Assembly: GCA_951804945.1 (NCBI GenBank) | Contig: OX638162.1 | Span: 55,366,001 to 55,430,000, forward strand | Source of the DNA: Podarcis cretensis | Lineage: Eukaryota | Length of the DNA stretch: 64,000 nt | Direction: 5' to 3' | Part shown: positions 1-64,000 of the stretch, piece after piece | Numbering within the stretch: the first letter of the stretch is position 1 | Layout: each line of letters begins with the position of its first letter | Made by a program: the position numbers and the translations under genes | The notes under the pieces: model-generated | Databases searched by the model: none | What the model was told of the DNA's origin: nothing | Seen by the model: the letters and a program-made list of their open reading frames with translations, nothing else

Positions 1-642
1 CTCACCACTTACCCTGGCGCAGGGACCCTGACTTGGAGAAGAGGGAAGTAGACTCAGTCAAAGCAGCTGGACAGTTGAGACCTGTTATGGATGGCATAAG
101 GGCTGTGTTCCGAATTCAGCTCATGTTTTCCTGCAATGGCAACCGAGACACAAGGAAATGATTGGCTAACCTGAACTACTGGTTCACACTGCTTACTAGG
201 GAGGCCGCCCCAGTGTCTGGGGGCAACTGCCATTAGGAGCATAGGAAACTGCCCTGTACTGACCCACTTTGGTCCACACTGATTCCCTGGCTGTGGCTCA
301 CCAGGATGTCCACCAGCCCAGCTAGAGATGCCGGGGATAGAAACCGGAGCAGGTGGCTCCCTTGTTCCAGGCTGGCTCCCTCATGTCCTTCTGTTGGCAG
401 GTGAAGACTGTTTTATTTCAACAGGTTTTTGGGAACTGACTAAGGTTTTTAGAAGAAAGGGCTTTTAATAGTGCTGCATTTTCCTATCTGCATTTTAGAA
501 GATTTCCTTTCTATATTATTTTAATTCTATTTGAGTTTAATTACTTTTAACAATTATCTTTTACATGTTTTTAGCCTTTTGTATTTTGTTGGTGCTGTTT
601 TAATTGGTGTAAGCTGCCTTGAGTCCCGGATTTGGGGGAAAG

Positions 643-686
<44 letters not shown>
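643..686. repeat. (AAT)n microsatellite
   Basis: Perfect AAT run. Confidence 0.95.
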
Positions 687-1678
687 GGGCTCTTCAGTAT
701 TTGGGCTGTGCTCTGTGGAGTGGGAGTGAGAAGGAAGATGCAATACCAGTAAAGAAGAACTTTCATTGCCAGCATTTGCATCCAGACATGTGAAACATCC
801 CACAAGGCTCGGGAGATTTTGTGAGTCAGTTCCCGTTTTCAGCTCTGCCTGCGCTGTTTGGAGAGAGCCCTGCCTCTCTCTGATGTACCCCTGCCAGCAT
901 GTTCAAACCATAGAGACTGATCTGGGTTCACACACAGAGAGGCAGGTGGGTTTGGACTCCTTAACTGTAAACTAGCTACTTTGGAAGGATCCGTGCCATC
1001 ACATCAACGCAAACGTGAGGCTGGCAAAGGAGGCAACCGACCCCCATGGCCTCTGTCTCCTTTTCTGTCCAGCTTTCCTTAGCCCCCAACAGAAGGAAAA
1101 GGGAAGCAGGAAACCTCTGGAGCACAGAAGATGAACTTTTGAGAGGAAACACAAAGTGTTTGGTGATTCCTAGCCTTACATGGTACTTTGGGATATGCTA
1201 AAACCTTCAAAAAGTATTTAAAGGCAGCTGCTTTCTCCCTCCCAAGCTGTTCCTCTCCTTCCTTGGCTTTTCTCCTTCTGTACTTGTAGCCTAGGAAGGC
1301 AGGAAGCCCAGCAGAGAGAGAGGGCCAGCCGGCCGGGGCTTAGGCTTGCTCAGGGTTTGCCTGTGTGTAACCCAAGCTATATTCCCTCCAACCAGCATCA
1401 GTTTGCACCCAGTTTATTGATAGGAGCAAGAAAAGCAAGCTGGATTCCAAGCCTGGTAGTTGGGACAGGGTTAAGAATGTATTTATAAAAGCCTCCTCAA
1501 AATGCGCATCAGTTTCAACATCCCTTTAATAGGAAAGGGAACAGCCTGGCTCTGCCTGCACCTTTATGCAGAGCCACGTGTGCAAATCGTGTGCCCCGAG
1601 TGAACCACGCAGGCCGTTTTGAGGAGGGAGGCAGGCTGAGCACAGATCAAACTGACTGACCATGTTCTGACTATTTAG

Positions 1679-14592
<12,914 letters not shown>

Positions 14593-17500
14593 TAATCTGT
14601 TCAGTGTAACCACTCCTGTGTTCCTGTTGGTGAATGAGCTTATGTCTTATCTGTCCAAGAAGCCAAGGTCTGTTAACCCTTTGAGTGCCACACTGGCAAG
14701 AGCTAATATGCAATGAGGACTTGGAGTCACTGGCATCAGTGGCAGGGAAGTTGGGTGAGCCTACAGAAGAGAATAAAACACTGTGAATTCCTGATTTTTA
14801 TTATCTAACCTGTTATTCTAAGTAGGAGGCCATGTATCGAGCTGAAAGTCCAATGGAGGGGCCATTTCTTCTGAGGCAGTCATAGGCCCTTGCATGTACT
14901 GAGCAAGCAGGGAGGAGGAAGGAAGGATGAGAGTACTGAGGGCGAAAAGAGGCTGGTCTCCTGACATTAGGAGAATCACAGGCATGGCCCTCCCTTGCAC
15001 GCAATCTGTATGTAGTTTTTCCAGCTCCCTCTGCTGCACTTGGGATTGAGGACCACAGAATTCATCGCCACATGTATAACCAGCATTCTGCTTGAGACTC
15101 ACAGCAGGCTGCCATCTCTAACTCTTCATCAGCAAGCCCCACCAGCTGCATCTGAGCATTCCCCCTGTAATGCGTTCAGTGCCCCTACTGCCCCATAACT
15201 GAAAGATTACAGACTGCTGTTCCTCTGGATTCTGCCTGGTCCAAAAGAAGGCAGCTTCCTACTCTCTTGGAAACCTGGTTCAGAAACAGAAATCCTCCAG
15301 CACACATCAGAATCCAAGCGGCTCCTGCAGAGGCCATTTGAAGCCGGGCCTTTGGGGAGTCTCATTTGCAGTGGAGGCTACTTTGTATGTGTGTACATGG
15401 ACACAGAAACCTGCTGCTACAAGCTTAAACTTGTGAGTCTTAGCACTTCACTTGCTAGGACTTGGCATGGTGATGGGGCTGGTATCTGAGACCCAGGATT
15501 GCCAGGCATCTCATGGCCCTTTAGCGTCCTCTTGCTGCTGCTGCCGCCGCTGCCCTTACCCTTCCAGGTTTCTCACTGTGGGTTAAAAACTGGCTAGACT
15601 TTGCCTATCTTTTCTCTTTTATAGCTTCCCAGTTGTTCATTTGCCTCCCTGCACAACATCAAATTTTTGTGGTTAGCTGCAAATGGTTATTTCTTAAGTT
15701 AGAACAAAGCTCAGCTTTCTTGTATGTGAAATAGGAGAAGCAGTCCTTTAGGTAGCACAGTTGATGGCAGTGCTGAGCGCAAACTGGAGACATGAGGTTA
15801 GTGAGTGGTAAGCAGAGATGTCCAGGCCTTACACCCTGATAATAATATTCTCTGAGTGTGAAGGGGGCCTGCAGCAATTATGACATCCAGCCAGTTATCA
15901 GCATTGAGATAACATGCTGGCATGCCTTATTAATCTTGCAAGGGAGGTTCAAGAAAGGTATAATTAAGCAACCTGAGAAAGACAGAGGTGAAGAAGAAAC
16001 GGTGAAGCAGATGAAGGTAGCATGATGGATTGGTTTACTTGCTTTCCCACCAAATAAAGTATTTGAAAATTGAAAGTTTTGAGGAAATGGACAGCAGGTG
16101 AAAATGCAGCTCAGCACCAGATAACAGCTAGGGGAAGAGTCAGCGCAGAGCAAAGCCCCCCACCCCACAATATCTTGGAGTTGCTGCTGCTGCTGCAACC
16201 TCCTCCTCCATTCTTCTCTTGTATGTTAGCTCCCTACCCTTCTCATATCACCAACTGCTTCCCACCCTGCAGTGCTTTTTCCCAATCAGATGCTCTGTTC
16301 TTGTAAATGGTCCTGCATCTGACTCTACAACTGGTGGAAGAGAAAAAAAGAAGTGTGCTGAAACTGCCTTGTTCTCTGAGGAAGCAGTGACCCCAACAGA
16401 TGGGCCCCATGGCTTCCATTACCTTTCTCATCCTCACGTGTTGAGTTTCCCCTCTTCTCCTCTTCTGCCACTTGACTTTCTTGTTTTCATTCATCTTTCT
16501 TGCCTCCTTTCTTCTTATGCATCAATATATTACAGGTCATGTCCAATGAGACAAGGTTGTTTTCTGCAAGATGCGCTTAGCTTAGCAACTTGTTCAGTGT
16601 GGGGTGAAAGTCTGAAGTGACAAATTGGATGCAATGGCCACTCCCATGGTCTATAAGCCACAGGCACATGTGTCTTGTCCGCTGGCATGACTTTGAGGGC
16701 TGCTGAGGGGCAGTAGGATCTGGGATGACACCAGACACCCAACACAGCAGAAATTGCAATTTGGTGGTAGCACTGAAAGAAAAGGGAATCAAGGTGTGCA
16801 GCTGCCTGCTGCTTGCTGGAATGAGATGCTGGGAGGTGGGGAGAAATGCTGAGCGACAATCTTGTTGACCTGTGCTGAAAGGTGGCGATTCAGCCCAATG
16901 CACTGAATAAAACCCCCTGGTCCCTTGGGACTGAAACATCCCAGGGTTCCCCAGGTCCCGCCTTGCCCTCCTTCCCTTCCCCCACCCTCAAATCTACACT
17001 CAGGGTCTCTTTTGAGTAGTGCCCACTTCACAACAACATGTTCTGTTGGCACCTGACAATCACGTGGTATTTCAAGAACAGTGGAAACTCCAGCACCGAA
17101 AACTAAGTAGGTGATTTCTCTAGGGGGATTTTAGCCATTGACAGTATGGCTGAAATAGTTTGGCATCCACCTAAACTGGCACTGTCTGAGGATCAGCCAG
17201 AAAAGATGGTTCCAAGCATTACCAGTCTGTCTCTTCTCAGTCTTGAGAATATGCAACTTTGTGGGCCACTGATCGGGGGCGGGGGAGCCTGTGGACTTCT
17301 CCATTTGGTTAAATTACCAAAACCAAATCAAATCCACTGTTGTGTGCTTCTTTTGAACAGGAATTTGGACAGATACATTTAAAGGAATTACATAGCTGTA
17401 ATATATTTCCAGTTAGTGGTTCACAATAATAATCTGTATTTGGAGAGACCATGTACATCAGCTGTTCTAATAAATTCTGATCTTTTCCAATCACATTCCT

Positions 17501-18630
17501 TGATGCTTTGTTTCTGTTGTAGAGAAGACATCTTTGAGCTGGTAGATAAAATAATTTGGGGTCCAGCAAATTGGTGAAAGGATGCTCTCAGATGCACAAA
17601 CATGGTTAGTTGCTTTATTTACAAAAGATGAGCCAAGACCTGGCTTTGAGGCAACTCTTTACTTAATGATGACATTGTAAGCACTCTTCTCATCAAACTT
17701 GCAGGCCTGAACTTTAAAAACCCAAGGAAAGTGCTTTCCTGTTATACTGCTCTCCCCTCCTTTTTGTTCATTTCAGTATTATCCTATCAGGTCTACCAGA
17801 GGATCTGAATTAATCTTTTGACTCCATTAAGTGTGCTGCATCCACCTATTTCCACTATAGTTCCACCCATAGTAATGGGTGATAGTTGTCATAAATTGGG
17901 AAAATAATCTCTTAGAAGCACAAATCTCTTATTAACTGTATTTTGTTTCATTAGATTATGATTGTGGTCTGAGTTTTGGTGAGGTTACTAAAAGGGTTTC
18001 CCCTCTACAGTGAGGAAGGAGGAAGTCATTAGGGGAGAGACTTCAAGCTGCAATCAGGAAGTGGCTAAACCACAATAGGGTGCTGCAGAGATTCTTTCCT
18101 TTCACTCTGAATGGCTCACATGCTCAGCTTAAATGCTGATTCTCTGTTGCTGTCAATGATGGGGATTCCCAAAGTGGCCATCACTCTGCTTCCTAATATT
18201 TTGAAGGCCTGGATTTAGTGTGCTTTAGGAAATGGAAGGATATCTGCAGAAGTGTCGGTTTGGATTGTTACTCACATCTCCATCATGCTTCATCCTCACA
18301 AGTAATTCCATTCCCTGAACCCTTGCAGGATCAGACTCGCTACCAACAAAACTAGCTCAGCCCCTCATGAGTGTATGTGCAAAACCACCAGGATCCTGGT
18401 ATACTGTGAACTGCATGAAAATGTTTCCAGATAATTAGAAATTACATAACATGTTCATTTTTTACATTTTATACCTCTTATACAAATCCAAGCAGCTTAT
18501 ATAAAAACAATAAAAATACAACATTCAGTACAGTTTTATAAAAATCAGATAAAACCAAAATGCAAATGCAAATTTGCAGTTTTCGAAAATATACCCTTTG
18601 TATATTACACACTGATAAAAGTGAACAGTA

Positions 18631-19026
18631 CAGATGTTTCCCCACTTATGCGAGGGTTACGTTTCCGGTTTCCGCACGTATACGTGATATCACATATAGT
18701 AGGGAACACCATCTAAAAAGCCTTCTAAACCTCTGGAAACCTTTCCAAAATCCTTTAAAAAACCAGAAGCACTTACCAGACTGGCATGAATTGTGGCAAT
18801 GATGGCTCTTAGTCTTCCTCATCACTGGAGGGTGATGTGGAATCAACAACAAGGGCAGGGAGATTAGTGCCCCGAAGAGGCTGGCTGTGTGTCAGATTCA
18901 CTTGCTGTTGCTGGTATCTTTTGGGGCCGTTTTCACGTCTTTTTGCAATTTAAATTGATTTATTTCCCGGCGTCACACGTATACACAGTCCTGCAAGCTG
19001 AATGCAAGTAAGCGGGGAGACACCTG
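18631..19026. mobile_element. Tigger/pogo-like MITE
   Basis: TIR cagatgtttccccactta / taagcggggagacacctg with TA on both sides. Confidence 0.75.
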
Positions 19027-19257
19027 TATACAAAACAAAACAAAAATAGAAAGTTAAGAGCCAGGGTTAATGAAAGCTTGCATAAACTTTTAAGATGCAT
19101 TTAAAGGTCATTATTCTCTCTACCACACTAATACCTGACAGAGAACATTCCAAAGGATGGGTGCTATCACCAAGAAAGCCTGCTTGCAAATTGTCACACA
19201 CAACATTTTATTCTAGAACAACTGGAGATTGAATACTTGTTTTCAGTCCTCACATTT

Positions 19258-19330
19258 TGTTGTTTAGTCGTTTAGTCGTGTCCGACTCTTTGTGACCCCA
19301 TGGACCAGAGCACGCCAGGCACTCCTGACT
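19258..19330 (-). mobile_element. RTE-BovB 3' end fragment
   Basis: gtttagtcgtgtccgactctttgtgaccccatggaccagagcacgccaggc resembles the BovB/Bov-A terminal sequence. Confidence 0.75.
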
Positions 19331-20657
19331 TCAGTCTTCACATAATCTAGATCTATTGCATATATATTTTGCCCCTGAAAAGTGTTTATTGAGAAACTGG
19401 TGATGAAATAATAATATTGAATATCCAATACATTCTTTGGTTATATATGCATGTATTAATGAGTATCTGGGCATGTGTAGAGTTTATAGTGATATGGAAG
19501 CATATTGAGGGCAACGGTGTCAATAAGTGTTCTAATTTCAAAGGTAATTCTTCTCCCCACGTAAGAATGCAACCTGAAGAGTCACTTTGTAAAAAAAGAT
19601 GAAATTATCAGTGGAGTTTGTCAGGGAAGCCCCCAAATTTATGATCACATTTTAGAAATTCTCGAGGTTTGTTTTCTCCCCCCACTTTCTGATATAAAAA
19701 TGCAGTTTCAATGCTGAGGTAAGACTGCAGAGTAGCACCAATGAGAGGATGTACTGAAGCCTGGTAGGGAAGCAGTTTATAAATAAATAAATAAATAAAT
19801 ATAGTAAATAGCTTGCTGGCTGCAGCAGATTGATTTTTTTTAATTGCCAGGACCAAAACCCAAGACTTTCTCCATCACCATATGCATGTTTGCTTCAGAG
19901 AAAGTCCTAATGAATAAACCCCCCTGCATAGGATGTAGGCCTCGGCAAGGATAGGCGTGCTGCCTGTTGATTTTCCACTCTACATAGGATCGGGATGTGA
20001 GGATGTGAGGGAAAGGAGGAGAAATGAGAAGAACACTCTGTGACAGCATCAGAGGACTCTGTGTGGGAGCCAAAGATGGCAAGCGGGAGGCAGGAAGAGA
20101 TAACAGAACAGCGGGCAGAAACATGCAAAGGCAACTGTGTCAGCTGCAGCTAATGAGGGCGCGGAAGGGGAGAGAGGGCGGCAGCCAGATCAGGCGAAAC
20201 CCCCCCCCCCCCCCGCAGCTGTGGCTGCTGCGCGCCAAGCCTTTAATTGCTCTCTGACTCAGGCCGCGCATCATAACGGTGCCACAATGGAACCACCGGC
20301 TGACTTCTTCCCTGCTGAATAATTTACCCTTTCTACGGCAGCAATTAATTAGCTCTAATGAGAGAGGAGCAGGTCCAGGGAAAAGATATTAAGAGCAGCA
20401 AGGTATTTTGTGCAGCCTGGTGTGGGGATCTGGGCTGAGCAGGCAGCACACACTTGTGGCTGCCAAAGGCCAGCCCCCAGGGGAAGCGAAACGCATCCAA
20501 AGTGGTGGGTGCCATGGAGGACCACAGACCTGTGGCCCAGGAGCCCCCTTGGGGAAACGACGGTGCAAAGCCGATCTCTTCGCTTATGCGCGGTGGCATT
20601 TGGAGTTGTGGCGGTGGCTTTGGGGCTCATCCTCCCGTCTTCTCAGCAACGAAGAAC

Positions 20658-20747
20658 CATAGCTGTCAACTTTTCCCTTTTCTTGTGAGGAATCCTATCC
20701 AGAATAAGGGAATTTCCCTTTCAAAAAGGGAAACGTTGGCAGCTATG
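20658..20747. mobile_element. hAT MITE (90 bp)
   Basis: TIR catagctgtcaac / gttggcagctatg; 8-bp TSD cgaagaac at 20650 and 20748. Confidence 0.85.
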
Positions 20748-21899
20748 CGAAGAACCCAAGTTTTGCGGGGCGAACCAGAGCCAGGTGGTCCTGCAGGATG
20801 AGGCCGAGACCTTTGCTGCCTGAGGCGCAACAACAAAAGAGCTCCCTTCCAGAGCGAGGCTGCCCATTATGGCGGCCCTCAAGGCAGAAAATCCTGCAAG
20901 TGGAAATAAAACCACAGTAACAATGCATTATTAAGCTAAAGGTGATGGAGTCTCCTTTATTGGAGGTTTTTCAGCAAAGGTTGGGTGCCCACCTGGCAGG
21001 GATGATTTTGCTGCGATCCCTGCATGGCATTGGCAGGAGGTTGGACTAGATGAACCTCAGGAGTCCTTTCGACGGAATAACTAACGATTAGCACCTTTTC
21101 CTGCCTCGTGAAAAACCAGCCGCCACGTTGCTTCACTTTGCCGCAGGGCTGGCCTTGGTAACCTGCCTGGTGCTGCAGAATTCAATGGCTGCAATTCTGG
21201 AGACAATAAATGCGGTGGGAACATGGAGAAGAGAAGCTGGGAGCTACTCTGGGGGGACCAGCTCCCTAAAACGGAGAGCGGCATTCCCCAAAAGTCACTG
21301 AGAGACTTTCACCAGTTCTTCCCTCACATGTCACTTCTCAGTCTTCCCTCAGCAGTTTCCCAAAATGGCGATTGGAAGGAATCAGCTGTTTCTTGAAAAA
21401 GAAACAATGAATTGGCTTTAAAAACCTTTTACTGGAGAATATTGATTCAGCCATCTAACCATTCAGAAACTCTGAAGCAAGATGGGAAGAAGCCGCTAGG
21501 TGTCTTTATCACCTGGGGCACTTGGTCTCTGCCCAGCGGCCATTTTGTTTTTGGCCCAACTCTTCCCGACTCGCCAGCTGCGCTCGAGTTTCTCCCGCTG
21601 CGGATGTGATCTGCCCTGACACTCTTCAGTGCTGCAGCTTAGCTGGGTTTTCTTTCCAACGTCTTCGGATGGTGCTCTTGGGAGTCAAAGAGCGAGGCGT
21701 TCCATTTCGCAAAAAGGTAAATTGGGAGCATTACGGGTGCAGATCTGTGTGGGAACCCTTTGCTAAAGTCACCCTGGGTGTAAATAACTCTCTGACTACT
21801 CCTTGATCAATCAAGCTATATAGAAATTCCTTGGAGAAGTTTTGGTGGAAATGACAAGCTAACAAATGCTTTTTCAAAACAATAAAGTTCATGATACGT

Positions 21900-23900
21900 C
21901 AGGGAGAGACGGGGTCTTCCTGAGGGTGGCCCCCCTTGCCTTTCTCCCGCCATCTAATTTTCCCTCACGAGAAGCCGCGGGGGGGAGGGGCGCTGAGGCG
22001 AGGGAGGGAGGAGACCAAAGGCGGGAAACTTGGCCGCACAAGACAAGCGTGCGCCTGCGCGCCATGTCGCGGGCGCTTGCGCGGTGGGCAGCGCGGCTTC
22101 TGGTCACGGATTCTTCGCCGCCGCCGCCGCCGCCGCGCGCCCCGCTGGGGTCTCTCCTGTGCGCGCGCCCGCGAGTCCCCGCCCCCCTCGGCCACGGCTT
22201 CCCCGCCTCCCTCCCTCCCGAGCGCGCCTGCGCCGAGCCCCTCAGTGACAGCCGCCTCCGCCCTCGCCCTGCTGCTTCTTCTTCTTCTTCTTCTGCTTCC
22301 CCTTCCCCTTGAGGGCGGCCGAGCCGGCGCCGCGGCCTCCTGTGAGGCGCCTGCAGGGAGGCGGGCGATGCGTCCGAGCGGCCCGCCGTGAGGGAGGCGC
22401 GGCCCTGGCGCAGCGCCATGCGGCGGGGCCCGGAGCGGCCTGGCGGGAGCCCCAGCAGCGCGGTCCTCGGCGGCACCCAGACGCCCGGCAGCGGAGGCGG
22501 CGCGGGCGGCGGAGGAGGAGGAGGAGGAGACGGAGGCGGCCCGCGCTGAGAGCCGCTGCCTAGGGAGAAGGGAGCGCTCGGAGGGCCGCGGCCATGGCCT
22601 CCTCGTCGGCCTCGCCGCCCTCGGGCTCCTCGGCGCACCAGCAGCTCCTGCAGCAGCAGCAGCCTCAGCCTCAGCCTCAGCGGCGCCGGCGGAGCACCGA
22701 GGTGAGCTGCGACTCGAGCGGCAGCGGCGGCGGCGGCAGCGTCACGGTGAGGATCTGCGCCCGGAGCCCCCCGGGGGGGGCGGCCAAGGCCAAGGCCAGC
22801 ATCTCCTCCTCCAGCGGCAGCAGCAGCTCGGGAGACGCGGCGGCAGCGGCGGCGGCCAGGAAGGCCCAGGCGGCGGCGGCGTCGGGCGTCGGGAGAGGCG
22901 TCCGGGGCAAGAAGCGGAGAGAGAAGGGCGGCGGCGGGGGCGGGGGCGCCTTCGGGCTGGGCCTGGGCCTGGGCCTGGGCCTGGGCTCCCGGCGGCGCTC
23001 GACGCGGCTCCCGCAGCTCTTCGAGCGCGCCTCGGCGCAGTGGTGGAACCCCACGTTCGACTCGAGCAACCTGGAGGAGGCCTGCCGGGAGCGCTGCTTC
23101 CCGCAGACGCGGCGCCGCTTCCGCTACGCGCTCTCCTACCTGGGCGCGGCGGGGCTGCTGTGGGGCGCCTACTTCGCGCTGCGGCTGGGGCCCCCCGCCG
23201 AAGGAGGGCGGCGGCGGGGGCGGTGGCGGCAGGCCCCCTTCGTGGCGCCCGCGCTGGCCTTCCTGGCCGCCTGCCTCGCCTTCTTCGCCTTCACCTTCAC
23301 GCGCGCCTACGGGCGCCACCCGGCGCGCACCTCGCTGGCCCTCGTGCTGCTCGTCTTCGCCATCACGCTGGCGCCGCAGCTGCAGGCGCTGGGACCCCCG
23401 GCGGCGGGCCCGGACGAGTGGGGGGGTCCGCCGTCGGGGCCCTGCCTGTCGCAGGTGGGTAGCTTCTCCATGTGCATCGAGGTGCTGCTGCTGCTCTACA
23501 CCGTCATGCACCTGCCCCTCTACCTGAGCTTCTTGCTGGGCCTCTCCTACTCGGTCCTCTTCGAGACTTTCGGCTACTACTTCCGCCAGGAGAGCTGCTT
23601 CTCGCCCTTTGGGGAGCGCCTCCTGGCCTGGGACCTGCTCAGCAAAGCCCTGCTGCACGTGTGCATCCACGCCACCGGCATCCACCTCTTCATCATGTCC
23701 GAAGTCCGGTCCAGAAGCACCTTCCTGAAAGTGGGGCAGTCCATCATGCACGGCAAAGACCTGGAGGTGGAAAAGGCCCTCAAGGAGAGGATGATCCATT
23801 CCGTCATGCCCAGGATTATTGCCGACGACCTGATGAAGCAGGGGGACGACGAAAGCGAGAACTCCGTGAAGCGCCACTCCACCTCCAGCCCCAAAAACAA
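21900..23900 (+). promoter_or_regulatory. CpG island / ADCY9 promoter overlapping the first coding exon
   Basis: Very high GC and CpG density, GC boxes, NRF1-like tgcgcctgcgc (about 22050), (GCC)n and (GGA)n runs. Confidence 0.85.
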
Positions 23901-24487
23901 AAAGAAAAAGCCTTCTATACAGAAAAACCCCATCATATTCCGTCCTTTTAAAATGCAGCAGATAGAACAAGTCAGTATTTTGTTTGCGGATATTGTGGGC
24001 TTCACAAAAATGAGTGCCAACAAATCTGCGCATGCTCTGGTGGGACTCTTGAACGATCTCTTTGGTCGCTTTGATCGCCTGTGCGAGGACACAAAATGTG
24101 AGAAGATAAGCACTTTGGGGGACTGTTACTACTGTGTGGCAGGGTGCCCTGAGCCCCGAGAGGACCATGCTTATTGCTGCATCGAGATGGGGCTGGGCAT
24201 GATTAAAGCCATTGAGCAGTTTTGTCAGGAAAAGAAAGAGATGGTGAACATGAGGGTTGGTGTTCACACTGGGACGGTCCTGTGTGGCATTCTGGGGATG
24301 AGAAGGTTCAAGTTCGATGTGTGGTCCAATGACGTCAACTTGGCCAACCTTATGGAGCAACTGGGCGTGGCAGGAAAGGTCCATATTTCAGAAGCTACTG
24401 CAAAATACTTAGATGACCGCTATGAAATGGAGGATGGAAAGGTGACTGAGCGTGTTGGTCAGAGTGTGGTTGTAGACCAGCTTAAAG
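22594..24487 (+). CDS. ADCY9: ADCY9 first coding exon (N-terminus, TM1-6, C1a)
   Basis: gccATGG Kozak; donor AAAG|gtatac. Confidence 0.95.
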
Positions 24488-27400
24488 GTATACATATATA
24501 TATATATACGTGTGTGTGTCTAAAATGAACTGGTATACTTCAATACTTTCCTCCCATAGCTTCTTATGCTTGTTGTGCTGACATGGGCAAGTCTGGACAC
24601 ATCAAGTACAACATCTGAGATTCAGAGTTTTAGTTTTGAGGTTGTCCTTGCTGATTCTTCAAGGAATGAAAGATAAGGTATTTGATGTCATATGCTTGGC
24701 GCTTGCAACGCTTTCTGATTTTAAAACTGATTATTTTAAAGAGCAGTTTTAATGTTGTATTTTAATCGTCTGCCAGATATTTTATAGTTCATATACTTTC
24801 ATATAGTCTGTACTTTGGGTTTCAAGTGATTCATAGGCTTCTAGAAAAAAATACGACGTTCAGAAAAGAACTTTGTCTTCATGCTGAAAAGCAGACTGCA
24901 GACACCTCGTATTAAGGCAGATTTGCTTTTTGGTTTCTCCAGAAAAGTACCGCTATTTGGTGAGTTGTAATGGTTAGAACTTGACTTATAAAGTACAAAC
25001 CTATTTTGTTGAAGCTACAAATAGATTTGAGGCACCCAGTTACAAATCTGTTCTTTAGAGAACTTGTGGCAGTTTGACAAATACTTTAGGGAAAAGGCAT
25101 ATACTTTAATGAATTTCAAATAGAAGTCAGAACTTAAAAGAATATGTGTTAGATGCTCCTCCAAAAACAGTCTAATAATGTTTTGTTTCAGGTACTTTGT
25201 ACTGTGTTTATCAGTCTGAAGAACAGATGAAAGAGCTGAATGTGATCCAAAATGAAGTATTTGATACTGTTTTAATTAATAGTCAGTTTTAGAAACCGTA
25301 GGCAAGAGCAGAGTGCACTGGAAGGGAGACAGCTAAGTGTGAGTAACAGATGGGGCATGGAGCATAAAATGACATAAAATATGCAAAGCTAAAGCTTCCT
25401 CAAGACAGCTTGGAAAATGTCTCCATCTTTCCTCCTCTTGAGTTTTCTTAGCATGGTGAAATTTAAAAGGCAGAAAGTTTAAATGTAGTAATGGACTCAG
25501 CCTTCCTTCCTTGACAGCAGATGAAGGGTACCAGTAATTGTTATCTGTATAAATTGTTTTGAATTTCTAACTGTCATTTGACCTCGACCAAGTCAGCTGC
25601 TCTTAGGGCAGCCTGATTTTTGAAGAAAGTCTGTGCTGTTTATTCTGTAGCTCCCAGAAGTGTACAAGATATGCTGCACCCTAGGACACCAAGGCTAATT
25701 TATATTTGTTTATTATATAGCTACTTCTTTATAACATTTATAGTCTGTGTTTCCAGTACAGAATACTCCTAGATCAGTAGTTGCAAATACAGTATTGTAG
25801 TGAAATCGCTCTCTCTCTCTCTTTTTTAAAGAAAAAGGGTTTCTGGCTCTTCCCGATGTGGTAGAAAGCCTTTGATGGGAAAGACTACCACAAAGCGCCT
25901 ACTTGCTGTTCTAGCAGTACACTTAAGCATTTAACAAAGATAAGACATAATTAGAAGATTTTCTTATGTCTATCCTGCAGAGGAGCATTGTGCTGTGTAA
26001 AGAGAAGCCTTTGTTTCCTGCAGCAACACACTTAACTGAATGGATGTTTAACTTGCATACACTGGATAAATTCAGTTAAAAACCTGATTTTATGGGTAGT
26101 TCTAAATTGGGTTAAGCTTTGTATAGTGTTATATTGAAAATATAATAAACATATGCAGGTAATTAATGTGGTTATGCCACTCTCATGGCTTTTATTTAGA
26201 TACAGCTCAGTTTAGTGAAAGAGGGATTAAAGTATGCAGGAATGAGCTTTGAATACTGTTAGTATACTAGATGTACTAGATGCAGGAGTCTTTGTTGCTG
26301 CTGTTAACTATCATAGGTTCCCCTCTAGAAAATGAATTCAACGGGACTTCTGTTTAAGATGTGCATAGGGTTGCAGCCTTGGAAACGTTGAAGGGGTCTT
26401 ACCTTGAGTGGTGGTGGGTCAGCTTTGTGTCCTGAAGGACTTCTGTGTGTACACAAGCCATTCTGCTTACTGCTAAATGTTTTTGACACCATGTTTGCTG
26501 TAGGAAGATAATCTGCAGGCCATTAGGCTGTACCTCATTGCTAAACTGGTGGGGAGGGGGGCAGAGTCCTGCTAGCATTCCGCTAGTCGAGAAAAGTCTT
26601 ACAATTATTCAGATGCTGCAGTGCAGTAGTCCTTGGTGCAGGATTCCCACTCTTCATAACATGTAAAGTGTGTGTGTGTGTGTTGTTGTTGTTTTTAAGC
26701 AAACATTCACACTTGCCAATGAAATCAAGTGCTACTGCGTGGGACAGCAATGCCTTCAGTATTCAAAAATTGTCAAATACTGCGGCCCTGTATTGTATAA
26801 GCCTATTCTTGCCTTTCTTTTTATTGTGAGGGATTGGGAAGGCAGGAAAAGGGAAGCAAAAGTCTGTTAAGAGCAGTTTATGAAATGTCTTTTTGTTGCC
26901 AGAGGGTGGGCCTGACTGTTCCCAAGAGGAGAAGTGAGCCATGGGAATATCTGGCTCGCTGGCAGTAGTAGCTGGCTGCTGTGGTTTGCCTAGTCATAGT
27001 GGAGTGCACATTTGAGAGAGGGGTTCTGCAAACAAGTGGGGAGGAGGGGTAGTAGTGGAAGAATGGTTTCAGCTCTGTTAACTGTAATTTTCCTGTAGGT
27101 TTGAAAACATACCTGATTTCTGGTTTGAAAGTGAAGGAGCCCCCCTGCAGCTGCTCACAGATGCTGCTTCCAGGTCTAGAAGCAGGAGACAGAAGCAAGT
27201 TACAGGGAACCTCATCAGCAGAGAATGTTGGCAACTTAGCAAAAGGTTTCAGACAGTTGGAAAAAAACAAGGTTTGTCAAATGTATTCTTCAAACTTCTA
27301 AGGGTTTTTAATCAGAAACTTGTTTGAGAAGCTTTCGTTGGGGACATTAAATAGTCACTTGGGTGGTTGGAGTAGAACTAGGAACACTGAATCCTTGAAG

Positions 27401-30400
27401 AAGGAGAAACAGAAAGATTTCATTCCTCATTTTATTGCTTATGAAGCCCTAAAATGAGAGAGGAAGCATACGGCGTGATAATAGCTAAAGTGGAGGGTTG
27501 GCTGCGAGGGACCTGGTTCAAACTCCCATTCTGCCATGAAGCTCCCCAGGTGGACAGTCTCAGTGCAACCCCCCTCACCGCAGCAGTGTTAGTGCGGAAA
27601 TGCTGCTTGGAGTTCCTTGGAGCAGGTGGCAAATGAAACAAGGGGGTGGCAGGAACTCTTGTTCTCGGGTCCTGATCCTTAAGTATGATTTGCGGCTTCA
27701 GATCCCCAAATGTATGTGGGAAGAGACACTTCTTTGCTGTGCGCAATTTGGTGTGCTCTTCCAAGCATTTGTTCCTAGCGCAATATTTGTTCCAGCTAAC
27801 CAGTCACTTTTCAGGGTTGCTTTTCTGATATCTGCAAGGGAAAAATAACTGATTGAAATTTTTGTGTGTGTGTTGCTTACAAAGTAAAGCAGGTGACAGA
27901 GCAGAAACCTTTTGGTTTTGTTTTAACATAAAAGCGTTCTTTAGCTTAAGTGCTGTGATGGTAGAGAAACAAGAGTCCATTGATTCTAATGCCTGCCTTA
28001 ATCATACCACTTAAACTTCCTCATAAAATTGTCAATAAATGTATCAAAAGCTTGAAAAAAAAGGGAGGACTCTGCCTCAAGGAGCTCGTAAGGAGGAGGA
28101 GGGGATGTCTGTTCCATTAAGCCAAAGCACATGCAAACTGAACTGAAACATTGTGTAAGGAACAAACTACCGTATTTTTCGCTCTATAACACGCACCCGA
28201 CCATAACACGCACGCAGTTTTTAGAGGAGGAAAATCCATAGGCATGCCACCCGTAGGCATTCCCTCCATAACACGCACAGACATTTCCCCTTACTTTCTA
28301 GGAGGAAAAAAGTGAGTGTTATGGTGCAAAAAATACGGTATATATTATTAATAATTTGCAATATATATTAACATTTTTAATATAAAAAATACTGGAGACT
28401 GGGTTCCCCACCCCTGTGCTGTTAACCACCCTGGCACCCTTTGGAGAGAAAGGGTGGGATATAAGTTTTTTTATTTGTTGACTAAAAACAATTGTGTGTT
28501 GGCAGGAGCTAATGGGAGCTGTAATAAAAACATCTGGGGTGCACCTTGCTGGTTAAGGGTGTTCCAGAGCCATTTCAAGTGCAGTCAGTAGCCCTGAGAG
28601 GCTTAGGTACAAATCCCATATTCTTTGCTCTAGATACTTGGTTCATCTTGGCCTGTATGAGCCTTCACAGGGTGGTGGGAGGGGTGAATAAATGAGATGC
28701 AAGGTTGTTATCAGCCTTGAGTTTGAGATGTAGGCAGGATGGGACATGCTTTCTGTATCAGCTGATGCATTTGTAGTTTGTAATTCATAGCAAGTCTGTT
28801 AAATATTTTCCTCATCCCTTTAGGCTATGGTTCTTTATGTGATTGTGTGTTTTCAGTAAAAAAAGGATATGATTATTTTCATCTGCAATTGCAGATCAAA
28901 TATTAAGGATTATGGCAGCGTGGCTGTCCTTCAAATTTATAATGAATCTTGAATAAGGTGTTTCAGTATAGCCCTGCAGTGTCAGAGACAGCTGCACACC
29001 ACATAGAGCTTCACCCTATATCTATGTCACATTAATGGATTTCTTCCTGGGGGTCATAATCCTCAGGAATTTAAAACATTCATAGAATTGTAGTGTTGGA
29101 AGGGATCCCAAAGGTCATCTATTCCAACCCCCTGCAATGCAGGAATCTCAATATATACATTACTACCATTAAACTTATTTCCAGAGGTTGGATTGGGCTA
29201 AAAAATGGTTTCAACCAATGGAAGTCAAATTTATCAACACAGGGAAAGTGTTTTTAATGGTTGATCTCTCAGAAATCAGCTTTTACTTCCAAATCTTATG
29301 TCTTGAAATTCAAACACAAATTATTTCTGTGTGGCAAAGGGTTGCAACAAAATACATCACTTTTAAGTGCCAAGCCCTGACTTGGTAAAGGAAAACCCCA
29401 TGAGCGTGCACAACGGGTGGGGTGGGGGAGCCATGCTTGTTGCATTACTACGAGGCTTTTCAGGTTTGAATGCTGCAGCCTGTGTATACATGAGCCAGAG
29501 GGCAGGCTGTGGGTAGCAGTGGAAGGGACTGAAAAAGAGAAATCTAATAATGATTTTGGGACAGTCACCTGTCAGGAATTTGGAGTGGGTTGATAACCCT
29601 TCCACAAAGGCAGCATTGATGAATGTCTGGAAGAAACAGAAGTTCAAGATCATACAAATAAGGACTTGTCTACACAAATAGAAAACCTGCGTCAGTAGAG
29701 AGGATTGATTGCCACTCCACATTCACTGGGTCCATTTGCACCAACTGCATTATTTTATAGCAAACCAAGTTACTAGAGAAACTGGTATAAGGGACCTCAC
29801 TCATTTGAAGCATCTGATTTTGGAGAATGAGCATTCAACACAAGGCTTTGTCTCCGAAATGTGTACTTTATTGTAAGTGACCTCCTTGGCTCTTTCTATC
29901 TATGGGACCAGCACGGGTGGCCGGGCCTGGTGAACTTTTAATTCCTCACCCCTATGGTTATGATTAGTGGGTTCCCACTTTATTTTATTTTGATTTTAAA
30001 TGTGACTTTAATTGGATTTTAAACTAATTGTTTGATTTTGTGTTTTTAATGTATTTATTTGATGTATGTATTTAATGTATTTGGCCCTGAGCCCGGTCTC
30101 GGCTGGGGAGATCAGGGTATAAATGTTGTTGTTGTTGTTGATGTTGTTGTTATTAAATGAAAAATTCATTTAGCTCATTGAAGGACTAACAGGGAGAATG
30201 GCATAGGGCAATCTATACAGGGATAGCAGCCTCTAAAGTCAACTTCTGCAATAGTTTGTGTCCTCATTGAAATAGATCACCACTGTAGGAGGTACCAGGG
30301 GTGGGTTTGAATTGTTGGACGGGTTGAGAACTAAGAGGCTCATTCATACCAGTCTGTTGGGAGTTTCTGAAGGTTGTCCCTTATTAGACCATGGTTTTCA

Positions 30401-33400
30401 AAGAAGTGGTGTTGGCGCAAAGCAAAATGTAGCACTCCTGACAGCTGACACATTTAAATATTTGTGGGGGTGGGGAATGAAGTTGTAATGCACAAATTTT
30501 TACTTTCATTTATGTTAATAGCTGCACAGATCAAAAGTGCAGCAAAATGACAGATGAACTAGCATTTGAAGTATAGTTCTGCAGACTCTGGAACTTTGCC
30601 CTGGCAGAGAAATTAACATTTAACATAAAAGTGGCCAAAGTCAAGGTTAAATCAATGAATTATTATGTTACCATTTTCAGAGTACATCAGTGTGCAGGCA
30701 GGCATTAGATGTGTCAAATGCATTTCTTAAACTCTGTGATAAACTCAGTTGCCTTACCCAGAAATGAAATATTGGAGACTGGGCAATAATTGGCCATAAT
30801 GTTTGGGTCCAGCAATTTTTTTTAAGAAGCTGTATAATAACTGCTGCTTTAAGGGTTTCAAGGAAGTAGGAAAGTATGCCATGCAACAAACATTTGGGGC
30901 CTTTCCAAATCAACTTGTTGATACACCAGAACCAATTTGACACTCGGGTTGATTGAGGTTTTATATTATAAAATGTGAAATAACTTCATCACTTGAGAGT
31001 CCATTCCTTTACTGGTTTTGAGGTTTTATGCTTCTCTAGTATTTTATATCCAAACCTTGCTTACACAATAAATCACTTGAATAGCCTGGAGCTTCTGTAA
31101 TGGTTGCCTGACTGGGCTGGTTTCTATAAACCACGGATGGTGTAACCTATGACACCCCCCTTCCCATCAAATGTTGTTGGACTCCAACTCCCTTCAGTCC
31201 CTGCCCACATGGCTAATGTTTAGGGGTGATGGGAGCTGTAGTCCAGCCATATCTGGAGGGCCACTGGTGTCCTGCCCCTGCTATAAACCATTGCAGCCGT
31301 GTGTGTGTGTGTGTGTGTGGTGCTTTTCTGAACAAGTACACCTTGTGAGGAAGGGGCTCTTGATACTGTGTGTCAACTGAGATCTTCCTCCTGGTCCCTT
31401 CTGGTGAGCTGGAAGGCGGGATATAAAAATAAGATAAATGATGAATTAGAGCTGCTTCTCTATCTTTTATGGAGCATGTTTTCAGCTTTAACATTCTGTA
31501 TCTGTGGCCGTGAGAACTAGAATCTGTTTTTCTTTTTTTTTTAAGCTGGCATTTCCATTATTCCAAACAGATTATCTAAGTACAAGTGCATTCACTGTAT
31601 TTTTGTTTAATTATAGTTAGGCTTCCATTAAGTTGTTATAGCTTTTCTCATATGTGATACTACTTTCCTTTACACTCAAGTGATTTTAATTCTATTCCCA
31701 AATATTCAAGGAAGGAAAAAGGACAACTAAGTGTGATGTGCAACCTGTTGGCAACATCCTGTGGACTGCATTTGAGAAACCTTTTGCCAAGAATCCTGAA
31801 ATTTATACAGATTGGACATGCTAAGATTTGCAATGTCAGTGCTATTTAAAAGAGACACATTAATCTTGCAGTGTTTTTCTCTTTTGGCTTCCAGACATGC
31901 CCTTCATGTAATACTACATTGGCATCTGCTTCTGCTGCAAGTATAGAGGAAGGAGCTATCCAAAATGGGGGCCAGGATGAACATAAAAACAGCACAAAGG
32001 TAACACTAATTTATCAGGTTGCATTCTTCTCTAGCTCCCCTGCCCCATTCATGTGGTAAGTCCAAGATTTGGAAACTCACTTAGGGTAGTCTCAAGAAAA
32101 AACTGACTTAACCACTGACATACAGAATTCCATTCTCAGAACTGATCTGTATACTTCCAGAAGTTGCACTTGGGTGCTTCAACCTGATGTGGTGTAACAC
32201 ATTAGAGCCAGCAACAAAGTTCCATGACTAGCCTTATCTAGCTTCCTCCAATCCATGTTTGTAGAAGAGTAAAAAAAATTTTAAGAACCCAGTGCTGGCC
32301 CAGGTATCAGATAAAGGGTGGCATAGGAATTTAATAAGTAAATAATAAATTGTAAAATAATGTTTGATCATGCCACTGATTTTGTGTGGAGCCAGTGTGC
32401 CTTAATTGGATAAGAGACCAATAAATCCTGTACTCAAATCCCCGTGAACATCACTAGCTAGTTTGGGGCAAAAAGTGTAGGTTGCACAGTGCTGTGAAAA
32501 TCTTTGATAGTATTACATAAGTTTTGCATAGAGATACATTGAAATTAATGAATATGGCTAAGTTAGGTCCATAAATTTCAGTAGTTCTACACTGCATAAA
32601 ATTTAGTTGAATACCATCCCTTCTGTTTCAGACAAGGGGTGTTTTGACTTGCAAAACAACAAATAATGTGCATAAAAATAATTTGCACTGTAAAAATATC
32701 CTGAAATTTTCTTCTGTCTTAATTGTTTGGTTCTGTTTACAAACCTGAAAATTGTTGAAAAAAGAAGCTTGCAGGCTTTCTCACTCCAAATTATAAACTG
32801 TTTGAGCTGAGGCAGTTTTTCTGTCAAAATTTCTTGAGGATGAACAATAGAATGGCACGATCACTCTGTCTCTTTGTGCTTTTGCCCCTCCTTTGATCTG
32901 AATCAGGGCCCTGGAGGATGCAGTCCCAAGTCCCAGAATGGTCTTCTAAGTCCTCCACAAGAGGAGAAGCTGAGCAACAGCCAAACATCCCTTTATGAAA
33001 TGTTGCAGGAGAAAGGAAGATGGGTTGGCGTGAGCTTGGACCAGTCACCACTTCTGCCACTGCGCTTCAAAAACATCAGGGAGAAAACGGACGCTCACTT
33101 TGTTGACGTGATAAAAGAAGACAGGTGAGAAAGATGGATGGGGTGGGGGGGAATCCCAGCTTCACATACACACTGGTGGGGTCTAAACTAGCAGCAACTG
33201 AATAGGAAAGGGGTATTGATCTCGTGGTGGATAGCTCAGTGGAAATATGGACCCAGTGTAGTGCATGGTAGTTGTGAAAAAAGCAAAATCCATGTTGGGG
33301 ATTGTTAGGAATGGGACTGAAAATTAAACTGCTGATATGTTACTGCTGTCATACAAATCTGTAGTGCAACCACACTCGGAGTGCTGTTTGTCGTTCTTGC

Positions 33401-36400
33401 CACCTCACCTCAGAAACAATGACTGTAGAGCTGGAAAAGAGTCAGAAAAGGGCAATCGGAATGATCAAGGGAAAGTTTGCAACATATGGTGCTTTTTAGT
33501 TTACCATTACGCAGGTACATAAGATTATGCATTGTGTAGAGAAACTGGGTAGACTTAAGTTTTCCCCAACCTCCCGTACGAAAACCCAGCAGAGTCATCA
33601 CACAGCACGCAGTTAAACTGGATTTCACTACCACGTGATATTGTGGCAGAAATCCACTTAGCTGTCTTTAAAATGGGATGAGGCAAGAAAATGTACTACC
33701 TTTGGGGAAACAGGCTTTGAATACCAGTTGCTGTGAAACAACACTGGGGAGAGGGCCCTCGTGTTCTCCTTTTGGCCCCTGTGGGAAATGGGATGTTGGA
33801 TTAAATCGCTGCTTGGTCTGATCCATCAGGGTTCTTCACATGTTCTTAAATAACTAGTCACAGTTTTTAAATAAGTATTTTCAGGAGGTGACTGTGAGCT
33901 TTGTCTAAGCAGCGCCTTGTTAGGTGGGCAGTTGGCCATGAGCATTCAAGCCCCCGCAAAGCAGCTGGTCTCTCCAGGGGTTTTGGTGTTTCTCCCCTGC
34001 TTTGACGAGGGCACCCTAGTGGGCACAGCAGCATCCCTGAGACCTGGTGTGATAGAGCGGCTGTGAGCATGAGTTGGGAGCAAAGTAGTTCCCAGTTCTA
34101 AATTCATGTTCTGCATTAACTTGCTAGGTTACTCATCTCTCAGCCTTTGTCCTCCATCTGCATGTGTGGATAATAATACTGGGCTACCTTACATGGGTTT
34201 TGCAAAGATGGTATGCAACATCTTAATCTTCCAGTAAGTTCTGCCGTTTGTGCATACCCCAACAGTTTGTGCAAATTGGGTTTACATTTTGCCGCACAGG
34301 CTTGCTCCCCATCTTAGTGTAAATGGAAATTATTATTCTGCCGCCCATCTGACTGGGTTGCCCCAGGCCCTCTGGGCAGCTTCCAACAAATTAAAACACA
34401 ATAGGTCTATGCATGAAGGAAGTAACATGCCACCTCATAACTTGCAGGACGTTAGTGCCATCCGTGGTGAGACTTTAAATCTGTAAATTGTCCAAGTCGT
34501 GTGTGCAGTCCTTGGGGACAACATGGGACAACATTTCCCATATAGAAGGGGGGTTGTCTCAGAAGTCGAGTTACCTGCAAGACATAGGTGGATCATTCTG
34601 CTGTCATGCTTCACCGTAATTGTATCTCCGCTGGAGGCTGGTAGTCCAACCACCTGCAATGCCAAAATCTCGGTTCCTTTTTGGGCAGTTACTGAACTTG
34701 ATGCCAGGATGCTTTAAGGATAGAGAACCATACGCTGTTGCAGGAACCATAGAATCATAGAGTTGTAGAGTTGTAACGGATCCCAAGGGTCCTTTGGCCA
34801 CCCCCCTGCAATGCAAGAATCTGAGAGGGAGCCAGTATGGTGTAGTGGTTAAGAGCGGGAGTCTCGTAATCTGGGGAACCGGGTTCGCATCTCCGCTCCT
34901 CCACCTGCAGCTGCTGGGTGACCTTGGGCCAGTCACACTCCTTTGAAGTCTCTCAGCCCCACTCACCTCACAGAGTGTTTGTTGTGGGGGAGGAAGGGAA
35001 AGGAGAATGTTAGCCGCTTTGAGACTCCTTAAAGGGAGTGAAAGGCGGGATATCAAATCCAAACTCTTCTTCTTCTTCCCTCAGCCAGTCCCTGCCTGCC
35101 TGCTTTCTTCACAGTCCAGCAGGTAGCACACACTGTCAGCTTCTTCCTCCTCCTCCTCCTCCTCTTCCTCTGTCTCAGTGTTGCTGTTACACAATCCAGT
35201 AGGGGGGAGGATAGGGACAAAATTAGAATTGGCTCTGTTTACCTGATGGAAATATTCTGAGCACTGCCTTTCTTCCTTGTGTGGACACAGATACCGAATA
35301 GTGAGAGACTAAGAGCAGTTGCTCAACCAAGAAGTAACCTGGAAATGGAACATTAGGAATTGTTTCTTCAAATGATAACTGTGCAGAAGTAAACTCTTTT
35401 CCATTCTTCCTCTAGCTTGATGAAAGACTATTTTTTTAAGCCGCCCATTAACAGACTGAGCCTGAACTTCCTGGATCAGGAATTGGAGATGAACTATAGG
35501 AGCAGCTATCAAGAAGAGGTGTGTTTGTGTGTGTTGTGTGTTGTGTATTGTGTATGTTCTGGTTGTCTCTGAGAAGCAAACTAATGAAGTGCTAATTTTT
35601 CATTTTTCACTGAAAAGTAGTCCTGGAGTGTTGCGTTTTGTAGTGGGAGGGGTGCTTTATCGTTGTCCTCTGCTCTTAATCTCACCCAGCCTGGTTACTT
35701 TTTTCCCAAGGTTCTGAATTCATACTTCTGAACATACATTTGGAGCTTTGTAGGAGGGGAGAGAGATGCTTTAACTCCTTCATGTCTGTGGCTTTTATGA
35801 GTTGTTTTGGAGGATGTGATGGTTTGTACTCGGTTCCTTTTTGGGCAGTTACTGAACTTGATGCCAGGATGGTTTAAGGATAGAGAACCATACGCTGTTG
35901 CAGGAACCATAGAATCATAGAGTTGTAGAGTTGTAACGGATCCCAAGGATCCTTTGGCCACCCCCCTGCAATGCAAGAATCTCAACTAAAGAATCCATGA
36001 CAGATGGCTATCCAACCTCTGCTTAAAAACCTCCAGTGAGTCCAAGGGAATCCATTCCACCGCTGAACAGCTCTTTACTGTCAGAAAGTTCTTCCTGATG
36101 TTGAGTCGGAATCTCCTTCCTTGTAACTTGAAGCCATGGGTTCGAGTCCTACCCTGGAGCAGGAGAAAATGAGCCTGCTCCATCTTTTGTGTGACAGCAC
36201 CTGAACATCCTTTATGTAGGCAAAAGATAGGACAAAGGTCCATCACACTGTAAAGGTTCTCCATCCTTAAACCATCCTGAACATGCACTGTTACCCTGGG
36301 GGAGTTTCTCAACAGTCATGGGAGCTTTGCCTCTTCTTAAATTGTTTGTAAGGTAGTTCCTAATATCCAGTCTAAATTTGCGTTGCTGAAATCCCTCGTG

Positions 36401-39400
36401 TTTTGTTACACTATCACTGGTTCTGGTGAATAGTCCCCTCACAGGGCCTTTTGAAGACCCCAAAGCTGCAGCTGCCCCCTGCATTCAGCACTGCAATAAG
36501 TTGCTGTTGAGAGTGTGGGATATAAGATACTGTCCGAAGGCAACTTAGAGTGGCCTCCCGGAAGGAGAGCTCCTAGCAATGCAGTCAGAGCTGAGGAATG
36601 CACACAGCTGAAGAATAAAAAGGCAGCTGGCTGCATTTTCCAAGCTGAGAACAAGAAAGCAGGTAAGGGTGACAGTTTGGGGCAAAGCGGAGCCTAGAGG
36701 ATGGAGTGTGGAGGTGCAGTAAGAGGATGGGAGGAAAGGAAGGAAGGAAAGCAAGAAGGTTGAGGACAGGGACAGAGGGGAAGCTTGCTGGGAAGCTTCA
36801 CTCCAGAGCGGGAGGAACAGAAATAGTACGCTTTATTTCCTTGGGTTAAAAAAACATCCTTTTTACCCTATTATACTGAAGAAAGGCCAAAGGAGGGTAA
36901 AAAAGAGATTTTTTTAACCCAAGGAAATAAAGCATACAAATGGACGGAATCAGTGATGAGTTATTTATATGTAAAAAAAATTGTACTGTTTGTTTTATAT
37001 CTGTGTTTTTTAAAAAATATTATATTGCTCTTTGTAAATGGCTTGGAGGTCTTCAGTTGAACAGGTGGTATATAGTCAAAACAAAATAAAAAAATTCCTT
37101 CCAGTAGGACCTTAAAGACCAACTAAGTTAGTTCTAGGTATGAGCTTTCATGTGCATGCACACTTCTTCAGATACACTGAAACAGAAGTCACCAGACCCT
37201 TCTAAATAGTGGGAAGGTGGGGAGGGGTATTACTCAGAAGGGTGGTGGGAATGGGTGATTGGCAGATAGCTGTGATGAGCCTGTTGACGACTCTTAACGA
37301 CTGCAATAGGTCTTACAGGAAAAAGCAAGGGGTGAGAAGGTGAAAAATGGCTTTGTCATGTATAATGAGATAAGAATCCAATGTCTTTGTTAAGACCAGG
37401 TCTCTCCATGGTTTTAAGTTTGGTAATAAGTTGCAATTCAGCAGCTTCTCTTTCCAGTCTATTTCTGAAATTCCTTTGTAATACAACAGCTACTTTGAGA
37501 TCTTGTATAGAATGTCCTGGGAGATTGAAGTGTTCTCCTACTGGTTTCTCTGTCTTGTGATTCCTGATGTCAGATTTATGTCCGTTTATCCTTTGGCGTA
37601 AGGTTTGGCCTGTTTGTCCAATATAGAGAGCTGAAGGACACTGTTGGCATTTGATGGCATACACAATGTTAGACGATGAGCAATTAAATAGTCCCGAGAT
37701 GGTATGTGTGATGTTGTTGGGGCCAGTAATGGTGTTGTCCGGGTGTATGTGGCAGCAAAGTTGGCATCTGGGTTTATTGCAGGCTCTGGTGCCAGTGTCC
37801 GTGTTAAGTCTGGTAGTAGTATTATTGTGGGTTAGGAGTTGTTTAAGATTGGGTGGCTGTCTGTAGGCAATGAAAGGTCTTCCTCCCAGAGCTTGAGAAA
37901 GAGAACTGTCATTGTCCAGGAGAGGTTGTAGATCTCTGATGATGCGTTGTACTGTTTTAACTTGGGAGCTGTATGTGATGACTAGAGGTGTTCTGTTATT
38001 TTCTTTTTTGGGTCTGTCTTGCAGCAAGTTCTCTCTGGGTATCAGTCTGGCTCTGTTGATCTGTTGTCTAACTTCATCTGCTGGGTATTTTAGTTCTAAA
38101 AAGGTTTGCTGTAGATCTCTTAGGTGAGAGTCTCTGTCTGTAGAATTGGAACAGATGCGGCTGTAACGTAGTGCCTGGCTATATACAATGGACTGTTTGG
38201 TATGTTTGGGATGGTAGCTAGAGGCATGTAGATATGTTTGTCGGTCAGTTGGTTTACGGTATAAGGTGGTGTCTATGCGCCCATCCTGTATTTTTATAGT
38301 AGTGTCCAAAAAATGTATTTCTTGCATAGATTGATTCATTGTTAGGTTGATTGTGGGGTGAAAATCATTGAATTTCTGGTGGAAGGTGTCCAGGGTCTGT
38401 TGACCATGTGTCCAGATGATAAAAATATCGTCAATGTATCACAGGTACAAGAGAGGTTTGAGTGGGTAGGAGTTTAGGCACAGATCAGCGGCACAACAAT
38501 GGGCACCCGCATGGCCCCACAGTATGCCAACATCTTCATGGCAGATTTAGAACAACGTTTCCTACAATCAACCTAACAATGAATCAATCTATGCAAGAAA
38601 TACATTTTTTGGACACTACTATAAAAATACAGGATGGGCGCATAGACACCACCTTATACCGTAAAGGGGGCACCCACATATTGGTGCACTGTCTCATTCT
38701 GTTCTTTTTGCCTTTATCTGAAACAGGTTATGAGGAACACCCCCGTGAAGACCTTCGCCAGTGCTACCTTTAGTTCACTTCTGGATGTTTTGCTGTCCAC
38801 AACAGTCTTCCTCATCCTCTCTGTCACCTGCTTCCTGAAGCATGGGATGGCTGCAACTCCTCCCCCACCTGCAGCAGTGGTTGTGGTGGTCATTGCCATC
38901 CTGCTAGAGGTGCTGTCCCTTATCGTCTCCATTAGGTAAATGAGGCAGACTCTGGATCACTCTCACAGGGCGCGTAGGATAGCAGCAGAGGCAGGGCCTG
39001 CTTCTTGGATTTGAAATGGGAATAGCTAAGAATGGGACAGAGAGTTCTGTGAGGGCCTTCGTAGCTCTGTTGTATGGAAAACAGACTCCTCCTTTCACCA
39101 CTTAGAGGTGAGCCAGGACTCTCAGATTTGTACTAGTGGTCCACCCTAGGCCAGGCAAAACCCACTTGAGTCACTTTGGACATAATTAAACGTGTAAGGC
39201 ACCCTAAAGGTGAGAACATGACAGGAAAGGGAAGAGAGCAGGATCCAGCAAAATGGCGGGGCTGCTGCTTCTAGTCTGATTAAGTGAGGAAATCAAGCAT
39301 GCCATTTCCTTGCGTAGAGGCCCGCTCTGAGTGAAGCGGCAGCTATACAGAGAGACTTGCAAAACCATTCCCCTCCGCTCCTTTGCCTTTCTAGGCTCAG

Positions 39401-42400
39401 TTCTGTCATAGATAGAAGCGGCTACACTGCCTGACTTGGATGTGTGTTGTTTTCAGAATGGTGTTCTTTCTGGAGGACGTAATGGCTTGCACAAAACGGT
39501 TGTTGGAGGGGATTGCCGGCTGGTTGCCGCGACACTTCATTGGTGCCGTTTGGATCTCCCTCCCCGCTGTCGCAGTCTTCTCACACTTCAGCTTGGAATT
39601 TGAAACAAACATTTATGTAAGTCATACATTGCTGAATCCCATAACTGGATTGGTTTTTCTGTGCTCCCGCTATATCCTAGGAGGAAGCAGGTAGAGGATC
39701 GAGATTGAGAACCACAAGTTGGCTCTCTCGCTTTCTTTCTTTCTTTCAAAATTCAGTTACCAGAAACGTTGGTGGGTAGATCTTCCCTGGGTGCCCAAAA
39801 GTATGCAGGTTGCTTTCTTCCCGAGAGGAGTTGGAAGCAGTGCTGAGGGAGATGGGAAAGGAAGTGCCTAGCAGGCTAGGGTCCGCCAATTCCAGTGAGC
39901 TGGCTATGGGGTGCTTCATTCTTCAAAGGAGAGAGAGCAGGCAGCATTGGAGAGGCTGGCTGCATGTGAAGCCAACATATGTTAAATGGAGTGAGCGGTG
40001 TTGTGAGCCTGAAGACGGGCGGCAGTGCCAGATCTGCATGTCAGCTAAACAAGCTATAGCTTAGGGCCCCACTCTCTTGGAGCCCCCCAAAAAAATTTAA
40101 AGGAAAAAAACCTGGATGTACATTTCCAAAATATAAGATAAAAAACAAATAAAATAAAACCTACATATAGCAACAGTGTAGGTCCATAAATATAGCATAT
40201 ATTCAACACAAAAAACAGCAACAGTTTGTTGTTGACAAAGGACAGCTGGACATAGAAAGGGCCCCATTACCTTCAGTAGCTGAGGGCCTCATCAAACCTA
40301 AATCCAGCCCTGAGGGGAGACATAATGACTAGTGAAATTTTGGTTTCGTGACCACAGCCATTAAAAAAAGAAAAAAAGTGGATTCCTGTGCATTTACTTA
40401 GACATCCCATTCCAATAGATCATATATGACTAATAGCTGCTGTTTCTGTTTGTTGCAGTATACCATGTTTATGTGTTCTGCAATTCTCATCACTATTGTC
40501 CAGTACTGTAACTTCTGCCAGCTCAGCTCCTGGATGAGATCATCTCTAGCCACTCTTGTTGGAGGAGTCTTGCTAGTTTTGCTGTGGGTGCCTCTGTGCC
40601 CTGACAGGTGAGCCTTTGCCTGTTGCCTGTGAGTTGCGACAGGGTCCTTTCCACAGTGAGGAGTCTTGGAGAGCATCGTCAGGAAGCTGGAGTGAAACAG
40701 GTGTTCTTCTGGCTCATCCACCTGCAAGCAGATTCACCAGGTGTCTTTGTTGGTTAGAAGTGCCGCCACTTTAGCCACCAGATGTATACTTTGACGTTTT
40801 GTGAAGTAATGTGGTTAACCCCTGGGGGGAAGGAGGATTGAGGCTGGTGTAGAACTCCGTGTCAGAATGGGTATCTAGCAGCCCAGAATGAGATTTGGAG
40901 AGTGGCAGCCAGGAGGGGTGTTTCGTTTTTCTCTTTTTGAGGGGTGTTTTTTGCAGCTGTTCTTTTTTTTTCTTTCTCCTCCATGCTTTTGATTTGTTGT
41001 TGTCTGTCTCTTGCGTTTTTGTTTCAGCTCTGTGGAGGAATCATATATTGAATCAGTAAAGAACTTTAGGTAAGCATTCATTGGATTTCCTTTCGTTTCT
41101 GGCTCTTACTGAGCCTGGCAGCCTTTTCCCTAAGTCTTTATATCAACCAGCAGCATTTTTAGACCTTGAACAATTGCCTTCTCCTTCTACCCCACCCCCA
41201 GCTTATATTCACGTGGTTTTGAGAAGCTCTGGTACTCTGTATCTGAAGTCATCGTGCTTTACTGCACGATAGCCACCAGGTGGATTGCTATGCCTTTTCC
41301 TTTTTGGTTTAAGCTTGGATTTGAGGTTCCTTGCGTCCTGCCCATTATTGTTTGGTGTAAGGAAAATGGAAACGGCCAAATGGAGGATAATTATCTCCAG
41401 TTTTTACTTAGATCATTTGTAAGGTGACCAGTTTGTATTTTGGGTCAGTGGGCACTTGGAGCCTCCAGCCTGAGCTTGCCCTACCACTGTCCTGATCCAC
41501 AGGCCTAAAAGAGAGCCTGTGTGAGTGGTTTGATGTAGGGATACCAAAAAAGAATGTAAAAAATGCCAGAACGGCCAATTCCAGTGCATTTTTAGACTGC
41601 ACTAGCCTACAGCGCAGCCTGCAGAGCCTTTATGCCAGGCATAGGCAAACTCGGCCCTCCAAATGTTTTTCAGACTACAGTTCTCATTATCCCTGACCAC
41701 TGGTCCTGTTAGCTAGGGTACTGTAGCATAAACATAATGTGAGCTGATTCTGGCAGCGACTGCCAATTCGTCCTGAATTTATCTTGGCTACCAAGGTGGT
41801 GTTTACAGGCCTTCCAGAACATTTTCCCCGTTTGGTTCTACACAACCACCATGCTCATAAAACATGCACTATGCAGGTGTTAAAATGGCCTTTTCATGTG
41901 AATTGAACTAAACACATTAAGGACCATCTTGTAGACCTGGTTATCCGACACGGACTAAGAAGCTGTAACATGTCAACCTTGGAGACAGCAGAGATACATG
42001 AGGCTCATTGCCCATTTCTGAAGAAATGCTTAATGCAATAACTGATGCATCAGGGCAGAGTCACATTTTGTCAAGCAGCTGTTGCTGCAGTGGGAATAGT
42101 GGCCTGTGAATTTTCTTGCTGATCCAGTGCTTCTTGCATTTCAGTTTCAGCTCCATGGAAATCTTCAACTCTACACAGAACATCAGGTAATCATTAACAT
42201 CTAGCAGTCTTCCTTGCACTTTCTGCTTTCTCCTCAAAGGCTTAAATGAAGTGCTATAACATTTTATTTTATTTTTTAAAAAAGAAAGCTTTAAAAGAAC
42301 TGTTATTTAAAACTATTACAGTGGTACCTTGGTTCTCAAACTTAATCCGTTCTGGAAGTCCTTTCCAAAACCAAAGCATCCCTGCACTGATGATAGTCAT

Positions 42401-45400
42401 TGTTTGGATGGGGTTTTTTTTATCCATTTCCACAGTCACACAATCAGTCAATCAATCAGTAGCTGAACTGGGGTCCATACAGTCATAAAAACAAATTAAC
42501 CAAAAAAGCCTCAAAGACAAAAAATGTAAAATAAATAGCAAAAACAAAAGCGCCAAACTTAATCCATTTCGGAAGTCCATTTAACTTTCAAAATGTTCAG
42601 AAACCAAGGCACAGCTTCTGATTGGTGCAGGTGCCCCGGGAACAGTAGCCGACAGCCGCATCAGACGTTCGGCTTCTGAAAAATGTTCGAGAACCAGAAC
42701 ACTTCCGGGTTTTCAGCGTTTGAGAACCAAGGCATTTAGGTACCAAGGCGTTTGAGAACCAAGGTACCACTGTATGCTATAAAACCTTGCTTGTGTATTG
42801 ATTAGAAACACTAAAAAAGGTCAACTGTACACTGAACTCCATGTCCAAAGAGTTAGACATCAGCAGCCTGCTTCAGAATTTAGCTCAGGAACAACCAAAT
42901 TGACTGTAAAAAAATACCAAATAAACTAGAGAAATATAACAGTTGCCTGGATTTTAAAAAAAGGAAAAATGCAGTGTGTGCCTACATCGGTGCTAGTTTT
43001 GAAGCCTGGTATATGTGGTGTCACAGAAGCGAAAGTGAGGAGAAGAAACGCTCACCATGTGTCTGTACCCTAAATAATGGCAGGAACAGAAGTAGCTGTT
43101 TTCAGACTTAAGCAAATGGTTTTTCATTTAAGGGCTTGATCAACATCAAACTTCATTATTTTCATCACCTCATGATGAATGTCTGAAGCCACCAAGCTAT
43201 ATATAGGTAAAACTCCAGTGGAATCCCTGGGACTAAGAAATGGAAATTCTAAATGTAGATTAAGCTCACTAAATCCTGCAATTATTACCTCTCCTATTCA
43301 TTTCTGTTGATGTTTTGCTATATTTGGATTTCAGCTCCACAGAAATCTCCCATCTTCCGTTAGAACAGAACTATAGGTAAGAATTGATACCTAGTTCTCA
43401 GTTTTTTATGTTTTTCCTTTGCTTGCTTGATCGTTCATATTTCTGAAATGTAGAGAGTGGTGCAGTTAGATTAGTCAGTCATAGACATATTAATCTGCAG
43501 ATAACTGTGACAGATGAAGGTTAAACAGACTCTCACATAAAAACTTGGGATGAGTCTCTTAAGTCTGACAGAATACTTTATTTGACATCTGAGGACCAAA
43601 CTGGACATGATGTGATTTACCCAAGTAGTGACTAATTGTGACACTATCCATGTATGTGTGTGAGAGAGTAGGGGGGGGAGGTGGTAGGGAGAGGGAAAGT
43701 AAATAGCAGTTGAACAAAATCTGGATTGGAACAAAACTGGTACATCATGACATAAGTGGTGAACCTGCAAATGAATTTTGGGATTTTTAGAGGGTTCAGA
43801 AAATTGTGAAACATAATATACTATCAGGACCCAATTGGCCCTCTTAAATCTGTATACAGTGGTACCTCAGTTTTCGAACGTCTCTGTTGACAAAAGTTTC
43901 AGTTTTCGAACGCCGTAAACCCGGAAGTAAATGCTTCATTTTTGAACCCGCCTTGGAAGTCAAACATGAAATGCGGCTTCTGTATTAAGTTTTCCATTTT
44001 GAGGCTTCTGTATTGAGTTTACCGTTTTGGAACTCGAACGGTCTTCCAGAATGGATTACGTTCGAAAACTAAGGTACCACTGTACCAGCTAAAATAAATA
44101 TTTGAAGAATAAGGATTCGATTGTTTGCCTTTTGATGGCAGCACAGAATTTTATTTGGTTTGCTCATTTTGTATTTTATTTGCATATATTTAGTTAAATG
44201 ATTTGTATCTGAGTGATAAAACTTCAAAAGAGTTTTAGGTTTTATTCAACTATGTTTTACTTGAAATATACCCATTGAAATGAATAAAACAATAAAACAT
44301 TTTTGAAAAAGAAACTAGGCAGTGTGGGTGGGTGGGTGGTCTGGATCTTTGCTCACCACAGCCATCCTGATCTGAATCTCCACTCCCCCCACTCCAAAAT
44401 AAAGAGAGTCCCATTGTGTGAATGACACAATGTCTAGTTTGGTCCTGCGCATATGAAGTTGTCATAATTGTCTCTGTTGCCATGGGGGACTAGAAAATCG
44501 TATTTTAAAATAGAATAACATTTTAAAATAGAGTAACGTTGTGTGCTTGTGATTAGAATATAGGAATATAAGAATAGAGAAAACATACAAATGCTTTTTT
44601 CTTTTCTTTTTTACATTTACTCTGTGTATGTGCGTGTGTCTATATTTTCTTTAAAAAATTAACTCCAGTTCCATAAGGAATCCATGCTACCAATCAACCT
44701 TGGAAGACTTCAGGCGGCCAGCAGACCTTATTGGCCATGAAGTGATTCTGGGCTTCTTCCTTCTTCTCCTCCTGGTTTGGTTCTTAAACCGTGAGTTTGA
44801 AGTGAGCTACCGTCTGCATTACCATGGAGACGTGGAAGCCGACCTTCACCGCACCAAGATCCAGAGCATGAGGGACCAGGCGGACTGGCTGCTGCGGAAT
44901 ATCATTCCATACCACGTGGCGGAGCAGCTGAAAGTCTCACAGAGCTACTCCAAAAATCATGACAGTGGTGGCGTGATCTTTGCCAGCATCGTGAACTTCA
45001 GTGAGTTCTACGAGGAGAACTACGAAGGAGGCAAGGAGTGCTACCGAGTCCTGAACGAGCTGATTGGGGACTTTGACGAGCTGCTGAGCAAGCCTGACTA
45101 CAGCAACATCGAGAAGATCAAAACCATCGGGGCCACGTATATGGCCGCCTCTGGCCTGAACACGTCCCAGTGCCAAGACAGCAACAGCCCGCACGGCCAC
45201 TTGCAAACCCTCTTCGAATTTGCCAAAGAAATGATGCGAGTGGTTGATGACTTTAACAACAACATGCTGTGGTTCAATTTCAAACTACGGATTGGCTTCA
45301 ACCACGGCCCCTTGACTGCCGGGGTCATTGGCACCACCAAGCTCCTCTATGACATTTGGGGTGACACTGTGAACATCGCCAGCAGGATGGACACGACCGG

Positions 45401-45860
45401 AGTGGAGTGTCGCATCCAGGTGAGTGAAGAGAGCTACCGCATCCTGAACAAAATGGGGTATGACTTTGATTACAGGGGGACGGTGAATGTGAAGGGCAAA
45501 GGGCAGATGAAGACCTTCCTGTACCCCAAGTGCATGGACAACGGCATCGTCCCCCACCACCAGTTATCTATATCTCCAGACATCCGTGTTCAAGTGGATG
45601 GCAGCATTGGGCGGTCTCCGACGGACGAGATCACCAACCTGGTGCCTTCTGTACAGAATTTGGACAAGACGCCCCACGTCTCGGACCATAATTTGGAGCT
45701 CAAGGGCGGGCTCCCCTCTTTCAAGAATCTCCCAAAAGAGACAGGGAAGCCAGAGGATGGGCGTAGGTTTGGTAAGTCTGTTGAGAAAAACGACTGCAAA
45801 GAAGCAGGTCCCGGTGAGACCAGTGAGCTGACTAAGCTGAATAACTCGCGGAGCTTATGA
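22594..45860 (+). CDS. ADCY9: Adenylate cyclase type 9, complete CDS (1414 aa with one 42-nt micro-exon)
   Basis: Exons 22594-24487, 27099-27271, 31895-31999, 32907-33124, 35416-35518, 38727-38935, 39457-39616, 40459-40607, micro-exon(s) 41028-41069 / 42145(or 42151)-42186 / 43335-43376, 44669-45860. All GT-AG; sum 4245 nt in frame. C1a (SILFADIVGFT, KISTLGDCYYC) and C2a (EKIKTIGATYMA, YDIWGDTVNIASRM) cyclase motifs plus the ADCY9-type STEVSCDSSG and C-terminal tail. Confidence 0.97.
27099..27271 (+). CDS. ADCY9: ADCY9 exon (LKTYLISG...)
   Basis: cctgtag|GT ... AAG|gtttgt; 173 nt. Confidence 0.92.
28170..28338. mobile_element. Tc1/mariner-type MITE
   Basis: TIR ccgtattttt / aaaaatacgg with TA TSD. 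Confidence 0.8.
31895..31999 (+). CDS. ADCY9: ADCY9 exon (TCPSC...DEHKNSTK)
   Basis: ttccag|ACA ... AAG|gtaaca; 105 nt. Confidence 0.92.
32907..33124 (+). CDS. ADCY9: ADCY9 exon (QNGLLSPPQEEKL...VIKED)
   Basis: aatcag|GGC ... AG|gtgaga; 218 nt. Confidence 0.93.
34669..34822. repeat. 154-bp direct duplication, second copy 35829-35982
   Basis: Two mismatches by eye; the copies flank ADCY9 exon 35416-35518. Confidence 0.9.
34828..35077 (+). mobile_element. tRNA-derived SINE
   Basis: A box tggtgtagtggtt, B box gggttcgcatc, core gtgaccttgggccagtcac, (TCT)n tail. Confidence 0.85.
35416..35518 (+). CDS. ADCY9: ADCY9 exon (LMKDYFFKPPIN...YQEE)
   Basis: cctctag|C ... GAG|gtgtgt; 103 nt. Confidence 0.93.
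35907..36195 (-). mobile_element. CR1-like LINE 3' fragment
   Basis: catagaatcatagag terminus; minus frame RTRTHGFKLQGRRFRLNIRKNFLTV. Confidence 0.75.
37075..38665 (-). mobile_element. Penelope-like retroelement (RT C-terminus, Cys-rich linker, GIY-YIG endonuclease), 5'-truncated with 5' inversion
   Basis: ORF 37356-38339: FLDTTI..TTLYRKPTD, CNKPRCQLC, VYAIKCQQC..LYIGQT..LRQRINGH. The upstream YL*YIDD motif carries a stop. 38479-38665 is inverted RT sequence (GTTMGTRMAPQYANIFM). The 3' terminal repeat contains a hammerhead motif. Confidence 0.92.
37138..37175 (-). ncRNA. Minimal type I hammerhead ribozyme in the Penelope-like terminal repeat
   Basis: Minus strand gtat CTGAAGA a gtgtgcatgcacat GAAA gc TC atac; one C>T at the base of stem II. 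Confidence 0.65.
38727..38935 (+). CDS. ADCY9: ADCY9 exon (TM7-8)
   Basis: aaacag|GTT ... AG|gtaaat; 209 nt. Confidence 0.93.
39457..39616 (+). CDS. ADCY9: ADCY9 exon (MVFFLEDVMACTKR...)
   Basis: tttcag|A ... TAT|gtaagt; 160 nt. Confidence 0.93.
40459..40607 (+). CDS. ADCY9: ADCY9 exon (YCNFCQLSSWMRSSLAT...LCPD)
   Basis: ttgcag|TAT ... AG|gtgagc; 149 nt. Confidence 0.93.
41028..41069 (+). CDS. ADCY9: ADCY9 42-nt micro-exon copy a (SVEESYIESVKNFS)
   Basis: Long pyrimidine tract, gtttcag|CTC ... TTTAG|gtaagc; phase 2-2; ends NFS like the mammalian 42-nt exon as recalled. Confidence 0.85.
42145..42186 (+). CDS. ADCY9: ADCY9 micro-exon copy b ([FS]SMEIFNSTQNIS; 42 nt, or 36 nt from 42151)
   Basis: catttcag|tttcag|CTCC ... 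ATCAG|gtaatc; open and frame-preserving from either acceptor. Confidence 0.65.
42319..42772. mobile_element. Tigger/pogo-like MITE
   Basis: 23-bp TIR cagtggtaccttggttctcaaac, TA TSD. Confidence 0.88.
43335..43376 (+). CDS. ADCY9: ADCY9 42-nt micro-exon copy c (STEISHLPLEQNYS)
   Basis: atttcag|CTCC ... TATAG|gtaaga; phase 2-2, no stop. Confidence 0.7.
   Translation, partial: LHRNLPSSVRTEL
43857..44082. mobile_element. Tigger/pogo-like MITE
   Basis: TIR cagtggtacct.agttttcgaacg, TA TSD. Confidence 0.85.
44669..45860 (+). CDS. ADCY9: ADCY9 last coding exon (TM12, C2a, C2b)
   Basis: actccag|TTCC; ORF 44700-45860; stop TGA 45858-45860. Confidence 0.96.
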
Positions 45861-48800
45861 TGCGCTGGAGTGGTCTACTCTGTCTACAAGAGCGCAGGTC
45901 TCTCGGCGGGCTGTGTACTCCTGGAGGAGGGGGCAGGAGAGGGAGTGGCTGGACGGCTCTGTCATCTGACTTTGGCAACGGGATCCGAGGGGGTCACTGG
46001 TGGGCCAGGGCTTTTGTGCCTCTCTCACCCCCCAGGTCCCCTTGGAACAGTCTTTCAGCTGAGATGAGACATCAAGTGCCTTCAGATAGACTCTGCTGGA
46101 CTCCTTGTCTAGGAACAGAGGCACAAAGTTGACCATATGTTCGATGGATAAGCCGTGGTTATATCATTTTTATTGTTTCTCACTGGCACTACTATTTTGT
46201 TTTTGTTTTGCCTATTATGTTAAGCCTTTTGTATGTAAACACAGACAAATGCATGTTTACCTGACTGACACAAGCAGCCTCTAAGGGAAGATGACGTGAG
46301 GCGAGAGAGGAGTTGCCCAAGTTGCCCCCTGGGCAGCTGGAGGAGGAGCAGCAGGGAGCTTGCCTTGGCAGTCCAGCACTTACCGGAAGTGATCTGTGGG
46401 CTGCTCTGTTTGCCATAATCAGACTCAAGTGCCCTTGTGTGTTCTGGGACGTGTGGCCTCTTGCCATTCACCCCACAGGCCTCTGCCGTGTGGGGATTGG
46501 CGCTGGCTGCACAGTGCTCCAGCGGCAGAAGCGTGCCAGTCTCAGCCTCGGGTGTTTCGCTTCTGACCTCTGACTTCTGAGCATTTGGATGAAACGGTTT
46601 TCTCTAAATCTGGTCAGGCCTAAGAGAAAGATAATAAATGATAGGGGATTTTCTCCCTTCCTTTTTATTCCTCCCTTCCCCCTTAATTCTGTATTTGTGG
46701 GGACAGTAGGGATTGTAAGCAGTGGTGCCAATTGTAAGCCAGGTGCCCATTAAGCGTGTCTGCGTTCTCAGTCCAGCCTTTCTTTAGGCACAGTTGGTGC
46801 CAACAGCACTCAAGCTGTCAGACGTGGCTGACTTAGCAGGGTTGGGGCACATATTTTGCCCTTATTGTGTATGCCCTTTGTGGGAGTTGGAATGAGAAGT
46901 CTGTTCAGAGCTGAAAAGCACAAGAGTAGGGAGATCATAAGCCTTCGGCGCTTTATTGTGTGGATTCAGTCAGAATGAATTCCCTTTGACAATCTTTTTT
47001 TTTTTTTTTTTTTTTGCATTTTCACTCCTGTTGTATTACTGAATAAAGAGTCAAACGTGTTTGACTCTTAATGCAGCCAAATTTTGTGATTCACCTAAAG
47101 GTGATGTAGCAAAGCATAAATCTGCCCCGCAAATACACATGCAGAATAAAGTAGGGGCTGTTCTACGTTTTTGCAAGTTTAGAACACGTGAAAAGGGTTA
47201 AAGTACTTTAGGGTTAGGAAGTTTGTTTTTTCATAGAATACTTCCTCTTGCACTTTCTTATCCTGCAACCTAAATTGGTCCAGTAAAAAGCTAGCATCTC
47301 CTGTGTTCTGACCTTTGGAGTGAAATGGACAACTATGACCATTCTCATCAGCTGGTCACTTCTGTTATTTTGTTGACATGTTAATCTTCTTTAAAACTAA
47401 AGCTAGTCTCTCTCTCTTTTGGCTCAGTTGTTAAGAGCATCCCTGGAATTTATGATCATAAAGGGGCTTTTGCTTGATAGCACATAGAATACCTTTTCTG
47501 TGGGCCACTCTCTCTTCTGTATGTCTCACATTCCGACACCCATACTGAGCAGCACTGTAATACGTGCATCTTTCGATAAAAGCCTTTGGGGCTGAACCAA
47601 CACAGGGGTAGTGAATTTCCAGTGCAGGCTGGGTCTAGGAGGACAATGCTGCACGGTTCTCAATATGTAGTTAAAAACAATCTTATTTTCTTCAGCCCCA
47701 AGTACTGTACAGTACTAGCCTCCACTGTGGCTGCAATCCCAAGCACATTTACTAGGTAGTAACTCCAGCGTATGCAGTGGACTTAATTGTGAATAAAATG
47801 TCTAGGAGGAGGCTGTTCCCTGAGTTGGGCTTTCCAGAAGATTAGTATCATTTTGTAAACTTCTCTTGCCTCAGTCAAATCAAAGAAACTTTCGAAGGTA
47901 ATCGCCAGGATTCTAGCTTCTGGTTTCTCGACTGAACTGCTGTTTTCCCCACTGCTGAGCTGATTTAGTCCCAAGGTGTTTCCAGGCCATCTGCAGCATA
48001 CAGAACAGAGCTGGGGTTCAACAAGAGCTAAAAGTCAGAAGAGGGAAGTTTAAGGACACTGATAATAGCCAGCAAGGATGGTGGCTTGTGGCGGATCTGG
48101 CCCTGTGAGAATGAGAGGCTTTGGGGCCAACTGTCTTAATGTGTGACCTGCTTCTCTCAGTTGTGAGAATTGTTGGAAACTTGCAGATTTCTAGCCACAA
48201 GGAATTTGGCTATTTCCTTTTGTAAAAAGACTTCAATTACCCCGGCTTGGGGGAATGTTCCTAAGACCAGCTCTTTGCAGTGTAAAAAATGCTCAAATGG
48301 TTGAAGTATTTCATTTCTTTAATTTGTGTAGGTGCTTCAGGCCCTTGGCAAATGTTTCTTGCTCTCTGCCAGGCAGGTGATGTCTTTAGTCATAGGCCAG
48401 GGGTTGGCTTGCTCTTTCTCTGGCCAGGCACATGAAAGGTATGTTCAGCTTGAATTTTAAAGGCTCTGATTGGTGTCTGCTTCATCCTGGAGGCTGAAAT
48501 AGCAGCATCTCAGCTGCTCTTTGTGTGAATTCATGGGCTGCTCTCAACAACAGGGTTTCCTGCAGTGGGTCGTTGCCTGCAAAGCACCTTGCATATCGTT
48601 GCTTTTTCACATACCTCCCCAAAAGCATTTTATTTGCCAGGCAAAATACTTACACAGAGGTAGTAGGGAGCTCTTCTGCCGCCTGCCTGTGGAACGGTCC
48701 CCGAAGGCTTGTTGCCTGTACTTTAGGCCTTGGTGGGTGCAGGGTGGGGAACCTGAAGGAGCCCTCCAGATGTTGCAAGGCTCCACTTCCCAGCACCCCT

Positions 48801-51601
48801 GCGCATCGGCCAGGCTCGTTGCTGGGGCGGATGGGAATCCCAGCAGCAGCTGGAGGGCCACCGGTTCGTCACACCATGCCTAAAATTATAGCAATAAAAC
48901 TGGAGCGCTACGTTGGTAGCAATAATGCAAGATGATTTACCTAGCGGTAAATACACACGCCTGGTGAGGGAGCAAGCAGTGGCATGCAAAGGAGGCAGTT
49001 GTTCCTTTGAAGATCGGGCTGGACATGAGCCAGGGATGTCATTTTGGGTTTTTTCAGCAGAAGCCTTATTTCCAGGGCTCTGGAACTAATGATGCTAACT
49101 GACCTGGCACTGAAAGGCTCCCACCACAAACAGATATTTTAGCTAGAGTTGGGCTGGGAAGTCGGGTGGCAGAAGGAAATATCGGAGGGCGAAGGCAGGG
49201 GGAGGCGAGGTCTGCAGAAGCCTAGGTCTTCTGCTGCCAACTCCTTGGCAACAAAGTTTTGGGATGCACGAGGAAGTGCCCCAAAGAGAGCAAGTTCTGT
49301 TCTCCTGCCGTGCTCCAAGGTCTCTGGAAGCAGTAAATGAGGCTTTTTATTCAACCGCACTCATTGAGGCCTGCTTCAGTCCTACAGAAATCAATGAGAC
49401 AAAGCACCTTTTAAGGACTAAATAACTACTTAATTATTTAGAACTTACTTTCCCTCATACGCTGACTATGTATAAATAGAAACAATGCACTTGGCTTCTT
49501 CTCCAAAGGCTCTTTTAACTTGTCACTGGAGGCTTGTTGCCATTTGGCTTCCTAGCAGAGCTACACGATGAGATGAGTGGCTTCCCTTTTTCTTCCACAG
49601 GAGCTGGAGGGGTATCTGAGGGCTGGGTGTGCAAGGTGGAGGAAAATGCGCCTGCGTGACCTTGGCCGCTCTTGGGGACCCCACCCTCTCCTTGCCCCTC
49701 CTGTGAGCTGAAAGGCAGGGGCCACCAGCCCCTCCTCCTCCATCTCCCCCACATAGAGGCAGCATTCTGGGCACTTATTCCCACTCAGGTCCAGTTGGTA
49801 GGAGGAGGAGCTGTTGGTGTCCTGCTGAGAGTGTCCCACAGAGCTCTTTACTGCCTCTTCTCCGTTCTCTCCTCCCCCCATCCTCTCCTCATGCCTGTAC
49901 CTGCAATATGCCCCGTCCCCCCACTTACCTGGGGAGACGCATCACAAAGCAGAAAGCATTTCTTCTAGGCACTTCCTGGGTCTCTGAGGCATTAGCTTCT
50001 CCTCTTAGAAACGAGCCTAAGGCTAGTGTATCTCGTGTTTAAATACTGGTTGGTTTATGCACCGCAACTGCACTCCTGCCTTCCTCTCTCTGACTTTAGC
50101 TGTTCTCCCGCCTGGCCAGGCCAGCCTCCTGCTTCTGCAGTAGCCATAGCCAAACATGACTTCCTGGGAGTATTGCAGCAATGTAAACCAAGGGCTCCAA
50201 AGCATCCCTTTGGGGCAGCAGCTTTAAGGTTGTTGCCTCAACGTCACGAGGACAAACAGAAGTAATAAAAAGCCCAAAGCCTTAACGAGATGGGGGAGGG
50301 GAACTCCACCTAAACAAGCAGAGTGGCAGGCCTGTGGCGTTGTCTCCGCGGGATGCCTCCCTCTGCCTCTGTCCAGGGTGCCCGTTCCTTGAGGTGCTGA
50401 AGGCTTTGGTCCCCTTCTAGGGCCACGGAGGCTGCATGCTCCCCTCTTCCCACCCTCCGGTTGCTGCCATGGAGAGGGAGCCTGGCTCTTCACTTCTCAG
50501 GACCTGATGATTTAAAGCCAACTCCTTATTTTGATGGCAATACCCTTCAGAAACTCTTAACTGGCTTGGGCTTTGCATACTTGCAAAGAGCCGCTGGAAA
50601 GTAGGACAGGGCAAGTCCTGGGCCTGGGTCAGGTGTGACTGAGCAGGAAATGCTGGAAGCCACCTCTGACTCTCTCTTCCTGGCTGGCGCAAAGCAACCC
50701 TTTTGTTTCATGAGCCCTTGGTGGGGAGGCTGGAGAGAGAGGCCTCCTTTGGGGCCTGGCTCTCCTGGTGGAGAACGAGAGTCCTCTGCAAACCATCCAA
50801 GACGGTTCAAACTGGTGTTCTTCACCAACAGTTTCTACAGGGTTGTTTTAGACATGTACGGTTGTATTTTAATGTGTATTTATATTTTTATTTGGTTTTG
50901 AGATAATGCTGTTACTGGCCCTGAGGCTTTGTGTTGAATAAACTACTAGTTACTGGGGTGGGGTGGGGGGGAGAAGGGTGCCAGCCTTTAGGCAGCCTAT
51001 GCAACACTATTTCAGTATTTGATATGCACAAACGAGCCTCCCCTATTTTTCATCATTTTAGCCTGGTTTGCTGAGAAACTTGGGAGAGGCAAAAGATGAA
51101 AGCAACTTGAAAATCCTTTCATTTTGTGAAAAAACACACACCACAGTATTGTCCTTCAGGTGCCTATCAGCTCCTGGTCTGCCTTGAAGAAGGGCTTTCC
51201 TGGAATATTGCCTCCATGCAGTATTGGTGTCAATGGGGAAATGCCCCAAATTCTGTACTTGCGGGCACAGGTGTGAGCAGAAAACCATTCAGCTTTCTCC
51301 TCCTTTTCTGCGTCCACTACTCTGGTTGACACTGTCTTGCCCTCCCTGCAGAAAGGAAGAGCAGGCCCCTCCCCACACCAGGCGGGGGGGGGGGGAGGAG
51401 GAGGCAGTGGCTTCACAGAGTTTTGCTTGCTGGGAGTGCCAAAGGCCGTCCTTCACTACAGTAGCTTAACTGTAAATAGCCTGCATATGTCTGGCTCTAA
51501 AGACACACACACAAAAGTATGTGTGAAATACTATATGTATATAGAAGGTAAATATACACATTCACTTTGACTTGTTACTGCAGATCTGTAATCAATTGTA
51601 T

Positions 51602-51607
51602 ATTAAA
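51602..51607 (+). terminator. Probable distal ADCY9 poly(A) signal (ATTAAA)
   Basis: Ends an AU-rich block with TGTANATA motifs typical of 3'UTR termini; implies a ~5.7 kb 3'UTR. Confidence 0.5.
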
Positions 51608-52289
51608 CGGTTTTCCTGTACTGGAGATTCCTTTGCGCCATCTTAAATTTGGTAGATCTGGAGAAGCGATTCTCGCGATTCACATGCCACTTTGTGGAAA
51701 CGCTCGTTCTTCCGAGGGATAAGTGGGCTGGATTTACTTGCATGTGTTTCCCAAGAGCTTGTGATCACTTGGCACTGCCCTCGCAACAGACTCATAGGAT
51801 GGTATGTATCTGTCAACTCAAGGTAGCAAAGTGGCTTGGGAGCAAGTCATATATATGATGGAGAAGTTGGAATGATAATTTTTCAGTCAGTTGCCCTAAC
51901 CTTGCCTGCTCTGCTTGGGCACTGTGAATGTATCTTGTAGCCAATTTCAGCTTCTGAAGGTGTTCCCCTTAGAACTGCACAATGCTGCTACTTGTGTAAA
52001 TGCAGGCACACTTTTCACAGTAACACAAACGTGGCCTTTTCCACCAGTTGCTAGGAAATACATGTCATTTCAAAGAGGAGCTGTTCTGGACAGTTCTATT
52101 CCATTTTTCTTTTCTGGGGAGGGTGGTGATGTCATCATTCAAGATTGTTAAATCTTCTAGTTTCAACCCTTTGCCTGCACTGCTCAGCTGTTACAAACTT
52201 CTGAAAGCTAAAGGGTACCCAGGAAAGAACAGGATGCTAAAAGGCTATGCCCACCTTGCCCCAAATACCTTCCGAGCAATTTTTCTTTA

Positions 52290-52680
52290 GATACTTTGGC
52301 AGCAGAAGATCAGATATGGGTCAGGAAGAAATGAGATCAGAAATGGCTCTGAAAGTTGCACATCTTTCTAAAGAGGACTTTGAACCCTTCTATGACCTTC
52401 TAAAACAATTGCAGAAAGATTTAGCTAGCAGTGGAAAAAGGAATGCAGCCTTCAAAGTTTTTAGAGATGAAATAAAAATGGAATTGAAAGACTTGCCTAC
52501 GAAATTTACTGAACTGCCTGCTTCAGCTAATGAAGCTTTGGTTTTAGGAATATGCCACAAATCCACCATTAAAAGACTCACTAAAAGTGCATCAGACTTG
52601 CAACTTCATATGGAGTCCTGGGAGGATAGGAGTAGAATGGATAATTTATGACTGAAAGGAGCTCCGGAAAACGGGTATGA
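52290..52680 (+). mobile_element. Degenerate L1-like ORF1 fragment
   Basis: ORF 52247-52651 ends MESWEDRSRMDNL, like the LE(D/N)RSRRNNL motif of L1 ORF1. Confidence 0.55.
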
Positions 52681-52900
52681 AAGCCCTTTTCGTTAACTTT
52701 TAAGCGTGAATGCAAACTGCATACAAAGAATGCATGAGGCTTTGGCAACGCCCCCCCCCCCCAAGACAGCAACCCTGTGATAAAATAGCAACAATTTTTA
52801 TTATTTCAGGGCAGTTCACAGGATAAAATTGCAATATAAAAACACAAAATACATAAAGTAAAACCAAAACCAACCCAATAACACCCCCCCAACACATTTT

Positions 52901-53707
52901 TTTTTATTTTTTTTTATATAAATATTTATTGAGATTTTTTTAAATACAAAATGCAAAAATGATAAACAATATAACATGTATCATAACACATTTTTCAAAA
53001 CTTCTTTGGACTCCCTCACGTCTCCCACTCCCACTTACATCATTGTAAATTTTTTCCAGCAATTTATCATCTTATTTATATTCTTAAATCTTGTTCAATT
53101 AATTTAATCTAATCTCCAAAAGTTTTATGTTTTCCTCAGTCTCACTTATCGTCAAATTCAAATCTAATTCAATGGTAGGCAATTATTTATGATCTAGCAT
53201 CCTTCTTAGCATTCGACCAAATTACAATACTTTTGTAAATAAATCTTGAATTTCTTCCAGTCTTCTTCAACCCTCTCTTCTCCCAGGTCTCGAATTCTAC
53301 CAGTCATCTCGGCCAGTTGCATATAGTCCATCAGCTGCATCTGCCACTCTTCCAGTGTGGGTAGATCTTGAGTTTTCCAGCTCTTAGCGATAAATATCCT
53401 TGCTGCCGTTGTTGCATACATAAAAAATGTTCGGTCCTTCTTTAACACCTTCTGGCCGACAATGCCCAGAAGGAAGGCCTCTGGTTTCTTAGTGAAGGTA
53501 TATTTAAATACCTTTTTCAACTCATTATATATCATTTCCCAGAAGGCCTTCACTCTAGGGCAAGTCCACCAGAGGTGAAAGAATGTTCCTTCATGTTCTT
53601 TACATTTCCAACATTTATTATCAGACAAATGGTATATTTTGGCAAGTTTAACTGGGGTCATGTACCATCTATATATCATTTTCATTACATTTTCCTTCAA
53701 AGCATTA
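52901..53707 (-). mobile_element. 5'-truncated L1 insertion with 13-bp TSD
   Basis: ORF2 C-terminal CCHC (CWKCKEHEGTFFHLWWTC), poly(T) at about 52900, TSD cccaacacatttt at 52888-52900 and 53708-53720. Confidence 0.88.
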
Positions 53708-53720
53708 CCCAACACATTTT

Positions 53721-53890
53721 AAAAGGGCAAAGGCTTGGTTAAAGAGGAACGTTTTTGTCTGGTGCCTAAAGGTGTATAATGAAAGCGCCAGGAGAACGTT
53801 CCTGGGGAGAGCATTCCACAAGCGGGGAACCACCGCAGAGAAGGCCCCGCTCTCGTGTTGCTCCCCTCCAGACTTCATATGGAGGAGGCA
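53721..53890 (-). mobile_element. L2/CR1-group LINE 3' fragment interrupted by the L1
   Basis: Minus frame AFSAVVPRLWNALP..FRHQTKTFLF. Confidence 0.65.
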
Positions 53891-54809
53891 CATGAAGAAA
53901 ATGGCACATTCCTCCTTCAAAGAAGCAATTGAGAAAGTAGCAAGAGAAGGAACGGAATTTAACATGGAAGGGAAGAAAGTCCACTACAAAAAAGAAACCT
54001 CAAAAAATACTACCCTACATGCTGCTGGAGTGAAATACAGATGGGGCTTCTTCCCATTTAAACTTATTTTGCAGATAGCAATACTGACAGGGCTCAACTA
54101 AAGGAAAAGTGTTGTATATGCGATATAAGACTGTGACACCAGATGGCGATGTGGAGTCCCGTCTTTCCCTGCCTGATTTCCCTGTATGAGTTTACAAGGC
54201 ATTTAACTGAATCGCTTCTTTGACATCTCTAGATCCAGCCATCGTCACCACTCTGGCTGAAGCCAAACTAGCATTGGGAACAATTGGGAGTTCCAATACA
54301 CAGAACAGGTGGAGGAGAGAAACAGACAAGATGGATGGCAAGGGAGGTCAAAGAGAAATAAGAAACCCAAGAGTTTCTTAAAGAAATTAGAAACATCATT
54401 CTTCTGCAAACTGACTGGTTTGACTTCTAACTTTTATAACTATATCTCATATATTACGCTAAGTGAAGAAAATGGCAAGGAGGGAGTGAAGGAAAGCTGA
54501 AACTGGCATTTCTTTTATCTTTGCAAGAGAAAATTCAATACCTTTAACATATTGAACTGTTTGAAGTTGGGGCAGGGGGTGTGAGCTGTCTCGCCCCCTG
54601 TTCATATGCCATGCCTGTGGACTCTTAAATGTGATGCCCTGTTGCACAGGTGTATTAAATTCCATATAAATTAAAACGGTGAAATCTCCGAAATAGAACC
54701 AACTCTCTTTGGTAGCACCAATAATGCTGGAAGATGCAACTAAAGTAATTAAGAAACTTAAACCATACAAGGGACCTTGAATCTCTTGAAAGGGTAGGTT
54801 GGATTGGTT

Positions 54810-54814
<5 letters not shown>

Positions 54815-54857
<43 letters not shown>
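54815..54857. repeat. (TA)n microsatellite
   Basis: Direct sequence. Confidence 0.95.
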
Positions 54858-54860
<3 letters not shown>

Positions 54861-54956
54861 TCAAACCCTATCTATTTCAACAAATACTCTAAGGATATGG
54901 CCAAAAAAATGAATGTAAGCTTGAGTCATCACAGCAAGAGACCTGGTCTGTGCCTA

Positions 54957-55453
54957 CCGTATTTTTTGCCCTATAGGACACACTTTTCCCCCTCCAAAAA
55001 TGAAGGGGAAATGTGTGCGCGTCCTATGGGGTGAATGCAGGCTTTTGCTGAAGCCTGGAGAGCGAGGGGGGTCGGTGTGCACTGACCCCTCTTGCTCTCC
55101 AGGCTTCAGGAAGCTAGCCATGGGAGAGTTGCGCGAAGTCGCGCAGCTCTCCCACGGCTAGCGGAGAGCTTGCCTGCACCCAGAAGTTTGGGGCGCGCTG
55201 AGCTCAGCACGCCCCAGGCTTTGGGCTTCACGCAGCTCTACCCTAGCTGTGGGAGAGCTGCGTGACTTCGCACAGCTCTCCCACGGCTTGCGGATAGCAG
55301 CCTGTTCTGGGGTCGAGGGAAGCTCGGGCTTCCCCTGCCCCAGCCCTGTACCTGGGGGGGAAATAATTTTTTTTTTCTTTATTCCCCCCCCCCAAAAAAA
55401 AAAACCTAGGTGCGTCCTATGGGCCAGTGCGTCCTATGGGGCGAAAAATACGG
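54957..55453. mobile_element. Tc1/mariner-type MITE with internal hairpins
   Basis: TIR ccgtatttttt gccctataggac / gtcctatggggcgaaaaatacgg, TA TSD; internal inverted repeat at about 55048-55109. Confidence 0.85.
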
Positions 55454-56110
55454 TAACTATTATATCAGCCTTCTCAGAGAAGGGTAAATGGGTCTACCAT
55501 ACCATAATGTGGCCTGTATACAGAATGCCATTAGTATGATATTCAGTGTAAAAGAGAAGATTTGGATGCAACTGAAATTAGATGAACCTGTGCAACACAG
55601 AATATCAGGCATCCCATTTTTGAATAACAACAAAACTTTTGTAATGACAAAGCCATTTGCAAAAGCAGAATTCGAGATCTGGTGATCCTGGATTTAAAAA
55701 TCAGCACCACCTCTACGTATTTCCTTTGCATTGCACCCCTCCTTTGACACGTCTGATCGAAAACTGATGCATATGAAATGGAAAGAAAAATGCTTGTGCA
55801 GATTGATTCACTTTTATAAAAATGATGTTTTTCTCCCGGCAAATTATGGAAAGAATTGAGGGTTGTAATGTGAATTGGCTATCAGGTGATACGTATTATC
55901 TCAAGTCCAACAGCTGAATCTCAAGCAATTAGACCTTTCACGCAATTTGAAAAACTGATTCTGAATATCACTGAACACCCCCACTCAAAAAATAATATTG
56001 GTTTTATGCAAAATACTCACTGACCTGGCCATTGAACAATGCTTGACTAGTAAGCAAAATTGGGGAAAGGACCTGGGCGTGGAAATTGTTCCATATGTCA
56101 TAGATATGTG

Positions 56111-56255
56111 CATAGCTGTCAACCTTCCTTTTTTTTGCGGGAAATCCCGTTATTCCAGCGCTGCTATCCCGGATTGTTAGATATCCCGTAGACTGTCCCT
56201 GGGACAGGTGAGGCTGCTGATCCCTTATTTTCAAATCTGAAAGTTGACAGCTATG
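56111..56255. mobile_element. hAT MITE (145 bp), same family as 20658
   Basis: TIR catagctgtcaac / gttgacagctatg; 8-bp TSD gatatgtg. Confidence 0.88.
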
Positions 56256-57039
56256 GATATGTGAATTGGTGCCACCATTTGGGGGACCTGCATTGGCAGA
56301 AATAAGCAAAATTACAAACCAGGATGTACATTGCAACCCATGTCTAGGTTTATTAATAATATTTAAATATACTCAAATTATCACAAGAGGAACCTGCCAC
56401 TTTTCTTCTGGTAGTGGCAAGATTGCCTGTAGCATGAGACTAGAAAGGAATCTCACCTGTAGATCACACAGTGGAAGCAGAATGTAGAGACAACTGCTTT
56501 ATCTGAGAAGCTAAGAGAATACATGCCCTGAATCGATGCTTCGGATATGGGTGGTTTTGTTGAAATATGGCACATTTTTTATAAAACATTCAATTGAGCT
56601 TCTCTGACGACTGGCGCCCACAAACTACGTGTATGGATTTATGGGAGAATTTGACACTATAATAGTCTTCTGCTCTGGGGGAGGGGGTGGGTGGGGAGAA
56701 ACCCTTTTGATAATATTTGTGTTTATATTCTTTTCTTGAAAATGAATAAAATGCTTTAAAAACCAAACGTGTTTACCTCACCCCCCCTTGCTTTTCCCTT
56801 CGGGGTGGGGTTTGGATGGTCGCCCCTGCCCCCACCCCATGGAGGTGGGGAAAGGGGAGCGGGGCCCCTCTCCTCTTGCGCCAAAGCTCAAACTGGCCTT
56901 TGCACCTTCTTGGGGCAATGGGAAAGGCGGCGGCATCAGCATTCGGCCACAACTGGCATTTGGTCCCCATCATCCTCCTTGAGCTGCTGCTTCCTAGGGG
57001 GGGGGGTCCTGCAACCCACGCACAAAGTCCCCCCCCCTG

Positions 57040-57265
57040 CCCTGGAATTGGAGAAGTAGTTGACACCCAGGGTCGGCCTCCTTATCTGTGTCGTCCCCGT
57101 CCCGCCCCCCCCCCAAGGCCTGCTGCTGCTGCTCCTCCCTGAGCGGTTGTGCCTGTTGCTGCCTGGGTGGGGTCCTTCTGCCTGCTGTTGGGTGCAGATA
57201 GGGAAGGAGGCAGCGGCCCCCCCTTGCCACGTGCCTTTCCCCATTGCTCTGGTCATCGTGATCTC
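57040..57265 (-). promoter_or_regulatory. Candidate erythroid 3' enhancer of the divergent alpha globin
   Basis: GATA sites at 57082-57087 and 57196-57201; inverted homology to 63090-63263. Confidence 0.6.
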
Positions 57266-57945
57266 GGGGGACGAGCCTGAGGCGCCCCCCTGCCTGCGCG
57301 GAGACCTCTCCCTGCGCCCTTCGCGGCCTGCGGATGTTTGGGGGGGGGGCTGGCCTCCCCATCATTGAGTGGAAGCAAAGAACACCTAGGACGGGGGTGG
57401 TTTGAGCAGCCTCCCTTTCATGGGCGTAGCCAAGAGGGGGCAGCTCCCCTAAATCAATAGAAATCGACATAAATGCATAGCTAACGTAGGTTCTGCCCCC
57501 CTTAACAAAAGGCCTACCCCCCCCCCAACAAAAATGCCATTCCCCCTTTACTGCAGTTCCGGCATTGCAGCGGGCTGGGCTTTATGACCTTTGGAGGGCC
57601 CTCCAGTTCTGCGATTCTATGCTGTTCTCTCTCAGCACAGGAGTGCAGAGGGGAAAGCCGCAGACTTGCCGGTCCCTCCACTTCCCCGAGGTACGAAAAG
57701 GCTTGATGGTGAATAAACTCATTTATTACCCAGACTTAACCATCCGGTCCCGGGACAATGTGACATTCCCTACGGACAACCTCGAGGGGAGCGCCGTCGA
57801 GGGCTCCTCCGAAGCCCGTCCAGCCCCCCCCCCCAGCCGCCCCCCAGAGAGAGGTGAGGGCTCAGCGCTGCAGTTTAAATAGCCCAAAGCTTTATTAGGA
57901 GGGAGAAGACGGGGAGGGCGCCCGGGCGAGGCCGTCCTGCCCTGC

Positions 57946-58591
57946 CTAGCGGTGGCGGGAGGTCAGGACGCGGGCGACGCTGCCCAGGAATTTGTCCACG
58001 GAAAGGAGGAGCGCCGGGTCGAGGGAGCCGCGGCTGTGGGCACCGACGGTCACCAGGATGCAGTGGTTAAGGCACTGTGGGAGAGAGGAGAGCGCCAGCG
58101 TTAGAGAGAGAGAGCAGGACCCTGGGCCGCCCGACGGGGAGGGCAGCGGGAGGCCGGGGCAGCCTCGGGGAGCGCGACTCACCTCGAAGCTGCTGGGCGA
58201 CACCCGCAGCTGGAAGGCGTGCAGCTCGCTGAGATGGCCGAGGGCGCCGGGCAGGTCGTCCAGGTTCTCGACGGCGCAGCTGAGCGCGTCCACCACCTTC
58301 TTGCCCAGCGCCTTCAGCTGGGCCGAGTCCGGAGAGAGGTCGAGGTGATGGAAGTAGGTCTTGGTGGTGGGGTGCGCCGCCATCAGCCTGCGGGACCAGG
58401 ACAGGATCAGGCCAGCGGCCTCGCCCTCGGGGTTCCAGCCTCCACCCACGGACGGCAGACCTGGGGAGGGTCCCGGAGCCGGCGGGGAGGACTTACCTGG
58501 TGAGCACCTCGACGCCCACGGCTTCGGCGTGTCTGCTCACGGGGACCCAGATGGCCCTCACGCGCTGCTTGTCTTCCTCGGTCAGCCCCAT
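57946..58591 (-). CDS. Divergent alpha-type globin (alphaA-like paralogue, His E7->Leu), 142 aa; exons 58591-58497, 58387-58183, 58074-57946
   Basis: Canonical 95/205/129-nt alpha-globin exons, GT-AG introns. [70 protein letters not shown] box 58638-58643; AATAAA 57891-57896. Confidence 0.93.
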
Positions 58592-59044
58592 CTTGGCAGT
58601 GGGGCGTCCTGGGCGCCGCGCGGGCAGCCAGGCAGCCTTTAATCGGCGCTGCGCAGGGGGCCTCCGACCCGGAGGTCCCGCCCTTCACAGCTGCGTCTGG
58701 GCGCCGCAAGGAGAGGCCTTGCGTGGGCACCACTAGCTGGCTGAAGGCCAGCAACGCGCAAGAGGCCCGGTGGGGACGTGCGTGGCGCCTGGCTCAGTTT
58801 CTTTCCCTGTTTTCGAGCGCTTAGAACTCAGCCCCCCCCCCTCCACCCCCAGGTCGGTGGCGCTCCAGGCGGCTAAGGCTCAAAGGGAGATGCATCAGAC
58901 GGCCAACTCAGGTGGACTCACAGACCACCGTCGAGGCCACTTGGAGCCCGCGGGCGCCTGCTTCTCTCCAATGGGTTTTGGGGACCTTCTCCGGAGGGTA
59001 GTCGCTTACGGGGGCTCTTGGGTATGCCTCTGCCGCCCCCGTCA

Positions 59045-59335
59045 GCCTAGAAACTCTCCGGGTGACCCGGGCCAGTCACAGTCCACCCAATCCGCTTTGA
59101 AAGCCTTCCAAGTTGGTGGTCGTCACTGCCTCTTGTGGGAGAGAGTTCCATGTGCTGCATGAAGGACTTCCTTTTCTGTGTCCTGAATCTTCCTGCATTC
59201 AGCTTCGTTTGGTGTCCACAAGTTCTAGATTAGTGTGATAACACAGAGAGAGAAACGATTCTCTACCCGTTTTCTTCATGCCATGCGTAATTTTATAGAC
59301 TTCTATCATGTCACCTCTCCCTCGTATTTCCTGTA
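59045..59335 (-). mobile_element. CR1-like LINE fragment
   Basis: Minus frame RGRGDMIEVYKITHGMKK. Confidence 0.65.
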
Positions 59336-60440
59336 AAGAGGGGTCCCCAGACCCCAGCGTAACCCACCCAGAGGGTCCGTGGAACAACTGTTCAGCACGT
59401 CCCGTTTTTGGGGGGTCGTGGTCTCCCGCAAGAGCACAGCGCCCCAAATGCACGCTCCCGCCCCTGCCCCCCCCCCGCTGCTTCCCTCCACTGATACCGT
59501 AAAGCTTCGCAGGGCGCCATCCCCGAGTTACCGCCGCCCTCTCCGAGTCTCTTCCGCAGGTGCCTTCAGCCAGGCTCCCACGACCAAGCACCTTGGATCA
59601 CTCTTCCGTGGAGAAGGGGACAAATATCCTGCAAGGGGTCCCCTTCTTTTAAATGCTGCGTTAGTTTAACCCAGGAATTCTGCTGCCACTCACTGTTCTG
59701 CATTCTCACGGACGCTTTTTGCACCCACTGTGTTGCCCATAGGCATGCACGGAAAGAGTGTGCGTGTGGATAGGAATGCAGGGGCATGCAACCCACCCTG
59801 GACGCCTGTCATAACCGCTGCTGTGTTGGTGAAGGGCGTGGGGGACACACGTTGGTTTAAGTCCGCGGCAAAGGCCTCAACTTCCAGGAAAGTCTTGAGG
59901 CCTCGGCTCCTCGGCACGTGGTGACTCTTCATTTGAGCTCTTCCTTGCCCGCCTTGCTCCGTAGATTATTTCCGGGAAACCCCGCCCCCCTTCCTTAAAC
60001 CAGCTTTTTATTTCAAGTATAAAACTGGAATGATTAGAGGCTTCGTGTTTTGTTTTTGTTTTTTTTTTTCAATTTTTTTATTGATTTTCCAAATTTATAA
60101 CAAATAGAAAAAGAACATCAAATATACAAACAAAGAAACATTTATCTTAACTGTAATAATTCCACTTTTGTTAACCTTGTTAGGTGACTTCCTCAAATCC
60201 CTCTGGCTGAGTTTCCATATAAATTATTGTAGCAGTTTTCCAAAACTATTTGCACATAAAATTTACTTAGTCAAATTAACATCTATCTTCCTTTTCATTT
60301 AAACTTTAAACATATTATTCTATAACATCACATATTTAAATCCTAGGCCTATCTTATATTCACAAGTAATTTTATTTAAATTGAAATATACATTTATTAA
60401 GAAACCAGAAGCCTTTCTACTTGGAATAATAGGTCTAGAA

Positions 60441-60589
60441 TAGGTCTGTGTATCTGAAGAAGTGTGCATGCACACGAAAGCTCATACCTAGAACTAACTT
60501 AGTTGGTCTTTAAGGTGCTACTGGAAGGAATTTTTTTTCTTTTATTTTGTTTTGACTATGGCAGACCAACACGGCTACCTATCTGTAAC
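60441..60589 (+). mobile_element. Solo Penelope-like terminal repeat nested in the L1
   Basis: Near-identical to the reverse complement of 37075-37177; flanked by taggtctagaa at 60430-60440 and 60590-60600. Confidence 0.85.
60450..60487 (+). ncRNA. Minimal type I hammerhead ribozyme
   Basis: gtat CTGAAGA a gtgtgcatgcacac GAAA gc TC atac: catalytic boxes, palindromic stem II, stem I gtat/atac, AGCT palindrome in place of stem III. Confidence 0.72.
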
Positions 60590-61589
60590 TAGGTCTAGAA
60601 TTGCCCAAGAAAGAAGTCAGATTGTTTTTGTATGCCACAACCGCAGCCAGAATTTTACTGGCCAAAAATTGGAAAGCACAAGAAGTACCAACAGTGGAGG
60701 AATGGCAGATGAAGATGATGGACTTTTGGGGGCTAGCTGACCTGACCGGAAGAGTCCGGCGGCCAAAAGGAGGAGGACTACCAAGAGGAATAGAATAAAT
60801 TTAAAGATTATTTAGCCAAATATGTTAGAGGCTTCGTGTTGGTTGCTGTGCTGCTGTTTGTGTTCCTTGAGACCCACCCGAAGAAATCTGGTCCCAGTAC
60901 TTTGCTGTGCCGGATACCAAATACTGCACAACGAAGGACATCTGTTTAATACCCATCTTGCCAAACTTCCAACAAAGTGAGAGTGCCCCCCCCCCACAAA
61001 GGGATGTCCCAGACAGTTGATAGGTATGCGTCAGGGACCGTCTGGGTGGGTGACGTGGACCACCAACTGGGAACCCCTGGTCTACAGTATTCCAAGTGTG
61101 GTCGTACCAGAGATTTGTGGAATGGCATTTTGATGATAGCCACAGTTTTAAATTCCAATGCCTTTCCTAAGTTTGCTCGGGAGTCCTCGGAGAGCTACCT
61201 CGCGGGGAGGCCAAGGACAAAATGTCCGCATTCAGCTAGACTGACTGCTACCCTTCTCTGCCGCCCCCGCCGCCGGCTGGTTTGCTGCGCAAAGGAAAGA
61301 CCCATTTGACTTGGTTTGGTTCGGGCCGGAGCCCCGCGGGGGCGGACGAGGACCTCATCCTGGCTTTTTGGAAGGCACCATCCCTCCCCTTTCCTCGTGC
61401 GCCTCCGCCACGCGCGGTTCTAGGGAAAGAACAATGGCCGAAAAGGGGGTGTCACGACTAGCAAATGAGGCATGTCATCGCCCAGGGAGAGCCCGACGTA
61501 GATGCCCGGCAAGGCCTGTCTGGGGGGAGGCAGCGGGAATTGCGCGGAGGCTGTTCGTGCGCTCCCTCTCGCATTCTAGCATTAGCCGT

Positions 61590-61680
61590 AAGAGGCGATA
61601 ACGCGGGGAGAAGCCGCAGCGCCGACGGGCGGAGGCCGAGGGAGAGGCCCCAGGCGGGGCGGGGCGCCCTCAATAAAAGG
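61590..61680 (+). promoter_or_regulatory. alphaA-globin proximal promoter
   Basis: GATAA at about 61597, GC box ggggcggggc at about 61656, ATAAAA at 61673. Confidence 0.65.
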
Positions 61681-61723
61681 GCCGCGCGCGCTCCGACGGC
61701 ACCCGAGACTTTGAGCTGCCAAG

Positions 61724-62356
61724 ATGGTGTTGACCGACGACGACAAGAGCCACGTGAAGCATGTTTGGAGCGAGATCCAGTCCCACGCCGGGGACATCGG
61801 CGCCGAGGCCATCACCAGGTAAGTCCGCCCCGTCGGGCAGGGACCCTCTCCCGGGGACGAGGCCGCGGGCCGGGTGGGACTCGGACCCTCGTCTTCCTGC
61901 TCCTCTCCTCCTCCTCTTCCCGCAGGATGTTCGCAGCGCACCCCACCACTAAGACCTACTTCGCGCACATGGACGTGAGCCCCGGCTCTGCGGACATCAA
62001 GGCGCACGGCAAGAAGGTCGCGGCCGCCATCGGCGAGGCCGTGGCGCACATCGACAACATCGCCGGCGCCCTCGACAAGCTCAGCGACCTGCACGCCCAG
62101 AAGATGCGCGTGGACCCCGTCAACTTCGCGGTGAGTCTCTCTCTCCTCCCCGTCGGGGCTCCGGGGCGGGTGGGATCCCTGCTTCGCTCCGTCCGGGGCC
62201 CCGTCTAACGCTCCCCCTCTCCCGCAGCTGCTGAGCCACTGCTTCCTGGTGGCCATCGCCGCCCACCACCAGGGGCTCCTCAAGGCCAGCACCCTCGTCT
62301 CCATGGACAAGTTCCTGGGCCGCGTCGGCACCGTGCTGACCTGCAAGTACCGCTAG
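61724..62356 (+). CDS. HBA: Hemoglobin alpha-A-like chain, 142 aa; exons 61724-61818, 61926-62130, 62228-62356
   Basis: 95/205/129-nt exons. [54 protein letters not shown]; His58, His87, Phe43, Tyr140 and Arg141 intact; AATAAA 62425-62430. Confidence 0.96.
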
Positions 62357-63089
62357 GCCCCACGAAGCCCAAGCCCGCCGCAGAGGAGCCGCCTCGACGC
62401 CGCCCTGCGACCCCCAAAGCCCACAATAAACCTGCTCTTGACTCTCCCTGATCTCTCGCGTCTTCTTGGGCTGAACTGGGGGCGGGAGGGAAGAAGGTCG
62501 AGGGGGACCCCGGGGGCCTGGACGGCTCTGGCGAGGGAGACCCCGTCCCGCGGGATAGCCCCTAACTTGGCGCTCCTTGAACCCGGGGCAGTTGGACCGA
62601 GTCGCCTGCTAGGTGGGGGCCCTGAAAGAGCGCAGGCACGCGTGGGGCGCAGAGTCAGCCCCAGAAGGGCTCCGTCTCCTTGGGGGTCTTCCTTCCAGGT
62701 CCCTTCGGGGGACTTGTGGAGTGGGGCTCCCCAGGCCTTTGCGCCCCTGGCTGGACTGACTGGGATGAAGCAGACGACCTATTCGGAAGGGCCGGTCTCG
62801 GGGTTGTGCTCGCAGAAGGGCCCCGCCCGGCTCCGTCCAGCCCGAAAGCCCCGCGAGCCACAGCTGCCAGCCCGTGTAGGCAATAGGGCCCGGGTTGGAT
62901 GCAATAGAAGGCAGCTTCCTAGGATCCTGCGCTCAAGGGCAGAGGCAGCCCCCTCCCCACAGCCAAGGCCGGGGGGGCAGTGCCAGGGTCCCCTCCACAC
63001 CCGCACTGAGAGGGCACGGGAAGAGGCCCCCAAGCAGGAGCCCTGCCTGGGAGGGGGCGACTCGGGCTCTGGAACCACCGCCAGTTCCT

Positions 63090-63303
63090 GAGATCAGAGG
63101 ACCCACCAGAGCGATGGGAAGGGCGCATGGCAAGGGGGGGCGCCCTCCCTCCCCCGCTATCTGCTCACAGCAGCCAGGAGAAGGAGGCACCCCAGGGCGG
63201 GTCGGGAGGTCTGGGGAGCAGATAAGCAGACACACAGGGTGCCAACATCTACCCCAACTCCAGGAGGCCTGCGGGGGGGGGGGCGGTTAGGCCTCTGCTA
63301 TCT
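63090..63303 (+). promoter_or_regulatory. Candidate erythroid 3' enhancer of alphaA globin
   Basis: GATA sites at 63157-63162, 63220-63225 and 63298-63303, about 0.75 kb after the stop; homologous to 57040-57265. Confidence 0.62.
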
Positions 63304-64000
63304 CTACCTTGGCTGTGACGCCCCCCTCGCTCCATGTAGTGCGGCCTCCTACCTAAGGGAGCCGCGGGATTTTCCACGCATTTTCCACCAGAGGTAGCGG
63401 CGGACACCGGGGGGGGGGCGTTGAAAGAGTAGACACCTTCACGGAGGCTAAGAAGACTATCCAAAGCCACTAGCAGCAGCAGCTGCTGTTTCCAACCTCC
63501 GGTGTCATAGAACCATAAAGAGCCCCCAGGGGTCATCTAGTCCAACCCCGTGGCATGCAGGTGTCCGGGGCAGGACGCCTCTGAAGAGCAGTTGCTGCGG
63601 AGCCCCCCTGGGGAGAGCACTGCTCTGGCTTCCAGATCCTGCAAGCGGATCCTTTTTCCCTGGAGAGGAATCTGGCTGTGGGAGCAGAGGCGGGACCCCT
63701 TCTTTAGCCGCTTCCAAGGCTGCCCCGGCCAGACTCCTCTCTCTGGCAGGGCCTGGAGACCCACCGAGGGAGGTGTTTTGCGCGGGGGCGCCTGTAGCAT
63801 CCATTTTGCTCTAATCGGCCCAAACCTAGTAGTAATTGTGATTGCCGCGTTCCTTTATTTTGCAGAACTCCTCTAGCACCAAAAAGAAGCAATAAATACT
63901 GCCTCGTGAGGGTGCAAGCAAGCAGCAAAGGGTGGGATTGAGGTGGGCGGCCGGGGGGGGCGGCAGAGGAGGAATGAGTCACCTTCCTGGCGTCATCTGT

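What the first reader, a model, noticed from the sequence alone, without database searches (positions are those of the whole stretch)
41028..43376. Three tandem paralogous micro-exons in ADCY9, each supplying an N-glycosylation sequon
Seen: between the exon ending LCPD and the last exon are three segments with the same architecture TTTCAG|CTC...AGAACnnnAG|GTAA: 41028-41069 (SVEESYIESVKNFS), 42145/42151-42186 (SMEIFNSTQNIS) and 43335-43376 (STEISHLPLEQNYS). All are phase 2-2, stop-free and frame-preserving. Because every downstream exon starts with C or T, the split codon is always Ser, so each copy completes N-x-S; copy b adds N-S-T. Recalled: mammalian ADCY9 has one 42-nt exon here ending NFS, in the extracellular loop before TM12. 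Inference: a cassette array (mutually exclusive or additive) that varies the sequence, length and glycan load of an extracellular loop; termini and sequon are conserved while the middle diverged. Annotation pipelines would easily miss it.
Basis: partly seen in the sequence, partly recalled or inferred. Interest (0 to 1): 0.85.

Follow-up and report, generated by a model that had tools for sequence, protein, structure and literature searches.

The report
Triplicated ADCY9 micro-exon in lizards
In this lizard the small exon that encodes the glycosylated outer loop of adenylyl cyclase 9 exists as three old tandem copies; other squamates splice such copies together into one mRNA, so their loop is longer and carries more sugar sites than in mammals, birds, turtles and crocodilians.

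Summary
Three segments, a (41028-41069), b (42151-42186, second acceptor at 42145) and c (43335-43376), lie between the ADCY9 exon ending LCPD (40607) and the last exon (44669). All share TTTCAG|CTC...AGAACnnnAG|GTAA: 3 hits in the window, 0 in 100 shuffles. All keep the frame and end in N-x-S.

The decisive evidence comes from other squamates.
- A Phrynocephalus forsythii gene model contains a+b+c in series.
- An intronless Logan mRNA contig of another squamate (P0510) contains three 14-residue units in series.
- Hemicordylus capensis RefSeq isoforms X1 and X2 differ by exactly the c-type unit.

Copies match their counterparts across species (6-9 of 11-13 residues) better than their neighbours in the window (2-4 of 13). 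The triplication therefore predates these lineages. All 111 full-length or near full-length mammal, turtle, crocodilian and bird proteins that span the loop have one unit.

My reading is an old squamate-specific exon triplication whose copies are included additively, not one at a time, with at least unit c skippable. This is a new member of a known kind, partly present in public annotation already.

The parts
40459..40607 (+). ADCY9 exon encoding TM11. It ends ...VPLCPD plus AG, the first two bases of the split Ser codon.
   Evidence: tblastn of turtle ADCY9 P0429 and of Phrynocephalus P0271 against the window; sequence read. The acceptor is ttgttgcag|TATACC and the donor is CAG|gtgagc.
41028..41069 (+). 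Micro-exon a, 42 nt, S|SVEESYIESVKNF|S, with sequon N-F-S. It is the a-type unit, marked by an S-Y-(ILVF)-(DE) core.
   Evidence: It matches the first unit of Hemicordylus at 8 of 13, and the first units of Phrynocephalus and P0510 at 5 of 13 each. Splice sites are tttttgtttcag| and TAG|gtaagc.
42145..42186 (+). Micro-exon b. It is 36 nt from the acceptor at 42151 (S|SMEIFNSTQNI|S) or 42 nt from the tandem acceptor at 42145 (adds F-S). Sequons are N-S-T and N-I-S.
   Evidence: It matches the 12-residue b unit of the Phrynocephalus model at 6 of 11. The middle unit of P0510 has 14 residues, which fits the 42-nt form.
43335..43376 (+). Micro-exon c, 42 nt, S|STEISHLPLEQNY|S, with sequon N-Y-S. 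It is the c-type unit, STE(IF)..L(PD).EQN.
   Evidence: It matches the unit present in Hemicordylus X1 and absent in X2 at 9 of 13, the third unit of mRNA contig P0510 at 8 of 13, and the single turtle and alligator exons at 8 of 13.
44669..45860 (+). Last ADCY9 exon: rest of the loop, TM12, the C2 catalytic domain, the C-terminal tail and the stop codon (45858-45860). Its first base T completes the Ser codon of whichever exon comes before it.
   Evidence: Pfam PF00211, E 2.4e-53. It aligns with residues 959-1352 of solved adenylate cyclase type 9 chains, E 4.7e-235. The position that is Asn964 in that chain (NPCNSS) is Tyr here (NPCYQS), so that sequon is missing.

Best explanation
The single 42-nt exon that in other amniotes encodes the middle of the extracellular TM11-TM12 loop of adenylyl cyclase 9, including its N-F-S glycosylation sequon, was triplicated in tandem early in squamate evolution. 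The three copies, a, b and c, are all genuine coding exons. Each is symmetrical (phase 2 to 2, 36 or 42 nt), so any combination keeps the frame. They are spliced additively: up to all three are included in series, which lengthens the loop by 12 to 28 residues. In this lizard the array raises the number of sequons from one to four, because the second ancestral sequon in the last exon is lost here. At least the c unit behaves as a skippable cassette in one relative. Shown here: the sequence anatomy; orthology of each copy across species; co-inclusion in an mRNA contig and in a gene model of relatives; an annotated isoform pair with and without c; and a single copy in every non-squamate amniote sampled. 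Inferred: that the same splicing occurs in this species, that the sequons are glycosylated, and that the glycan load or loop length has a functional effect.
For: The anatomy and the shared ends exceed chance. The splice sites of b and c are as good as those of the confirmed ADCY9 exons in the window. Phrynocephalus forsythii KAJ7306064.1 (P0271) reads LCPD-S|LPESSYVDEAQNF-S|ILEIMNSSQNF-S|FGEPSGLRDGPNY-G|SARNPC. That annotation combined de novo prediction, homology and RNA-seq/PASA evidence (PMC10113879). P0510 is a 676-residue ORF on a 2778-nt Logan contig. It spans at least eight upstream exon junctions without introns, so it is an mRNA, and it reads LCPD-S|SLQKSYLDSTLNT-N|YTRIPSFASVQNF-S|STEFPPLDSEQNY-S|FMENPC. 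Hemicordylus capensis XP_053164634.1 (432 aa) and XP_053164637.1 (418 aa) differ only by STEIPRLPSEQNN plus Ser. Identity between orthologues is 8-9 of 13 for c-type, 5-8 for a-type and 6 of 11 for b-type, against 2-4 of 13 between paralogues in the window. All 111 full-length or near full-length mammal, marsupial, turtle, crocodilian and bird ADCY9 proteins that span the loop have one unit, and most have a YCNFCQ-to-WFLNREF distance of 92 residues.
Against: The Phrynocephalus model is a partial EVM model whose supporting evidence type for these exons is unknown. The organism of P0510 is unknown. The Hemicordylus models are short 'ADCY9-like' models without a b-type unit. The Lerista edwardsae model contains only a. 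The Phrynocephalus c unit lacks the sequon.
Confidence: 0.62

Rival explanations
1. Constitutive loop expansion. In this lizard all three units are always included, so the triplication simply made the loop longer and there is no regulated isoform diversity.
For: All three have strong, near-identical splice sites. The only mRNA contig that spans the region (P0510) and the Phrynocephalus model contain all three. The ancestral single exon is present in every full-length model of other amniotes.
Against: Hemicordylus RefSeq X1 and X2 differ by exactly the c unit, and neither has a b unit. The Lerista model has only a. Exons of 36-42 nt are often sensitive to regulation; this last point is general knowledge and was not tested here.
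Confidence: 0.25
2. Mutually exclusive exon cluster. Exactly one of a, b or c is chosen per transcript, as in classical tandem-duplicated exon substitutions.
For: The array consists of homologous, equal-phase, similar-length neighbouring exons, which is the usual signature of mutually exclusive clusters (PMC9741552 and PMC5740500, listed).
Against: Units are co-included in P0510, P0271 and Hemicordylus X1. No enforcing mechanism is visible. All lengths are multiples of 3, so double inclusion causes no frameshift. The introns are about 1.1-1.3 kb, so there is no steric block. All sites are GT-AG. The only long inverted repeats in the intron belong to two transposon-like insertions.
Confidence: 0.04
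3. Relics. Only a is spliced in this species, and b and c are decaying pseudo-exons that happen to keep their signals.
For: No transcript data exist for this species. 120 frame-preserving AG...GT segments exist in this intron by chance. Some squamate models contain only a (Lerista, Hemicordylus X2).
Against: Each of b and c has a recognisable counterpart that is included in proteins of distant squamates. Both keep the same length class, order, frame, splice consensus and terminal N-x-S. Meanwhile the intron around them shows no detectable similarity between copies beyond about 20 nt. Unselected intronic sequence would not keep this over the divergence seen here; the last exon is only 80-87% identical between these lizards.
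Confidence: 0.08

Closest known systems
The single 42-nt penultimate coding exon of ADCY9 in mammals, birds, turtles and crocodilians (encodes ...QNFS, Asn955 in human numbering)
   Same: Same position between the LCPD exon and the last exon, same phase, same 14-codon length and same terminal Q-N-x-S. Window copy c shares 8 of 13 residues with the turtle exon and copy a shares 7 of 13.
   Different: There are three diverged copies here instead of one. The second loop sequon of the last exon (NPCNSS in the solved AC9 chain) is lost in this lizard, where the sequence is NPCYQS.
Tandem exon duplication that gives mutually exclusive exons (for example the human events catalogued in PMC9741552 and PMC5740500)
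   Same: The origin is tandem duplication of one exon, and phase and length are retained over a long time.
   Different: The copies are included together rather than substituted for each other, and nothing enforces exclusivity. ADCY genes are not mentioned in the main text of PMC9741552.
Annotated squamate ADCY9 models: Hemicordylus capensis XP_053164634.1 and XP_053164637.1, and Phrynocephalus forsythii KAJ7306064.1
   Same: The same a-, b- and c-type units occur in the same order, so the feature is already partly present in public annotation.
   Different: No paper found in four literature searches describes or interprets it. Those models are partial, and none is from this species.
Ascaphus truei (tailed frog) ADCY9-like XP_075422467.1
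   Same: The loop unit, which ends in an N-Y-S sequon, is repeated in tandem and both copies are in the model.
   Different: The two 12-residue units are identical. This points to a recent, independent duplication or an assembly artefact, not to the old squamate array.

Membership tests
ADCY9 (transmembrane adenylyl cyclase type 9) orthologue | Two class III cyclase catalytic domains (C1 and C2) | tested here: met
   PF00211 is found in the first coding exon (E 2.7e-62) and in the last exon (E 2.4e-53).
ADCY9 (transmembrane adenylyl cyclase type 9) orthologue | The best matches are AC9, not another isoform, and include the AC9-specific C-terminal tail | tested here: met
   The last exon aligns end to end with solved AC9 chains at 783 bits, against 259 bits for AC8 and 248 bits for AC5. 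Named database hits are ADCY9. The exon order is recovered with turtle ADCY9.
Tandem exon duplication | Adjacent exons with significant sequence similarity, the same phase and similar length | tested here: met
   The shared 9-nt start and 14-nt end give 3 hits against 0 expected. Similarity runs into the flanking intron. Spacing is 1123 and 1184 nt. Lengths are 36/42, 42 and 42 nt, all phase 2-2.
Tandem exon duplication | The copies are expressed as exons | tested here: inconclusive
   Met in relatives (P0510 mRNA contig, P0271 model, Hemicordylus X1).
Mutually exclusive exon cluster | One and only one copy per mature transcript | tested here: not met
   Two or three units occur in series in P0510, P0271 and P0507. 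This was tested in relatives only.
Mutually exclusive exon cluster | A mechanism that enforces exclusivity: a frameshift on double inclusion, an intron too short to splice, incompatible splice-site classes, or docking/selector RNA pairing | tested here: not met
   All lengths are divisible by 3. The introns are 1081 and 1148 nt. All sites are GT-AG. The inverted repeats in the intron are the terminal repeats of two transposon-like insertions, not selector sites next to each exon.
N-glycosylated extracellular loop of AC9 | An N-x-S/T sequon (x not Pro) on the extracellular side | tested here: met
   The sequons are N-F-S (a), N-S-T and N-I-S (b) and N-Y-S (c). The TM11-TM12 loop is extracellular in the 12-helix topology of the solved AC9 structures; this is established knowledge, and the homology is.
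N-glycosylated extracellular loop of AC9 | A glycan is actually attached | not testable with these tools
   This needs a PNGase F shift or glycoproteomics. Glycosylation of human AC9 at Asn955 and Asn964 is recalled from Cumbay and Watts 2004. The reference is listed in PMC13703280, but the paper was not held.

The most novel reading that the evidence does not exclude
The three symmetrical micro-exons form a combinatorial cassette with up to 8 in-frame combinations, or more if both b acceptors are used. Squamates regulate it by tissue or stage to set the number of N-glycans (1 to 4) and the length of the only sizeable extracellular loop of membrane domain 2 of AC9. In this way it tunes surface delivery or responsiveness of the enzyme and compensates for the lost Asn964-type sequon in the last exon.
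Probability: 0.2. Interest if true: 0.6.

Novelty: new member of a known kind. Interest (0 to 1): 0.45.

Why it matters
ADCY9 is highly conserved. Its TM11-TM12 loop has one unit and an almost fixed length in every mammal, bird, turtle and crocodilian sampled here. Squamates have kept three diverged copies of the loop exon, each still ending in a glycosylation sequon. That is a clean natural experiment on what this loop and its glycans do for a membrane adenylyl cyclase, whose transmembrane domains still have debated functions. It is also a clear case in which tandem-duplicated exons are used additively rather than exclusively. In practice it warns that squamate ADCY9 models with a single unit, such as Lerista, are probably incomplete.

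Tried and rejected
- **Full-length squamate ADCY9.** The length filter of the search for homologous proteins kept these out of reach. A fish query returned only fish. A bovid query returned mammals, turtles, crocodilians and birds. These served as outgroups.
- **Joined models.** All searches were exon by exon, by reference. Only the two-base and one-base split codons were added inside a script to read the frame.
- **Frame preservation as evidence.** Rejected, because 120 such segments occur by chance in this intron.
- **Docking/selector RNA structures.** Searched for and not found.
- **Bacterial promoter and terminator scan.** Irrelevant to this locus.
- **Literature.** Searches for ADCY9 with mutually exclusive exons, with microexons, and for AC9 with loop glycosylation found nothing on this feature.
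- **Copy a as the sole orthologue of the mammalian exon.** Rejected, because c is equally close to the ancestral sequence.
Full report
**Locus.** The window carries ADCY9 on the + strand.
- The first coding exon starts at 22594 and ends at about 24487. Seven further exons follow at about 27.1, 31.9, 32.9, 35.4, 38.7, 39.4 and 40.46 kb, located by tblastn with turtle ADCY9 P0429.
- The last exon is 44669-45860.
- Both cyclase domains are detected (PF00211).
- The last exon aligns end to end with residues 959-1352 of solved AC9 chains at 783 bits, against 259 bits for AC8.
- Sarcalumenin-like ORFs lie upstream and alpha-globin genes lie downstream.

**Observation.** I read 40400-45200.
- The TM11 exon ends ...LCPD plus AG at 40607.
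- Three segments follow, all preceded by TTTCAG and followed by GTAA: a at 41028-41069, b at 42151-42186 (a second AG at 42144 gives an alternative start at 42145), and c at 43335-43376.
- In phase 2 they read S|SVEESYIESVKNF|S, S|SMEIFNSTQNI|S and S|STEISHLPLEQNY|S.
- The composite pattern occurs 3 times in 64 kb and never in 100 shuffles. No fourth, degenerate copy exists.
- Frame preservation is not evidence in itself, because 120 AG...GT segments in this intron also keep the frame.
- What is unusual is the shared ends. Similarity runs about 20 nt into the upstream intron (TCTTGCGTTTTTGTTTCAG against TCTTGCATTTCAGTTTCAG, 82%). ATT-A is shared at +7 to +11 of each downstream intron. The spacing is regular, at 1123 and 1184 nt.
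- The acceptors and donors of b and c are as close to consensus as those of the confirmed exons of the same gene.

The decisive test, junction reads, could not be run.
- I therefore used protein collections, searching single exons by reference.

**Outgroups.**
- A search seeded with a long bovid ADCY9 protein returned 120 rows: the query itself plus 119 other mammal, marsupial, turtle, crocodilian and bird proteins.
- In 111 of the 119 the loop could be read between two conserved motifs, or by the second motif alone. Every one has a single unit, for example turtle STETSHLDSVQNF, bird SMETFHLDLAQNF and primate SVLTSPLDAVQNF.
- In most of them the distance from YCNFCQ to WFLNREF is 92 residues.
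- Several shorter models of camel, whale and pangolin lack exactly these 14 residues. Several bird models replace them with translated intron. So the unit is a discrete small exon that gene predictors do lose.

**Squamates.** A search with the first 140 residues of the window's last exon ranked squamates first.
1. Phrynocephalus forsythii KAJ7306064.1 (P0271) reads LCPD-S|LPESSYVDEAQNF-S|ILEIMNSSQNF-S|FGEPSGLRDGPNY-G|SARNPC. That is units of 14, 12 and 14 residues in the same order and length classes as a, b and c here. The genome was annotated with de novo, homology-based and RNA-seq/PASA evidence merged by EVM (PMC10113879).
2. P0510 turned up when cluster members were listed. It is a 676-residue ORF on a 2778-nt Logan contig and runs from the exon-4 region to the stop codon without introns, so it is an mRNA. 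It reads LCPD-S|SLQKSYLDSTLNT-N|YTRIPSFASVQNF-S|STEFPPLDSEQNY-S|FMENPC, which is three 14-residue units in one transcript. Its flanks resemble the skink Lerista, but its organism is not given.
3. Hemicordylus capensis RefSeq isoforms X1 (XP_053164634.1, 432 aa) and X2 (XP_053164637.1, 418 aa) are identical except that X1 has STEIPRLPSEQNN plus Ser between ...SAQNFS and SRDNPC. This is an annotated cassette of the c-type unit.
4. The Lerista edwardsae model has only an a-type unit.

**Orthology of the copies.** Gapless identities were computed.

| Comparison | Identity |
|---|---|
| window c vs Hemicordylus unit 2 | 9 of 13 |
| window c vs P0510 unit 3 | 8 of 13 |
| window a vs Hemicordylus unit 1 | 8 of 13 |
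| window a vs Phrynocephalus a | 5 of 13 |
| window b vs Phrynocephalus b | 6 of 11 |
| copies within the window | 2-4 of 13 |

- Counterparts in different species are more alike than neighbours in one genome. The triplication therefore predates the split of these lineages, and the copies have not been homogenised since.
- The lizards involved are far apart. Their last exons are only 80-87% identical to the window's, no closer than turtle or bird.
- From general knowledge, a cordylid or skink-like lineage and an agamid share an ancestor near the base of non-gekkotan squamates. The age of the array is an inference, not something measured here.
- Both a (7 of 13) and c (8 of 13) resemble the single turtle exon, so neither is 'the' orthologue.

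**Mechanism.**
- Every unit has phase 2 to 2 and a length divisible by 3, so all combinations are in frame.
- Every possible downstream exon begins with C or T, so the split codon is always Ser and each unit ends N-x-S.
- With all three units the loop of this lizard carries four sequons: N-F-S, N-S-T, N-I-S and N-Y-S.
- With a alone it carries one, because the position that is Asn964 in the solved AC9 chain (NPCNSS) is Tyr here.
- Co-inclusion in P0510, P0271 and Hemicordylus X1 argues against mutual exclusion.
- Nothing in the DNA would enforce exclusion. Double inclusion causes no frameshift, the introns are 1081 and 1148 nt, all sites are GT-AG, and the only long inverted repeats belong to two transposon-like insertions.
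- The Hemicordylus pair shows that at least c can be skipped.
- My best reading is an additive cassette array. Purely constitutive inclusion in this species remains a serious rival.
- The loop is extracellular according to the established 12-helix topology of AC9. Glycan attachment is inferred from the sequons and from my recollection of Cumbay and Watts 2004, which I could not read.

**Novelty.**
- Tandem exon duplication is a well-known process, and its best-known outcome is mutually exclusive splicing (PMC9741552 and PMC5740500).
- Four literature searches found nothing on ADCY9 exon duplication or on this loop in reptiles. A 2026 paper on AC9 evolution does not mention reptiles or glycosylation.
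- The units are already present in some public gene models, so this is a real and neat, but moderate, finding: a new member of a known kind.

Noticed in passing
window 42317-42774 and 43855-44084: Two related transposon-like insertions (MITE type) with near-perfect terminal inverted repeats starting TACAGTGGTACC (25 nt at 100% and 27 nt at 96%). They sit in the introns on either side of micro-exon c, in the same orientation. Parts of one can pair with parts of the other (78 nt at 74%, 75 nt at 73%). In a pre-mRNA that pairing would loop out exon c and might favour its skipping.
   Followed up: partly
window 42139-42151: Micro-exon b has tandem acceptors six bases apart (TTTCAG|TTTCAG|CTCC). 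Both keep the frame and the Ser split codon. The 42-nt form matches the 14-residue middle unit of mRNA contig P0510, and the 36-nt form matches the 12-residue unit of the Phrynocephalus model.
   Followed up: partly
window 41067-41075, 42184-42192, 43374-43382: Because all three donors are AG|GTAA in phase 2, failure to splice any of them reads AGG TAA (Arg, then stop). An intron-retaining transcript would therefore end right after the unit and encode an AC9 without TM12 and C2. A Chrysemys RefSeq isoform X4 (P0441, 960 aa) ends a few residues after its single unit in the same way.
   Followed up: no
P0297 (Ascaphus truei XP_075422467.1), residues before the last-exon part: The frog model contains two identical 12-residue loop units in series (SSLIPESDTNY plus Ser, twice). 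This is either an independent recent duplication of the same exon or an assembly duplication.
   Followed up: no
window 41009-41027, 42132-42150, 43312-43334: Each copy keeps a TTGC (UGC) motif 13-19 nt upstream of its acceptor, and an ATT-A motif at +7 to +11 after its donor, although the rest of the introns is unalignable. These may be shared splicing control elements. UGC upstream of small exons is a known SRRM3/4 feature (general knowledge, not tested).
   Followed up: no
window 1738-14592 (+) and 57946-62208: Neighbouring genes. Upstream on the + strand there are sarcalumenin-like ORFs: an acidic N-terminal region at 1738-3171 and a dynamin/EHD-like part at 11.1-14.6 kb. Downstream there are two alpha-globin-like genes on opposite strands, which other notes of this scan already cover.
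   Followed up: no
window 37356-38339 (-) and 38462-38773 (+): Inside an ADCY9 intron there is a 327-residue ORF on the minus strand, and on the plus strand a shorter related ORF that shares the stretch LTMNQSMQEIHFLDTTIKIQDGRIDTTLYRK. They look like fragments of a retroelement, inserted in opposite orientations.
   Followed up: no

Follow-up and report, generated by a model that had tools for sequence, protein, structure and literature searches.

Amniote alpha-globin genes are considered fixed next to NPRL3 because the introns of that gene house their main enhancers, and alpha-globin genes found far from NPRL3 raise the question of how a globin can leave that control. The window analyzed here, a stretch of 64,000 nucleotides from the lizard Podarcis cretensis (contig OX638162.1, positions 55,366,001 to 55,430,000), carries two alphaA-type globins back to back, gene A on the reverse and gene B on the forward strand, flanked by ADCY9-like and GSG1L-like genes. 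The pair is separated from NPRL3 by 152-162 kb and several genes and lies outside the canonical alphaD-alphaA-GbY cluster, whose alphaA is 181 kb off; the canonical order NPRL3-alphaD-alphaA-GbY-TMEM8A is present in this genome. The initial annotation missed the displacement of the two globins from the canonical cluster. Genes A and B are lacertid alphaA paralogues at a displaced locus. Literature searches, judged by title and start of the abstract, found nothing on this locus for globins by ADCY9, GSG1L or KATNIP in squamates, and a search for duplicated globin genes in Podarcis found none. Squamates were reported to have one alphaD and one alphaA, and alphaA genes on separate contigs were treated as assembly issues (Hoffmann et al. 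2018, PMC5786229). The three-exon genes of the alphaA clade and the canonical cluster described in that work are both also found here; in contrast to its two-gene set, the present genome holds three alphaA-type and two alphaD-type genes across 465 kb, with one alphaA lineage carrying Leu at E7.

Gene A (57946..58591, reverse strand; exons 58591-58497, 58387-58183 and 58074-57946) encodes 142 aa and belongs to the alphaA (HBA) clade, with three exons, alpha-type intron positions and grouping with alphaA. Its AATAAA signal is at 57891..57896 (reverse strand), with a second AATAAA at 57722-57727. The gene is spliced, both introns being skipped in presumed RNA contigs from three of four runs, representing three studies; run X21 had no contig on gene A or B, and none of the presumed RNA runs reached the downstream elements described below, blanks that were not counted as evidence. 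Contigs of two presumed RNA runs stop at 57866, past the first signal. Gene A is intact in three lacertid genera, with orthologues 90-99% identical and 7 of the 10 listed coding differences silent. The protein shares 72 of 142 residues with that of gene B (73 of 143 with the stop), in agreement with the divergence of about 50% given in the initial annotation. At the E7 codon (58306..58308, reverse strand) Leu replaces the distal His. The window and all five lacertid orthologues have Leu at E7, Ser at G1 and Ser at G4, whereas a comparison set of 121 other proteins has His at E7 in 120, Asp at G1 in 119 and Asn at G4 in 119; gene A thus departs from an O2-transport alpha chain at the distal His E7 and at Asp G1 and Asn G4 of the alpha1-beta2 contact. 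His F8, Phe CD1, Tyr C7, Val E11 and Leu B10 are retained, and the predicted structure is a normal globin fold (pLDDT 82.6). By prediction the protein is an alpha chain that binds heme, stabilizes O2 weakly and has an altered alpha1-beta2 contact, and it is therefore probably a minor specialized chain rather than a bulk O2 carrier. Engineered H64L myoglobin and neuroglobin likewise have an apolar E7 (gene A keeping His F8, Phe CD1, Val E11 and Leu B10), whereas gene A is a natural, lineage-conserved alpha chain. His64 of myoglobin is reported to raise O2 affinity and limit oxidation, and H64L to speed NO binding (PMC11495214); H64L is also reported to lower nitrite reduction in myoglobin, unlike in neuroglobin (PMC10623171).

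Gene B (61724..62356, forward strand; exons 61724-61818, 61926-62130 and 62228-62356; AATAAA at 62425..62430, forward strand) also encodes 142 aa, and in exon 2 it matches lacertid alphaA proteins at 96% identity. A tract at 61641..63130 (forward strand) matches the canonical alphaA at 95% (counterpart C14:55609485-55610954). Between exon 1 and the 3' UTR the two show 8 differences, against 54 differing alignment columns in their 499-bp spacer, and the body of gene B appears to be homogenized with canonical alphaA. For this reason the protein divergence of about 50% alone cannot date the element discussed below; the earlier proposal that gene and enhancer were duplicated as a unit stands as co-duplication of the element with an alphaA-type gene. 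Dating of the A/B split from four-fold sites was likewise uninformative, since the count is 32 of 44 for A against B and the control of B against alphaD is equally high (23 of 30).

Each gene is followed by a mirror-image copy of one element, situated where the initial annotation had placed it. Positions 57040-57265 (reverse strand) and 63090-63263 (forward strand), 226 and 174 bp long, are identical in 137 of the 169 aligned columns of a global alignment that contains large indels (z of about 11 against 300 dinucleotide shuffles), and a BLAST self-comparison of the window yields a core at 57162-57253/63105-63196 (77% over 93 columns, E 5e-11). Homology reaches about 100 bp nearer the genes than those first bounds. 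The full element, 310-330 bp long and 0.6-0.9 kb past each stop codon, comprises copy A at 57029..57360 (reverse strand, 585-917 bp past the stop of gene A) and copy B at 62975..63282 (forward strand, 618-926 bp past the stop of gene B); 57360-57029 against 62975-63282 scores 148, compared with a mean of 47 (sd 7, maximum 73) in 300 shuffles. The spacing of about 0.7 kb claimed at first also holds, the core as then described beginning 681 and 734 bp past the stops. In 100-bp diagonal windows of A against B the element reaches a z of 14, while the flanks do not align, as had been noted (spacer -1.2 to 1.3, distal flank -0.7 to 2.1). The promoter (at most 1.0), the introns (1.2 and 2.6) and the 3' UTR (3.5) complete the unit, in which the element is better conserved than every other non-coding part; faint homology is also kept in the introns and 3' UTR. 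Indels between the copies are not multiples of three. The element is non-coding, low-copy and conserved above its flanks, conservation being measured here between two paralogues, a comparison in which conversion of one inverted copy by the other could give the same picture.

Both GATA sites are kept in both copies, as WGATAR at 57196-57201 and 57082-57087 in copy A and at 63157-63162 and 63220-63225 in copy B. The first of each pair is part of a half-E-box/GATA composite of the form CTG-N8-WGATAR, at 57185..57201 (forward strand) in copy A and 63157..63173 (reverse strand) in copy B, with the spacing retained despite a 3-bp indel between the copies; the second WGATAR is at 57082..57087 (reverse strand) and 63220..63225 (forward strand), respectively. 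A third WGATAR (63298-63303) is found beside copy B only. Among the 593 WGATAR sites counted in 560 kb, 12 have the CTG-N8-WGATAR form. The related TGN7-9WGATAR is described as the GATA1:TAL1 composite motif (bioRxiv 2023.05.27.542323) and is typical of GATA1:TAL1 erythroid enhancers such as BCL11A +58/+55; it is found in both lizard copies as a motif. In the same 560 kb, all five WGATAR pairs with a TGN7-9 composite and GC of at least 0.6 have an alpha-globin gene no more than 5.3 kb away, against a background of 84 of 651 GC-rich tiles in such neighborhoods, by cluster criteria (130 bp, GC of at least 0.6) picked after the element had been seen. Strict CTG clusters numbered three, a count reached in 1 of 20 shuffles, and the scan gave 8 (CTG) or 39 (TG) clusters when the GC filter was removed. 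Two of these pairs are independent of the element: one is 3' of canonical alphaA, and the other is upstream of alphaD and recurs with 99% identity next to a second, displaced alphaD. Scores of the element against the two fell inside the shuffle range or at its limit, and homology to either was rejected. Major regulatory elements of the HS-40/MCS-R2 type combine an NF-E2/AP-1 motif with GATA sites, whereas no NF-E2/AP-1 motif (TGA[CG]TCA) was found in copies A and B. A MARE-plus-GATA cluster near NPRL3, sought with a strict pattern as positive control, was not found, and that control failed.

The 95% tract shared by gene B and canonical alphaA stops inside the element, short of both GATA sites. 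Canonical alphaA has no GATA half of the element, which is thus not required by every alphaA; its own GATA pair is 1.2 kb downstream and does not align. A decayed remnant just beyond the canonical breakpoint was considered and dismissed (z 1.0-2.1, not significant).

Dispersed repeats do occur nearby, since an upstream block (59331-59415/60990-61087; score 61, z 9.5, unique within 560 kb) that is shared by both genes and resembled a second co-duplicated element proved to be such a dispersed repeat, with 14 matches genome-wide, 13 of them further matches on 12 contigs. That the element itself is such a repeat, or an assembly artefact, is highly improbable and largely refuted. Genome-wide DNA searches, which skip common words and give match counts as lower bounds, returned at least three and at least two matches, namely copies A and B and a partial copy at canonical alphaA, the query with copy A finding only its mirror copy. 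Summed depth over the elements, a rough measure, is 7-42 against thousands at repeats, and copies only 77% identical cannot be a false duplication. In DNA runs of congeneric-level relatives, contigs of four runs cover copy B and its downstream flank and those of one run cover copy A. An RNA gene was also rejected, the sole Rfam match (E 0.08, far under its cut-off) falling outside the element.

A neutral origin is unlikely; in this reading the origin of the inverted pair, or its last exchange of sequence, dates back tens of millions of years, and the element is a stretch that escaped replacement with its GATA sites kept by chance. It would fit the conversion active in this family, the short exact matches in the introns (one 13-mer and 9-mers), the failure of four-fold sites to date the split, and an estimated probability of a few per cent that two 6-bp sites persist by chance when identity is about 77%. 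However, similarity far exceeds that of the introns and proximal promoter, and to either side, where the DNA is mostly free of repeats, it falls to background (a local scan marks only about 100 of the 460 bp of the copy A spacer as repeat-like); the identical blocks coincide with the GATA sites while the DNA between them carries 15- and 22-bp indels; and independent GATA-composite pairs occur by other alpha genes. Selection for a function other than an erythroid enhancer of A and B, whether as a termination or boundary element, an element of the GSG1L-like gene, or a GATA4/5/6 enhancer for gene A expressed elsewhere, is quite unlikely. GATA motifs are also used by non-erythroid GATA factors, the element is just beyond the poly(A) sites, one presumed RNA contig of gene A extends to 57455, close to copy A, the gene A protein is unlike an O2 carrier, and a GSG-1 family exon at C14:55432786 marks the start of the GSG1L-like gene about 3.5 kb beyond copy B. 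Copy A, on the other hand, is distant from GSG1L and nonetheless keeps the motifs, and the half-E-box/GATA composite is the GATA1:TAL1 signature. A CTCF site was rejected, the consensus used fitting copy B only, with 2 mismatches, a level that occurs 1.5 times per kb.

The mirror-image elements are copies of one non-coding element that was co-duplicated with an alphaA gene and was rather likely retained by selection as a local red-cell enhancer of the GATA1/TAL1 type. GATA1 with the TAL1/LMO2/LDB1 complex would occupy the composite and the second GATA site, and the bound element would activate a promoter about 1.3-1.6 kb off. The displaced genes would thereby be transcribed in erythroid cells with little aid from the NPRL3 regulatory elements. 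Gene A would depend most on the element, given that a motif scan of its proximal 250 bp found no GATA, CCAAT or CACCC motif.

The initial annotation pointed to a GATA1-bound enhancer in a similar position in chicken. A GATA1-dependent enhancer is reported less than 1 kb downstream of chicken alphaA (PMC2504291, PMC2794187), and the lizard elements are at a like distance. The canonical lizard alphaA is the positional counterpart of chicken alphaA. In the chicken 3' enhancer (CRE-1; GATA1/YY1) GATA sites are clustered less than 1 kb 3' of an alphaA-type gene, as in the lizard; three GATA1 sites are reported, against two shared WGATAR and a third by copy B only (PMC2504291, PMC2794187, PMC11066237). 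The chicken element is between alphaA and TMEM8A, whereas the lizard element occurs twice, between ADCY9-like and GSG1L-like genes, and the two are likened here by position and GATA sites; canonical lizard alphaA has a GATA pair different from that of the element. One report calls the chicken element absent from the multispecies conserved set (PMC2794187).

In trees gene A joins snake, iguanian and amphisbaenian alphaA and gene B joins tegu and monitor alphaA with moderate support, hinting at an old second alphaA locus. The gene A tree holds alphaA and theta rows only, the alphaD outgroup being used in a separate tree without gene A, and with gene A left out neither a single Lacertoidea clade (p 0.054) nor a single Toxicofera clade (p 0.10) was rejected. 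Among the 7 matches named in a profile search of cluster representatives, the only additions were alphaA of a cordylid and of a snake. Possibly, though this is tentative, squamates except geckos carry, between ADCY9 and GSG1L, an ancient second locus for alphaA that a 3' GATA1/TAL1 enhancer of its own freed from NPRL3 control and that gave rise to snake and iguanian alphaA; the lacertid gene would be a conserved His(E7)->Leu non-transport chain (e.g., for NO or redox chemistry), and its inverted twin would convert with canonical alphaA. If true, such a locus would explain why alphaA is missing or "misassembled" in anole, cobra, python and viper.

If alpha genes are expressed 150 kb from NPRL3 with portable GATA elements, of the kind seen beside the two displaced alphaA genes as well as the displaced alphaD, they would directly test how a globin leaves its control region, and the view that squamates have just two alpha-globin genes would need revision. 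The natural Leu at E7 of gene A, shared by three genera, offers an inexpensive and unambiguous subject for biochemistry.

Genes A and B are divergent three-exon alpha-type globins (58591-57946, minus strand, and 61724-62356, plus strand) whose proteins share 72 of 142 residues, bearing out the divergence of about 50% in the initial annotation. The regions 3' of the two genes form a mirror-image alignment (57360-57029 versus 62975-63282) scoring 148, whereas 300 local shuffles average 47 (sd 7) and reach 73 at most. In the core first proposed, 137 of 169 aligned columns are identical between copies A and B, and indels of 15 and 22 bp fall between the two GATA sites, both of which are kept (two WGATAR per copy). 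In 100-bp diagonal windows of the gene A unit against the gene B unit, z reaches 14 in the element, 3.5 in the 3' UTR, 2.6 and 1.2 in the introns, and at most 1.0 in the promoter and 1.3 in the spacer; the intervening flanks do not align, as had been noted. Repeat-like DNA makes up only ~100 bp of gene A's spacer, Rfam has no match over the element, and the advised check for a dispersed repeat gave few genome-wide matches (at least three to copy B and at least two to copy A, lower bounds under the search method's stated limit). The 3' element is real, non-repetitive and duplicated. Similar mirror-orientation blocks lie upstream of genes A and B (59331-59415 and 60990-61087), the one on the gene B side belonging to a dispersed repeat family. 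Palindromic MITE-like repeats occur at 54955-55455 and 60445-60590; the latter is of very high copy number and is also present upstream of canonical alphaA.

The gene-proximal WGATAR forms a CTG-N8-WGATAR composite in both copies, despite a 3-bp indel between them there. The GATA1:TAL1 site is given as TGN7-9WGATAR in a passage of bioRxiv 2023.05.27.542323, and the CTG-N8 form is found at 12 of 593 WGATAR sites in the 560 kb around the locus. Clusters defined as a WGATAR pair within 130 bp, with GC ≥ 0.6 and a TG composite, number five in these 560 kb, none of them farther than 5.3 kb from an alpha-globin gene (background: 84 of 651 GC-rich tiles that near). This enrichment is supporting rather than decisive, since the definition was fixed only after the element had been seen, the 3 strict clusters were matched in 1 of 20 shuffles, and dropping the GC filter raises the count of qualifying pairs to 39. 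The proximal 250 bp of gene A contain a TATA-like box and a GC box, and the motif scan found no GATA, CCAAT or CACCC motif there; GATA is present in the promoters of gene B, canonical alphaA and both alphaD genes. The TATA-position box is ATTAAA in gene A, AATAAA in gene B (61672-61677) and GATAAA in canonical alphaA (G000:C14:55609515; C14 is the contig holding the window, in the genome of study, G000).

The 95% match between gene B and canonical alphaA covers 1507 columns; it begins ~83 bp ahead of the ATG and stops at window position 63130, inside the element and short of both GATA sites. Only 8 positions differ from exon 1 to the 3' UTR, versus 54 columns in the spacer, which suggests gene conversion between the two genes. 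In chicken, a GATA1-dependent enhancer lies less than 1 kb downstream of alphaA (passages of PMC2504291, PMC2794187 and PMC11066237). The lizard element, a putative enhancer, is alike in position and motifs but lies outside the canonical location, and is therefore not classed as the same element. A separate GATA pair, GC-rich and with a CTG-N7 composite, lies 1.2 kb past the stop of canonical alphaA (G000:C14:55611411-55611486); it does not align with the element and may be the real equivalent of the chicken 3' enhancer.

The initial annotation proposed that gene and enhancer were duplicated together and that the odd globin is still under erythroid control. With its paired sites and composite kept in both copies, the element is probably a retained, putative erythroid enhancer. 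As rival readings, a neutral or converted remnant has a small chance and another function a slim one. The element by itself is a variation on a known kind of system; more interest attaches to it through the displacement of the locus and the conservation of the E7-Leu chain.

Full-length gene A orthologues (90-99%) occur in Podarcis lilfordi, P. muralis, P. raffonei, Lacerta agilis and Zootoca vivipara, under automatic names only; one P. muralis UniRef entry of this type has an aberrant C-terminus. These relationships mark the genome as that of a Podarcis-like lacertid. Leu E7, Ser G1 and Ser G4 are found in all five and in the window gene; the comparison proteins have His E7 (120/121), Asp G1 (119/121) and Asn G4 (119/121). 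The sole exception at E7 among them is P0013, a further alphaA copy from a lacertid (Lacerta agilis alpha-1-like), which has Tyr there and a read-through tail and is probably decaying. Gene A retains F8 His, CD1 Phe, C7 Tyr, E11 Val and B10 Leu, and its predicted structure is a normal globin fold (pLDDT 82.6). Both introns are skipped, with canonical ends, in contigs from three of four runs presumed to be RNA (from three studies of one related organism; run type guessed automatically), whose depth gives no basis for ranking genes. Among the coding differences listed, 7 of 10 are silent. Myoglobin that has lost His E7 stabilises O2 less, oxidises and binds NO faster (passages of PMC11495214), and shows lower nitrite reduction (passages of PMC10623171); similar effects may apply to gene A. 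Natural E7 changes are not unique to gene A, as a turtle alphaA has Gln there (passages of PMC4524481, where canonical alpha-globin synteny is also described). A study of Eremias haemoglobin detected alphaA, alphaD, an extra alphaD2 and unassigned globin peaks, and gene A is not mentioned in its passages (PMC11117339).

A Pfam globin search gave 11 matches, 6 of them on C14, where the window occupies G000:C14:55366001-55430000. The order there begins with displaced alphaD (55149 kb) and continues, after an interval, with an HLH gene (presumably TFAP4), a sarcalumenin-like gene (SRL), an adenylate cyclase (ADCY9), A, B, a GSG-1 family gene (GSG1L), a DUF4457 gene (KATNIP), GTF3C1, an RNA polymerase subunit (POLR3K), iRhom (RHBDF1), MPG, NPRL3, alphaD, alphaA, a further globin (GbY) and a DUF3522 gene (TMEM8A), the bracketed names being our assumption, based on domains and on conserved gene order; in this survey, Pfam matched 17 of 111 candidate exons. 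The canonical cluster is thus intact, with NPRL3 152-162 kb from the A/B pair. The sarcalumenin-like gene, one exon of which is long and acidic, lies at 1660-14592 (+) and the ADCY9-like gene at 22564-45860 (+), both presumptive names based on domains; the first exon of the latter contains a CpG island and long runs of Ala, Gly and Gln. A 360-aa open frame in an ADCY9 intron (37356-38438, minus strand) is an ordinary repeat, which we take to resemble a Penelope-type retroelement end (reverse-transcriptase tail and GIY-YIG-like part). The region at G000:C14:55149189-55151913, compared with 55599814-55606172 in the cluster, holds displaced alphaD, which is 94% identical to canonical alphaD and lies 455 kb from the cluster. 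Beside it is an 843-bp segment containing a GATA pair, a 99% copy of a stretch 5 kb upstream of canonical alphaD; in the cluster, 4.6 kb lie between this stretch and alphaD, and they are missing from the copy. Three copies of a 2.6-kb segment, at 96-99.5% (G000:C14:55184603-55187213, 55548686-55551322 and 55641551-55644187), probably represent a young mobile element. On another contig, three beta-type-looking globin exons extend over 500 kb (G000:C4:1073179-1572362), two with equal scores and opposite orientation; dispersal may extend to the beta genes.

Squamates are described as having one alphaA and one alphaD; anole alphaA sits on a separate contig, king cobra has none, python carries a pseudogene and viper two, most of these irregularities are attributed to assembly, and the table places alphaA and alphaD together on a scaffold only for gecko (passages of Hoffmann et al. 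2018, PMC5786229). This pattern fits a second alphaA locus and also fragmented assemblies. A tree of 35 proteins chosen among the search matches places gene A orthologues beside alphaA of Rhineura, iguanians and snakes (96/94), and the B type beside Salvator and Varanus (94/84). A single lacertid clade was rejected by an AU test (p 0.015) that carries a long-branch caveat and was chosen after the tree was seen. Without gene A the split remains (83/85 and 94/84), with a cordylid on the first side, and single Lacertoidea (p 0.054) and Toxicofera (p 0.10) clades are not rejected. The split between the A and B proteins does not have to give the age of the element, since conversion possibly overwrote the body of B; four-fold sites give no information for dating. 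A literature search returned no report of anole alpha-globin between ADCY9 and GSG1L, nor is there one in the passages of PMC2529266. An anole alpha-globin is said in one report to be flanked by ADCY9 and GSG1L and, if that is right, the locus would be old and partly known.

Follow-up and report, generated by a model that had tools for sequence, protein, structure and literature searches.

The window analysed here, a stretch of 64,000 nucleotides of the Podarcis cretensis genome, carries on its minus strand (58591..57946) an alpha-globin gene, hereafter the candidate, that encodes Leu in place of the distal His at position E7. Judged by its sequence, the candidate is a real paralogue that arose from alphaA, old and conserved, whose heme pocket has become apolar and whose allosteric interface is altered. 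Its product is unlikely to act as a normal oxygen-carrying haemoglobin (Hb) chain and probably still binds heme. A sequence-only reading of this locus had proposed an intact alpha-globin paralogue specialised away from cooperative O2 transport, an interpretation that, taken as a whole, is partly supported by the present analysis.

Squamates have been described with alphaD and alphaA genes only (Hoffmann et al. 2018), and lacertids have likewise been treated as having alphaA and alphaD (Pu et al. 2024). A preprint reports a cluster of five alpha genes conserved across Iberolacerta, Podarcis and Zootoca, and finds expression of four of them in adult pooled Iso-Seq data of Iberolacerta; these genes are classed as A or D only, with alphaD more constrained than alphaA, and residue E7 is not mentioned (10.1101/2025.06.04.657811). 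Leu at E7 is also absent from a 2025 GBE survey of squamates (PMC12504858), and our searches of the literature for an alpha chain with Leu E7 in lizards returned no report of this state or of its conservation. Thus, gene models of the candidate are already public, while its Leu-E7 state is not reported in the literature that we found.

Gene structure and predicted protein

The candidate has three exons that together make 429 nt, corresponding to 142 codons and a stop codon (Table 1). It follows the vertebrate alpha-globin plan, with coding exons of 95, 205 and 129 nt, introns at codons 31/32 and 99/100 and GT-AG boundaries, and exon 2 alone matches the Pfam Globin family PF00042 (E = 3.7e-15; 56.9 bits, cutoff 22). 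The GC3 of the candidate is 0.93, and the observed/expected CpG ratio is 0.73-0.77 across the gene versus 0.43 in the flank. The sequence-only reading had described this gene as intact, and we recovered all the elements that it listed: the 142-codon open reading frame, the exon sizes, the splice sites (here GT..AG), the TATA-like box (ATTAAAG) and the poly(A) signal (AATAAA). Its estimate of about 50% identity to the neighbouring alphaA (71/141) is equivalent to our count of 72/142, which includes the Met.

Compared with alphaA, the predicted protein carries the substitutions V1G, F33M, F46L, H58L, D94S, N97S and Y140H, all of which had been noted from the sequence alone, and Val96 is also replaced. 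F43, V62 and H87 are retained, as that reading had stated, together with Tyr42 and Arg141. The distal pocket is made of apolar residues throughout (Leu B10, Phe CD1, Leu E7 and Val E11). The chain has a calculated mass of 15.3 kDa, or 15,319 Da once Met is removed, Ser at position 131 and a pI of about 6.3-7.3, versus 8.0 for alphaA. Database and fold searches were run with single exons, with the stop-free genomic stretch 57949-58386 (minus strand) or with the public orthologue P0001; the exons spliced together by their coordinates served only in local work on alignments, trees and statistics.

Table 1. Positions, in window numbering, of the candidate, its neighbours and the associated elements
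Feature	Position	Strand	Description
Candidate, exon 1 CDS	58591..58497	-	95 nt, codons 1-31 plus 2 nt; ATG at 58591..58589; GTAAGT at 58496
Candidate, intron 1	58496..58388	-	109 nt, GT..AG, polypyrimidine tract
Candidate, exon 2	58387..58183	-	205 nt; CD1 Phe, E7 Leu, E11 Val, F8 His and altered FG/G1-G4
Candidate, intron 2	58182..58075	-	108 nt, GT..AG, polypyrimidine tract; in frame without a stop
Candidate, exon 3 CDS	58074..57946	-	129 nt including TAG at 57948..57946
Candidate, E7 codon	58308..58306	-	CTG (Leu58); CAC (His) in the neighbouring alphaA, two changes apart
Candidate, F8 codon	58221..58219	-	CAC, proximal His87 kept
Candidate, codons 94-97	58189..58200	-	Ser-Pro-Ser-Ser versus Asp-Pro-Val-Asn elsewhere; alpha1beta2 switch/joint region
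TATA-like box ATTAAAG	58643..58637	-	52 nt 5' of the ATG; matched in the alignment by AATAAAAG of the alphaA promoter
AATAAA polyadenylation signal	57896..57891	-	50 nt past the stop codon
Conserved 3' element of the candidate	57162..57253	-	About 0.7 kb downstream; WGATAR at 57196
Canonical alphaA neighbour	61724..62356	+	Exons 61724-61818, 61926-62130 and 62228-62356; E7 His
alphaA copy of the 3' element	63105..63196	+	WGATAR at 63157; mirror image of the candidate element
ADCY9, first large exon	22594-24525	+	Matches PF00211
ADCY9, last exon	44700-45860	+	Matches PF00211

Genomic context

Searches of the 64-kb window by tblastn with several globins identified two globin genes only, the candidate and a canonical alphaA, arranged head-to-head with their start codons 3.1 kb apart. 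The neighbour corresponds to the alphaA of previous work on lacertids, since the Eremias alphaA reverse primer (Pu et al. 2024) has an exact match in its 3' UTR (62420-62441) and the gene pairs with Zootoca 'alpha-2' with 100/98 support. On the other side, ADCY9 lies on the plus strand and converges on the 3' end of the candidate. The window also contains a run of N at 11999-12188.

The gene bodies of the candidate and of alphaA align in mirror image at 67%, and the elements found downstream of each copy are 77% identical over 93 bp (blastn, 57162..57253 versus 63196..63105). The 3' element stands out as conserved in both copies. Since the candidate possesses its own GATA-bearing 3' element, its regulation would be erythroid rather than non-erythroid, the latter being one of the roles that the sequence-only reading had considered, along with CO/NO scavenging or sensing, which stay conjectural here; together with the alpha-type layout of the promoter, this GATA element suggests expression in the erythroid lineage, and the retained CpG island is a further indirect sign of it.

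Conservation in lacertids and across alpha chains

The closest homologs of the candidate are proteins modelled as 'alpha-A-like' in Podarcis lilfordi (137/142 identical residues), Zootoca vivipara (126/142), Lacerta agilis (125/142) and P. muralis (97/100 over exons 1-2), with the handles P0001-P0004. The public model of the last of these species (P0002) is mis-spliced and reads into intron 2, because this intron is free of stop codons in frame. The four orthologues each sit on a chromosome of about 53 Mb. All five lacertid sequences have Leu E7, Ser94 and Ser97 in common, as well as His87 and Phe43, so that the E7 replacement first noticed in P. cretensis is conserved in P. lilfordi, P. muralis, L. 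agilis and Z. vivipara. Other positions vary among them: Tyr140 is replaced by His in Podarcis and Lacerta and kept in Zootoca, and Arg92 is Gln in Lacerta and Zootoca. In an exhaustive HMMER scan of 1.84 billion representatives clustered at 50% identity, the candidate-type proteins form a cluster of their own, at 279 bits, followed by the next match at 156 bits, which is 56% identical.

The distal His is among the most conserved functional residues of vertebrate Hb, and where alpha chains have naturally replaced it, the new residue is nearly always Gln. The 111 other alphaA-type chains retrieved by a profile search, which come from squamates, turtles, birds, a crocodile and mammals, have His at E7 in 110 cases and Gln in one, and Asp94 and Asn97 are invariant in all 111. 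The candidate thus lacks the hydrogen-bonding E7 residue (His, rarely Gln) of O2 carriers, and it departs from the set of residues that make the alpha1beta2 switch and joint regions (Asp94, Asn97, Tyr140, Arg92, Arg141 and Tyr42). Further representatives with a residue other than His at E7 are P0092, P0037, P0081 and P0109.

Origin and age of the duplication

The position of the candidate among alpha-type globins was assessed with a maximum likelihood (ML) tree of 60 chains, built on 142 alignment columns and including one very long branch. The lacertid sequences of the candidate type form a clade with 100/100 support and a stem of 0.54 changes per site, which nests among the alphaA of non-gecko squamates (27-row clade, 97/84; 32-row clade, 94/84). 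The alphaD/mu chains, with bird alphaD joining mu, and the alphaE/zeta/pi chains, with pi joining zeta, form clades separate from it. We also considered that the candidate could be an alphaD or a remnant alphaE. Both identities are ruled out by the tree, by the mass of the chain and its residue 131, published lacertid alphaD having 15.97-15.99 kDa and Val or Glu at this position (Pu et al. 2024), and by the lack of alphaD primer sites, the published Eremias alphaD primers having no match in the 64-kb window at up to 3 mismatches.

The exon lengths of the two paralogues are unchanged, in sequences whose intron alignments contain 20-25 gap columns each. Intron 1 of the candidate and of its neighbour share 0.65 identity with 20 gap columns (0.50 after shuffling), intron 2 shares 0.57 (0.51 after shuffling) and the 3' UTR 0.52 (0.47 after shuffling), and the similarity of the promoters is also near the shuffled level. 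The duplication is thus old, since introns, UTR and promoter have all come close to the shuffled baseline, and it predates the split of Podarcis, Lacerta and Zootoca, for which the preprint 10.1101/2025.06.04.657811 gives a calibration of about 37.5 Mya on the basis of Garcia-Porta et al. 2019.

A much older event, far preceding the Lacertidae, is a tentative possibility. The candidate would then be the gene truly orthologous to the standard alphaA found in snakes, iguanians and amphisbaenians, and the neighbouring 'alphaA' of lacertids and teiids would be a different, older paralogue. Indeed, the ML tree joins the candidate to Rhineura, iguanians, snakes and Hemicordylus in the 27-row clade, while another clade (99/95) groups Zootoca alpha-2 and Salvator with the neighbour; the candidate shares 59-64% identity with the alphaA chains of the former group and only 51% with its neighbour, and the near saturation of the non-coding DNA of the two paralogues would also fit such an age. 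However, these branchings come from only 142 columns and involve the very long branch, and AU tests allow a duplication restricted to lacertids (p = 0.114) as well as one within Lacertoidea (p = 0.109). In addition, the 3.1 kb spacing, the mirror-image arrangement and the matching 3' elements suggest a local duplication.

Selective constraint on the candidate

No pseudogene lesion (internal stop, frameshift, altered splice site, lost start or stop codon) was found in the five species. To quantify constraint, we defined as near-invariant the positions conserved in at least 95% of 43 canonical alphaA chains. The candidate clade keeps 34/39 of them, and the five that are changed, Phe33, His58, Asp85, Asp94 and Asn97, are changed in all its members. 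Relative to the squamate majority, replacements affect 6/38 conserved sites versus 44/103 other sites (Fisher p = 0.003). When residues were sorted into contact classes taken from textbook lists, changes were counted at 4/22 heme contacts, 3/17 alpha1beta1 contacts and 5/15 alpha1beta2 contacts, for 51/141 overall, and the replaced alpha1beta2 contacts include residues that are invariant elsewhere. The claim that this is not a pseudogene is well supported by the integrity of so old a duplicate in at least five lacertids, by the near-invariant positions kept and by the avoidance of conserved sites. The further claim of a specialisation away from cooperative O2 transport agrees with the pattern of changes, in which heme and alpha1beta1 contacts are spared and E7 and alpha1beta2 residues replaced.

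In a neutral simulation restricted to substitutions, with indels left out, the start codon, stop codon and open frame survived in 3.3% of the runs at 0.3 substitutions per site and in 1.4% at 0.4. Between Podarcis and Zootoca, 16 residues differ in the candidate and 11 in alphaA, so that its rate exceeds that of a functional globin by a factor of only about 1.5. Changes within the candidate clade, among them Arg92 to Gln and Tyr140 to His, affect 4/38 conserved and 18/103 other sites (p = 0.43), a pattern that fits partial relaxation. The dN/dS between the paralogues (1.03 with NG86, 0.85 with LWL85) was rejected as a measure of selection: with a GC3 of 0.93-0.97 and a synonymous divergence of about 0.4-0.5, far below that of the non-coding DNA, this ratio is uninformative.

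These results have to be weighed against the view that the candidate is a relaxed duplicate of alphaA without a role in O2 transport, comparable to mammalian theta or mu, perhaps transcribed at a low level, yielding no important protein and slowly becoming a pseudogene. Such an outcome would account for the loss of the E7 His, Asp94 and Asn97, for the variation of Arg92 and Tyr140 within the clade, where avoidance of conserved sites is not significant, and for the rate excess over alphaA. It could also be in line with the finding that adult Iberolacerta leave one of their five alpha genes silent and that the alphaA class is relaxed compared with alphaD; the silent gene could be the counterpart of the candidate. 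We nevertheless consider this view rather unlikely. Although the non-coding sequence is nearly saturated, all five species have intact exon lengths, splice sites, start codons and stop codons, an outcome that is rare in the neutral runs even though these were spared indels. Heme and alpha1beta1 contacts are preferentially conserved, the derived residues 58, 94 and 97 are fixed instead of variable, and both the CpG island and the 3' element have been retained.

Predicted structure and ligand behaviour

The AlphaFold model of the public orthologue is a confident all-helical globin (pLDDT 85, pTM 0.81) that is weaker only around residues 81-100, where the F helix and the FG corner lie. The first 50 PDB matches of the model all belong to Hb chains of the alpha type (alpha or zeta), the best being human Hb alpha H58L (3QJB, TM 0.89, 54% identity), whose alpha chain also scores above wild-type human alpha in sequence comparison. 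Since the engineered 3QJB protein does so, an alpha chain with Leu E7 can fold, bind heme and assemble. Mutants of E7 that have lost the hydrogen bond hold O2 less firmly, autoxidise faster and show a higher relative preference for CO; the study of Birukou et al. in 2010, cited in PMC12504858, is reportedly one example of this work. In the quadruple mutant combining alpha(H58L/V62F) and beta(H63L/V67F), the iron-bound water is lost and hemin dissociation early in unfolding is increased (10.1101/726216).

The PDB matches further include alpha D94G, N97A, Y140A/F and R92A, from a series whose title refers to T-to-T(High) quaternary transitions. These entry titles tie residues 94, 97, 140 and 92 to quaternary control.

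Comparison with other globins

Compared with squamate and lacertid alphaA (the neighbour, Zootoca 'alpha-2' P0252 and the alphaA of Pu et al. 2024), the candidate has the same exon plan, a similar layout of the ATA box, the GATA 3' element, the proximal His, Phe CD1, Val E11 and most heme and alpha1beta1 contacts. It differs from lacertid alphaA in being 51% identical, in its Leu E7, in the replacement of residues 94, 96 and 97 and in its lower pI. Human HbA alpha(H58L), as crystallised in 3QJB (3QJD has the same alpha sequence), also has Leu E7, folds and binds heme. However, it is a single mutant made in the laboratory with an intact alpha1beta2 interface, whereas the lizard gene is natural, has at least about 37 My of fixation behind it and is also changed at residues 94, 96, 97, 33 and 46.

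Mammalian theta-globin (HBQ1), which is not known to have a role in haemoglobin, is likewise an extra paralogue of the alpha cluster, derived from alphaA and with a long branch, and it branches from within mammalian alpha in the ML tree. In contrast with the candidate, its origin is an independent, mammalian one and the theta sequence examined has His E7. Gln at E7 has been reported in the HBA1 of at least ten squamate species and in the HBAD of 130, and Arg in the HBAD of Varanus niloticus (PMC12504858). In our set, Hemicordylus P0020 has Gln where the candidate has Leu. Gln still forms a hydrogen bond with O2 and is treated as functionally mild (PMC12504858), whereas Leu cannot form this bond.

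A parallel is offered by two near-identical genes of Eublepharis macularius annotated 'hemoglobin subunit alpha-like' (P0039 and P0189). Both are alphaA-derived and share Leu E7 and a KALGK motif with the candidate; they differ from it in having Val at F8, with the consequent loss of the proximal His, in their length of 139 amino acids and in being 45% identical to it. As they branch with gecko alphaA (98/82), the tree suggests a second, independent origin of Leu E7 in the gecko. The converse view, that Leu-E7 alpha chains of geckos and lacertids belong to one old, unrecognised squamate lineage lost elsewhere, whose product would be a beta-pairing heme protein of the red cell engaged in NO, CO or redox chemistry instead of O2 transport, appears distinctly unlikely to us. 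Uniquely shared derived residues number two only; joining the two groups costs only 4.5 lnL units, a topology that the AU test allows (p = 0.288).

Proposed role of the candidate

On balance, we think that the candidate probably encodes a selectively maintained alpha-like chain, heme-binding, beta-pairing and non-allosteric, with an apolar pocket, which would be a minor or stage-specific erythroid component and not a normal cooperative O2 carrier. We propose that an old inverted duplication copied the adult alphaA and the GATA-containing element downstream of it, leaving the head-to-head pair. The candidate copy would then have undergone a burst of change before reaching the stable derived state common to Podarcis, Lacerta and Zootoca. 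As it keeps the globin fold, the proximal His and the greater part of both the heme contacts and the alpha1beta1 surface, the chain most likely binds heme and pairs with beta. The residues of the alpha1beta2 R/T switch are replaced, Asp94, Val96 and Asn97 in all species and Tyr140 or Arg92 in some, and these changes would weaken or abolish cooperativity. At E7, Leu cannot hydrogen-bond O2, so O2 would be held weakly, autoxidation would be fast, and CO and NO would be favoured as ligands. Among natural vertebrate Hb chains, none known to us combines Leu E7 with a demonstrated function.

It seems quite improbable that the candidate is instead an embryonic or juvenile O2 carrier that fills the gap left by alphaE in squamates, with high affinity and low cooperativity resulting from the altered alpha1beta2 interface. 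Squamates do have no alphaE, one lacertid alpha gene was unseen in adult tissues, and embryonic haemoglobins are typically weakly allosteric; but every embryonic Hb chain known to us has a hydrogen-bonding residue at E7, the reported natural E7 variants of squamate alpha chains are Gln and, in one species, Arg, and Leu at this position destabilises bound O2 and speeds autoxidation. Finally, a false Leu E7 created by a sequencing or assembly error or by a wrong exon model can be dismissed, as nothing was found in its favour (the P. muralis model is wrong only downstream of exon 2), and the sequence-only reading was right to hold a base-call error unlikely for CTG, two changes away from CAC, since five independent lacertid assemblies encode this Leu, the four others agreeing with P. 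cretensis, and the splice sites are canonical.

Significance for squamate haemoglobins

The alpha-globin repertoire of squamates is wider than the alphaD and alphaA that are usually quoted, and studies of selection or expression that pool the lacertid 'alphaA' genes should separate the Leu-E7 paralogue from the others. With Leu E7 fixed across lacertid genera, in a gene whose heme pocket and alpha1beta1 surface are otherwise protected, nature provides a counterpart of the mutant alpha(H58L) made in the laboratory. Provided that the protein is produced, it would be a test of what a vertebrate red cell can do with a heme chain of poor O2 binding and ready autoxidation. Should the view of a lineage with an apolar pocket prove true, this would be a natural vertebrate Hb chain whose fully apolar distal pocket is under selection.

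Genomic setting of the globin pair

The canonical alphaA gene and its head-to-head neighbour, the alpha-globin paralogue with Leu at E7, lie beyond ADCY9 in the window, about 12 kb from its 3′ end, since the last exon of that plus-strand gene stops at position 45860. Amniote alpha clusters are usually described in an NPRL3...LUC7L setting, from which the lizard pair differs by its placement past the 3′ end of ADCY9.

Two additional ORFs were found around ADCY9. The first, located within an ADCY9 intron, is probably part of a Penelope-like retroelement. The second starts with an ATG and runs antisense to the first exon of ADCY9, which has a GC content of 0.71; base composition most likely accounts for this ORF.

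Features of the window around ADCY9 and the globin pair
Feature	Position	Strand	Details
831-aa ATG ORF, antisense to ADCY9 first exon	21889-24384	-	no match in Pfam search
ADCY9 first large coding exon	22594-24525	+	cyclase domain PF00211
327-aa ORF	37356-38336	-	GIY-YIG endonuclease domain PF01541, E = 8.4e-6
ADCY9 last exon	44700-45860	+	cyclase domain PF00211
93-bp 3′ element	57162-57253		mirror image of the other copy
AT-rich block	60000-60500		GC 0.27, CpG o/e 0.22
93-bp 3′ element	63105-63196		mirror image of the other copy

Non-coding elements of the globin pair

Each globin gene is followed, some 0.7 kb downstream, by a 93-bp element. The two copies share 77% identity, with the remaining non-coding DNA between the paralogues being saturated, and each contains a WGATAR site together with G-rich/CACCC-like stretches. 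They look like duplicated copies of an alphaA 3′ enhancer. The middle of the 3.1-kb spacer separating the two divergent globin promoters is occupied by the sharply AT-rich block, accompanied by four WGATAR sites (60142-60579).

Unusual alpha-type chains in public data

The public model of the Podarcis muralis orthologue (P0002, UniProt A0A670JGC8) carries the reading across intron 2 and terminates in the wrong frame, so that this entry lacks the true exon 3. Two near-identical alpha-like proteins of 139 aa from the gecko Eublepharis macularius (P0039 and P0189) carry Leu at E7, and at F8 the proximal His is replaced by Val; their very long branch (1.44) joins gecko alphaA. In the snake "alpha-A-like" models P0282 (Vipera latastei) and P0246 (Erythrolamprus reginae), the F8 position aligns with Pro, and seven near-invariant sites are non-canonical in P0282; they represent divergent paralogues or, alternatively, incorrect gene models. 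The cordylid Hemicordylus capensis has an alphaA-type chain with Gln at E7 (P0020, 181 aa), whose 39-residue N-terminal extension looks like an annotation artefact. Finally, E7 is Leu, Ile, Pro or Phe in the alpha-like predicted proteins P0092, P0037, P0081 and P0109, so apolar residues at E7 recur sporadically among divergent alpha paralogues in public data.
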